A stretch of DNA of 56,818 nt, filler included, from Diploschistes diacapsis (Eukaryota), in assembly GCA_023645945.1 (NCBI GenBank). It is 6 parts of 6 records of this genome, joined end to end, with 100 filler letters (N's around TTAATTAATTAA, not from the genome) between each part and the next. Parts side by side here need not be neighbours in the genome. Positions count along the whole stretch, not along the records: positions 28,482 to 37,862 come from JALAIB010001045.1; 5 more parts are not named here. One strand, given 5' to 3'. The notes below the pieces were generated by a model, which ran no database searches, had not been told where the DNA came from, and worked only from the letters and a program-made list of their open reading frames with translations. Shown one piece after another: positions 1 to 56,818 of the stretch; the first letter of the stretch is position 1, and each line of letters begins with the position of its first letter. Made by a program: the position numbers and the translations under genes.

Positions 1-393
1 CCTCTCACTAGCCCTCCGCCCCAGCACCGACACGTGCACCCAGCCCTTCCGCCCGCTGATGCTCCGCCGCTCTGCCCGCCTTTTCGCGCGCCATGCTTTC
101 CACTGCGGACTCTCGCCCTCCTCCCTTTTCGCCGTATCCGAGTCGGAGCCTAGATTTTGAAGAAAAGGAAGGGGCCCGCTGGCGCCGCCGTCGTTGTCGG
201 ATCCCATGCCTGTGCTGGATGTAGGATGCCCGGACGGTGCATCGCGCGTGTAGGGCTCGCTGCGGCCGCGGCTTCGGGCGGGCGTGAGATGAGTGTTGTT
301 ACCGTTGGCGTGAGAGTCGCTGTGAGCGTTGGCATCGGGATGGACGACGGCGGCAGAGGCAGAAGAAGAGGCGGCATTGTGGCGGTCGGCTAG

Positions 394-504
394 TCACGCC
401 TTATCCCACGGACAAGAGATGCTGTCGTGGCCATCCTGTTCGCAGAGGGCGCACCATTTGTCCGGGTCGCTCTGCGTCGTCGCTGCCTCTTCGCTTTGCT
501 TTGG

Positions 505-546
<42 letters not shown>

Positions 547-2242
547 CGCTGTCGCTGTCGAAGCCCCGCCATCCGCTGGCTCCGGCTCCGACTCTGGTTT
601 GAATGCTTCCACATTAGCCAGGAGAGAGGGAGAGAAGCGCTCTTCTGCCGCGTCCCCCGACAACAGCGGCGATGACGCATTCGTGTGGATCGTCGTGGCT
701 GGTGTCGGTGACGACTGCTCTTCGTTGATGGGCGAGGTTTCGCGGTGGAGTTGCGGGTCGAGCGGGAACTCGGGTTCAACCGGGGCGTTCCTGGGCTCGG
801 GGGAGGCTACGGCGGTGGATATGCGTTGCATAGGGGATATGGGAGCCTCCCGCTCGTATTTTCTCGGAGTGTGATTCTCCTCTCCGCTCTCTCGCGTGCC
901 GTTCAGCACTTTCGACCCTGTCCCCGCCCTCGCGCTGGTGCTCCTCTCGCGTCTGTGGTCTTCCACTTCCCGCACTAGCTCAACGTTCCTCTCCCGTTCC
1001 CTCCGCAGCTCGGCTCTGACGCGTTCCACCTCCCCACGTAGAAACTCCACTTCGCCCCTCGCCTCCGCCTCGCCCCTCCTCGCGTCTTCGAGGCCCTCCT
1101 CAAGCTCCTGCACCACTTCCTCCAGTTGTCTCAGCTGCCTCGCCACGCTCTCCACGTCCTCTCCCTGCGCCATCAACATCCTTCTTTCCTCGAGCAGGTC
1201 TTCCACCTTTTTCTCGTACACCCTCTCCGTCTCCGTGGATGCGAGCTCGAGCGTGTCGAGCGTGCTGCGAAAGTCCGCCCTGTGCGTGTCGAACTCGGCC
1301 GTAAGGGAAGCTATCTTGGCATTCTTCTCGGCGATTATGGTCTGGAGGTGCACGATCTCGGACATGTCGCCCGAGGAGCCGCGGTCGGTGGAGAAACTCG
1401 TGTTCGAGGTTGTGGAAAGAGTGCGGTCGTTGTTAGCGAGCGGCGTGATGGGGGGCTTCCCCTTGACAGGGCCGCGCATGCTGCCCGTCATCTTGGCAGG
1501 TGTCGGGCTGGCGGCGTACCTGGGCCCGGGGAGGCGCGGGTTCTGCGAGAGCATGTTGAGGGACTGGCGGGAGCCGCCATGCGTGGCGGTTGGGGTGGGC
1601 TGTGTGCGCCGTATCGGAGACTCGGGACGAGGGAGCGAGGGGCGGGATTTGGGGCGGAAGGTGGCGGGGCTTTGGGCTCGCTGTGCGTTGCTCAGGACGC
1701 TGACAGACTGGCTGAACTTATTCGGAGGGACGGAGGGCGGAGTGATTTCGCCTTGCTCGCTGATGATGGATCGGTCAAGGGAGGGCGTCGTGGGCGTTAG
1801 AGGAATCGAGCCGGCCGAGTTCGCAGGGGAGGTGATCTTCACGGCGCGAGCGATGGGAAGAAAAATGCCTGCACCGGGTATAGAAGTGGTAAAGTACCGT
1901 ATTCTGTAGTAGATCGGAGACGGTGAGCACATCCGTACACAGCCGAAGCTGATGTATAGCATAACTGCTCATATGCACTCACCCTTCTGCATCCCCGTCA
2001 TTCTTCCCTCGGTGTGCCCATTTCTTGCTGAGCTCGACCCCTACGAAAAAGCCAGGCTTTCCTCTGACTTCACCCACAAACTTGACCGTGCCGTCCATAC
2101 CACCAGGCACTTCGACAGCATCGCCAACCTCTACTCCCTCGTCTGGCGGCGCAGCTGCTGCTTTTCGCGCCATAATCGGAGTAGAATTCTTATGAACCAG
2201 GTTGCGGAAGGAAGGCTTGTGTCTAGGCGTTAGGGTGGCCAT
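394..2242 (-). CDS. CAP-Gly domain microtubule plus-end tracking protein (CLIP-170/Bik1/Tip1-like); 2 exons (2242-1983, 1903-394)
   Basis: Exon 1 carries the CAP-Gly motif GTVKFVGEV...FVGVEL...GKNDG. A GTGAGT..CTCAC..TACAG intron (1982-1904) joins it in frame to the 394..1962 ORF, which has a coiled coil and a C-terminal CCHC knuckle (WCALCEQDGHDSISCPW). Confidence 0.9.
506..558. repeat. (TGTTGC)n hexamer microsatellite inside the CAP-Gly CDS, encoding a Thr-Ala repeat
   Basis: Tandem TGTTGC/TGTCGC units; translates as TATATATA... on the minus strand. Confidence 0.9.
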
Positions 2243-2780
2243 GATTGTTTATTGTGGCACAGGGTTTTGTGTGTTTGTGGTTCTGGTCCCTGTGGTTCCG
2301 GAACAAATTATTTTTGACAAATTGCAACAAGTTTTGTTTATCACTTTTTGTTTGTATTTGGATTGGGGCGCGATGCCAAGCTTGCAACATTCAGGTGTAG
2401 ATCTTATACTGATCTTTCCTCTGATGCTGAAAAGATTGTCCCCCATCAAAGATTGTCCCAATAGGTGATACTAACAACAATGTGCACAGCAAATTTCTCT
2501 TTCACCACTCTAGCCCTACCCAGGGGTTCAAGAATACCTCAAAACAAGTATAGAGTAAACCCGAAAGGTCCCAGGTGAGCTTCAAGCATCTTGGATGCGT
2601 GATGTAAGGTTTCTGAAGCCATCCTTTGACCTCTTATATGGGGTAGATAGTGGTGGAAGATACATTGTAGATAGGATGCCCAAGGCTTACAACCGTGCTT
2701 CTAGCTAGTAGCAGTGCTGCCAATGATACTATTACTATGCCAATTTCCATTATGCTCAGTCCCGCCACTACTTATTGGGA

Positions 2781-4582
2781 TCACTGGTGAAATCTTTGAG
2801 GGTTATCGTGCATTTCCTTTCTGAGCGCTTCGTGACCGTACGTGCAGATTGCATCATATACTCCATCCTCCTTGTTACAGTATCCGAACTGGACTTTGTA
2901 TTTGCAGGTACGCAACACGTGAGCATCAGCGCAATTTGGGTTGCATCGTGATCCTCGAGAGTATGGCTTTTGCAGATTAGCGGTAAATAAGGTGCACAGA
3001 GGTTTGGGCCCTACTATGCAAATCTTTTGCTTAGAGCATCCACCTCTAGTCGGGCACGTCTTGCCCTTGAGCTCGTAGGCACATACCTTCATGAGATCTA
3101 GCTCTGAGATGGTCTTCTTGGCCTTCGGCTCGAAACTGCCAGAGAGATTTTGTTTTGCATCTTTATTACTATAATGGCCTACTGCTAGACTGGGCCTCTG
3201 CATATATCTTTCGCCATGGGTGGCTCCGTCGATGCCTGGGCGTTTATACGGGCGACCCTCTTGTTTGATGTACGGCGCCGAAGTGGGCTGAGCAGAATGT
3301 GTATTCAAACGAGGATCTCGAGTAGGTCTAGCACCGTTCCGGTCCGAAGGTCGGTAAGATTCGTAGCCGTGGGATTTGATGGTAGTCCCCAGTATACGGG
3401 AGTCATCAGAGTGGCGAGCTGGATCCACATCACCGCGCGTAGTTTTAGCTCGTGGAACTTGTGTGGGGGAGAATCTAATCGTTGTAGGCCTGCCGTTGAC
3501 TTAGCTATCACATAAATCTAAGAATGGCCATTTCTTACCTTAAAGGCTCGTTCTGAGAGTGCTGCTCTACGCTGTCAGGCCCAGCTTCTGCAAGAAGTTA
3601 GACTAACATGATCTGGCCTCGAATGACAAATCTCACTCATGACCTCGTCCGATTTCTTTCTCTTCGCATCTTTATCATGGCCATCTGGCACTGGTCTCTT
3701 TCTTGGGCCAGTACTTTGTGGCACGGGTTGCGCAGCTGCACCTGTCGGGACAGTTGCCTGTACTGCAGCTCTCCTCTTTGCTAAGTCGGCCTCTAACGAA
3801 TCTAGAAAACTGTTCTCTTTCTCCGCGAGTGACTCCTGCTTGACACGGCCTGATTTTTCTATGAGCTGCGCCGCTGAAGACTCTAACGGCGTAGATATGC
3901 TGTTTTGACTACTGGTAGCCCCATCTGAATTTTCTACATGGTTGGAGGGATTGCTGGGATCCTTTACCCCCGCAACAGAAGCGTTCTTCTGAACCTGATT
4001 TTCTCCATTGACATTCGACCTCGGAGGGCTCGTAGTGCCGTTGAAAAGTGATACCGCACGGGTCTGCTCACGTTGCCGTAAGCCCTGGGTATATTGTCCG
4101 TGATTCGTGGCTCGGAAATGTTCATATAGTTTGCCCTTTTGTATCCATTCCTCGCGCATGCTGTTGGTAACGATATACGCATTTTCAAAATATCTTTGCA
4201 GCTGTTCACCCTCCGCTACCGCCCAAATGCCATTCGCAGCCATGTTCTCTCGAACGATCATAGTAAGAAGCCGGACATAGTGGCCCAATCCGTGGTCCTT
4301 ATGCCAGTCAGAATTGTCTGGCTGTACCAGATAATAGTCATTTCGACCAGTGTCCCACGCCTCCTTGCATTTGGCAATGATGTTAGTGAAAGGTGGTACT
4401 TTCTGTACGTCTGCTTTACCAGACATGAGCCAATTGAGCTCGAACTCTCTCCAATGAGGTGAAAAGGTACGGCCAGTCACGAATTCTTGTAGCTTGTCCA
4501 TGTCGTAACTCCAGCCTAAGAGAACTGAAGCTGGTATCCAGCGGGACGCATCTCCGAGAAGATGCTGTTGTGTAATCGCCAT
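2781..4582 (-). CDS. Hypothetical protein with C-terminal CCCH-type zinc-finger-like motifs; 4 exons (introns 3636-3588, 3538-3490, 3014-2967)
   Basis: Three 48-49 nt GT-AG introns with CTAAC/CTAAG/CTAAT branch sites join ORFs 3575..4582 and 2781..3428 into one frame. The C-terminus has C-x8-C-x3-C-x3-H and C-x8-C-x10-C-x3-H motifs. Confidence 0.65.
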
Positions 4583-5631
4583 TTCGAAGATTAGGTTAAG
4601 AATGTAGAAAGTGAGGTGCTGGTGAGTTGAGTATCCAGAGATTTAAAGGATCTTGTTCTGCTATTCTTTATGTGACCTTTCCACAACTCCTGAACCAACT
4701 GATTCTGTACCGCGTCAACTCTCCTCCCGTTCGACAACAGGATAACAAGCGTTTGTATATGAATTATGATGCGCTCCGTCGGCTCTTCCAGTATAGTCAC
4801 TTATTTGGTGTTTTTATGCTGCAAAACAGGCTATTAGGAAGCCATTATCTACAAGAAACGATATCAACGACGGATTGCGAGCTTTAGGATCAGGTCTCCC
4901 ATGATTAGACTTTGCTTTACGCCTGTAGGCTATCCGGTTTGCTGAGCGAAGTGGTTAGATGTGAAGAGATGCGTGTCAACAAATTTTCATCCAGCAAAAT
5001 TGCCGAGCAAAACCGAATACAATGCCCTTAAGTCCGACCCAAGATCCAAAGCAGGCGATAATGATAAATCCACCCCACAGTGGTAAAACTACTAAAGACT
5101 CTAAAATAATAGTCTACTTATCTGACTTCTGAAACCGTTTGCAAAGCATCTGGGCCAAAGAGAGACAGACCTCGCCGAGGGATGCATCGGCCGACCTGCT
5201 TCAAACACACAGCTGGGGACCTGGCAGGCAGGTATATATGCCGGCCAATGCGCACGCTTCTAGTATTGTATCTTTATGTTTCAATGCGGCAGGGGCGCAT
5301 GGCCCAGGGTTGAAAGTTCGCTGGCGTCCATTGCGAAACATCTTACACCCAAGTACTTCTGCGGCGGCATGCTAGTATACTGGGTGTTGCCTCCTGTGTA
5401 CTATAGTCATTGCAGCAACGGGCAACCATCTGCATGATTCCTCCCTCCCAATAGTTGGGTCAAAACGTAAGTTTGTAAGTCGACTCTACGAGACGTGGAT
5501 TATCTCTGCGTCGCAAGGAGATTGGAATTTCAGCAGCTAGGTTCTTAAATATACTATTAACTCGTAGTAGGATATCATTGATAAAGACACTGGGGTCTCT
5601 TTTATTAGGTTCAAAACAACAGCGCTACTTT

Positions 5632-7076
5632 TCATCTGGACGAACTTCTCACCGTCCTTGCAAAATTAGCAAGGCTGCTATCACTCGGACTATCCCGTGC
5701 CCTATCATCTCCCCCATCCTCTGATGGACCGTACCTATAGTAAGGCCTTTGCGGGCTTGTTACCCTTGGCCGATGACTTGCTTGTTTCGAAGGTGGTGGT
5801 GGGGTCCATAACGTAGAGGCCTTTGTTTTATACAGCGGCTTACCTCGGATAATAGGAGCGATATCCTCTCGAACCAGCGCTTTGCAGGCGGACCACGAAG
5901 TGGTGATGTAGATGATACTGTTCCAAAAACCCGTCAGTGGCAGCACCAGTGCTGCCACAAAGGAGAGACCAAAAGGTGGCGTCGCCGAGGGCCACACAAG
6001 GGAAAAGACCCGCAATGCCGAAGAAGGAATCCATGTTATGAGGAGTGAGGCGAAGAAGAGCAGGCAGCACTTGGTGTATCTCCAAGCCGCTTTGTTGGCT
6101 TCGAGGGCTGAATGCTGATGCCTTGCTCGTGGAGGAGCTGATTCGATATTGCACCTGTTGCCAGACTCTTTATATCCTCCACTAACTACTACACTATACT
6201 CATTTCCTTGAGCGACGCGGCTCGACCTCACATTGTTTGGTTTGTGAGAGTCTTGGGGACTATGGATTAGAGGATTCCGAAGGTCTGTAAGCTCAGAAAC
6301 GACTTGAATTTCTGTTGTCTTCATCGGCGTTGGCGTCGCCCTAGAATGTACTTGGTAGGAACCATGAACGGTACCAATATCTTGTAGTTGTTTACGCTTC
6401 TTCCGAATCTCGATGCCAGCCAACACGTAGATAGTGAGCGATGCGATGATGCATAGCCTGGACAAACTTAGAAATAGCATTTTCGACACAGACGCAGCGA
6501 CTTACCAAGCGGGGCCGTAACACGTCACGATTCGAAGGAAGTCCCAATCTTCCGATATCCAGCACCAGATGATGGCATCTCCATAGACCTCGCCCCTGGA
6601 ATCGGTCGAAATGAAGCAGTACGCCAGTGCAATAACAAAAGGGATCCCGTAGTTGATGAGATTGTAACATGGCTCTCGTGCGCGTAATTGTGAGATATCG
6701 TAGTGTTTAAAAACAGTCACATATACATTCAACGCCATCGACAGGTTCCAAAGCGCATCTGCCGGCAAAAACCTGGCCTATGTTAGTCGCCACTGCTTTA
6801 GAAGATTGGGACGACCTGCATTTGGATGAGGAACCCCTGTGCCTGGCAGAGCGTTGAATGACTCCCCTGCGCTAAGCCGTTTGTAGCTATCATGGTTGAA
6901 ACTGTGTATATCACATTTCCCAATACGGCATACAGAATCAGCCGATTGACAGGCTTCCGAAACCGAGCACTGAAGGCAAATGTGCTGACGACGGAGGCGC
7001 ATCCTATGAGCGAAAGAACAGATGCCACACGTTCCGTAAGCCCAATGGCTGCCACTTGCTGCTCTGTGTACGACAT
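5632..7076 (-). CDS. cAMP receptor-like (CAR1/Dicty_CAR family) G-protein-coupled receptor; 3 exons
   Basis: Seven hydrophobic segments and family motifs ERVASVLSL, FRKPVNRLILYA, CQAQGFLIQM-FLPADALW, YGDAIIWCWI, TWIPSS, LPLTGFWN. Introns at 6819-6773 (probably GC-AG) and 6505-6458. Confidence 0.88.
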
Positions 7077-7422
7077 CAAGCTGAGTGCAAGTAAAGAGAC
7101 AAATCGCTCGAACCAAAGGAATCGTATGTTAGTAGCATAGGACCTCCCTAGCAACCAAGATGTTGTTCGTGCACCTCACTGGTTTCGGATGGATCAACTG
7201 GCATAGATAGGATAAGCAGGGGTTTGATTAAAGAACCCACATCAATATTGAATATTGAGAGAGGAAAACCGTTGTTGTTATAGGAGAGAAACGAAAAGAG
7301 GGATTGGACAGGGCTTGGCATCATATAGCGAGAGGTGTAGCCCCTCTTGGTCAGAGAGAAATAAATTATCTAGGATGGGATGTGATAGTCGCAGAGGTGA
7401 AGTCAGTTGTGGTTGGTCACTA

Positions 7423-7573
7423 ACGTATTCCACTAGTCAGTGACTAACACAAGTCAGTGACTCACTTGTATCTCTCATACAAAAATACATGTGATGGTAC
7501 TTAATTGTCACGTACCATCACATGTATTTTTGTATGAGAGGTACAAAGTGAGTCACTGACTAGTGGAATACGT
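7423..7573. mobile_element. MITE-like fold-back element (Tc1/mariner-pogo type), TA target-site duplication
   Basis: Near-perfect inverted arms of ~62 bp (ACGTATTCCACTAGTCAGTGACT...CATGTGATGGTAC / GTACCATCACATG...AGTCACTGACTAGTGGAATACGT) around an 11-nt spacer, flanked by TA on both sides. Confidence 0.75.
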
Positions 7574-9408
7574 TAGGGGCAATGAATTAGTAACGACAGC
7601 TGGGTATTTGTTAGAATCCAAAAACCGCCCCTTCCAGCGGTGTGTGGCGCTACGCGGTGATGCTAAAGAATCAAGCTTTGACAGAGAGGGTGGGTAACTA
7701 GATGTCAAAGAAGTCAGAGAAGGTTAAGTGCAGTTTGAATCCTACTCTGGTTATCCGGCTTCAGAACCCGACCAATCACAGATGACTCGCTAAACGGTCG
7801 CACACACTCTCGGATTTTTCAAATTCTGTGGACACCATAGCAACCAGTAGCAATCTTCAGCGTCGGGCATTCTCCATTCTCCATTCTCCATTCTCCTAGC
7901 TTGGGCGAGCAAGGTAAGTACTTCTGCTGTCCTATCCATCCAAACTGGTCTGATATGGCAGATATTGCAATGTCAGACCACCAATGACAGCACAGGTAAG
8001 ATGCTTAAGCGAGCCTACGAATACATTGTGTACTCCACAAAGGGTTTTCGGCTCGATTGGACATGTTTCAAATCGAAGACCCGAGGAACGACGAAGTTGT
8101 ATTGAACTATACTACGAAAAAAAAAGTACCGTGGTGATGGGCGCAAAGTCACACTGGCTGGCACGATTTCCATAGGCCACGACACACATCAATCATCCTT
8201 TCTATGGCCTTATAGTCAAGCCGCAAAGAGATGGTACTCCGAAGGAACAGTGATCCAAGCGACTCCGCTCTGATGAAAGCAAGTCAAACCCTCTGGTGCG
8301 AACATGGCATGGCGATCACGATCGACGATGTGGCTCTGAAGAAGCAAGGGATAGCTAAAAGTCCGGAGAAACAGAGGGACAACAGAGGGACAAGTGATCA
8401 TTGTTTGGAGCATTTGTGGCTGGCGTGAACGATGCTAGCACCACACCTCCCTTGATTATGAACCGCACCTGTGCAACTCATGGTTTCAATTCTCGTATCA
8501 CTCTGGCAAGATTCGCGAACAAGTTCAGGGGACCGGCTTATGCGCTCTTGCACAGGCGCTGGGCTGGTCCTTGTATATCCTTGGTAAGGAGAGTCGTCTT
8601 CTTCTAGTGCAGCATTAATCTACGCTTGACACGATCGACGACAATGCTGCTTTGAGCCTCGGATCGTCATGCCAATACTCCTATGGGTGCATCGTGCTGG
8701 AAGGGAGTTTTTCTATTTAAGAAGGCCGAATGGGCGTTGACTCAGTGCTGTTAGGAAATAATTCGGGGTCAGCCCTCTCGCACCTTTTGGTGAATGAGCC
8801 TGAGCTTGTCCTAGAACTAACTTCCCGGGGATGCAAATGCAACCATAGTTCGGGCTGTGAAACATGTTACTGTGGTTGAGTTCAATACTGTGCACAATCC
8901 AGTAGCCTAGCGGTACTATACTGGCGCTCTGTAATATCACACTACCATACTATAAAATATTGTTTCATTCTAAGTACCACAAAGCTTCTTGAGCGCGAAT
9001 CTGCTGTCGTTGTGCAGCGTGTAATGCTGCCCCATTACGGCGTCCTCGCTCAAGGCAATTGGATTTCGCGCTGCGCGAACCCAAAAAGTTGTGGCGAATC
9101 CTGAAACTATGGAATCTTTAGGTGGATAGAGTCCAGACTGTGTCTGGAGCCATAGGAGTGAGCGATAAGGCTACGGGGTGCCATAGTTGAATCCCTTATT
9201 TCTTATGAATTCGATCAACTTTATACCCAAATATTTTCATTGAAACCCCCCCAGTAGTATCATCCCGTATAACGTGTTTCACCACTTAACGGATCACACC
9301 ACAAAGCGGCTCACTACATTATAATGTAGATGCGCTAGATAGTTTTAAGCGAGCTTTTGAGCCCCACAACCACACATAAAATTATTTGTACGAAAGGTGA
9401 AAATGTTA

Positions 9409-9508
9409 NNNNNNNNNNNNNNNNNNNNNNNNNNNNNNNNNNNNNNNNNNNNTTAATTAATTAANNNNNNNNNNNNNNNNNNNNNNNNNNNNNNNNNNNN
9501 NNNNNNNN
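9409..9508. other. Artificial contig linker / assembly gap (same linker at 18901-19000, 28382-28481, 37863-37962, 47342-47441)
   Basis: N44-TTAATTAATTAA-N44, a six-frame stop spacer, identical at all five sites. Confidence 0.97.
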
Positions 9509-9509
9509 C

Positions 9510-9905
9510 CGTCGGCACGTCCCACGAGCAACCGCCCACCCCGGAGCCAGACAGCCAGCCCAATGGCCGGATCGCCCCCAGCGGCAGGCCAGCGTTTGCC
9601 CAGCTGCGTCATCTCGTGCTGCACGGACTCGACGCACTGGCCCCACGCCCGCTTTCTCCCCGTTCGCGCGCGCGCGCGCAATGCCCGGCATGTCCTGCGC
9701 CACGTCGATGCCCCTTGCGCTGCCCGGCTCTGTAGCGGTGGTGTGCCGCGTGGTTGTGGATGATGTGGCGGCGTGCTGAGCGAGCTGTTTGGCGGCGGGT
9801 CGGCGGCCGCTTGAGGAGGGGTGGAAGGAGGAGTCGTAGGAGGGGGCGCGGGCGTTGTGCATTTTGCTGGGAGGAGAGGGCTTGGGCGGTGTATGCGGGT
9901 GGCAT
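9510..9905 (-). pseudogene. Degraded class I SAM-dependent (UbiE-like) methyltransferase remnant
   Basis: Fragments in different frames resemble this fungal family: MHNARAPSYDSSFHP, PGSARGIDVAQDM, VESVQHEMTQL, VWLRGGRLLV. SAM motif I (LDLxCGTG) is missing and the frame shifts. Confidence 0.45.
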
Positions 9906-10195
9906 GTTGGGCGCTGTTTCATTGAGGGTAGTTAGGGTGGTGGGACGTGATGGCGGACCGCGAGGGGTTGAATTGTTCCGCGTTTTTAGAATGTCGTAAA
10001 GTGATTTTCGTTTGCGAGGTGACTCAAGGATAGAGGGCTTGAGGCTGGATGGAGCGCCCCCGTGTCGCTTACAAATTGTTGACTGCACATCATAAGTTAA
10101 GGTGTAGCGTGTACAAGATGCACGGTTAGACACCAGTTTCGAAGGGCTCTCTAGCAGAAGCTGAAAGTTTTCTCCGAATTAGCGACGCTAGTAAA

Positions 10196-11408
10196 TCAGA
10201 CTTCTAATGTCCTTCCCTCCTTCGAGCTCCGCCTCGCTAACTCAACAAGCCTTATTAACCCAGCTCCGTCTTCTGGCTTGACTGGCACGTCTCCCTCGCC
10301 TGCCATGGCCTTGGCCATTTGAGCGTAGTAGGCAGTCCAGGTTGCAGCTCTTGCCGTTGGATGCGGCTTCCTGGACACAGAATTCCCTTCGATTAAAGAA
10401 AGAACTCCGTGCCTATCCTCCGGTTCCACTCCGAAACCAGCGTCGCTTGGCTTTTTCCCTGCCTTGAGTTGGTCTTCCTGGCTGTCCAGATGGTACTATG
10501 CTGTTAGAGGCCCTCCCAGATATGCGACTTGTAACTCACTTTCTTGAAAGACCCCTTGGATCCCCTGATCCAGTATCTTAGCTGTTCCTTCTCCGGACTA
10601 ACCACTGCCGCTTTTACAGTAGCCAGCATATCATCATAGTGAAGAAGAATTGTGCAAGAGTCTTCGAAGCCCGTCGTATTGTTCTCTCTCTGTGTTCCTA
10701 CAAACCCTGTGATTCTCTTAGGGAAGCCATATAGAGTCACAACTTGGTCCATAAGGTGTGTTCCCAGATCATATACCACCCCAGCACCAGGTCCAGGAGT
10801 AGCTTTCCAGCCACCACTGGCTGATTGAGGCCGGTGTCTGTCGAAATGGGTCTCAAACTCTACCACGCGTCCCAAGGTACCTTCATTGATGAGCTCTGAG
10901 ACCGTGAGGAAGTCCGCATCCCATCTTCGATCTAGGTAGATCAGCAGTTTCATTGCATCTAGCACGGTCTTGTATACTCTGGTAAACCGTCAATATACGA
11001 TGGTGCTTGGTAGAGAGCGAGATGAGTTCTTGTGCTTCCTTGTGGGTCGGCACGAATGGCTTCTCAACTACCACTATGAAGCGCTCAGTTCGGTCTCCTG
11101 CAGTGCGACGAGTATCCTGCCCTACCATGTTTACCATTCTCCAAGCTCAGCTTTGCTATTTCAAAATGCGAAGCTGGAGGGGTGGCGACGACAACCAGAT
11201 CCACGTTCTTATCTTCCACCAGTTCCTCCGTTGACTCGTAAACCTTTGCGTCAAGAAAATCCTTTTTGGCACTATCATCGGCCTTAGGATGCCGCTGCAC
11301 GAATGCATATATCTTCAAGGACGGAACATTCTGTATGAATGGAATGTGGAAGACTTTCGCTGACAACGCATAGCCGACGATACCCACATTGAAGGTTTTA
11401 CTCGCCAT
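10196..11408 (-). CDS. NAD-dependent oxidoreductase, GFO/IDH/MocA family; 4 exons
   Basis: Motifs VGIVGYALSAKVFHIP, VDLVVVATPPASHF, GKHVVVEKP, YQNRRWDADF, GVVYDLGTHLMD. Three GT-AG introns join ORF pieces 11085..11432, 10883..11137, 10504..10965 and 10196..10429. Confidence 0.92.
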
Positions 11409-12123
11409 TGCATGAAGTGTAACTAACGACAACTAATGAGCTGAATCAGAATCCTGTAACGGCCAAGGTCAAGACCGTTCAAACCACCCGTGAGCTATGA
11501 TGCAGTCATTGCGGCTTTTGCACTTTGTCGTCGGCTATTGGAGGGGCACCATTTCCGTGCTCATACTGCAGCATCTCAAGTGGAGCGTCTCGAAGGTACC
11601 TACCAACCCCCCATAGGAATAGCGTTCATCACGATAATTCTGACCAGCTGATTGTCATATTCTCGTGCTGGGGGTTCGTTGCGCGACACTGTTTTTGTTG
11701 TCTATGAATCCATCCTAGTAAGGCTTGAGGTATCCAGAGGGTGTTGAGGACCTTTGCCAGTCCCCAGGCATTTTCCCTGGAAACCTGGATTTGGGTTAGT
11801 GATACTGTCTTCCGTACAAAGCAACCTGGGCAAGATACAAGTCATGCGCAGTCTCTTCAATTCTTGCAATTCAGTTCACCCTTGACAGCTATCGGGGACT
11901 CGAGAAGAAGCTAAACTGGAAATCCAGAGCAAAACTTCCCATGCTTGGCATCATGTGATTTGAGTTTCCCAAGGTGTGATGTCAACAAAATAATATTCAT
12001 CTGCTTTCGACAACTACAGTCTTTGCAGCCTCCACCAAGTTACATTCCCATTATGTTTAGACGATACAAGTATCTGCTTCTTACCGTTTATCAGTATCAA
12101 CTTGAGTATTATACATAGCTTCA

Positions 12124-13620
12124 ATGACTGGTGCAAGGTATGGGCTGGTGCACAGCTCGGCTCTGATCCTCCTCAGTCTTTGTGTGCTACCCATAAGCAC
12201 ATACGTTCTTCTCTGCGCTTACACCCTTCAAGCCCTTCTAGTTTCTGCTTCCAAAACCCAATCTCGTCGCAAAACTCCAAATTTTCAGCCTAGAAGAGTT
12301 TTGATTTCCGGCATCAACACCACCAACGGCCTCGCGCTTGCTCGAAGCTTCCACAAAGCTGGCCACCATGTGACGGGGGTGGACTGTCACATTAGCCCCT
12401 TACCTGGCATTGGTAGAGTTTCTAGGGCAGTAAAAAAATACTACTCTCTTTCTATTCCCCGAGACGAGCTTGCAGCAACCGATTACGTGCATGCGCTGTT
12501 GCAGGTGGTCCAAGAGGAGAGGGCGGACTTATGGGTTAGCTGCTCGGCCTTCACCACCTCCGTAGAGGATAGCCTAGCGAAAGAAGTTATCGAGAGGAAG
12601 ACAAAGTGTCGTTGTCTCGGTCTCGACCTGGCCACCACGTCTCTCCTTAGCAATCAATCTGATTTCCTCCAACACGCCCGGTCGATGGGTTTACCAAGCC
12701 GAGAGAGCTACAATGTCACCAGCAGGAACGAGGTACATCATGTCATAGGAGCTGCCGCGCCTTCTAGTAGGTCTTTTACAATCTCCAAAGTACGCTCGCG
12801 CCAGAATAAAGAAGACAAGCTGGCTCCGCCGCGCAACATTTCCCCTTTACTTCCCCGTCGTTCAGTGAGCGAAACTTATCAAGTGGTTTCAGAGATAGCC
12901 ATATCGCCAGAAGCACCTTATGTGCTTGAAGAAGATGTTGGAGGAGAAGAGTACACTACCTATTGTCTCGTCATCCGTGGCTCCGTCAAGGCCTTTGCAG
13001 CTTGTCCGGTTCCTGGGCGTTCGATGCAAATACAAGCGTTACCAGCTAGCTCCGGTTTACATCAAGCAATGCTCAAGTTCGCGCAAGAGTTTACTTCGAG
13101 ATTCGAGCATGAGTTAACTGGCAATCTTTCCTTTACGTTCAGAGTCCAAGAATCCGCGACAGCAGATGGATATCATAGCAAGCTTATCCCCGTCGCATGC
13201 GAACCAAAGGCTGAGATGCCCAGTATTTTGCTTCACTATACGAAAGGAGACTTGCCTGGTACAATATTGGCCATCCTTCGCAAGAGTGCTTCTAATGGGT
13301 ATGTTAAGCCATCCACGACAATTATTACTGTCGAGCAGCCGCTCAGTTGCTACTGGACCGGCCACGACTTAGTCTCAATGGTCGTCCTGCCGAGTCTTCG
13401 CTTTCTGAGTCTCCAAGCAGGGCTGTCGGAGCTGCTTCGAGGCTGGTTTCTATTTACGCGTAACCTTCTGTTTTCGAAGGACATCACATTCGAGCTGTGG
13501 GATCCATTCCCCTGGTGGTGGCAATACCATGTGTATTGGCCCGTGCAGTTGCTGCTTCGTGTGCTACATCGGCGGAAGTGGAGTCATATCGACCTTGATT
13601 CTGGACGGATGTACGAATGA
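12124..13620 (+). CDS. ATP-grasp fold protein related to mycosporine-glycine ligase (MysC-like), divergent
   Basis: Single 498-aa ORF with an N-terminal hydrophobic helix, RVLISG..GLALARSFHKAGHHV, EEYTTY.LV..G.VKAF.ACP, TGNLSFTF, CYWTGHDL and KDITFELWDPFPWWWQYH, matching the MysC-family layout. Confidence 0.7.
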   Translation: MTGARYGLVHSSALILLSLCVLPISTYVLLCAYTLQALLVSASKTQSRRKTPNFQPRRVLISGINTTNGLALARSFHKAGHHVTGVDCHISPLPGIGRVSRAVKKYYSLSIPRDELAATDYVHALLQVVQEERADLWVSCSAFTTSVEDSLAKEVIERKTKCRCLGLDLATTSLLSNQSDFLQHARSMGLPSRESYNVTSRNEVHHVIGAAAPSSRSFTISKVRSRQNKEDKLAPPRNISPLLPRRSVSETYQVVSEIAISPEAPYVLEEDVGGEEYTTYCLVIRGSVKAFAACPVPGRSMQIQALPASSGLHQAMLKFAQEFTSRFEHELTGNLSFTFRVQESATADGYHSKLIPVACEPKAEMPSILLHYTKGDLPGTILAILRKSASNGYVKPSTTIITVEQPLSCYWTGHDLVSMVVLPSLRFLSLQAGLSELLRGWFLFTRNLLFSKDITFELWDPFPWWWQYHVYWPVQLLLRVLHRRKWSHIDLDSGRMYE

Positions 13621-14245
13621 ATAACGATAGTGTGCCAAGACTACATACAGTTTACGCGCAAGCGGGTTATGAGCAAAGCCATTCAAAATGGCCCAGGATA
13701 ATTCGAAACCTGGAGTGACATGGATGGATACCACGCACAGTCAGCGAAGTGGTGTGTGTTGCATGAACAATTCGAAGTATTCCCCTTTAGTCACCAGCTT
13801 TTGTGATAGGGATAGGGAAAACATTACCCCTTTTGCCCCACATGTTTTTCTTTTGGTGGCCCATAGCTCTCAAACTCCATCCATAACAAGTTGGTTGGGT
13901 ACCTAACTGGTAACGCACGCGCTCTCTGTTCAACCTTATTTATTGCCCATTGCTCTTATCGATCTGCCCTTATCTGTAAGCATCATCACATCATCCCGCA
14001 TTCCGAGCCTGGACAGCCTGCATCTTAGCATTCATCCAGCAAAGCCGCAGTGAGGGGTAGAGAGAACTCATTCGTATGCTGTTTCTGGCAATTCTACGCT
14101 CCCCTTGGTCATCCTGGTGACCACCATTTATCTGGCTTTTTCGAGTCAGATCTGAAATATCAATCCGATAACGTCGCACTTTCCACCACATTTTTCTCTT
14201 TCAACTTTCGTTTTGGGTCCTGCACGACCGATAAGTTCCATCAAT

Positions 14246-16434
14246 ATGGTCTTTGAAACGCTCAAGCAGTTCGCGCATCGCACCACAAATGGCCATTTCA
14301 AACCTCACCCTTTCGATCCCTTATCACCAACCGAGATTGAAGAGGCCGTCAGCATCGTCCATCGTGAACATCAGAACCTCTTTTACAATGCGGTTACCCT
14401 CCAAGAACCCCGCAAGGTTGCCATGACCCAATGGCTCAGCGATCCTAATAACGCGCCAAGACCTCGTCGATTGGCCGAAGTCATCGCGATTGGGCCTCGA
14501 AGCCAGGTGTTTGAGGGTCTGGTAGATCTGGATGAGCAGAAGATAGCGCAATGGGAATCTATCGAAGGCGTACAACCCTTGGTACTTAATGGAGCGATAA
14601 AAAGGAGAAGACGATACTCACGTCTTATAGATCACCATGGAAGACCTCCAACTTGTCGAGCATATCGCGCGCAAAGATCCAAGAGTAATTGAACAGTGCG
14701 GCATTATCGGCATACCATCGGAGGATATGCACAAGGTCTATTGCGATCGTGAGTTACCTGAGCGGAGCTCGAACACACATGTCTCATGGTAGTTCAGCAT
14801 GGACCATCGGATACGACGAACGCTTCGGCAACAAGATCCGGCTCCAGCAAGCACTAATGTATTACAGACCGCATATCGATGATAGCCAGTACACTTATCC
14901 CCTGGATTTTACGCCGATCTTTAATGCAGGTACGCAGGAGATCATCGATATCGATGTTCCATCTGTGAGACGGCCACTCAGCAAAGCCGTGCCGAACAAT
15001 TATAACCCTGCAGCCGTTGAGGCTGAAGGCGGCTATCGGCAGGACTTGAAGCCTTTGAATATCACGCAGCCGGAAGGCGTTTCGTTCAAGGTGGATGGCA
15101 GGATCATCGAGTGGCAGAACTGGAAAGTGCATGTCGGCTTTAATTATCGAGAGGGGATTGTCCTGAACAACATTACGTACAATAACAAGGGAAACGAGAG
15201 AAGCGTGTTCTATCGGCTCTCGTTAGCGGAGATGGTGGTACCGTATGGAAATCCGGAACACCCTCATCAAAGAAAACATGCCTTTGACCTTGGGGAATAC
15301 GGTGGCGGATACATGACGAATAGCCTTGCATTGGGATGCGATTGCAAGGGTGCTATCCATTACATGGATGCGGCTTTTGTAAACCGTGCTGGAGCTAGCC
15401 AAGTCATCCAAAACGCCATATGTATCCATGAGGAGGACTCTGGAATATTATTCAAGCATACCGATTTCAGAGACGGTTCTGTCATTGTGACTCGAGGCCG
15501 AAAACTCGTCATCTCCCAGGTATTCACCGCCGGTAACTACGAGTACTGCGTGTACTGGATGTTCCATCTAGATGGTACAATACAGCTGGACATCAAGCTC
15601 ACGGGCATTCTGAACACCTATGCTATCAATCCCGGAGAAGACACACTTGGCTGGGGAACGGAAGTGTATCCGGGTGTAAACGCGCACAACCACCAGCATC
15701 TGTTTTGCATGAGGATAGACTCGAACGTCGACGGACCCGAGAACACCGTGTTTCAAGTGGACGCGAAACAGGGCCCAGGAGAAGTCGCCAGCGCCGAGAA
15801 CAAGTACGGTAATGCATTCTATGCGCACAAGACGAAGTATACAACGGCCAAGGAGTCCATGTCGGATTACAACGCCAGTACCAGCCGGACGTGGGATATA
15901 GCGAACACCAACAAGATCAACCCGTACAGTCACAAACCTGTAAGCTACAAGCTTGTCAGTCGAGAGGTTCCGATGCTGCTGCCCAAGGATAACGGTCTCG
16001 TCTGGAAGAGGGCTGGTTTCGCAAGACATGCCGTACATGTTACCAAGTGCAAGTCTTCGGATGATACGTTTGAACGTGGCTGACGATGTGTAGACCAGGA
16101 TGATCAGCTTCATCCAGCCGGACGACATGTGCCGCAGACTTCGGGCGAGCCTTCCAAGGGCCTCCCGGAATGGATCGAGAAGCACGGCGACGAGAGCATA
16201 GAGAACACAGATATCGTGTTCTGGCACACATTCGGCGTTACCCACTTCCCAGCTCCAGAAGACTATCCGGTTATGCCTGCCGAGCCCATGACTTTGTTGC
16301 TTAGACCAAGGAATTTCTTCCTCAAGAATCCAGCCCTGGACGTGCCTCCGAGCTTTTGCATCACCCCTAGCCAAGTAGCAGCAAAAAAGGCGGCCAATGT
16401 CGATAACACGGACAAGACGAGTCGATTGGCGTAG
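14246..16434 (+). CDS. Copper amine oxidase (TPQ-dependent); 4 exons
   Basis: HPFDPLS at the N-terminus, TPQ motif NYEY, Cu ligands HNHQH and WHTFGVTH, and EDYPVMP. Introns 14582-14630, 14749-14797 and 16049-16093 (GC-AG). Confidence 0.96.
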
Positions 16435-17053
16435 GATGAAGAGTCGGTGCTTTAATTGCTACAACGGGCGTATGAGCGCAATGCGACAAAGCGTGGTTTT
16501 TGTACTGATTGTACCGATCGACTGATAGACAATAATGAATCATTTCGAGATTCATTTAGTATTCCTGTACCTGTACTGTAGGTAGGGCAACCAAGGATTG
16601 CGTGACAGGCTGACGAGCCCAACCTGAAGTGAAAGAAGCTTATTCCAAAACTCGGGCTTGTTTATGGAAGTCAATTCGCGCAATCACGTGCCGCATCTCC
16701 GTCCATAACGTGAGGCTTGGCGATGTTGGTTTTCAAGTTGTTTTCAACGCCTCCGACCAGAAAGCCTGCGAAGCAAATACAACGCCAACAACAACCTCGA
16801 AGGCTGCGCTGCGTCAAGCACCCTGTAACAATAGCCCATTTCATATATCCGTAGCGGTAGGCACTTCCAAGATGCCACAGTTCTCTTTCACGACTTTTTC
16901 TTTTGTTTCTTCATTTCTTGCGATTCATTTCAGAGGTTGACTCCTCTCTGCACGCTCTGCACACGCATCGAGCTCTGCATTTGTATACTTTACTGGCTAG
17001 TCCGGCTTTTCTGTTCTTAATTGCTTTTTCCAAGAATCTTTTAATTCGTAATT

Positions 17054-18391
17054 ATGGGTATTGTTGAGAGGGTCAAGAACTTTCCTTTGGATAGATTCAA
17101 GTTTGGCATCCATGGAGTCCAGGGAATCATGAACACAATTACATGGATATTGTCCATAGCCATAATAGCAAAGCCCGGCGGCGAAGCCTCTGCCACTTGG
17201 TTTTACTTCTTTTTGGTGAGTGACGGATAGGAACATGGAATGTTAAGGCTAATGCGCTTGCAGACATGGATCACATTCCCAGCACTCATATACAACGCGA
17301 TCTTTCCGCTCTGGGAACGGACGAGGCGCTTCTTGAATCCATACGCGACTACCGCAATCGACGTTGTTTACACGATCTTTTGGGTCGGTGCATTCGCTTC
17401 AGTTCAGGTGTGGACATCTAGTGGGGTACTAGCCAGCAGCCAAGGCTTCTGCTCAAGCTTCGCCTATGGCGATCAAGACAAATGCGTCATGAGCTATGGA
17501 ACGGTCGCTATCGGCGTTCTGATGTTCATCTGCTGGATGTTTGCTGCCGGCATCTCAATCTACAACCTCATCCAGTTCCGCCTACACGGCCTATCCAGAC
17601 CCTCCATTTCCAACCCCAAACCCATCGAGCCCAAATTCGTCTACCCCGATAACGCCTCCAGCCGGTACAGCGGGAACTCTCGCGCACCAGCCACACGTAT
17701 TCACGACCTCGAAAAGGGCAGCATGCACACCCAAACCGATGAAGGAACGCATCCTGGCCGCAAGCTCTCTTGGGGCCAATCCCCGCCCAACACTGCCCCT
17801 CCACAAGCGGGCAACTTTCCCGAAGCCCGCCCCGTCTTCCGCACAATAGACTACAACAAAGACGCCACCGAGACATCTCCACTCTCAGCCGCTCCCCCCG
17901 GCGCTGCACAGCAGCAGCGTCGTAACGCTCAATCCGCCCGCTACACACCGCCTCGCCTGCAACTCTACGGGCCTCAGGATCGCTCGCCAGCACTAATCAT
18001 GGATTACGGCGCCATGCGCACGCCACTGACCCCGAACGTCAACGCAGCACCCTACAACATGCGCGGTGGTCGCCTGATGCGCGCGCCGAGCACCGCCTAC
18101 GCGAGCATGTACGGCGGCGACTTCCTGAACGGCCAGCGGAGCCACTACAGCGGCAACAACGGCAACAATGGCCGCGAGAGCGTGACACCAAGGAGGCCGA
18201 TCAGCCGCATGCCGTTGCCTGGACCGGCGAGTTACAGGATGGGCGGGTACAGCAGCGGGTTCAACACGCCGTTGCCGACGGCCATGCTGACGCCGGCACA
18301 GGGTAACTCGTGGAGGCGGGATGTCGAGCAGAGTTATCAGCAGCAACTGGGCGGGCAGGCGTGGCAGGCCAAGGGGGTTTATGCGCAGTGA
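17054..18391 (+). CDS. MARVEL-like four-TM membrane protein with a long low-complexity cytosolic tail; 2 exons
   Basis: Exon 1 (17054-17215, MGIVERVKNFPLDRFKFGIHGVQG...WFYFFL) is joined by a GTGAGT..GCTAAT..CAG intron (17216-17263) to the 17240..18391 ORF. Contains the D..YTIFW..AFASV motif typical of fungal MARVEL proteins. Confidence 0.7.
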
Positions 18392-19000
18392 GGGAGTGAT
18401 GCGGGTAGCGAAGTTCTGTGCTGCTGTTTACATTAGCGAGGCGCTGTGGTGCAGTGCTTGTGGATTGCAAGCCTACTGTGGGCCGGGCTAAGGCTTAAGG
18501 TGCTGTGGGCCTGCTGAGGCGTCCAACGGCTCGGAGTGTTGACGAGGGAATATTGCTCTGTTAGAGATACCCATTACGCATTGGATTATGGTCATTGGAT
18601 GTGAAGACTCGCTTGTTATAAACTTTGATGATTAAGTTTCGACTCACAACAAACACACCACCTCATAATCTCTGTTCATTGATCGTTGGAGGGAAACATT
18701 CCTACTATTGATCGTGCTGAAAAGTAAAGAGTTAATCTATCAGTGGGCTCGGGAGCACAATAAAAGTGCTCATCAGACCCCGTAAACCACCTTCTCTGCT
18801 GCGCATCGCCATACTATGTCCCCTGCCAAACCCCCATACGCTTTCACATCCATTTTCCCCTGCAAACATCCTACCCATCCGACCAGCGCAGCTCCAAAAG
18901 NNNNNNNNNNNNNNNNNNNNNNNNNNNNNNNNNNNNNNNNNNNNTTAATTAATTAANNNNNNNNNNNNNNNNNNNNNNNNNNNNNNNNNNNNNNNNNNNN

Positions 19001-19390
19001 AACTAATTTAGCTTTTTTAGAACAGCGTAATCGATACCCGCGTTTTATTAATAAATAATTTAACTTCTACTTTAGATCTGATTATCCTAGGGTGCTATAA
19101 TCCAGATCTTAGGTTTTTAAGATTTCTTCAATTTAATCTATAATAAGTAACGTAATTAGATCTTATAATCGTAACGGTAATACTTACCCGGAAATATTAC
19201 TTTTAATATATAAACGCGACGAAATAGTAAATTAACTCGGGCTTATAACCTTTTAAATAACGTATGTATTAAAGTTTAGATATTTAAAAATCTAATTAGA
19301 AAGAATAATTTATATATAAATTTTTATATTAATAGGATCTATTAAGCCTTATAGACTTGCACTATTCCCGATTAAGATTAATAGGAACCC
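19001..19390. mobile_element. AT-rich, probably RIP-degraded transposon relic
   Basis: Abrupt switch to very AT-rich sequence with TpA excess and almost no CpA/TpG, next to a contig end. No intact ORF. Confidence 0.55.
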
Positions 19391-22300
19391 CAGTAAGTTC
19401 AGCTGAACTGAACCTGAACCTGAGGTTCAGCTGAACTTCCCAGCCATGCATTCTGCCTGCCTGCTCAACAGGGAGCCAGAGTCACAGATGCGGTTGCGGC
19501 GAGGAGAGCTCCATGAAGGCTGTGCTATAAGACATTGTGTCGGTGCATGGATCGGCCTTTGTTGAACAGCTATGGGACTTTGATGACAATGCCTATAAAC
19601 AATTTCGGGAGCTGATGATGTTCTTCTCAAGTTCTTTCAAGGATGAAAATAGCTTTCTTTATATCTTGTAATAGTATGCTAGTTCCTCCCATCCCGAAAC
19701 AACTCTTTCCCCTCACTTTGGAATGCTAGAGTATGACCTCTCGAAATTGAGTATCGTGGTAAAGACTTTGTTGTTATTGAAGGTTTATCTGACCGCTTAT
19801 AATTATTTTATGATGAGAAACGTAGCGTTACTTACATAATTCTATCATAATTCACTTTCTTTATCATGGATTTTTAAAATTTTTTTATTAACGGCTTCTT
19901 CACATATTGATAACTCGTAGCTTCACAGAAAAACCATACGATCTGAATTGCTCGATTTATCACAAATAGCAAAGATTACTTTTTTATTCATTTCACAAAA
20001 CTTATTTTAACTTTATATAATTAATTCTATTTGGCGGTTTTTTTTATCGAATTTGGAAGCTAACAAACAAACAATGATTTGTGATTGTACAAACATGGCC
20101 CCTGAGTCAAACGGCGGTTTAACGAGTTAAAACTCTTGAAGTGAAGCGTGGGATGGAGAGCTCCTGTTCCTGGCCTTAAGCCTTTCGAGGAAGGAAGCTC
20201 TCCAAGTTGTCTCCACTTTGACTTCCACTTCCACTTCCACTTCCACTATCCATCGACACCAATAAATTACGCATATTTCAAGCTCGAGGCTCAAAGATCA
20301 CTGATGAGGAGACTTCCGTGTGCGAGTCAGCTTCGCATGAAAAAAGCGCACATCACGAACATCAAACGGCACCACATGTCCTTCAACCAGCCCAATGAGG
20401 GAAAACCACCTTGTGAGCAAAGGCTCGGAGAGGTTCATGCGAGTCAGCGCTGCAGATTGCGGGCGGGTTCGAAACATTGATTGTTCCTAAGAGCATGCCC
20501 CTGCCGGCTTCTTTTCATGCTTATCGCCTTGGAATTCACATCGTTGTGGCAAGAAACTGGCTAGTGAGGGCGCATCGATTGTCTCAAGACAGAAATCTCC
20601 ATCTTCATCTTTGTTTGGTATCGCTATTTGGTCCTTGAGGTCCCTGTTCTTTTTTCGTACGTGGTCCAACAGCACCAGAGACTCGATGGCGCCATAAGCA
20701 TGATTGAAGGGGGGGGGCCTTTTTAACGTGCTTGGTAAAGGCTTGGTCTGCTGCGTGCGGCGTGCTTTTTTGATCTCGTACAGAAATCCTCCCTGTTGCT
20801 TTGCCCGTTGGGTGGCTTGGAGCCTTGTACAAGAAGGGAAGGGCTGTGAAGGCTGCGTTGGTGCGAAATCTTTTACGGCACACAGCAGACTTTCATCGAT
20901 ACCAGATACTGAACTGGTACTGAACTGGTAGTTGAATTTCTCTTTTGGCTGCATGCTGTTCCTTTTTCACATCAGCCCAACACCTGGGAGCACAGAATTA
21001 CTTCCTTGTCATTGGTCGAAACTGCTCACCATTTTTGGGCCACCTCATCTCAGCTACGTTTGCTTGATTGTGGTATGTGGTATGTGTTATGTGTTATAGA
21101 GCGCTTTGTAGACAAACATTGTGGCACTTGCCCTGCTGCTGTGATAGGGTAGATTAGCTCTAATGCCATCACTCGTGCACTCTCGTATTTCCGGGCCCAG
21201 TGAATGAATGAATGAATGAATGAATGGATGGATGTAGGAGGGAGCAAAAGATTACACGCTACTGGGGGAAACTTACGCAATATTACGGTGCTAGTCCCTT
21301 AATGTGCAGATTTCAAGGGGAAATGAAGGCTGAATGCATGCCAAGCACTGTAATATAGCCATTTAAAACATTTAACCCCCATTTTCTGACTTCGCCTCTG
21401 GGGGGCCTTTGACCACGACCTTTTACCACCAATTTTTACCACCTTTTCTACTTCCCTCACTCACCCGCAATGTCTGTGCTGTGCTTCCCCTTCCCTTCCT
21501 CTTCCGCGCCAAACATAGTCCCGCCCTTCTCTTTTCCCCCTTCCCTGTCCAATTCTCTCCCTTCAACACCTGCAACCTCCTCCGCCTGGCCTGTCGTCCT
21601 AACTTACCCCAACCTACACAAGCTCCCGATTAACTGACGGCAGCAATTGATCTCACAATGCTGTTGCCAAAGTCTTCATAGGCTTTATCAAACAAGAAAA
21701 CAGCTGTTGACTTTCCAAGGACATTCATTTCCATCCATCCCAGAGAGACAGACCCTTCCACCATCACGCGGTCGCAAATCTTCCCACCACCAAACATTCC
21801 AAACATCCAACTCTTGCTCCATCCAAAACACCCTACCATCCTTTGGCCATTCACTTCGTCACTCGTTTACTTGAGCTGCGTTTCTTTCGTCTTCAATTCT
21901 GCTACTGGACAAACACATTTCGAACCTGCAGTCTCTATACGCACCACCTTCTTCAACCAAGCGTGGAATCGGTCAAGGGGGGCGCTAAAGGAGGAGCAGT
22001 GTCTGCATTAGAAAGATAGATGCTCCGGAAAGTGGCAGTTTTTGGGAGAAAAAGAAGGTCTGGCGAGAAGGCGTCCATCGGGCTCGAGTGAACCATCTAT
22101 CAAAGAACTTGCGTTGTTAGCGGTCACCAGGCGCCACCGCTATTTCCGACTCTGACAAAGACTCTTTCAAATCGCCGTCGCTCAGCCTGGCTCTGGGCCT
22201 CTAAACGCTTTACCTGCGGCCGACTTATTTCGTGCGCTCCTGCTTCAATTCAACCCCCCTCTACTCGTCAAGTGTCTAGGCTCAGCAGTCACTGGCTTTC

Positions 22301-22620
22301 CGATTCTTTCCAGGACTTCTTCGTCCTACACGCTCTTTTGACTTTCATTTCTTTCGCCTTTCTTAACCAGAAAAGTAAGTCACGCCATTCTCAACGAGGC
22401 CATCCAGGGCGGACTTGATTGCCAGCTCAACTGACACGAAACGCAGCTACAATCCTTCACATTCGACTTGTCAGATTCACTCGCTTCTATCTGACCCTGA
22501 CAGTAAGTCGAAGGCTCGTGTGTTTTGAAGGAGTAGGGGGCTGATCGAGTTGGTAGCCAAAAGTCGCGCCCTAGAATTCATACCAGACCACATAATACTT
22601 TAATACAACACATCCATACT

Positions 22621-25600
22621 ATGGTTCGCCTGCTCAAATTCGCCGAGCTCGCTGCGGTGCTCCTTCTTGTTGAAGGCACTGTCGCCATTCCAAATGTCCC
22701 GCGATATGCTCCGTTTCCCAAACACATCAATCGCAGGCAGGATCCCATCGCAAACACCAGTACTCCGGTCAACACACCTTCCACGCCAATCGAGCAATCA
22801 ACAACCCCTCTGGGAGAAAGTACAACCCCAAGCGGGGAGCCGACCACAACAGCGGAGAATGATGCAACCAGCACGCCTCCCACCATCCCACTCCCGATTT
22901 CTACGCCGACGCTCTCGGTGAGTGCAAGTGCAAGTCTTGGCGACGGTGGCTCTAGCACTTCAAACGGTGCGAGCTCTACGCCGGATCAAGCTAGTTCCAC
23001 GCCTGGACAGGCAAGCTCCACGCCGGGTCAAGCGAGCTCTGCACCTGACCAAGCGAGCTCCACGCCCGGCCAGGTAAGCTCTGCACCAGCGCAGGCTAGT
23101 TCGACACCTGGGCTGGCAAGCTCTACACCGGTGCAGGCTACTTCATCTCCAGCTCAAGCCAGCCCTACACCAGGACAGACTAGCTCGACACCAGGGCAGG
23201 CTTCTTCATCCCTAGGCCAAGCCAGCTCTACACCAGGACAGGCAAGTTCGACACCAGGGCAGGCAAGCTCCACGCCAGCTCAAGTTAGTCCGACACCGGT
23301 CCAGGCTTCTTCGATTCCCGAAGCTTCCAGTTCGGCATTCTCTCCCAGTGAATCCTCACCAACTGCCTCCAGCCCTGGCTCACAATCGACCGCGCCTGTT
23401 GTCAGTGTTTCGGCAAGTGTCAGCAATCCGATACCGCCAGTCACTTCCTTGTTGTCATCATTGCTACCACAGCCGGCTCCATCACAGAGCTTATCTGACC
23501 AGCCTTCGTCGGACACTGCACAGCCTAGCGGAAGTCAGACGCCAAATACCCAGACTCGGAATCCTAACCCCACCGAAAGCGCAAGTCAGTCGGGAGGTAA
23601 CTCGAACACTGTGACGCCAAGCAACCCATTAACTGTACTAACGAGCTTGCCAGCCTCGGTGTCTTTCTCAGACTCGATACCTGTGTCGGTACCAAGCGTT
23701 GCATCTACGCTGCCTGGTTCCATACCTGTCTCGGTGCCCACCTCGCTGCCCACCACCCCTATTTCCTCCCTGCCTGGCTCTATTCCGTCATCGACTCCGC
23801 CGGCTAGCACAATTATCCCTGTGCCAGTATCGACCGTGTCCGGGCCTGACGGAGCTACTACCGTTCTATCGACTCCTGGCATCGTCTCAAGCTCGGTTGT
23901 CCCAGCACCGGTATCAACTATATCTGGAGCTAACGGAGTTACTACTGTCCTCTCAACTCCTGGTATAGTCTCAAGTTTGACCTCAGTGCTTTCAATTCCA
24001 CCCATTACGACCACTGATGCCTCTGGCTCACCCACCACTATTCCAGCCCAATCTTCGACCCAAGTCATACCCGTGTCGAATACTTTGTCGTCTCCTGGCA
24101 TAGTCTCGAGCCTGACGTCGGTACTTTCGATTCCACCTATTACGACCACTGATGCCTCTGGCTCGCCCACCATTATTCCGGCCCAGTCTTCGACCCAAGT
24201 CATACCCGTGTCGAATACTTTGTCGTCTCCTGGCATAGTCTCGAGCCTGACGTCGGTACTTTCGATTCCAGCCATTACGACCACTGATGCTTCTGGCTCA
24301 CCCACCATTATTCCGGCCCAGTCTTCGACCCAAGTCATACCCGTGTCGAATACTTTGTCGTCTCCTGGCATTGTTTCGAGTCTGACGTCGGTACTTTCGA
24401 TTCCAGCCATTACGACCACTGATGCTTCTGGCTCGCCCACCATTATTCCGGCCCAGTCTTCGACCCAAGTCATACCCGTGTCGAATACTTTGTCGTCTCC
24501 TGGCATAGTCTCGAGCCTGACGTCGGTACTTTCGATTCCACCTATTACGACCACTGATGTCTCTGGCTCACCCACCATTATTCCGGCCCAATCTTCGACC
24601 GTGGTTATACCCGTCTCGGTCTCGAGTCTCACCTCGCTGCTCTCAATTCCAGCCATTACGACGACTGATGCCTCTGGCTCACCTACCACCATTCCAGCCC
24701 AATCTTCGACCCAAGTCATTCCCGTCACCAATACTGTCTCGTCTTCTGGCATTGTCTCAAGTCTAACCTCGATACTTTCGATCCCCCCTGTCACAACCAC
24801 TGATGCCTCTGGTTCACCCACCACCATTCCAGCCCAATCCTCCACCGCGGTTATACCCGTCTCGAACACAGTGCCTTCGCTTTCGATGTCCAGCTCGGCA
24901 ACGTCTGCAGGCTTTACCGGTACCGCGACGCCTGTGTCTGGCTCTACTGGCGTAACTGCTAGCGCCTCGAGTCCTGCTGCGAGCGGAACGGAGTCTCATA
25001 GTGGGAGTGTTCAGCCTTCAGTATCTGGCTCGCAATCTGGCGCATCGGGTTCCGCAACGCATACGGAGTCTGGTTCGCAGTCTGGCGCTTCTGGCTCCGC
25101 AATTCATACGGAATCCGGAACGAAGCCCTCGGCCACAGGGGCGTCTGCTACGGGTGTATCTGATTCGAGTGCGGCTCCTGGATCAACCGGCCACGCATCT
25201 AGCGGAGCCGTTGCAACGCCTACAGAGCCAAACAGTGCGTACCCTACGACGGGCGCCACGTCCATCGTCGCTACCGCCACGGATAGTCTCACCGCTCAAT
25301 TCACCCCCACAACGATCGTTTTCGATACGACGCCGACACTGGCTCCAACGTCTACGATGAGCGATACCGGTATTCCAACTACTCTTCCAGGTGTAATCGG
25401 CAATCCATACACTAACGGCACGCTTCCCGCCCCACCCGAGGGGATGACACTCATCCAATTCGCGTTCAAGAGAGCTCTGGACTACGAGTTCGTTGTCACG
25501 CACCAATCTGCGATCGACGAGATCTTCTTGTACCTTCCCATGGGTGTGGCGTACGGCTTGACCGAGTCTCCCGATGCAGTCGTGATGCAAAGCTTGATGC

Positions 25601-26244
25601 CCTACGACACGAGTAGTAGCGGATATATCACTACTCTTGCTCTCTGTTACATCGGAGCAGACCAGCTCACTGCTATGGAGGATGCGCTGCTCAAGCCGAA
25701 CTCAAAGTTCCACAATTACAGCCCGAACACTTCGCCCGTGTTCCAGCTGGTATCCCTTATCGACACTAGCTTCCCTCTTCTCGCGAATCCATCCATGGCC
25801 GGTGGAGGAGGTGGAACCGGAAGTGGCAATCCGTCTTCGACTTCGTCCTCCAACCCGAACATTGGAGATCTGGGCGCCAGCAGCGCTTCGCAGGGTTCCG
25901 TCAACACGACAGCCGTCGGTGCTGCAGTCGGTGCCGTTGGTGGAGCAGCTCTCTACGGTGCCATCATGTTCTTTATTGCCAGAAGGTACCGACAACGCCG
26001 TGCCGCGCACAGCCGATCGTCTTCCATGATCGATACTTCCAGCATGGCACAGAGCCATGGCGAGGCGGTGACCGGTGCAGCCTCGGCCCTGATGGGTGGA
26101 GGATTGGGTCACAACGGAGACCACGAGGCCGCGTACTATGGCACCAATGGTCGCAATTCAAGAGGGAGCGGGCACAGCGGAAGCTCTCGGGGACGCGACA
26201 TCTCTGCTCCCGTCATGGCCGAGAACTCTCTCGGATGGAATTGA
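22621..26244 (+). CDS. msb2: Signalling mucin Msb2 (Hkr1/Msb2 family)
   Basis: Signal peptide, Ser/Thr/Pro mucin region, HMH domain (LIQFAF..ALDYEFVV...IFLYLP.GVAYGL...MQSLMPYDT...GYITTLA), one TM helix followed by RRYRQRR, and the conserved C-terminus ISAPVMAENSLGWN. Confidence 0.93.
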   Translation: MVRLLKFAELAAVLLLVEGTVAIPNVPRYAPFPKHINRRQDPIANTSTPVNTPSTPIEQSTTPLGESTTPSGEPTTTAENDATSTPPTIPLPISTPTLSVSASASLGDGGSSTSNGASSTPDQASSTPGQASSTPGQASSAPDQASSTPGQVSSAPAQASSTPGLASSTPVQATSSPAQASPTPGQTSSTPGQASSSLGQASSTPGQASSTPGQASSTPAQVSPTPVQASSIPEASSSAFSPSESSPTASSPGSQSTAPVVSVSASVSNPIPPVTSLLSSLLPQPAPSQSLSDQPSSDTAQPSGSQTPNTQTRNPNPTESASQSGGNSNTVTPSNPLTVLTSLPASVSFSDSIPVSVPSVASTLPGSIPVSVPTSLPTTPISSLPGSIPSSTPPASTIIPVPVSTVSGPDGATTVLSTPGIVSSSVVPAPVSTISGANGVTTVLSTPGIVSSLTSVLSIPPITTTDASGSPTTIPAQSSTQVIPVSNTLSSPGIVSSLTSVLSIPPITTTDASGSPTIIPAQSSTQVIPVSNTLSSPGIVSSLTSVLSIPAITTTDASGSPTIIPAQSSTQVIPVSNTLSSPGIVSSLTSVLSIPAITTTDASGSPTIIPAQSSTQVIPVSNTLSSPGIVSSLTSVLSIPPITTTDVSGSPTIIPAQSSTVVIPVSVSSLTSLLSIPAITTTDASGSPTTIPAQSSTQVIPVTNTVSSSGIVSSLTSILSIPPVTTTDASGSPTTIPAQSSTAVIPVSNTVPSLSMSSSATSAGFTGTATPVSGSTGVTASASSPAASGTESHSGSVQPSVSGSQSGASGSATHTESGSQSGASGSAIHTESGTKPSATGASATGVSDSSAAPGSTGHASSGAVATPTEPNSAYPTTGATSIVATATDSLTAQFTPTTIVFDTTPTLAPTSTMSDTGIPTTLPGVIGNPYTNGTLPAPPEGMTLIQFAFKRALDYEFVVTHQSAIDEIFLYLPMGVAYGLTESPDAVVMQSLMPYDTSSSGYITTLALCYIGADQLTAMEDALLKPNSKFHNYSPNTSPVFQLVSLIDTSFPLLANPSMAGGGGGTGSGNPSSTSSSNPNIGDLGASSASQGSVNTTAVGAAVGAVGGAALYGAIMFFIARRYRQRRAAHSRSSSMIDTSSMAQSHGEAVTGAASALMGGGLGHNGDHEAAYYGTNGRNSRGSGHSGSSRGRDISAPVMAENSLGWN
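22960..23310 (+). repeat. 21-bp coding tandem repeat (QASSTPG units) in Msb2
   Basis: About 16 degenerate heptapeptide units. Confidence 0.85.
23950..24870 (+). repeat. 135-bp (45-aa) coding minisatellite in Msb2, about 7 copies
   Basis: Near-identical units GIVSSLTSVLSIPxITTTDASGSPTxIPAQSSTQVIPVSNTLSSP; one copy is internally shortened. Confidence 0.92.
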
Positions 26245-26945
26245 GCAATGCTCTTACGAATTTCAAAATTACGTATAAAGGGGCTTCCAAGGTCTTCAGG
26301 ACAAGTGCAACCGACTCATCGACGGCTCCTATATTTCGCTCCGGGTACCTGCTTCACCAGTACAAGATAGTTTATGTGTGTGTGTGTGCGAGACTTGACC
26401 AATCTATCCGGAGAATCATCAAAATCGCACATATCGGTTCTTTGCCGCATCCCAGCCGGAATGGCTGGGGGTTTTATACCCCTATAGTTTTCATTTGTTT
26501 CTACCTTTTCTTAGCTTAGCGCATTGACTGAGAAGAACTAGTGGTCATTGATTTTCTAAATTTCGGGAAGGGTAGATGGGAAGTTTGTATAGCTAGTGCA
26601 GCTATACCACAGAGTGGATGGAGGGAGTGATAGTGTATGCATCGAAAGCCGAACAGGGCTTTGTGTAAAGTGTTTGCTAGGAGATATTAATGCTCGGATA
26701 TTCATCAAAAAGCTGGTTTCTACCTTGAAGTGAAAATTAGGAATGTGCCCCCTCTACCCGGCCACCTCTCCAGCAAATGATCCATAGCGAAAGTACGGAA
26801 ACTTGTCTATTGCTTCATAAAATAAACAAGTAATACTGAAGCCCCCTCGCCATCATGATCATGGTTGTAGCTCTCGAAGCTGATCCTGGATAAACAGGGC
26901 TAGTAGCCAGTAGGCAAGCGATCTTCCAAGAACTGCAAGTCATTT

Positions 26946-26970
26946 ACGCGTGAGCGTCTCGCTTACGCGC
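26946..26970 (+). promoter_or_regulatory. MCB-like (MluI cell-cycle box) elements upstream of thymidylate synthase
   Basis: ACGCGT at 26946-26951 and ACGCGC at 26965-26970, 115-140 nt upstream of the ATG. Yeast CDC21 is a classic MCB/MBF target. Confidence 0.55.
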
Positions 26971-27082
26971 CCCTAAAGGCGTGCTTGTTGACGTTGAAGT
27001 CAGGCCCCTCCACAAATACACATTTGAAATCCACAAATGCCCCCATTACATCTACCCTGCCTCGATCCTACTGTCGACCATA

Positions 27083-28381
<1,299 letters not shown>

Positions 28382-28481
28382 NNNNNNNNNNNNNNNNNNN
28401 NNNNNNNNNNNNNNNNNNNNNNNNNTTAATTAATTAANNNNNNNNNNNNNNNNNNNNNNNNNNNNNNNNNNNNNNNNNNNN

Positions 28482-29486
28482 GGATCGGAAGGGGAGGGAG
28501 ATGCTGAGGGGTGGGATGGAGGTTTGGAAGGAGCAGAAGAGTGGTCAGTGGGAAGGGAAGGGTCGTAAAAGGGGATTATGGAGAGGCGACGGTAGATGGA
28601 GGCTTGGACCCGTTGTCAGCAATTGAGGTGGGAGCGGCCGTGGAAGAGTACATACTATAATCGCGATAGAAGCCTGTCCCGACCACCGACATCTTTCCTT
28701 TAGATCCCCCACTATCCGTGCCTTTCACCATTTCAAGGAGCCACCCCAACAACGACTTCTGCTGCTCTTCTCGCTTCTCACTTCCCTTCACGCCCGGATT
28801 CCGCTCACCTCCAATCTCGCCCCCGTACCACCCCTCTCCCCTTCTCACTACATACCCCATCCTCTTCAACCCCGCATAAACCACATATCGCTCCACGCTA
28901 CACCCGTCTCTCCCAGCCAGCATCGCATACGCAGCCTGCAAACTCACCGGCAGCCCCGCCCAAGGACCTTCCTCCGGCCACCTTACATCCAGACTGCCCC
29001 TTTCCAACAGATACAGCGTCTCCTCCGGCAGCAGATGCATCCTTCCCTCCCTATCCGCCCTGCCCATGGTGCGGAAGTGCTGCCCGCGCTGGCGCTCCAC
29101 TATACACATTCCTGTCTCGGGGTCGAAAGCGGCGATGATTTGCTGCTTCGGGTTGTGTAGGCGATGGTAGGAGAGAGCGCTGTGCATGGCTGCTTGCGAG
29201 GCGGCCAGGGTGGAGGCCTGGATATGGGTGCCGTGAGGCTCGAAGTCCTTCTCGCCGCGGCGGGGGAGTGTGGGGTTAGATGATGTACTTGACAAGGAGT
29301 GTTAGCTAGTGGGGAATGGGGAGGAGAGAGGGCCTAAGGGGTTCTCTGATAGTGAGGATGGAAGAGGGGGATGTACAGAGAGAGGCTGGAAAGAAAGCGG
29401 AAGTCTTGTGTTTCATCGTCGAGGTCGTTATCCTCGGCGCTGGCTAGGGCGGAGAGGCGAATGGCGTCTTCGTCGACGTCGGCCAT
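28482..29486 (-). CDS. SEN54: tRNA-splicing endonuclease subunit Sen54 (3' end lost in gap); at least 2 introns
   Basis: MADVDED...DETQDFRFL, LPRRGEKDFEP, RGQHFRTMG, LLPEETLYLLERGSLD, VSLQAAYA, YVVYAGLKRMGYVV. Confidence 0.92.
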
Positions 29487-30026
29487 AGTGGGGGAGGAGA
29501 ACTGGCGCCTGGCGCCAATGAGCTTCGATTCCCTAGGGATGCCACTGCGAGTGATGCCACTCTCGGTACGATACCGAAACTCTATGGGACTGGGGCGCAG
29601 CCGGTCCGAATGATACTACTGCGTGCTTGGCCTTGTTTCGAGTTTTTGAGGGCGGGAAATGTTTCGTCCCCAAAATCAGTAATTACTTATAGAGGTTAGC
29701 ATTCAAAGCGCGCCACAACCGAGTTGGTTTCCTGAAAGAGCTATGGAATAACACTAATCGCCACTGAGTATACAACCCTAGTAAATATACATGAGACTCT
29801 TCAAAGCACTGGTGAGTTGTCACTTTGAAACCAACTCAAAGGGCACAGTCCTGCGCCTGCCGTTCACTAGGGACTGTATCCAAATTTCACGATACAAAGA
29901 TTGCATAGTGTACGAAAGTAAGGGAGTTGGGAATCGCACCTTCTTCCATACAAGAATCCTGTCTTGTACTAAACCAAAAATTGAATCATTCAAAATCATT
30001 ATTGAGTGAAAATCTTGTTCAAACAT

Positions 30027-30175
30027 GGTGAGATGGCCGAGCGGTCCAAGGCGACACGTTTAGGCGAAAATTTCTTCACCGATCCGTGTTCCGAAAGGGC
30101 GTGGGTTCGAATCCCGTAAATATATCCTTCTAGCTTTCTTATGGAAATGTGTTAATCCTTTCCAGACTCTCATCA
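30027..30175 (+). tRNA. tRNA-Leu(UAG) with a canonical 19-nt anticodon intron (30065-30083) and a second, 50-nt GT-AG insertion in the T-stem (30116-30165)
   Basis: Acceptor GGTGAGA/TCTCATC with discriminator A, A-box TGGCCGAGCGG, anticodon stem ACACG/CGTGT with TAG at 30061-30063, long variable arm TCCGAAAGGGC, T-arm GTGGG-TTCGAAT-CCC|AC, and a T7 terminator at 30185-30191. Confidence 0.9.
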
Positions 30176-30184
30176 ATCCAAATC

Positions 30185-30191
30185 TTTTTTT
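30185..30191 (+). terminator. RNA polymerase III oligo-T terminator of the tRNA-Leu gene
   Basis: TTTTTTT about 10 nt after the reconstructed discriminator base; it is the first T-run of 4 or more after the tRNA start. Confidence 0.75.
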
Positions 30192-30468
30192 AAGTTATGG
30201 ATGAATGGGCAGTACTTGGGCTTTTTGAAGGCCGGGCGGAGTGGTACTATAACGGTATCACAGGGGCGCTGAGGCGGATGAATAGTTTGCTGGATGGCTA
30301 TGAGACCATGGTCATGAATAAAAATACAGAAATTATAAGGGAGCTGAACGGTTCAAGAACTTCGCCAAGAGATGGAATGATAATGGAGCAGTAATGGTTT
30401 GAATAAGGACCGCGAGCATACACACAGGCATGCCCCATTTTCTGCTCCATATACTTTGATGTCAAGTT

Positions 30469-31523
30469 TCAAGTACTACTTCGATTAACGCCAGCGTCTA
30501 GTATCATCCCAAAGACATCACTACCATAAAGTCCAAGCCCCGTGCCCACCCCCACAGCGGCGGCGCCAGCCTCCCGCATCCTCCTGTATCCCGCATGATC
30601 AAGCACTCCGCCTGTGCCAATTATCTCAATGTGTTTCAGGGCGGACGACGCATCCAGCATGCGCCGTATCGTCTTGACATTGCCCAGAGCTAGAGGATGC
30701 AGCGCAGCGCCCGCCATGGCTCCTATGCCTGTGCCAGAGGCAGAGTTGATGGCGGGCTCGCCGGAGTCTCGTGCGACGAAGCAGGAGCCGAGTGTGTTCG
30801 TCGCTGTAATGAACGCGACGGGACAGTGTCCGCGGTCTGCTGTGACGTCCTGAAGGCCTCCTATCAGAGTGTCGAATTGGCCTTGGTAGGTGTAAGGGGG
30901 TATTTTGAGACCGATTGGCAACTCGTTGTCGAGGATGCCGGGCTGACTCAAGACTTCGAGATATTCTCCTAGACGCGAGCGAGAGTATGCGGGTGGGGGT
31001 TTGTCAGGTATGTTTGGGCAGGAAAGGTTGATTTCCATGAACCAAGGCCAGTCCACAATTTGCTCTTTCCGCAGCAGACCATAGCACTTTACAACCTCTT
31101 CCGGCAAACCCGTGACTGAAAATATTACTGGTTTCTGGGAGCAATAATCGTCACGCTTGTAGATATCGATCATAATGTCGATGTAGTTCTGCAGTGGAAT
31201 CGGTGAGTATCCCAGAGTATTAAGACTGGACAGTGTGGTAGCCTGATCCTTTTTGACGCTTGGTAAATCGAAGTCGGATTTCATCTCATGCAGAGACTCC
31301 GCATTGAAGAAACAATACTGATGCAGGTTATCATTGTGTGCAAAGCCTTGTAGAAGACTGGTACGGATAGTTATGGCACCGGTATGCTTGGAGAAATAGA
31401 GATCCTCCAACTGTTCAGGACTCGATGCCCATCGATTTGAAGAGTTAAGGAGAGGTGGTCAAAGTTTAGCACCTTTATCTCGGCACTCTTATCAGAGTGG
31501 CAGAGTGAGGATGGAATATCCAT
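30469..31523 (-). CDS. Class-1A dihydroorotate dehydrogenase-like FMN enzyme (Ura1-like / dihydrouracil oxidase clade), apparent 1-nt frameshift near 31458
   Basis: Motifs PPLLNSSN.WA, GAITIRTSL, NTLGYSP, IFSVTG, EINLSCPNI, GLKIPPY, TATNTLG, HPLALGNV, IIGTGGV. The ATG at 31523 (MDIPSS...VLNFD) is out of frame with PPLLN by one base. Confidence 0.8.
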
Positions 31524-32073
31524 TGGCCAAGCGCCTAGATCTTCCGAAGTTTAAGACAGCTGAATGAGGCAAAGTTAATTTGTGAAAGACAATTCTATAG
31601 CAAAAAAGCTGACTTGATCGAGAACTAAGCCACGATACAATGGCGTTCTAATCAAACAGATAAACAGATCAAACAGGGTAACATACAATGATGGAGAATA
31701 TAGTGCTGAAACAATCGAAGTGGAAACCAGAATACAAATCTCGCAAATTCTGTATTTTGCGGACGAGAGATTCAGCTATACTATCGCCATCTGAGCCTGT
31801 AAGTTAGAGCAAGAGAGTTTTGCAGGTTGGGCTGTGCCAAGAAATCACATGTTGCCCGCTCTCAACCGTGATTGAGGTTACGCCGCCACGATCGTCTATT
31901 CTTTATTCTTCCTGAAATCGTGAGAACGGACGGATTCTATAATCAGGCTTTTAATTCCCTGAAAGCGAGAACATAACCTATTCCCGTCTATGACCAAACA
32001 ACACGGACAGTCTGAAACGCGAGATGGGTATTCTCCGTCTCAGCCTTGCAACGCCTGCATGCAGTGTATAGGC

Positions 32074-33705
32074 TCAAGCTTCGCCAAACTCCTTCACATC
32101 GGTCTTCTTACCAGATAACGCCAGGGGCACAATACCACTAACGTGCATCTCCGGACCGTAAACGTGCATGTCAAGCTTAAGCTCTTCGCCCACGGCTTTG
32201 ATATTCTTGAGGCCTTCCTGGTAATTGGGTCCAGCGCGTCGTACCCAAATCTGTACCTTGTGTTCGTTCAATGTGCTGGACACTAGTCTTAGGGCACGGA
32301 TAACACCCTTGAAGGTCGACGCAACCTGAGGACAATCAGTGCAGCCCTCGAGTCGTTTGGAAGCGCCAGCTTACGTTGGTGAAGTTAGCAATACCACCAC
32401 CTATGAAGAGTACTTTGCCTTCATCGTGCATTGGCGCCTTAAGCATTAGGTCAAAAACGGTGCGGGCGTAATGGAATGTCTGGGTCTCGGTTGGGGCTCC
32501 AGAGTATTCGCCATAATTCGCCAATTGCGAGGAAAATCCAGCCGAGGCAATAGCATCAGCGTAAACAACCGAAGCTCCACCGCCAGCAACCTGAGCTGTT
32601 AGTCAAAACCAATAGCCTCGAATAATGAACTGACCAATGTCCAAATGCGGCCCTCCGGGTTCAGAATGGTAAGCTTGAGCGAGGCACCGGTCTTTGCGTC
32701 CATCTCAGCGATGTAGGCTTCTTCTTTACTTAATTCACGGCCGAAAGGAGCCGGAAATTCCATTGGCGGGCCGGCATCAACGTTTACTTTACCGCTACCC
32801 GTTGTTGCCGAGGCAAGTCCAAGAGCTGCTGGACTTCTCGCAATCGCCCATTTCGTGCCACATTCGAATTCGGCTGTCTGGTCAAGTTTCGCTGCAAGAT
32901 CAAGAAAGTGTACCTCTGCGGAGGTGCCGGCAGAATTCGGGATCACGACTAGAGGATTGATCTCCAGGTAGGAGAACTGGCAGTCAACGTAAACGGCATA
33001 AAGACGCGAGATGAAGTCAATGAGGACATTGTGCACACCCTTTGGAACTTTCTTAAGCAAGGCCGAAGCAAGCTTTTCGTTGGAGGGATATTCGGCGTGA
33101 TCGATAGGAATCAGGATCTTCTCGGCTTTGGTGTCAACATCACCAACATCGACACCACCTTCGTGTGTGAAGAGAATCCAGTCGCCCTAGTACGGTTTGT
33201 CAATATCAAGACATGATGACAAAATGACTTAGCAGGGGCGATTTTGTGCATGGAGATAACGTACCTCTCTCACGGAGTTAATATTTATGTAGTACTCGGT
33301 GTCCGAGGGATGTGGAACAAAGGGCTCGACGAGAAATTGCCTGAGCACGCCGGTGACGGTCTCAACCTTTTGTGCTTTGCCTGCGCGAGCTTCAATCCAT
33401 TCTCGTACTTCTGGCCACGTCTTGTTTAATGCTAATAGCCCGCTCTTGCCTCGTCGCTTGATTAGCTGATCTGGTTTGGCAACGAATTTGGCACCCTTGG
33501 TGAGAAGCCATGGGTAAGTGGCTTCAGCTTGATCGAGGATAGACTGGACCGATGCATCTTCTGGAAAGTAAAGAGAGGCCAGTCGGGAGGGCGGGTTGTG
33601 TGTTGCAGAAGCAGGGAGAGGTGTAGACTTGATGACAGGAGCTCTGGTAAGGTGGTAGTTCAAGATGGCCTTGCCATCAGCTTCGAGGATTGATTTGGCG
33701 GACAT
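32074..33705 (-). CDS. acl2: ATP-citrate lyase small (ATP-grasp/N-terminal) subunit; 4 coding exons
   Basis: [81 protein letters not shown]. Confidence 0.96.
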
Positions 33706-34841
33706 CTTGCGAGAGAATGGAGTAAAGTAGGGGAAAGAAGCTTCTGGTTGTGAGCATACAGATTATCAATGGATAGCAATGGTGTGAGTGTACCTTCACC
33801 GCCTGGCAGAAGTCAGTCGCGCTGTGACTTATATGTATTGGATGTCAATCCTGAGTCTCCTACACAGTCAATGGATTAAGGTTAAAGCTGGCCTTTTGGA
33901 GTTCCGCAATAAAACAATCTTATGTATCTATCATGGATAAGAAGACATGAGTTCGTAGACAATCCTTGGTCTCCAGAGCTGTTCACCGGGGAATATTTTT
34001 TTTACAGCTTGCGGAGTTTGAGCTGCCCAGAGAGAGGGGGCTGAATTATTTAGCTCTGACAGGCTGGCAGCAGGTGGACTGACTGGGTGGACTGACTGGG
34101 TGGACCCTGACCTCCGTTTCCGTGTGTGTGTGTTGGGGTCAACCCCTGCGACGCAACCTGCAGTCCATCTACAGTCCATCTATGCCCAGCCTCTATCTAG
34201 CCTACGAATATGTATTGATGTATTGATAGCCCTCCAAATTAGGCGATCCACTAAAGTTAAACAAAGATCTGACACTGACACTGGAAAGTAAAAAAGTCAA
34301 AGAGCCCTCGGTGATTGCGCGGATGTTGATGCCGATGATGATGCAACGGGGAGTGCTTCAATGCCATCCAGTGCCGCTTGTGAACCGGACTTGGACTTTA
34401 TCCTACGTCGGGAGATGAATCTGTGTTCGTATCCCCAAAGTTTGTGGATACGGGGTACTAGTGGTGGGTTACAGCCAACAGTGTAAGGCCGTCAATGTCA
34501 AATACCGAAAAGGAGGAAAGAGAAGGTTCGGAGTTTCGGTGAAGAGTAAGTACTACTACACTACTACTTAGAAATTGACCCCAGGGGTTTCTGCTAGGGC
34601 AAAAGAAGGTTGAATTATGCCAAGCCCTATACCGAAAGAAAAAGAGAAAAAAGGCTCTAACTTACAGCGGGCGGAACATCGGCGGCTGACGGTGGTCTGA
34701 GGAAACTCTAAACTCCCGTATTTCTTTCAATTGGAGCATCAGCTTCTCATTATTCTAAATTCTGTGAGACTACACCACATCTGCCCGATGTCTTGAGCTT
34801 CAAAGCCTTTTCGCAGCTTTGACAGTCTAGCCACCCTCTCA

Positions 34842-37502
34842 ATGCCTTCCTCAAGCATCACTCCCCCGACACAGAATGGGGTGTCTCCTTCTGCTCAAGG
34901 GGCTTCCGCCAACGATTCCATCCGCCGCTTCACAGCACCGAGCAGACCGTTAAGTCCTCCGGCTGAGCATGTGCGGCTTCACATCCCCCTACCTCCGTAC
35001 AGGCCGGGCTAAAGGGCTTCCAGACACTTTTTCACAATAAGACTCGATGCTTCGTCTAGTAGGTCTTTTCTGCCAAGTCAGCCATGGCATGAAAACTCAC
35101 CAAGGAACAGTGGCCTTCAACCCCGAGCCGTCCAGGGCATGCTGGACTTCGACTTCATCTGCAAGCGCAGTACGCCCTCGGTAGCCGGTATAATCTACAC
35201 TTTCGGTGGCCAGTTCGTCAGCAAGATGTTGGTCTCGGCACTGGAAAGGGCATCACCATACTGACGAATCCAGGTACTGGGGAACAAGCGAAACCCTGCT
35301 GCCAGTCTATCAGAGCGTTGAAAAGGCAATGGCAAAGCACTCTGACGTGGACACCGTGGTTAACTTTGCCTCGTCCCGTAGTGTATACACCTCGACAATG
35401 GAACTCATGGAATTCCCGCAGGTCAAAAGTATTGCCATCATTGCCGAAGGTGTTCCAGAGAGACGCGCTCGTGAAATCCTCAATGTCGCCCAGAAGAAAG
35501 GTATCACCATCATTGGCCCCGCCACGGTGGGCGGGATCAAACCCGGCTGCTTTAAGATTGGGAATACTGGAGGAATGATGGAAAACATCATCTTCTCGCG
35601 TCTGTATCGCAAGGGCTCTGTCGGCTATGTCTCAAAAAGCGGAGGTAAGTTCTCTTTGACTGACAGTTGGCTAGTCACTCACATCTTTTATTCAAGGTAT
35701 GTCGAATGAGCTGAACAACATCATCTGTAACAACACAAATGGTGTTTATGAGGGCGTTGCCATTGGCGGTGATAGATATCCTGGCACCACGTTCATTGAC
35801 CATTTGCTGCGGTACCAGGCCGACCCAGCATGTGAGTTACTCGTTCTTCTCGGTGAAGTCGGGGGCGTGGAGGAGTACCGTGTCATTGAAGCTGTCAAGA
35901 ATGGCACCATCACAAAACCAATTGTTGCATGGGCGATTGGCACGTGTGCCAGCATGTTCAAGACCGAGGTCCAATTCGGCCACGCAGGAGCTCTCGCCAA
36001 TTCGCAGCTTGAAACGGCCGTTAACAAGAACAAGGCTATGGCCGAAGTTGGTATTCACGTACCAGCAACTTTCGAGGAAATGCCCGCTCTCCTCAACAAG
36101 ATCTATAAGCAGATGGTAGCGGATGGAACAATCAAGCCGGCACCGGAGCCAATCCCACCAAAGATTCCCATCGATTACTCTTGGGCCCAGGAACTTGGCC
36201 TTATTCGCAAACCCGCTGCATTCATCTCTACTATTTCCGACGATCGTGGCCAAGAGCTTCTGTATGCCGGCATGCCAATCTCGGATGTCTTTAGGGAGGA
36301 TATCGGCATTGGTGGTGTTATGGCCTTGCTTTGGTTTCGTCGTCGACTACCAGATTATGCTACAAAGTTTCTTGAGATGGTTCTCATGCTTACAGCCGAC
36401 CGTAAGAATCCATCCGAATTGATAATCCAACTGACTAACGCTGGCTAGATGGTCCTGTGCGTACTTATTCGTTCCTCCTTTCCTTCTCACCCACTACTTA
36501 TTAGTCGCCTTTCTGCTTTTTTTTCCCCATTAATAAATCTTGTCATTACTGACTTCCATAGGCCGTTAGCGGAGCCATGAACACCATTATTACGACAAGA
36601 GCAGGAAAAGATCTCATCAGCGCTCTGGTTTCGGGTCTCTTGACTATTGGTTCTCGCTTCGGTGGTGCCCTAGATGGTGCTGCTGACGAGTTCACGAATG
36701 CCTATGATAAAGGCCTCAGTCCTCGCGAGTTTGTTGACACTATGCGGAAGGAGAACAAACTTAGTGGGTACCGCGGTCATGACTGGAAAATAGGTGCTGA
36801 TATGTGATAGTTCCCGGTATTGGACACAAGGTCAAGTCAAGGAACAACCCAGATCTCCGTGTCGAGCTAGTCAAGGAATTTGTGAAGAAACGCTTCCCTT
36901 CGTGCAAGATGCTCGACTACGCGATCGCCGTTGAAACCGTCACGACTTCAAAGAAGGATAACCTGATTCTAAACGTGGATGGGGCGGTGGCGGTGTGCTT
37001 TGTGGACTTGATGAGGAATTGTGGAGCCTTTTCCGCAGAAGAGGCCGAAGACTACATGAAGATGGGTGTACTCAACGGGCTCTTCGTTCTAGGACGAAGG
37101 TGAGTTTTTCTACAGTCGTTGTGTTTTCCCGATGCCAGTCGCGGTCTGCTCGCCAAGCATTGCACACTTTACCAGACCATTTTCTTCCGATCATTGCACA
37201 CATCCAAATGCCCGGGCATTACAAAACCTTTATTTGGCCAACACACTCGACATTTCAATCTTGGATATCCTTAAAGGACTTTAGGCTAACAAGCTTTCTA
37301 GCATCGGTCTTATCGCCCACTATCTCGATCAGAAGAGACTAAGGACAGGTACATGGGCTGCCATGCTTTTCCCTGCCAATTAGCTAATCAAGTGTCAGGT
37401 CTTTACCGGCATCCATGGGATGATATTACATACCTTATGCCAAGCTTGGCAAAGGGCGCGGGACCACCTGGTAACGAAGGCCGTGTAGAGGTGGCCTTGT
37501 AA
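34842..37502 (+). CDS. acl1: ATP-citrate lyase large (CoA-binding/citrate synthase-like) subunit; 10 exons including an 8-nt microexon
   Basis: [46 protein letters not shown] (phospho-His), [33 protein letters not shown]. Nine GT-AG introns reconstructed in frame; divergent from acl2. Confidence 0.96.
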
Positions 37503-37962
37503 CTTAGGGGAGAGGTTTCAGTATCCGAAGCAAAAGAAGACAATTTTTGATAAGCGTCACGGCGCAATACTTTAGAGGCGTTTGTCTGCTAATCTAGGAA
37601 GGCCCTGTTGTTCAATGAATCGGTGCTGCTACGATAAGTGATCTGACAATTGCGGTTTCACGTGCTCGGGCTCCTCTTAATTTCTTGGAAATGGGTAGGA
37701 TAGGGAAGAGAAGATGCGTTGAGCGGGCAGAATACGGCCAACGTTGAATGTAAATCCAAAGGTTTTCGTGGGTTACAAAGCAGAGCTCCATCTTGCCCAC
37801 TCACTCTCCGCTCTCCTTCTATTGTTCATCCTCCCCCCTCCTTTCACCCATCCCTTTCATTCNNNNNNNNNNNNNNNNNNNNNNNNNNNNNNNNNNNNNN
37901 NNNNNNTTAATTAATTAANNNNNNNNNNNNNNNNNNNNNNNNNNNNNNNNNNNNNNNNNNNN

Positions 37963-38573
37963 GGTTTGAGAGGTTTTTGGGGGAGTTGGGGGAGAGGTGG
38001 GAGATTGAGAGGAATGCTTTCAAGCCGTTTCCGTGCGGGATTGTGGCGCATCCGGCAATTGATGCCTGTATTCAGCTGAAGAATGAGATGGATGAGAAGG
38101 GGCTGGCGGTGGGCGACGTGGAGAGTGTGAAGGAGAGGGTGCATCCGCTTGTGATGGAGTTGACGAGCAAGCGGTGTCCCAAAGATGGATTGGAGGGCAA
38201 GTTTAGCGTCTTCCATGGGAGTGCGGTGGGACTGCTATTCGGCAAGGCAGGACCGGCACAGTATGCAGATGAGATTGTCACGGATTCAAATGTTATCGAG
38301 TTGAGGGATAGGATTCAGGCGGAGGCTGACGAGAGATTGAGGACAGATGAAGTAGTGGTGGAGGTGGAGCTCAAGGGAGGGGAGAAACTGAGCAAGCACG
38401 TGGAGCATGCCATCGGGAGTCTGGAGGTGCCGATGAGTGATGAACAGCTTGAGGAGAAGTTTGTGGATCAATGCGAGCTGGTATTGGGAAGAGAGGAGGC
38501 AGAAGAGGTGAGCGAAGCGGCGTGGAAGATTGGGGAGGTGGAGGATGCGGTTGAAATCATTAAGAGACTGTAG
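37963..38573 (+). CDS. MmgE/PrpD family protein (2-methylcitrate dehydratase / cis-aconitate decarboxylase-like), C-terminal part only
   Basis: NAFKPFPCGIVAHPAID, GLEGKFSV, HAIGSLEVPMSDEQLEEKF; the 5' part is lost in the gap. Confidence 0.88.
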
Positions 38574-39133
38574 ATCCATCGCATTCATCATAGTCACAGC
38601 ATCTGGGAAGTCAAAAGGCGTATTGTAGTGGTGAGCTTTTAGCTAGCATCCTGGATCGGCGCCTTTCCTTCATAGAAAATTTAGGAGATGGTATGTACAC
38701 ACGTTCAGAAAATAGGTGATTCCTCTATACGCTTCGCTCTTCAACGTTGCTTAACATCCCATCTCTACCCAGCAGAGCCGTATACGCATATGGAGTCCCC
38801 TTAGTCCCTCTCTTAACAATGTATACCTCTGTATCAAAGAACCATCTTCTGCAAGCTGCGCGGCATTTTTTGGGATCATGACATGAGCGACGTGTTCTCG
38901 AGCTCCCTATTGCTTGATAATAACTGTGTATCTCCATAGCGTCATAATTGCATCCTTTGTTCGCATTTGGGAGAAATAGGATCTGTTATTGTTGCGTTGT
39001 TGTGATATTGATTGCTGCGCATTCAATGGTGGTGTAGTTATCCGATCTCCAGTACTTATCCAAACACACTGCTACTAACTATATACATAGGCTGTATAGG
39101 TACTAATATGGTGTAACTATAGTAGAGTGTTGC

Positions 39134-40312
39134 CCCTAGTAACCGAACATCCATAAGCGCTTTTTACACCCAAAATGCCCTCCCCTTTTTCATCCATTGT
39201 AAGCTCCATAAATTTTTTTTTTTGGCTAATTTAAAGCTAGATACTCTCGACGATGGAAAATGCTCTCATTGAGGCGCAAACTCGATCCCCCTCGCTGTCG
39301 CTCCACCAAATCGCTCGGCGCAACGGCGTCCCCCTCTCCTCCCTCCACGACAAGCTTAATGGCCGCCCTGGAAGGTCTGCTGGCCACCAATCGCAGCAGT
39401 TTTTGACTGCTGAGCAGGAGAGTGTCCTCGCGAGGCATGTGGAACGTTTACAGGCCGGAGGAGTCTCTGTTTCTGTCGCAATGCTTAAAAGCTTAGCGGC
39501 GGAGATCTGGAGTGCCTCCGAGCCGAATAACCAGCGCCAGCCAGGCCGTCACTGGCCGCAGCGCTTCTTGAGGAGGCATCCAGAGCTGGGTACAGCCTGG
39601 AGTAGCTCTCTTTCAAACAAGAGAGCCGACGCCGTGTGGAAGGGCGCCGGCATCGAGCCCTTCGACCCTTCCAGACCGATCTCCAAGGCTCCCGGCGCCG
39701 TCGACGACCCTCCTGAAGCTCGCTACACCCTGCCTGCGACTCCTCGAGCCCTCCGAGAGGTGGATCTTTTGGAGGACTCGACTTTGGACTTTCGGCAGGA
39801 GCTTGAAGTGCTCCGAAGCTTCTCCAAGATGGCCAAAGCGGCTAGGGAGGCTCTTACGGAGGTTACGCTTCTGGCGGCAGAGAATAAGAGGCTTAGGGAG
39901 GCCTCGACACATCGCCAGAAACACAAGCGCACTATTATAACTACAGGAGGTGAGTTTTTGACCCCTACGAAAGCTGCTAACGTGCACCAGGCGAAGGAAA
40001 GAGCACTCTACGAGGTAGGCAGGCAGGAGAGGCAAAAACAGGCTAGAAAGGAAAGGCTGGCAGTGCTTCAGGCTGCTGGGATATACAAGAATAAGAAGAT
40101 AATCCCGAAAGGAAGGCTGGTTATCTTGGGGAGGCTTCCTGGCGCCAGCGTCGACGACGCTGGCGATCAGACATGATTAGATGAATCTACAGGGTCAGAT
40201 ATAGCTACTACTCGATCTACAGGGCTTCAAATTAATCACTTTTGGAGATATTTCACATTAAATATTTACTGTTGTAGTTTTTGCTATTGTATCACGTGTT
40301 CGGGTACTAGGG
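39134..40312 (+). mobile_element. Non-autonomous pogo/Fot1-type DNA transposon (internal deletion derivative) with 16-bp TIRs
   Basis: Left CCCTAGTAACCGAACA (39134-39149) and right TGTTCGGGTACTAGGG (40297-40312) are inverted repeats with one mismatch; they enclose a transposase-like ORF. Confidence 0.75.
39253..40176 (+). CDS. Truncated pogo-family transposase: HTH_psq plus CENP-B-type HTH and C-terminal tail, no DDE domain
   Basis: SLHQIARRNGVPLSSLHDKLNG, LTAEQESVL...L.A.G, PGRHWPQRFLRRHPEL, then directly WKGAGIEPFDP and LLAAENKRLREA, which normally follow the DDE domain. Confidence 0.8.
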   Translation: MENALIEAQTRSPSLSLHQIARRNGVPLSSLHDKLNGRPGRSAGHQSQQFLTAEQESVLARHVERLQAGGVSVSVAMLKSLAAEIWSASEPNNQRQPGRHWPQRFLRRHPELGTAWSSSLSNKRADAVWKGAGIEPFDPSRPISKAPGAVDDPPEARYTLPATPRALREVDLLEDSTLDFRQELEVLRSFSKMAKAAREALTEVTLLAAENKRLREASTHRQKHKRTIITTGGEFLTPTKAANVHQAKERALYEVGRQERQKQARKERLAVLQAAGIYKNKKIIPKGRLVILGRLPGASVDDAGDQT

Positions 40313-40531
40313 TCTGGTACTAGGGTCACGGACCTGAGTCCGGAGCACGTCAGATGTCGAAAATTCTGCTATCGTCCCCAACATAGTTCGATGAGCAAGC
40401 CAGAACCTACAAGGCTTACTTTATACAACGAGGCTTCTTAGAAGTGCAATGCAGATCATCTTGGAGACTCTTCTTTGCCACTCTAACCACCATAGGTACA
40501 TTCCTTGAGTTGCCTGTGTTTAGCAGCCGAG

Positions 40532-42214
40532 ATGGTCGCGCCTCTCCTTACTGCTCACGATGCTACAGACCATGTGCATCTTATCATCGGCTCCAACTCT
40601 CTTGCGAACGCAAGATGCAGCAAGAGCCTGGAAGTTGGAGCAAAGGCGGTTGTGCTTACAAGAGACGATGGTATGATGCACTACTCATTAAGTCAAAAAA
40701 TTGAAGACGGCAAAGTCCGATGGATGAAGAAGGATTTTCACGAGGACGACCTTCAAACTTTAGGTCGTGAGGAAGTTGACCGCATTGTGGATGCTGTTTT
40801 CATCACGAATAGTGCAAAGAGCACGCTCAGTAGTCAGATTTCAGCCCTTTGCCGCCGCCTGCGGGTTCCTGTGAATGTAGTGGATTCTCCAAATCTGTCT
40901 TCATTCACACTTCTATCCACACATTCGGATGGGCCCCTTCAGATCGGCATCACAACTTCTGGAAGAGGCTGTAAGTTAGCCTCACGTATCAGACGCGAAA
41001 TAGTCTCCACACTGCCAGCAAATTTCGGTCCAGCAATAGATCGACTAGGGACAATGAGGCGAAGAGTGTGGGAAGAAGACCGCAAGGCTCAAGATCTAGG
41101 TGACCTAGTTGCCGATGGTTCGGATGACGATGCTCCGGCTCAAAAAGCCACTTTCAACCAACTTGTCAAGGAATCAGATCACAATGCCGCAAAGACGAGA
41201 AGGATCCGGTGGATGTCGCAGATCTGCGAGTACTGGCCGTTGAAAAAACTGGCTTCTATCACCGACCAAGATATCGAGTTCCTATTACAGTCCTACAAAG
41301 CGCACGCTGGCTTGGACTCCCTGGCAAACGGCGATGAGACCATTTCAATACCATCCAAACCAAAAGTGATACTCGCGGGCTCTGGGCCAGGCTCCCCTCA
41401 GCTACTGACCATAGCCACTCGTGATGCAATCAGCAGTGCCTCGGTCATCCTTGCGGATAAGCTCGTTCCGGCACCCGTCCTGGACCTAATTCCACGCCGA
41501 ACGCCGGTCCATATCGCCCGTAAATTCCCTGGCAATGCAGATGCAGCTCAAAAGGAGTTACTCGAAATGGGTTTGGAAGCCCTCAAGCAGGGCATGACGG
41601 TGCTTCGTCTGAAACAGGGCGACCCGTACGTCTACGGCCGTGGTGGCGAGGAGTACGCCTTTTTCAAAGATCACGGTTACGAGCCCATTGTACTGCCTGG
41701 CATCACTAGTGCTCTTTCCGCTCCGCTTTTTGCTGCGATCCCACCGACTCACAGGAGTGTCTCGGACCAGGTGCTCATCTGCACCGGTACTGGGCGAAAG
41801 GGCGCTGCTCCTGCTCCACCTTCTTATATTAAGACCCAAACCGTCATATTCCTGATGGCCCTCCATCGCTTGGCCTCTCTTGTCGAATCTCTTGCAGGGA
41901 ATTCCAAGTTGTCATCGTCCCTAGAAACTGAATTCAGTGACCCTCCTTGGCCTCTCACAACACCTTGCGCTGTACTCGAACGAGCTTCATGTCCAGACCA
42001 ACGTGTCATCCGCACCACTCTTGAGCATGTTGTACAGGCCGTTGAAGATGAGGGAAGCAGGCCACCAGGGCTTCTCGTTATGGGTTATGCTTGTGAAGTA
42101 TTGAAAGACACTAAAGGCCAGAAATGGTTTGTTGAAGAAGGCTTTGCTCCTTTGGATGGCATTTTTGAAATGCCAGGAAAAAGCATTTCCAAGGGACAGC
42201 TAATGTCCAAATGA
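40532..42214 (+). CDS. MET1: Uroporphyrinogen-III C-methyltransferase / siroheme synthase Met1
   Basis: PLLTAH...VHLIIG, PVNVVDSPNLSSF, LQIGITTSGRGCKLASRIRR, LAGSGPG, RLKQGDPYVYGRGGEE, LPGITSALSAP, ERASCPDQR. Confidence 0.93.
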   Translation: MVAPLLTAHDATDHVHLIIGSNSLANARCSKSLEVGAKAVVLTRDDGMMHYSLSQKIEDGKVRWMKKDFHEDDLQTLGREEVDRIVDAVFITNSAKSTLSSQISALCRRLRVPVNVVDSPNLSSFTLLSTHSDGPLQIGITTSGRGCKLASRIRREIVSTLPANFGPAIDRLGTMRRRVWEEDRKAQDLGDLVADGSDDDAPAQKATFNQLVKESDHNAAKTRRIRWMSQICEYWPLKKLASITDQDIEFLLQSYKAHAGLDSLANGDETISIPSKPKVILAGSGPGSPQLLTIATRDAISSASVILADKLVPAPVLDLIPRRTPVHIARKFPGNADAAQKELLEMGLEALKQGMTVLRLKQGDPYVYGRGGEEYAFFKDHGYEPIVLPGITSALSAPLFAAIPPTHRSVSDQVLICTGTGRKGAAPAPPSYIKTQTVIFLMALHRLASLVESLAGNSKLSSSLETEFSDPPWPLTTPCAVLERASCPDQRVIRTTLEHVVQAVEDEGSRPPGLLVMGYACEVLKDTKGQKWFVEEGFAPLDGIFEMPGKSISKGQLMSK

Positions 42215-42375
42215 GGGCAGTGAATGTGGCACACATAAACGCTTGATGCTCAGCGACTTTGGTATGAGACATGTGTCTAGAGGGTTCTGATATACTGGAT
42301 ACCCTCGGATGAACGCTACCCCAAAACATCAAGATAGAACTTTATACACAGAACACAACGCAGAACACCTTTCCT

Positions 42376-43860
42376 CTAAATCTCCGTCACCATATCAACA
42401 TGGCTAGGTAATCTAAGCTCCTTGGTTTTCTCTGTCCACTCCTTGTTTTGACCTTGGGGATCTTGACTATGTGGTTTTGCACAGATGGTGGCATGCACCA
42501 ACATCGCGGCAACTCCTTTCTTCTTGCCTTTCGGATCTACTTCAACTTGGATAATGATCTCAAAATCCTTTTCTAATGTACCAGATCTCATTCGAACTTT
42601 CTGCATCGAACACCCCTAGAAGGCCCTACGGCTCGTTTTCGTTGATGGTCTGCAAGGAGTCGACTCGAATAGACGTCCCATCACCTATGAAAGCAGGAGC
42701 GATGATGATGTTTTTGTCGAACTTCTTGTGGATCACGCTCTCAGTCGTTGGATACTCAATAGAGAAGCATTTTAGAATTAGGCACGTGGAAGTGGCAAAC
42801 CTCTAGTTGTGCATAGGATAGAAAATTCATAACGTCGAAAAAAGTATGATTTCCAGTAAAAGATAACAGCTTTTCTCCATTTCGAGTCGAAGTCTTTTTT
42901 GCTTGGATTTTCTGGAACCTTACGGTGTTCGCCTTCTGAGCGCCAGCTGTCCTTCCGCAGAAACTTAGTGACTCCATTGTATAAAGACTCTTCGGTAGGA
43001 ACGATAATCCAGGCGCGGCGGAGGTGCTTGGCAACGTTGACCATTGGAGGCTCGTCGCCAAAATTGATTTTCGAAAGGGCGGCTCAAACCTTGACTCGAC
43101 GGTGCCATAGATGCTGGGAACTAGTCGCATTCTGAGTGCATGAATGATGAAACCCAAGTCTTATTGATTTTAAAAGGAAAGAATGTTGTCTGTTACTCGT
43201 GGTCTTAGGGTGGCATGCGAGCAACCTTTATACTACTGTTTCTGCTTAACGTCCCAGTCAAGCACTCTTGAAGTGTCGCGTGTTACTTCCATAAGGCTTC
43301 GCATCGGCATTGCTTTCTTTTTAGATCCAATCGGAATGTTTCCAGCCATCCTCCAGCGGCGCTATGATCTTCCAGCCTATCAATCTATCTATGGATGGAT
43401 TTATGGACAGGGTGCTGTGTGGATCTGAGCCTCAACTTTTGCCTCAAAGAACTGCTGAAAGCTACGAGCAGGTTATACTGCAGTACCTCAGGAGAGAATC
43501 ATGGTTCAGTAAGTCAGATAGCTTGAGCATCATACTCGCGTGCTGGGTCGGCGTTTCCGAGCGTGGAGCATCCTTTGGCCTTCTGAACCACTCTCAAAGC
43601 ACGAAATCGGTACTGCCGAGACGGCTCAGCTCTCATGCAGACAACGTGGGAAATTTGTATCCGGAAGAGAGCAATCCAAAGTCCCATTGCGGGACTTAAC
43701 GCGAATCCGTTAGGGTCCGTAACAAAAGCTGAAACTGCGGACACTCGACGAAGTCGTTTGCTGATAGTGGCTGCCACCTCATTCTGGAAATCTACATGCT
43801 CTGTGAACATTGAGCAATGCTGTTGACATACCTTCTCGATTACTTGTTACAGCCACGCAT
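42376..43860 (-). pseudogene. Possible decayed protein-coding gene of unknown family
   Basis: A chain of short overlapping minus-strand ORFs with protein-like composition, broken by stops and frameshifts. No recognisable motif. Confidence 0.25.
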
Positions 43861-45273
43861 GCGGCCTAGAGGTAGCTTAATACGGGGCTCGCGATCAGGA
43901 TGTTGTAATCAATAGGTGAGACTGCCGGGGGCTTCATATCTTGCATTCTCGTCCATGCATCCATTTTTGAATATTTGACGCTTAGGAGTCTAAATCTGCT
44001 GTGTGGCTCAACCTGCTATTCCAGATGGAATATTGCTTGAGATTCGAAGGACCAATCTCTGAATGTCCGGCGCCTTGTCCATCGCTGATTATTTGACTCT
44101 TTCGTCATTATAAACATATCTGTATTTTCCATGGTGTGTTGAAATTGCATTGTACAAGTCATGAAGTTACAAGTTGGCCTTTCTTGATTGATGTTTGGTT
44201 TGCCTATAAGAATACCAGTATGCTTGCCGGAAAGGATGACTAGCATCGAAGTACATCTAACGCAGCATTGACGATGCCACCATTCTATGATGCAAAACAA
44301 ACCATATCCATGCGTCTTGATCCATACATATGCCTGGACGAGTAAAAAGGGGTGATATAGTGGCTTTAGCCATGCATGTGGGAGGTCGCAATAGTCTCTG
44401 GCCTTCAGGTTCGAGCTATGGTCCTTTCGCAAACCTATGACATAGTCTGAGGGACTAGTCTATCAATATCGTGAGAACCGAAGTCCATTGAACGCCTCAG
44501 GCATATACGGATTAAAGAAAGGGGTTTGTTTTGTTTTACTTGGGCAGCCTGAAAAAAGCATCCTGTGATTAAGGCGCGGGAAACAGACGAAACTTAATTT
44601 GGATGACTGCTCAGCAGAGCTTCAAGCTCAGGGGTATCAACGGTCTTCGTAAGGTAGGATATATCCTGGAGTGAGCCACAGAGACCTGAGCACAATCTAC
44701 AGCGAGAGTAAATACGTGTAACGAAGGTCTATAGCAGGAAGTTCCAGGTTGTCCAGAAACCCTAAGTGGAGAATTACCTAGTACATACATCTACGCCGGA
44801 TATCGGCCAGTCATACTAATCAAGCTTCAAAAGGTCACCTTCAACACGTTGAGGCTGGATCTATGACAAATCATCAGCAGTGTCTTTTTGGAATTCCAGG
44901 TTGGTAAACAAGCTGCTCCTTGAATACCGAAGGCAGGATCCAGTCGAGTTGTTAGACTCGCTATTTCCGCAACTCTTTAAATTTCTGAGACCCATTGCCC
45001 AATAATGAATGTTTATTCAGAAGTTCAATAACTATGTCGAGGCCTGTGACACTCAACTTGTTAGTCTATTACCCGTAGAAATGAAGTTGCAGTCGCATAT
45101 CTCAAAGGAGTGGAATTCGTGGCTGACGGTGTGGCTGAGTATCTACTGCTTATTCATTGACGCCGCCACTGCACGTGCAAATTCACTTAACCGCCTCATC
45201 GCTATCTTACTCCTCCCCTAGGAACACTCCGCCCCACCTCCTTCCTAGAACGACTTCCCTAATCTTCCCCATC

Positions 45274-46533
45274 ATGCCACCTCGAACACCCCCTTTACGG
45301 TGCATCAGCTCTGTTCCTACTCAAACCCCCAGCCGCACAGTGCGTCCCCGATATCGAGCCTTCGCCACCGCCACAACCGACGAATACTCACCACAGTCTC
45401 AAACCTCCTCAACCTCACAAAGACCACGACCAAGGACATCCTTCCAAGATCGCCTCAACGCCGGCCCCGAGTTCTCCACCTTCCTCTCGACTCCACCACC
45501 CACACAATTGCCCGCATCCGAAGCCCTCGAGCTCCGCACCGCCCTCGTCGGGCCCTCGGGCGCCAAGCGAGAGATCACTCGGCTGCCCGAATGGCTCAAG
45601 ACCCCAATACCCGACAACGAAAACTACAAGAAGATCAAGCGCGACCTACGGGGTCTGAATCTGCACACGGTATGCGAGGAAGCCCGCTGCCCCAACATCT
45701 CAGACTGCTGGGGCGGCAGCGACAAGTCCGCGGCCACGGCCACGATCATGCTCATGGGCGATACCTGTACCCGCGGCTGCAGGTTCTGCTCCGTCAAGAC
45801 CTCCCGCGCCCCGCCGCCGCTGGACCCGCACGAGCCAGAGAATACGGCGGAGGCGCTAAGTCGGTGGGGGCTGGGGTACGTGGTGCTGACGTCCGTCGAT
45901 AGAGACGACATTGCGGATGGAGGCGCAGGCCACTTTGCGGAGACGATCATGCGGATAAAGCAGAAGAGGCCGAGTACGCTGGTCGAGGCGCTGACGGGGG
46001 ACTACGCGGGGGACTTGAGCGGCGTGGAGAAAGTGGCCACCAGCGGCCTGGACGTGTACGCGCACAACGTGGAGACGGTGGAAGAACTGACGCCCATGGT
46101 AAGGGATCGGCGAGCGACGTTCCGACAGAGCCTGCGGGTGCTCGAGCACGCGAAGGAGGTCCGTGCGGACCTGATCACCAAGACGAGCATTATGCTGGGC
46201 TTGGGCGAGACGGAGGAGCAGCTGTGGGCTGCGCTGAGGGAGCTCAGGGGCGTCGGGGTCGACGTGGTTACGTTTGGGCAGTACATGCGGCCGACGAAGA
46301 GGCACATGAAGGTGCACGAGTACGTGACGCCGCAGGTGTTCGAGACGTGGAGGCAGCGGGCGCTGAAGATGGGGTTTTTGTACTGTGCGAGCGGGCCGCT
46401 GGTCCGGAGCTCCTATAAGGCCGGCGAGGCGTTTATTGAGAATGTGCTGAGGAAGAGGGCGGGGAGGAGGGAGACGATGTTGGCGGGTGGTGCAGTAGCG
46501 GGAAGAGATAAAGTGGGGAGTCGAGTAGATTGA
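45274..46533 (+). CDS. LIP5: Mitochondrial lipoyl synthase (radical SAM)
   Basis: [62 protein letters not shown]; basic Ser/Arg-rich presequence. Confidence 0.97.
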
Positions 46534-46982
46534 TGATACTATTGTTTTATTACTGAATATGATTGGAGGAAAGTTGCCAGTATGGCCTGGAGAGTTTCAA
46601 TATTATTATTCGAAACGTGCGTCTTCGAGGAAACGTGCCATTAATTTGGGCGCAGCGGTTTTTGGGATTTGGGATATCCATCCCCATTCACGTTGTGTAT
46701 CTCTGTACGTTAGACAAGAAAGCATATGGTCTTTGAGTCGCTGGTACTGAGTGCCCCCAGCGCAGTCATTGGCTTGAGTACTACGAAAGTTTCAGGAAAC
46801 GCCACGTTTTGAAGGCCCAGAGCACTACCGTTTAGAAACGCTTCCAACACGCGAGCCTATAGGGCGCGCCGAAAAGTATAGAAGGGATAATAATATAATA
46901 GTACTAGCAGCAGCAACAGCACCGCAACCACCACCAGCAACTACCAGGGTTGCATAAGGATTACAGAAAACAAGACTTCATT

Positions 46983-47341
46983 ATGCCTCGCTTCAACAAC
47001 GAGGCCGATAACAAGAAGGTATATCATCCTCACATAGGAAGCAGTATAATGCTAACCACGTAAACCTAGAAACGCAAGCGTGAACCCACCAACCACGCAC
47101 ACCCACCATCAGCAACCGACACCTCCAAGCCCACCGCAACTTTCAAGCCCTCCTCTCCACGCACACATACGTTAAGCGTCGCTCTACCCGGGAGCATCAT
47201 CGCCAAGTACGCCTCTCCCCTTTCCTCCCATCCCCAAACTAACCACCCCCCAAAGCGCCCAGACGCACGACTCAAAAACCCACCTCGCCGGCACCATCGC
47301 GCGCGCCCTGTCCGTATTCTGCGTCGACGAAGTCATCATCT
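46983..47341 (+). CDS. SPOUT-family RNA methyltransferase (DUF171/SPOUT1-like), 5' part; 2 introns; truncated by gap
   Basis: Spliced translation gives TLSVALPGSIIAN-AQTHDSKTHLAGTIARALSVFCVDEVII, the conserved N-terminus of this family. Introns 47019-47068 and ~47207-47254. Confidence 0.8.
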
Positions 47342-48190
47342 NNNNNNNNNNNNNNNNNNNNNNNNNNNNNNNNNNNNNNNNNNNNTTAATTAATTAANNN
47401 NNNNNNNNNNNNNNNNNNNNNNNNNNNNNNNNNNNNNNNNNGGAGGAGGAGGTCGGCGGATGCATGGGGGAGGACTGATGTGGTGAAGTTGGGGTTTTTG
47501 GAAGGGGAGGAAAGCCAAGAGGTGTTAGTCTGTGAAGATTTGTGATGATTGCGCTCGGCAAATGAAGCTTTCTTTCTTTTCACTGCGTGCCTGTAGACTA
47601 CTACTACTACTACTCAGACGGAGAACTCGCAGTTTGGCAACTCAAAAGGAGAAAAAAAACTAGCGAACGTGAACCCCCCCCCGATTTAGCTCAAGCAATC
47701 TGCCTCTAGATAACCGCTCGACTGGGGCAATCGCAGAGGATAGACATCCGAGAAACTTGTGTATCTGTAATCAAACTCGGGAACCAGCTCGAGCTCCTGA
47801 CAAGGTACCGCGTCCATTAACAACATTCCGATTCTTGAACTTGATCACTTCATGCATATTTAAAATTCTTAGAACGAGGATAATTTGATTCAACACCAAG
47901 CTACTACTCACGAGCTTCGATTTCGTTCATTTAGCGCAAATGCTCCAGTAGCTTTTTTCAAATTCCAGAAACACAAGGCCCCTTTAATCAACAACTCCAG
48001 CGCTATGCTCCGCAACGATAAATGCTGTCCTCCGCCCGCTATGCCACAGATGCAACCCATGTGTTCTATCAGGCTCAAGCGGTCGTCAAGCGTAAAGCGT
48101 CAAGCGTGAAAAGTATGGACGTGGCGCAAGCACATTGAATCAACAAGCGATACCCAGCGAGTGGCATCTCGAAGAAACACCAGCGCTCTG

Positions 48191-50258
48191 CTACTCTTCC
48201 TCCTCCCCACCAGTTCCAGTCTCCTCGCTCTCCACTTCATCCTCGTCCTCATCTTTCTCACTACTCTCGCTCCTTTCTTCCTCCTCGGACATTCCCGGAG
48301 TCCTGGTCCACTCCCGATAATCCCCTTCGAGCCACCTTTTGCTTCTCGGCAACTTGTACGGATCAAACGGGAAATATCCATCCAACCGCTGCCATTCCTC
48401 GCCTTTCCGGCTGCTGAGCGCCGTCTCTCGATGGTCGGTCATTACTGCAGATACAAGACGCACGCGCTTGTTTGTCTCGAGGAGATGGTACACATAGACT
48501 ATCCCAAGGCGGTAGCTAATACCTGCAAATTCCTGTGCGATGACAGGCGCGCATAGGCGTAGAGGGTTAAGAGGGCAGAATATGTTTTGGCTTAGGGCGT
48601 CTCGAATATCCGGAAGGAATGTGGGGTGTTGGTCCCTGTCATCGTCATCGAGATTGGGATAGAGCACAGACGGCGGGGAAGGGGTGATGGGATCATCCAT
48701 AGAGACGGTGAGGTCGCGCCAGCGAAAGCAGAATATATACAAAAGAGCTTGGAAGAGCGCGTAGTATATGCTATAGCGGCGGGGATCGGGACCGCGGCAA
48801 GTAGGTACGAATTGGCTTCGCAATACTGTGAGATGAGAGCTAATGTAGTCGAAGACATCGCGGACAATAGAAGTTGAGACATGAGAGCCACGGGCAACGA
48901 ATGAAGCGAGATAGGAGGCGGCAGCTTGGCGAATCATTGGGGCGCAAGACTTGTCGAAGGTAGTGCGGAGGAGGACACCTATAAAGATATCGACTAGCTC
49001 GGGGGAAGTCTGGGCGAAGTGGAAGAGAAGAAATTGGGTGTGGCGTGATCGGTAGGTCGGAAGGATGATGTTGTTGAAGTGCGAAAGTAGGATATCAAGT
49101 GCAGCACCCGCCTGCGTTGGGTCCGAGAATAGGTTGGTGTAGTGGTCAAACATTGTGTCCAGAACCAGATCTAGCTTTTCGATGTTTGCTGCGATCTTCT
49201 TCCCTTGCTCAGCTTCTGAGTCTATTGCTCCGTCTTCCAAGTCCGATTCTTCGTCACTCTCTTCTTCCTCATCTGACGCGTCCATCAGTTCCTCCTGAGA
49301 CTGCGAGACTGCCCGTACAATATCCTCGCCAATGTCATCTTCCAGATCGGCAATATCAACTTGCACTTGGACGTCAATCTTTACGATCCGTCCCGTTATC
49401 TGCGCAAAAACCTCTGCCTGTAACTCTGGAGCGTATTCCAAGACAGCCAACATATTGTGTACATATCGAATGTGTGCCTTTTTGGAGTCCGAAGGTTGCG
49501 GAAACAGGCGGTCGAGCACGCCTGCTAATACCTGACTTCCGGTTGGTATAAGCCTCAAGAGGGCTCGTAGGGCCTTATGAACGCGGTGTCTAAGCAGCGC
49601 AGGAGTAACAGTTGGTAGTTCACTAGGATTGGCGTTTGATTGGGGTACTAGAACGGTCAATGGAAGCTCTGAATTTGAAACATCGCAAATCCGTACCGGA
49701 TAGAAATAATCCCACAAGCGTCTCTAAAGTGTCTGCGAGCCAGGCGCCTTGTGCAGAGACGAGGCTTCCAAGAAACTTGGTGAACAACGAAACATATTGC
49801 TCATCTCGCCGTATCCAGTCACTCCGAAGTGCCCTGAGAACTAAGGCCGCGCAGGAGCGGTTCAAGAGCGCAACGTTGGGCAAGAGGGCAGCGGTATAGT
49901 ATCTGAGTTCGTTCGAGCCTGGCAACTCATCTTGTGGACCGTCCGTGCTATAGACTTGACTCAACCTCTTGTACCCTTCAGAATCGCCGCGAGCATGCCG
50001 CTGCAGGGCGCGGGTGACTTCTTCACGAATAAGCTCCGGTCTCTTGTCCCATCCATCTAGTAAATTGACTTCAACATCTTCGTTGAAGACGACCTTGGCC
50101 TTTTTCGTGGGACTAGAAGGCGGATCCGGACTGTCTAGGTTCGCCTCGTCGCGCTTGCGCACCAATGTTGGGCGGCGGGTAAGGGACTTCAAGGCATTGG
50201 GTGTGGTGTTAGTACTTGTGCCACCCGCATGAGAGCGAAGTATTGTTGCTGGGGCCAT
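48191..50258 (-). CDS. RRN3: RNA polymerase I transcription initiation factor Rrn3; intron 49696-49648
   Basis: VKIDVQVQ, KLDLVL, ILPTYRSRHTQFLLFH, AASYLASFVARG, FQALLYIFCFRWRDL, LNPLRLC, LDGYFPFDPY. Confidence 0.94.
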
Positions 50259-50738
50259 GAGCTGCAGCTATTCATATCAAAGACCTTGAAAGCAATTCCC
50301 TTCTCAAAATAGCTAAACTCGCTATAAGCGCGCGGAAATTTTCGTGAAGTAGTAGGAATTATGATCGTGTGTGCGTCAAAAAGTTCCCCCAGAAAATGTA
50401 TAGTCGGCATTATCAAAGATTCTCTCCGTCCTGTCAGTTTTAGTGCCTGAGCATGTGCAGGGCCAGGGTATTAAAGTACAGGGGTATTAAGCGAAGCCTC
50501 AAAGCAGTCACGCTGAAGTCAATTGTTCACAGAACATGTTGCTTCAAGATGCACATTAGAATTTCATAAACTACGTTAGATTAGTGTGTCGTGGGAACTT
50601 TAGAGAAGTAGGTTATTCAATTGAAGCACACCTGTGGTCAATATACAGCAAGATTACCCTGATACCGAAATGCTGTTGTTGGCAATATTATGAACATTCG
50701 CTAATGACCCGTATTCACCTTCGCTAGAATTCAAATGG

Positions 50739-53378
50739 CTAAAAGCCTCGCCTTGCCTTTATAACAACAGGTCTTCTTACAGCGCCATGTGTTGCAATCT
50801 TTTTTACCGTCCCAATCAATGGTTTTCTGAATGCCGACTGCTGTGTTTCAGCAAGGCTAGCAAGCCTCTGGTCCTCCCGCTCCTTGTCTTCAACCATCTT
50901 CGTCTCAATCTCCAGTTTTCGATTGATTTCCTGCTCTGTTACGCGCTTGTTACGCGCTGACATTCCCTTTTCCTTTACGGAGTAGAAAACGCCGCCGAGC
51001 TCAGCTAGCCATTTTGGATCGACTGACGTTACCGTCGACATGTACTCCTTGGAAGTCAGGATGAGCTCGTGATAGACAACGTATTCTGGTAGATAGCCTA
51101 ACCCGTAAAGTGCGCTGGTTGGATGTAGCTGAACCGTGACACTGGTTCTCAAATTGATATACTCCCCGATTCCCTTGACTTTCGCTGCTTGGTGATAGTA
51201 ACCGGAGCATATACATTTTCGAATTACGTCCCAATCGGTACCACAGCTTACAAAACTCATCTTCTGCATCTTCATGATATCGTTAAGCTGCTCACGGATT
51301 TCTCTCGCTCGCCTAAGGGATTTGGAATGCAGGAAATGCTTGACACACCAGCCATCCGAGTAATTATTGGACTTCCATTGAGTATAGACGTGAAGCAAAG
51401 TCAAGTGATCGGACTCAGGAACGAAGAATTTCTCCCTAGCCGCATCGGACTCCTCCTGCCTTTCTTTTGGTCGAAAAAAAACATTAGGTACTGACAACAT
51501 CGAGACAATTGTCAGCATTTCTTCACTGCAGCCGTACTCCACGGAAACGATTAGCACCTTGGCCAGTGATGGATCCATTGGAAACGCTGTCATCTGCTTC
51601 CCCAGACTAGTCAGTTCGCCGATATTATCTAAAGCACCTAGCGCCCAGAGCTCGAACATCGAAGTAGTAATGGTGTCTTGCGGGGGCGGATCCATGAAGT
51701 CGAAGTCAAGTAGATCCTTGACGCCGAGCGATTTGAGAAGGAGGACAGTGTTCGACAGATTCGTGCGTTGAATTTCGGGGATCGTTTGGATATAGAACTC
51801 GTTGTCAAAAGCTTGCTTAGTATAGAGATGGAACGATTTGCCTGGCCCTGTTCGGCCAGCACGACCCGCTCGCTGTGAGGCATTGGCCCTCGAAATCGGT
51901 GTAACCTGCAACGTATCCATACCCATGCGTGGATTGTAGACTTTTAATTTGGAGTAACCGCCGTCGACCACGTACATGATACCATCGACAGTCAGACTTG
52001 TTTCAGCAATATTCGTAGCAACTATAACTTTCCGTACGCCTGGGGGAGCGCGATCAAAAATCTTAGCTTGAGCCTCCGCGGGCATAGAACTGTAGATAGG
52101 TAGTATACTTAACTTTGGAGGCTCGTGGAGAAGTCGTAATCGTTCTTCGATAAGTTCACAGGTTATCTCGATATCTTCTTGGCCAGTCATGAAAACCAGT
52201 ATATCTCCTGTTGGTTGCGAGACATGGATTTTGATGACCTGCTGAACAGCAGCATCCACGTAGTCTTCACACGGCGTTCTATGATATTGAATATCCACAG
52301 GGAAAGTTCGACCAGGTATGGTAAACTCTGGTGCACCACCGAAAAACTTCGCGAACCTCTTTGCATTCATCGTGGCAGAAGTAACAATGAGCTTAAGGTC
52401 TCTTCTTCTGCTTAATACCTTTTTGATAAGACCCATAAGAACGTCTGTATTCAAGGCCCTCTCGTGCGCTTCGTCCATGATAATGCACGAATATTTATCG
52501 AGGTCAGGGTCTGCAAGCGATTCTCGCAGTAGAACGCCGTCCGTCATGTACTTGATTCGCGTTTCTCTGCTAGTGCAGTCCTCGAATCGAATCGCGTAGC
52601 CCACTAAGCCGCCCAGCTTAACTTCCATCTCTTCGCTCACGCGCTTTGCAACACTCATTGCAGCAACCCTTCGCGGTTGGGTGCAACCGATCAAGCCCTG
52701 GTTCCCGTACCCGTCTTCGTAGAGAAACTGTGTAAGCTGGGTGGTCTTCCCCGAGCCAGTCTCCCCAATAACGATGATGATCTGGTTGTCACGTATTACT
52801 CTCAGCAAGTCCTCGCGAACTGCAAATGCCGGCAAATATTCTCTCTGCTCTCGCAGGGTCTTGCTTTTGCTAAAGTCACTTTGACCCTGGTCCTTCTTCA
52901 TATGCTCAGCGAATTTGTAGGTCCCCTTGTACTCTTCCTCTGCCGCTACAGGAGCAGCTGTGTCAGCATCATCGTCCTTTACGCCCATAATATTTCCCAG
53001 CGCGGTACCAGAGATGTTAGTCGCCTCCTGGGCCTGCTTCTGGCGCTCTCTCCGCTGGCGTCTCTCTTTGACAACCTTGCTACCTTTCCGGCTAAACACA
53101 GCCATATCACTTTGCGGATCGAGGACAGCGGAGATGGGATCAAGCTGCTTCGTGAAAACCCTCCTGCCATCCAAAAACGGAGGCTTGATATCGTGAACCA
53201 GCAAGTGAACTCTGGTGGCTTCTTCATCATCGTCGAGTTCGCGTTCTCGGGCTTTTCGTTGAGCAACGCCGGATGTAAGCATCCGATTCTCTTCCCACGC
53301 ATCGGCATCCTTTTGGCGCGCCATTGCATGCGCTTCGTGAGCGACCTTTCGCCGTTTCGGATTCGCCTCGCGGTCCAT
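50739..53378 (-). CDS. PRP16: Pre-mRNA splicing DEAH-box helicase Prp16
   Basis: [62 protein letters not shown]; intronless ORF. Confidence 0.96.
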
Positions 53379-53698
53379 GGCTTCTGTTGTGAGCCCAATT
53401 TAAGCGGTTCTCACACTCAGGAGGCGGCTGCGCTCTGGGTCTATACTGTAGTAGAGAAGCAATAATCAAAACTGTATTCCCATGCGGGACGGATTATCTT
53501 AATAGACAAAGCATATCCCCAGTGTCAGGTAACGTGGTCCTATAGGGCTGATCTTCACATGCCTCCGCGATTGAATGCACGTCACAAAATTATTTTAAGC
53601 GGGCAAATTCCACACGGGCAACCCAACAAACTAATTTAACAATTCAGCTTTCATGGGCGCTCCTGATTACCCTTTGCCTTAGATGTTAATACCTCGTC

Positions 53699-55365
53699 AT
53701 GTCTATGATTACAGCAACGACATGGGTACCCCGAGGCTATGCGGCAGAGTTTCCTACCAAGTACGCTGTCGATGACCAGGAACTTGCCCGAATCTCCAAG
53801 CTCGCGAAATTAAAGCTCGAAGATGCAAAGGAAGATCTTCAAGAGGCGGAGAAAGGGGAAGATTCGGAATTGGATGGGGATTCTGTAATGGATGAGGATG
53901 AAGGGGTCAGAGTTCCTCAGACGAAAGAGTGAGCTTCGACACGTTGGTAGTGGAAGGGTATGCGCTGATGCAGAGCAGAGATGCAGATGATGATTTACGA
54001 GAATACGACTTGGAAAATTACGACAGTGACGATGCTAAAGATACGAAAACACTCTCTACGATAGGAAATGCAAAGTCGTTGGCATACCATGATAGTAATG
54101 CTGAAGACCCATATCTAAACGGCCAAGATGATGAAGACGAAGAGGAACGGGAAGAGCTTCAGATTTTGGGAGTCGACAATATGGTGTTAGCGGCCAGAGT
54201 CGAAGACGAAGTGGCCCACTTGGAAGTCTATGTATACGAAGACGAAATGGATAATCTCTACGTTCATCATGATATTATGCTACCTGCTATACCGTTATGT
54301 GTGGAATGGCTTGATATCCCAGTTGGGAAGACCCAAGTTGGCACGCCTGTCGATCAAAGCAAAAAGGGTAACTATGTCGCTGTAGGCACTTTCGAACCTG
54401 ATATCGAGCTTTGGGATCTGGATACTGTGGATTGCATGTACCCGAACGCGATTCTCGGTCAAGGGGGTCAAGAAGGAACTGATGTTTCCGCCAAGAAAGC
54501 AAAAAAGAAGAAGAAGAAAGCCAAGAAAGCAAACGATGAATACCACGTTGATGCTGTGTTATCTTTGGCTGCAAATAAGAACCACAGAATCCTGCTGGCG
54601 TCGTCCTCCGCCGACAAGACAATCAAGCTTTGGGACCTGAACACCGCCAAATGCGCCAAGTCCTACTCACATCATACTGATAAAGTGTGCTCGATTGAAT
54701 GGAATCCCAAAGAGACGACTGTACTGCTTAGCGGAAGCTATGACAGGACAGCCGTTGTTGCAGATATGCGAGCGCCGGACGCCACAGTCCCGCGATGGGG
54801 CGTTGAGAGTGATGTTGAGTGCGTTCGATGGAACCCACACGATCCAAACTACTTCTTCATCACAACAGAAAGTGGCATGCTCCATTATCATGACGTGCGG
54901 CAGGCTCCTAGTTCTCCAGCAGCATCGAAGCCATTATGGAAGCTACAAGCTCACGATGCCGCCGTTTCTGCCTTTGACGTCAACACTACAGTGCCAGGTT
55001 ACTTTGCAACGGGTTCTAGCGACAAAGAGGTCAAGTTGTGGAATGTACAAGAATCTGGACCCAGCATGGTAGTATCGCGCAAGCTAGGCGTTGGAAAAGT
55101 CTTTTCCACTCAATTTGGCCCTGATGCGGAGATTGCCTTCAGATTAGCAGTCGCTGGCAGCAAGGGAGCAGTTCAAATCTGGGATACGTCGACGAACGGT
55201 GCCATCAGAAAAACATTCGCATCACGCATGAAGTCTAGTAATGCTCCAGTCATAGAGAAATTAGTTGGCTTGAAGGATGATGAAGATGACTCTGATGAAA
55301 GCGAGTCTGAAAATGACGAAGGTGGTGAAGACAAAGACGGCTGGGAGTCCATGGAAGAAGATTGA
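53699..55365 (+). CDS. PWP1: Periodic tryptophan protein Pwp1 (WD40, rRNA processing); intron from 53929 to ~53978
   Basis: MITATTWVPRG, YDLENYD, HLEVYVYE..DNLYVHHDIMLP..PLCVEW, WD40 repeats. Divergent from PRP16. Confidence 0.94.
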
Positions 55366-56279
55366 GATGCTTAATATATCTTGGATGACTCGAATTTATC
55401 TAATCACTTGCCTTGGTCTCTCGGACAACCAGCTGTTCTATAGAATGCCAGGTCAGCACATACTCTCTCCAATACAGCCTCCAAATCTCTACCAAGCCAT
55501 TCGCTTTTATGAGTTTACCGGCAAACGTGTTGGGATTGAATTCAAGGACAGGTCCGATTTGCACGGACGGCTGTTTTAAAGTTAAGGTGTTCTTGTTTGG
55601 CAGCGTCATTCACAAATACTTGATTGAGGTTGACTACAACAGCAAATTTATCCATCCTGGCCACTTTTGGCGACCTAGTTTAGCCGGGTACAAAAGGTTT
55701 TAGCAACAACCGGACCAGGAGGCTCTCGCCAGCCGTTCTGGATTTGAGGGAGGGATTGCCAAGGACAACTTTACGTTGGACGGATTGAGGTACAATCAAG
55801 CTTAAATATTGGAGACAGAGGGGCACAACAGTCGCTCGCAACTAAACCAAGGGCAGAAGTCGTACAAATGGCAACTTGGCCAGTTGCACAAGGGTTCTCA
55901 CTGTAGATGAACCAAAAAAAAAGATGAATACTTGTGAGCAGAGCACCAACATTTCCCTCTACCGTAAATGTAGGTCCAAATAAATAGTGACAACATGGAG
56001 CTGTAAGCCTGTAGACTGCACAGTAAAAGCGCTTCTAAAGATCGTGCTTACAGGCGTGCTTACGGCGCTTTTCCTCTTATGCACTAAAAAAGCCGGATCT
56101 TTGCATTTCCCGAACGGGTTGGAACTAGGGTCTACAGCAGTTTGCCAACTTGGGGGGGGTGGGAAACTGAAACATTCCGCTTACTGCCGCAGTGTAACCT
56201 GTCGAGGCTTGCTGTTTGACATAGAGCTAATATCATGTGTCTGGCGACACATGATGTCGCCTTCCAAGTTCCTAAGCGA

Positions 56280-56818
56280 AGCAGTAAGTAATAAGTAAAA
56301 AATCTAACCTTAAAAAACTAGGTAGGTTATTGGGGGTTGCACCCCTAAACCCCTGCCTTTTTTTATTATTGGGGATTGCATCCTTAAACCCCTGCTTGTG
56401 TTCAGTTGAACGTTTAGGAGTCTGAATAGTTTTAATAATTATTTATTTTAAGATTAAATTAAAAGTAAACATATTTGTAACTTAATCTTCCACGCGTAGA
56501 GTAGATATTTTTAAAATCCGTAAAGATGATTTTTTAGTTTCGTCGACATCCTACTGTTAGTTATTGTCAGATTATTAACCTAAATGGGTTAGTCTATCTG
56601 ACTAGTTAACACTAATAGGACCCTGAAGGTTCTTTAACCCTTCAGGACACGCCATTAACAACTGTTGAACATCCTACTAACTATAGTCAAACATCCTACT
56701 AGTAGTTATAGATTACTAGGTGGGATTGCAGATGGTCTAGATCATTAGATCATTAATCCAAGTATTGGATTAATAATCTAGTAATACTAGAACCATGGAT
56801 ACGAAGATAGGGGGAAAT
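56280..56818. mobile_element. AT-rich, RIP-like degraded repeat region with short direct and inverted repeats
   Basis: TpA-rich and CpA-poor. Contains a duplicated 30-bp unit (56327-56357, 56367-56396), ACATCCTACT three times, and the CCTGAAGG/CCTTCAGG inverted pair. Confidence 0.55.

Follow-up and report, generated by a model that had tools for sequence, protein, structure and literature searches.

Spliceosomal introns have been described in several fungal genes outside the reach of Pol II. In lichen mycobionts, the rRNA genes transcribed by Pol I contain ectopic spliceosomal introns, which are missing from the mature rRNA (PMC8527467). One of them, a 57-nt rDNA intron of Cladonia grayi, is correctly spliced by yeast from Pol I transcripts (PMC8527467), and spliceosomal introns in the nuclear rRNA genes of lichen-forming ascomycetes were reported by Bhattacharya et al. 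(2000; cited in PMC8527467 and PMC6652019). Among the genes transcribed by Pol III, fungal U6 genes contain introns that are removed by the spliceosome and for which an origin by reverse splicing has been proposed (PMC5855946). The genes of U1, U2 and U5 and the rRNA genes are also hosts of introns in fungi (PMC5855946). The intron hosts named in the relevant sections of this review are snRNA and rRNA genes, and no tRNA gene is among them.

Insertions into the D or T arms of eukaryotic tRNA genes are mostly considered to be pseudogenes, with the exception of BHB-type introns in nucleomorphs and in Cyanidioschyzon merolae, according to the part of a tRNA intron review that treats them (PMC4090602). 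The string "spliceosom" does not occur in the main text of that review. Our full-text literature search, as limited by its terms and by the library it covered, turned up no tRNA gene described as carrying a spliceosomal intron.

Here we analyzed a tRNA-Leu(UAG) gene that is interrupted in its T-stem by a short GT...AG insert. The gene lies in a 56.8-kb stretch of DNA (hereafter, the window), whose Pfam content is ascomycete-like (Table 1). It is flanked by a SEN54 gene, which faces it with the 5' end, and by a dihydroorotate dehydrogenase gene, which faces it with the 3' end, and the spacer separating these two measures ~850 nt. Neither an ORF on the + strand nor a gene supported by Pfam was found adjoining the tRNA gene. 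The host lineage is lichen-associated and has direct precedent for spliceosomal introns outside Pol II genes.

Table 1. Positions of the features discussed, counted along the window
Feature	Position	Strand	Basis or remark
tRNA-Leu(UAG) exon 1: acceptor 5' strand, D-arm, anticodon stem 5' strand, loop to G37	30027-30064	+	Sequence; ARAGORN cloverleaf after insert removal; Rfam tRNA partial match 30034-30117
A box TGGCCGAGCGG	30034-30044	+	Within exon 1
Canonical tRNA intron, 19 nt, SEN type, after position 37	30065-30083	+	ARAGORN
Exon 2: anticodon stem 3' strand, 11-nt variable arm, T-stem 5' strand, T-loop, C61-C63	30084-30115	+	
B box GGTTCGAATCC	30104-30114	+	Within exon 2
GT...AG insert, 50 nt, between tRNA positions 63 and 64	30116-30165	+	GTAAAT...TTTCCAG
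Exon 3: A64-C65 (T-stem), acceptor 3' strand TCTCATC, discriminator A73	30166-30175	+	Strict pairing test, ARAGORN
T7 run, Pol III terminator	30185-30191	+	9 nt past discriminator
SEN54 gene	28579-29615	-	Pfam; its 5' end faces the tRNA gene
Dihydroorotate dehydrogenase gene	30472-31458	-	Pfam; its 3' end faces the tRNA gene
ATP-citrate-lyase gene intron, 52 nt	35645-35696	+	Composite score 13.0
ATP-citrate-lyase gene intron, 49 nt	32326-32374	-	Composite score 12.5
ATP-citrate-lyase gene intron, 78 nt	33187-33264	-	Composite score 11.0
Two ATP-citrate-lyase subunit genes			Pfam; divergently placed
Thymidylate synthase, RRN3, DEAH helicase			Pfam
Lipoyl synthase, sirohaem synthase, copper amine oxidase			Pfam
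Listed differences, 5' flank	30010, 30011, 30012, 30014, 30015; C inserted behind 29950		
Listed differences, canonical intron (3 of 19 bases)	30070, 30073, 30081		
Listed differences, insert	30136; deletion at 30137		

Anatomy of the gene and boundaries of the insert

We read a complete type II tRNA-Leu(UAG) gene directly from the sequence at 30027-30175 on the + strand. Its second exon ends in GTGGG TTCGAAT CCC and the bases that complete the T-stem and the acceptor stem are found on the other side of the insert. The cloverleaf is perfect for Leu(UAG) once exactly 30116-30165 is removed, and the invariant bases U33, G37, G53-T54-T55-C56, A58, C61 and A73 are then all present. The B box is the sole B-box-like match within the window, and no run of four or more T's occurs over 30027-30184, where the longest internal T run is of 3. 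The locus therefore presents the features of a Pol III type 2 tRNA gene, namely A and B boxes, no internal T4 or longer run and an oligo-T terminator downstream. The first-pass annotation of this DNA had described a tRNA-Leu(UAG) that is canonical up to the T-loop, with its last ten bases placed 50 nt further on and followed by a T7 run. It had also reported that an ordinary intron of 19 nt follows position 37, that the insert leaves both boxes undamaged and that it brings in no T4 run, and it had proposed that standard tRNA finders would overlook such genes. Our coordinates agree with this description in all these respects, and ARAGORN confirmed the 19-nt intron.

The finders do miss the gene as it is encoded. 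ARAGORN detected no tRNA across the whole window nor in 29900-30300, and no match to Rfam was obtained anywhere in the window at gathering thresholds. With relaxed thresholds, the Rfam tRNA model matches 30034-30117 only (model positions 8-63 of 71; 20.9 bits, relative to a cut-off of 29) and halts at the insert. The first-pass annotation had put forward a comparison of tRNAscan-SE or Infernal scores with and without 30116-30165 as a check. With ARAGORN, no call was made with the insert in place, whereas its deletion yielded a tRNA-Leu(tag) that folds into a regular cloverleaf and contains an intron of 19 nt.

We examined the boundaries of the insert with a strict excision test, in which all five T-stem pairs and all seven acceptor pairs had to be Watson-Crick or G-U. 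This test was used because ARAGORN accepted 41 of 441 nearby deletions as Leu and is thus too tolerant to fix the boundaries. Three excisions pass the strict test, each of 50 nt: GT..AG (11 Watson-Crick pairs and one G-U), TA..GA (10 Watson-Crick pairs and two G-U) and AA..AC (nine Watson-Crick pairs and three G-U). The claim of the first-pass annotation that the boundaries cannot slide was therefore overstated, since three excisions restore paired stems. Among these, however, the GT..AG excision alone gives an all-Watson-Crick T-stem. The boundaries that restore the mature RNA in this way carry spliceosomal-type ends, with GT at 30116-30117 and AG at 30164-30165.

Several other classes of inserted element were considered and judged unlikely. 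The insert does not resemble a SEN/BHB intron: it lies at 63/64 and not at 37/38, and no 3-4-3 bulge-helix-bulge could be drawn manually. With cuts at CCC/G and AG/A, the 4-bp helix AAUC/UUCC fails and so does the outer helix. The canonical 19-nt intron at 37/38 does have the SEN-type position. In the minimum-free-energy fold of the precursor, the acceptor and anticodon stems are preserved and no BHB motif is present. Its stability is unremarkable, with z = -0.98 for the precursor and z = -0.98 for the insert alone. The ribozyme core of group I and group II introns comprises hundreds of nucleotides, and a self-splicing intron of this kind was rejected on the grounds that 50 nt is far too short, that the fold is ordinary and that no Rfam intron family is matched. 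The insert is not an evident transposon either: no terminal repeat was found at the insert and no target-site duplication flanks it, in line with the first-pass annotation. No second copy of the insert was found in the window, where the best other match is of 10 nt. Apart from the insert, the locus shows none of the decay that marks a pseudogene. The insert alone breaks the fold, and the stems, invariant bases, boxes and T7 run are intact.

Splice signals and intron-likeness of the insert

The fungal consensus against which we compared the insert is GTRNGT for the donor, MAG for the adjacent exon and CTRAY for the branch. As local references, we used three introns of the ATP-citrate-lyase genes (Table 1), which are presumably fixed by the conserved protein motifs found across their junctions. 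The donor of the insert, GTAAAT (30116-30121), matches GTAAGT at five of six bases and has an A at +5, a position occupied by G in all three protein-confirmed introns (GTAAGT, GTAAGC and GTACGT). The exon side of the donor is CCC, as opposed to MAG. A branch-like TTAAT is located at 30152-30156, with its A at 30155, 10 nt before the end of the insert. This motif fits the relaxed form YTRAY only, and strict CTRAY is absent 6-30 nt upstream of the 3' end. A relaxed branch, TTGAC, is used by one of the protein-confirmed local introns. The donor and branch of the insert are weak, below the signals of the local mRNA introns.

The 3' end and the length of the insert are those of an ordinary local intron. 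The pyrimidine tract and CAG are found at 30156-30165, pyrimidines make up eight of the ten bases preceding CAG, and 50 nt falls within the local intron range. The first-pass annotation had matched this length to mRNA introns of 45-50 nt in the window. This is roughly right but not exact: the protein-confirmed introns are of 49, 52 and 78 nt and the other likely local introns are of 44-47 nt.

We then estimated how often such a segment would occur by chance. GT and AG at a fixed 50-nt spacing are found at 0.35% of the positions of the window (1 in 287), and the chance of obtaining GT..AG given the three allowed registers is at most 3 in 287 (~1%). We ranked all 12,795 GT(40-70)AG segments on both strands of the window with a composite score that combines donor match, best branch in the last 35 nt, 3' pyrimidines and YAG. 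The insert obtained a score of 12.0, on a par with the protein-confirmed local introns (Table 1). This value is reached by 66 of the 12,795 segments (0.5%), and many of these 66 are evident real introns. When the values of the insert itself were taken, post hoc, as thresholds, two of the 12,795 segments passed, the insert being one of them. This ranking was adopted in place of a regex scan for strong-consensus introns, which was uninformative (17 in the window relative to a mean of 26 in shuffles). Motif-blind intron calling through ORF merging was too ambiguous, with 1,420 candidates in 140 clusters. The absence of T4 from the insert carries almost no weight because 84% of the background GT..AG segments also lack it. 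Taken together, the chance figures place the resemblance between the insert and a spliceosomal intron far above what accident would produce, and an accidental insertion with all these properties would be improbable (some 1 in 10^4 to 10^5).

The insert in other samples

We searched public runs for the locus and obtained five matching runs, none of them of RNA, four of which were compared as DNA contigs at 80% likeness. Run X1 is a lichen metagenome in which all sampled words of the window occur. The window may itself originate from this run, which would then not be independent. Run X2, a rock metagenome, and run X3, from a named organism, contain 9% of the sampled words each, and two further runs from the study of X1 (X4 and X5) contain next to none. 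A contig of X2 bridges the gene and the insert over 29946-30193 with 22 other letters and one gap, and contigs of X3 cover 29946-30193 including the insert. In both X2 and X3, T is replaced by C at 30136 and the base at 30137 is deleted, which leaves an insert of 49 nt. Both also have a T6 run at the terminator site in the loose-end consensus. Their divergence from the window over 30195-30483 is ~3% for X3 and ~7% for X2. Since the insert is found in contigs of X2 and X3 that have their own differences, it is not an assembly artefact. The first-pass annotation had considered that the insertion might lack support as real DNA; these contigs contradict that possibility and the feature is confirmed as real. 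The insert is older than the split of the three lineages.

The differences from the window were then located relative to the exons. Within 29946-30193, 11 differences are listed (Table 1) and none falls in the 80 exon bases, the list covering 6 of 22 for the X2 contig over 29946-30193 and 8 of 12 for the X3 contig over 29953-30124. The full table has a further 34 substitution rows and 16 indel rows, and the other differences in these two contigs may fall in exons. The chance that all 11 listed differences miss the exons is (168/248)^11 = 0.014 by our own arithmetic, and 0.066 with the 30010-30015 cluster taken as one event. The segment 30094-30125 probably lies near X3 contig ends. Exon sparing among the listed differences is what selection on a tRNA gene would produce if its introns drift freely, and this pattern is not secure. 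In X3, TTAAT, the pyrimidine tract and CAG are unchanged among the listed differences.

A second Leu-like tRNA gene was identified in X2, with 30 of 34 bases matching 30082-30115. This gene is insert-free: the matching segment continues without interruption into AC, after which come an acceptor strand of another sequence and a run of T's. The presence of an uninterrupted Leu-like gene implies that intact paralogs may exist, making redundancy possible. In addition, the relatives that share the insert have diverged by only a few percent, so an inactive copy could still look intact.

We further searched for the T-arm junction across metagenomes with a 17-mer. This yielded at least 119 stretches, and none of the 120 loci listed has the third exon downstream. 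The longest match to the window among these 120 loci is of 41 nt (30077-30117), and none extends beyond the T-arm. These unrelated matches are explained by the T-stem of many bacterial tRNAs, in which GTGGG pairs with CCCGT through two wobble pairs. A scan of contigs of prokaryote genomes with the 5' half of the tRNA returned one match, to an unrelated intron-less Leu(UAG) gene.

Possible readings of the locus and known systems

We put at about one half the probability that a lichen-associated ascomycete has here a functional nuclear gene for tRNA-Leu(UAG), the transcript of which would require both the spliceosome and SEN. Our results show the anatomy of the gene, the resemblance of the insert to an intron, its occurrence in three samples and a list of differences that avoids the exons, whereas the transcription and splicing of the gene, the sequence of these events and the way in which the intron arose are inferred. 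A U2-type GT-AG intron would have been gained in the 3' strand of the T-stem in an ancestor of these lineages, most likely by intron transposition through reverse splicing into RNA followed by reverse transcription and recombination. Such a reverse-splicing origin may be extended from the introns of U6 snRNA to those of the rRNA of lichen fungi. Pol III would transcribe the gene from its A and B boxes, across both introns, to the T7 run. The spliceosome would then excise 50 nt at CCC/GT...AG/AC and join C63 to A64, which would complete the T-stem and the acceptor stem. The predicted spliced junction is ...GAATCCC joined to ACTCTCATCA, i.e., CCC/ACTCTC. The pre-tRNA, by then foldable, would be processed at its ends, and SEN and tRNA ligase would excise the 19-nt intron.

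The main alternative, somewhat less probable, is that the locus is a recently inactivated copy of tRNA-Leu(UAG), in which an insert, derived from an intron or arisen by chance, broke the T-stem while other Leu genes suffice. Any transcript would then not be spliced into a functional tRNA, and the copy would be too young to show decay. In the relevant part of the review cited above, eukaryotic tRNA genes with insertions in their arms are mostly read as pseudogenes (PMC4090602), and the gene as encoded fails both ARAGORN and Rfam. The weak donor and branch, the few percent of divergence among the relatives that share the insert and the insert-free Leu-like gene of X2 all point the same way. However, chance would have to produce together GT..AG in the best register (1-3 in 287), a score in the top 0.5% and the modal length. 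An inactivated copy would also have to account for intact stems and invariant bases, for a terminator run that is T7 here and T6 in X2 and X3, and for the contrast between 0 listed differences in 80 exon bases and 3 in the 19 bases of the canonical intron.

The conservation of the locus could reflect a role other than that of a tRNA, as an element bound by TFIIIC and Pol III, as a source of small RNA or as a Pol II non-coding transcript. This is improbable. The intact A and B boxes, the absence of listed differences from exons 1 and 2 and the position of the gene in the SEN54/dihydroorotate dehydrogenase spacer are compatible with such a role, but it does not require a 10-nt third exon with perfect complementarity to the T and acceptor strands, it makes the intact anticodon arm superfluous, and neither a + strand ORF nor a Pfam-supported gene was found adjoining the locus. 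Among the forms that a non-tRNA role could take are a tRNA-like or 5'-half small RNA, and a Pol II transcript with the GT-AG segment as one of its ordinary introns.

Excision of the insert as a non-canonical tRNA intron by the tRNA splicing endonuclease, or by another protein endonuclease, together with a ligase and with the spliceosome uninvolved, is more improbable still. Non-canonical tRNA introns do occur in the T-arm and are excised in some eukaryotes, according to the part of the review that treats them (PMC4090602). A SEN54 gene is moreover present within the window. Against this, a BHB could not be drawn manually and is absent from the minimum-free-energy fold (z = -0.98), and the combination of GT..AG with a pyrimidine tract would be a coincidence without explanation. 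Fungal SEN measures from the mature domain, and here the mature domain is disrupted by the insert. As for an assembly or sequencing artefact, with the insert absent from the DNA of the organism, the window is metagenomic and its best match X1 may be its own source, but X2 and X3, from two other studies, carry the insert in bridging or covering contigs with their own differences, and this explanation is hardly credible.

If splicing were confirmed at the RNA level, this would be the first tRNA gene known to contain a spliceosomal intron. Such splicing would imply that the spliceosome is able to act on a Pol III pre-tRNA, before or beside the tRNA pathway, and would widen the targets of intron transposition past snRNAs and rRNAs. 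We tentatively propose, with the balance leaning slightly against, that lichen-associated ascomycetes carry spliceosomal introns under all three polymerases, tRNA-Leu(UAG) being the first tRNA to need both the spliceosome and SEN/ligase. Since they are rejected by tRNA finders, further genes of this type may have escaped notice, in which case the tRNA gene counts given by standard finders would be too low in such genomes. A spliced gene would also agree with the idea that lichen fungi tolerate or use a slow, spliceosome-dependent maturation of the translation machinery, as discussed in the relevant part of PMC8527467. If the insert is not spliced, the locus would constitute a clean case of an intron-shaped insertion that disables a tRNA gene, and a useful caution.

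Compared with known systems, the locus shares with tRNA pseudogenes that carry arm insertions a T-stem that is broken as encoded and a rejection by tRNA finders. In contrast to those, it presents no other decay, the intron-like ends are exact and the listed differences spare the exons. Introner-like and other transposon-derived introns are a known route by which new introns arise at arbitrary sites in fungi. If the insert is an intron, its gain might be compared with theirs, but it is single-copy in the 56.8-kb window and has no target-site duplication or terminal repeat.

The non-canonical tRNA introns of archaea, nucleomorphs and Cyanidioschyzon merolae are also found outside 37/38 and beside a canonical intron, as described in the part of PMC4090602 devoted to them. 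Those introns rely on BHB or related motifs and a protein endonuclease, whereas the insert lacks a BHB and presents GT..AG with a pyrimidine tract.

The U6 introns, as in Schizosaccharomyces pombe, are similar in that a short GT-AG intron interrupts a small, structured non-coding RNA gene transcribed by Pol III. In U6 the spliceosome removes the intron, whereas the host here is a tRNA and its splicing is a prediction. Moreover, a tRNA is not a component of the spliceosome, so it has no special proximity to the catalytic center, unlike U6. The rRNA introns of lichen fungi differ from the insert in their polymerase and host (Pol I and rRNA there, Pol III and tRNA here), and in the intron of C. 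grayi both the donor (GTAAGT) and the branch follow the consensus, in contrast to GTAAAT and TTAAT. They share with it a lichen setting, a similar size (57 nt in C. grayi) and a host gene that is not transcribed by Pol II.

The upstream neighbour and other features of the window

About 400 nt upstream of the twice-interrupted tRNA-Leu(UAG) gene, and divergent from it, is the gene for SEN54, a subunit of the tRNA-splicing endonuclease. This adjacency is probably a coincidence. In X2, the rock-metagenome run that also bears the insert, 16 other bases take the place of 164 in the stretch that separates the two genes (window 29781-29946); the far upstream region of the tRNA gene is therefore not conserved.

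Two further open frames were identified in the window. The longer one presented no match in the Pfam search and resembles a mucin-like wall or surface protein. The other may be a relic of a transposon, or else a CENP-B-like gene.

Protein-coding features of the window
Feature	Position	Strand	Evidence
SEN54 gene (tRNA-splicing endonuclease subunit)	28579-29615	-	Pfam tRNA_int_end_N2, E = 2.4e-26
1,235-codon open frame	22537-26241	+	Ser/Thr/Pro-rich; long imperfect repeats of type '...SSLTSVLSIPPITTTDASGSPT...'
ORF with Tc5-transposase DNA-binding domain	39241-40173	+	HTH_Tnp_Tc5, E = 2.5e-9

Paired 44-base N runs recur every ~9,480 bases (9409-9508, 18901-19000, 28382-28481, 37863-37962 and 47342-47441), and one such pair interrupts a thymidylate synthase gene. 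These runs look like masking rather than assembly gaps; the stretches between the joined parts are 100-letter filler, which is not genomic.

tRNA-like loci in other sequences

Another contig of X2 carries a second Leu-like tRNA gene, whose exon 2 is identical to window 30082-30115 at 30 of 34 bases. Its T-stem, acceptor strand and T run are uninterrupted, and the intron-like stretch upstream differs from that of the window gene. This gene could be a paralog within the same fungus or could belong to another organism.

Among the matches listed for the metagenome scan with the T-arm/insert junction 17-mer, many contigs share a tRNA-like unit (L003, L016, L023, L026, L028, L029 and similar loci). 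This unit consists of a Leu/Ser-type D-arm, a T-arm GTGGGTTCGAATCCCGT and then a conserved tail 'GTGAGTG..GTGTGTTGTCAGGTAGAGGTCTCTGCG', an arrangement that looks like a tRNA-derived SINE family. The sole match obtained in prokaryote genome contigs with the 5' half of the window tRNA, L120, is a tRNA-Leu(UAG) gene of eukaryote type that lacks an intron and has a T run behind it. Its record carries the name of a Stappiaceae bacterium MAG ('chromosome: 30') and is probably eukaryotic DNA under a bacterial name.

Possible T-stem pairing in the precursor

Many bacterial tRNA genes (L004-L008 and many more, among the matches listed) pair their T-stem as GTGGG/CCCGT, in which two of the pairs are wobble pairs. 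In the window precursor, GU, the first two intron bases, could in the same way close a T-stem of 5 bp ahead of splicing.
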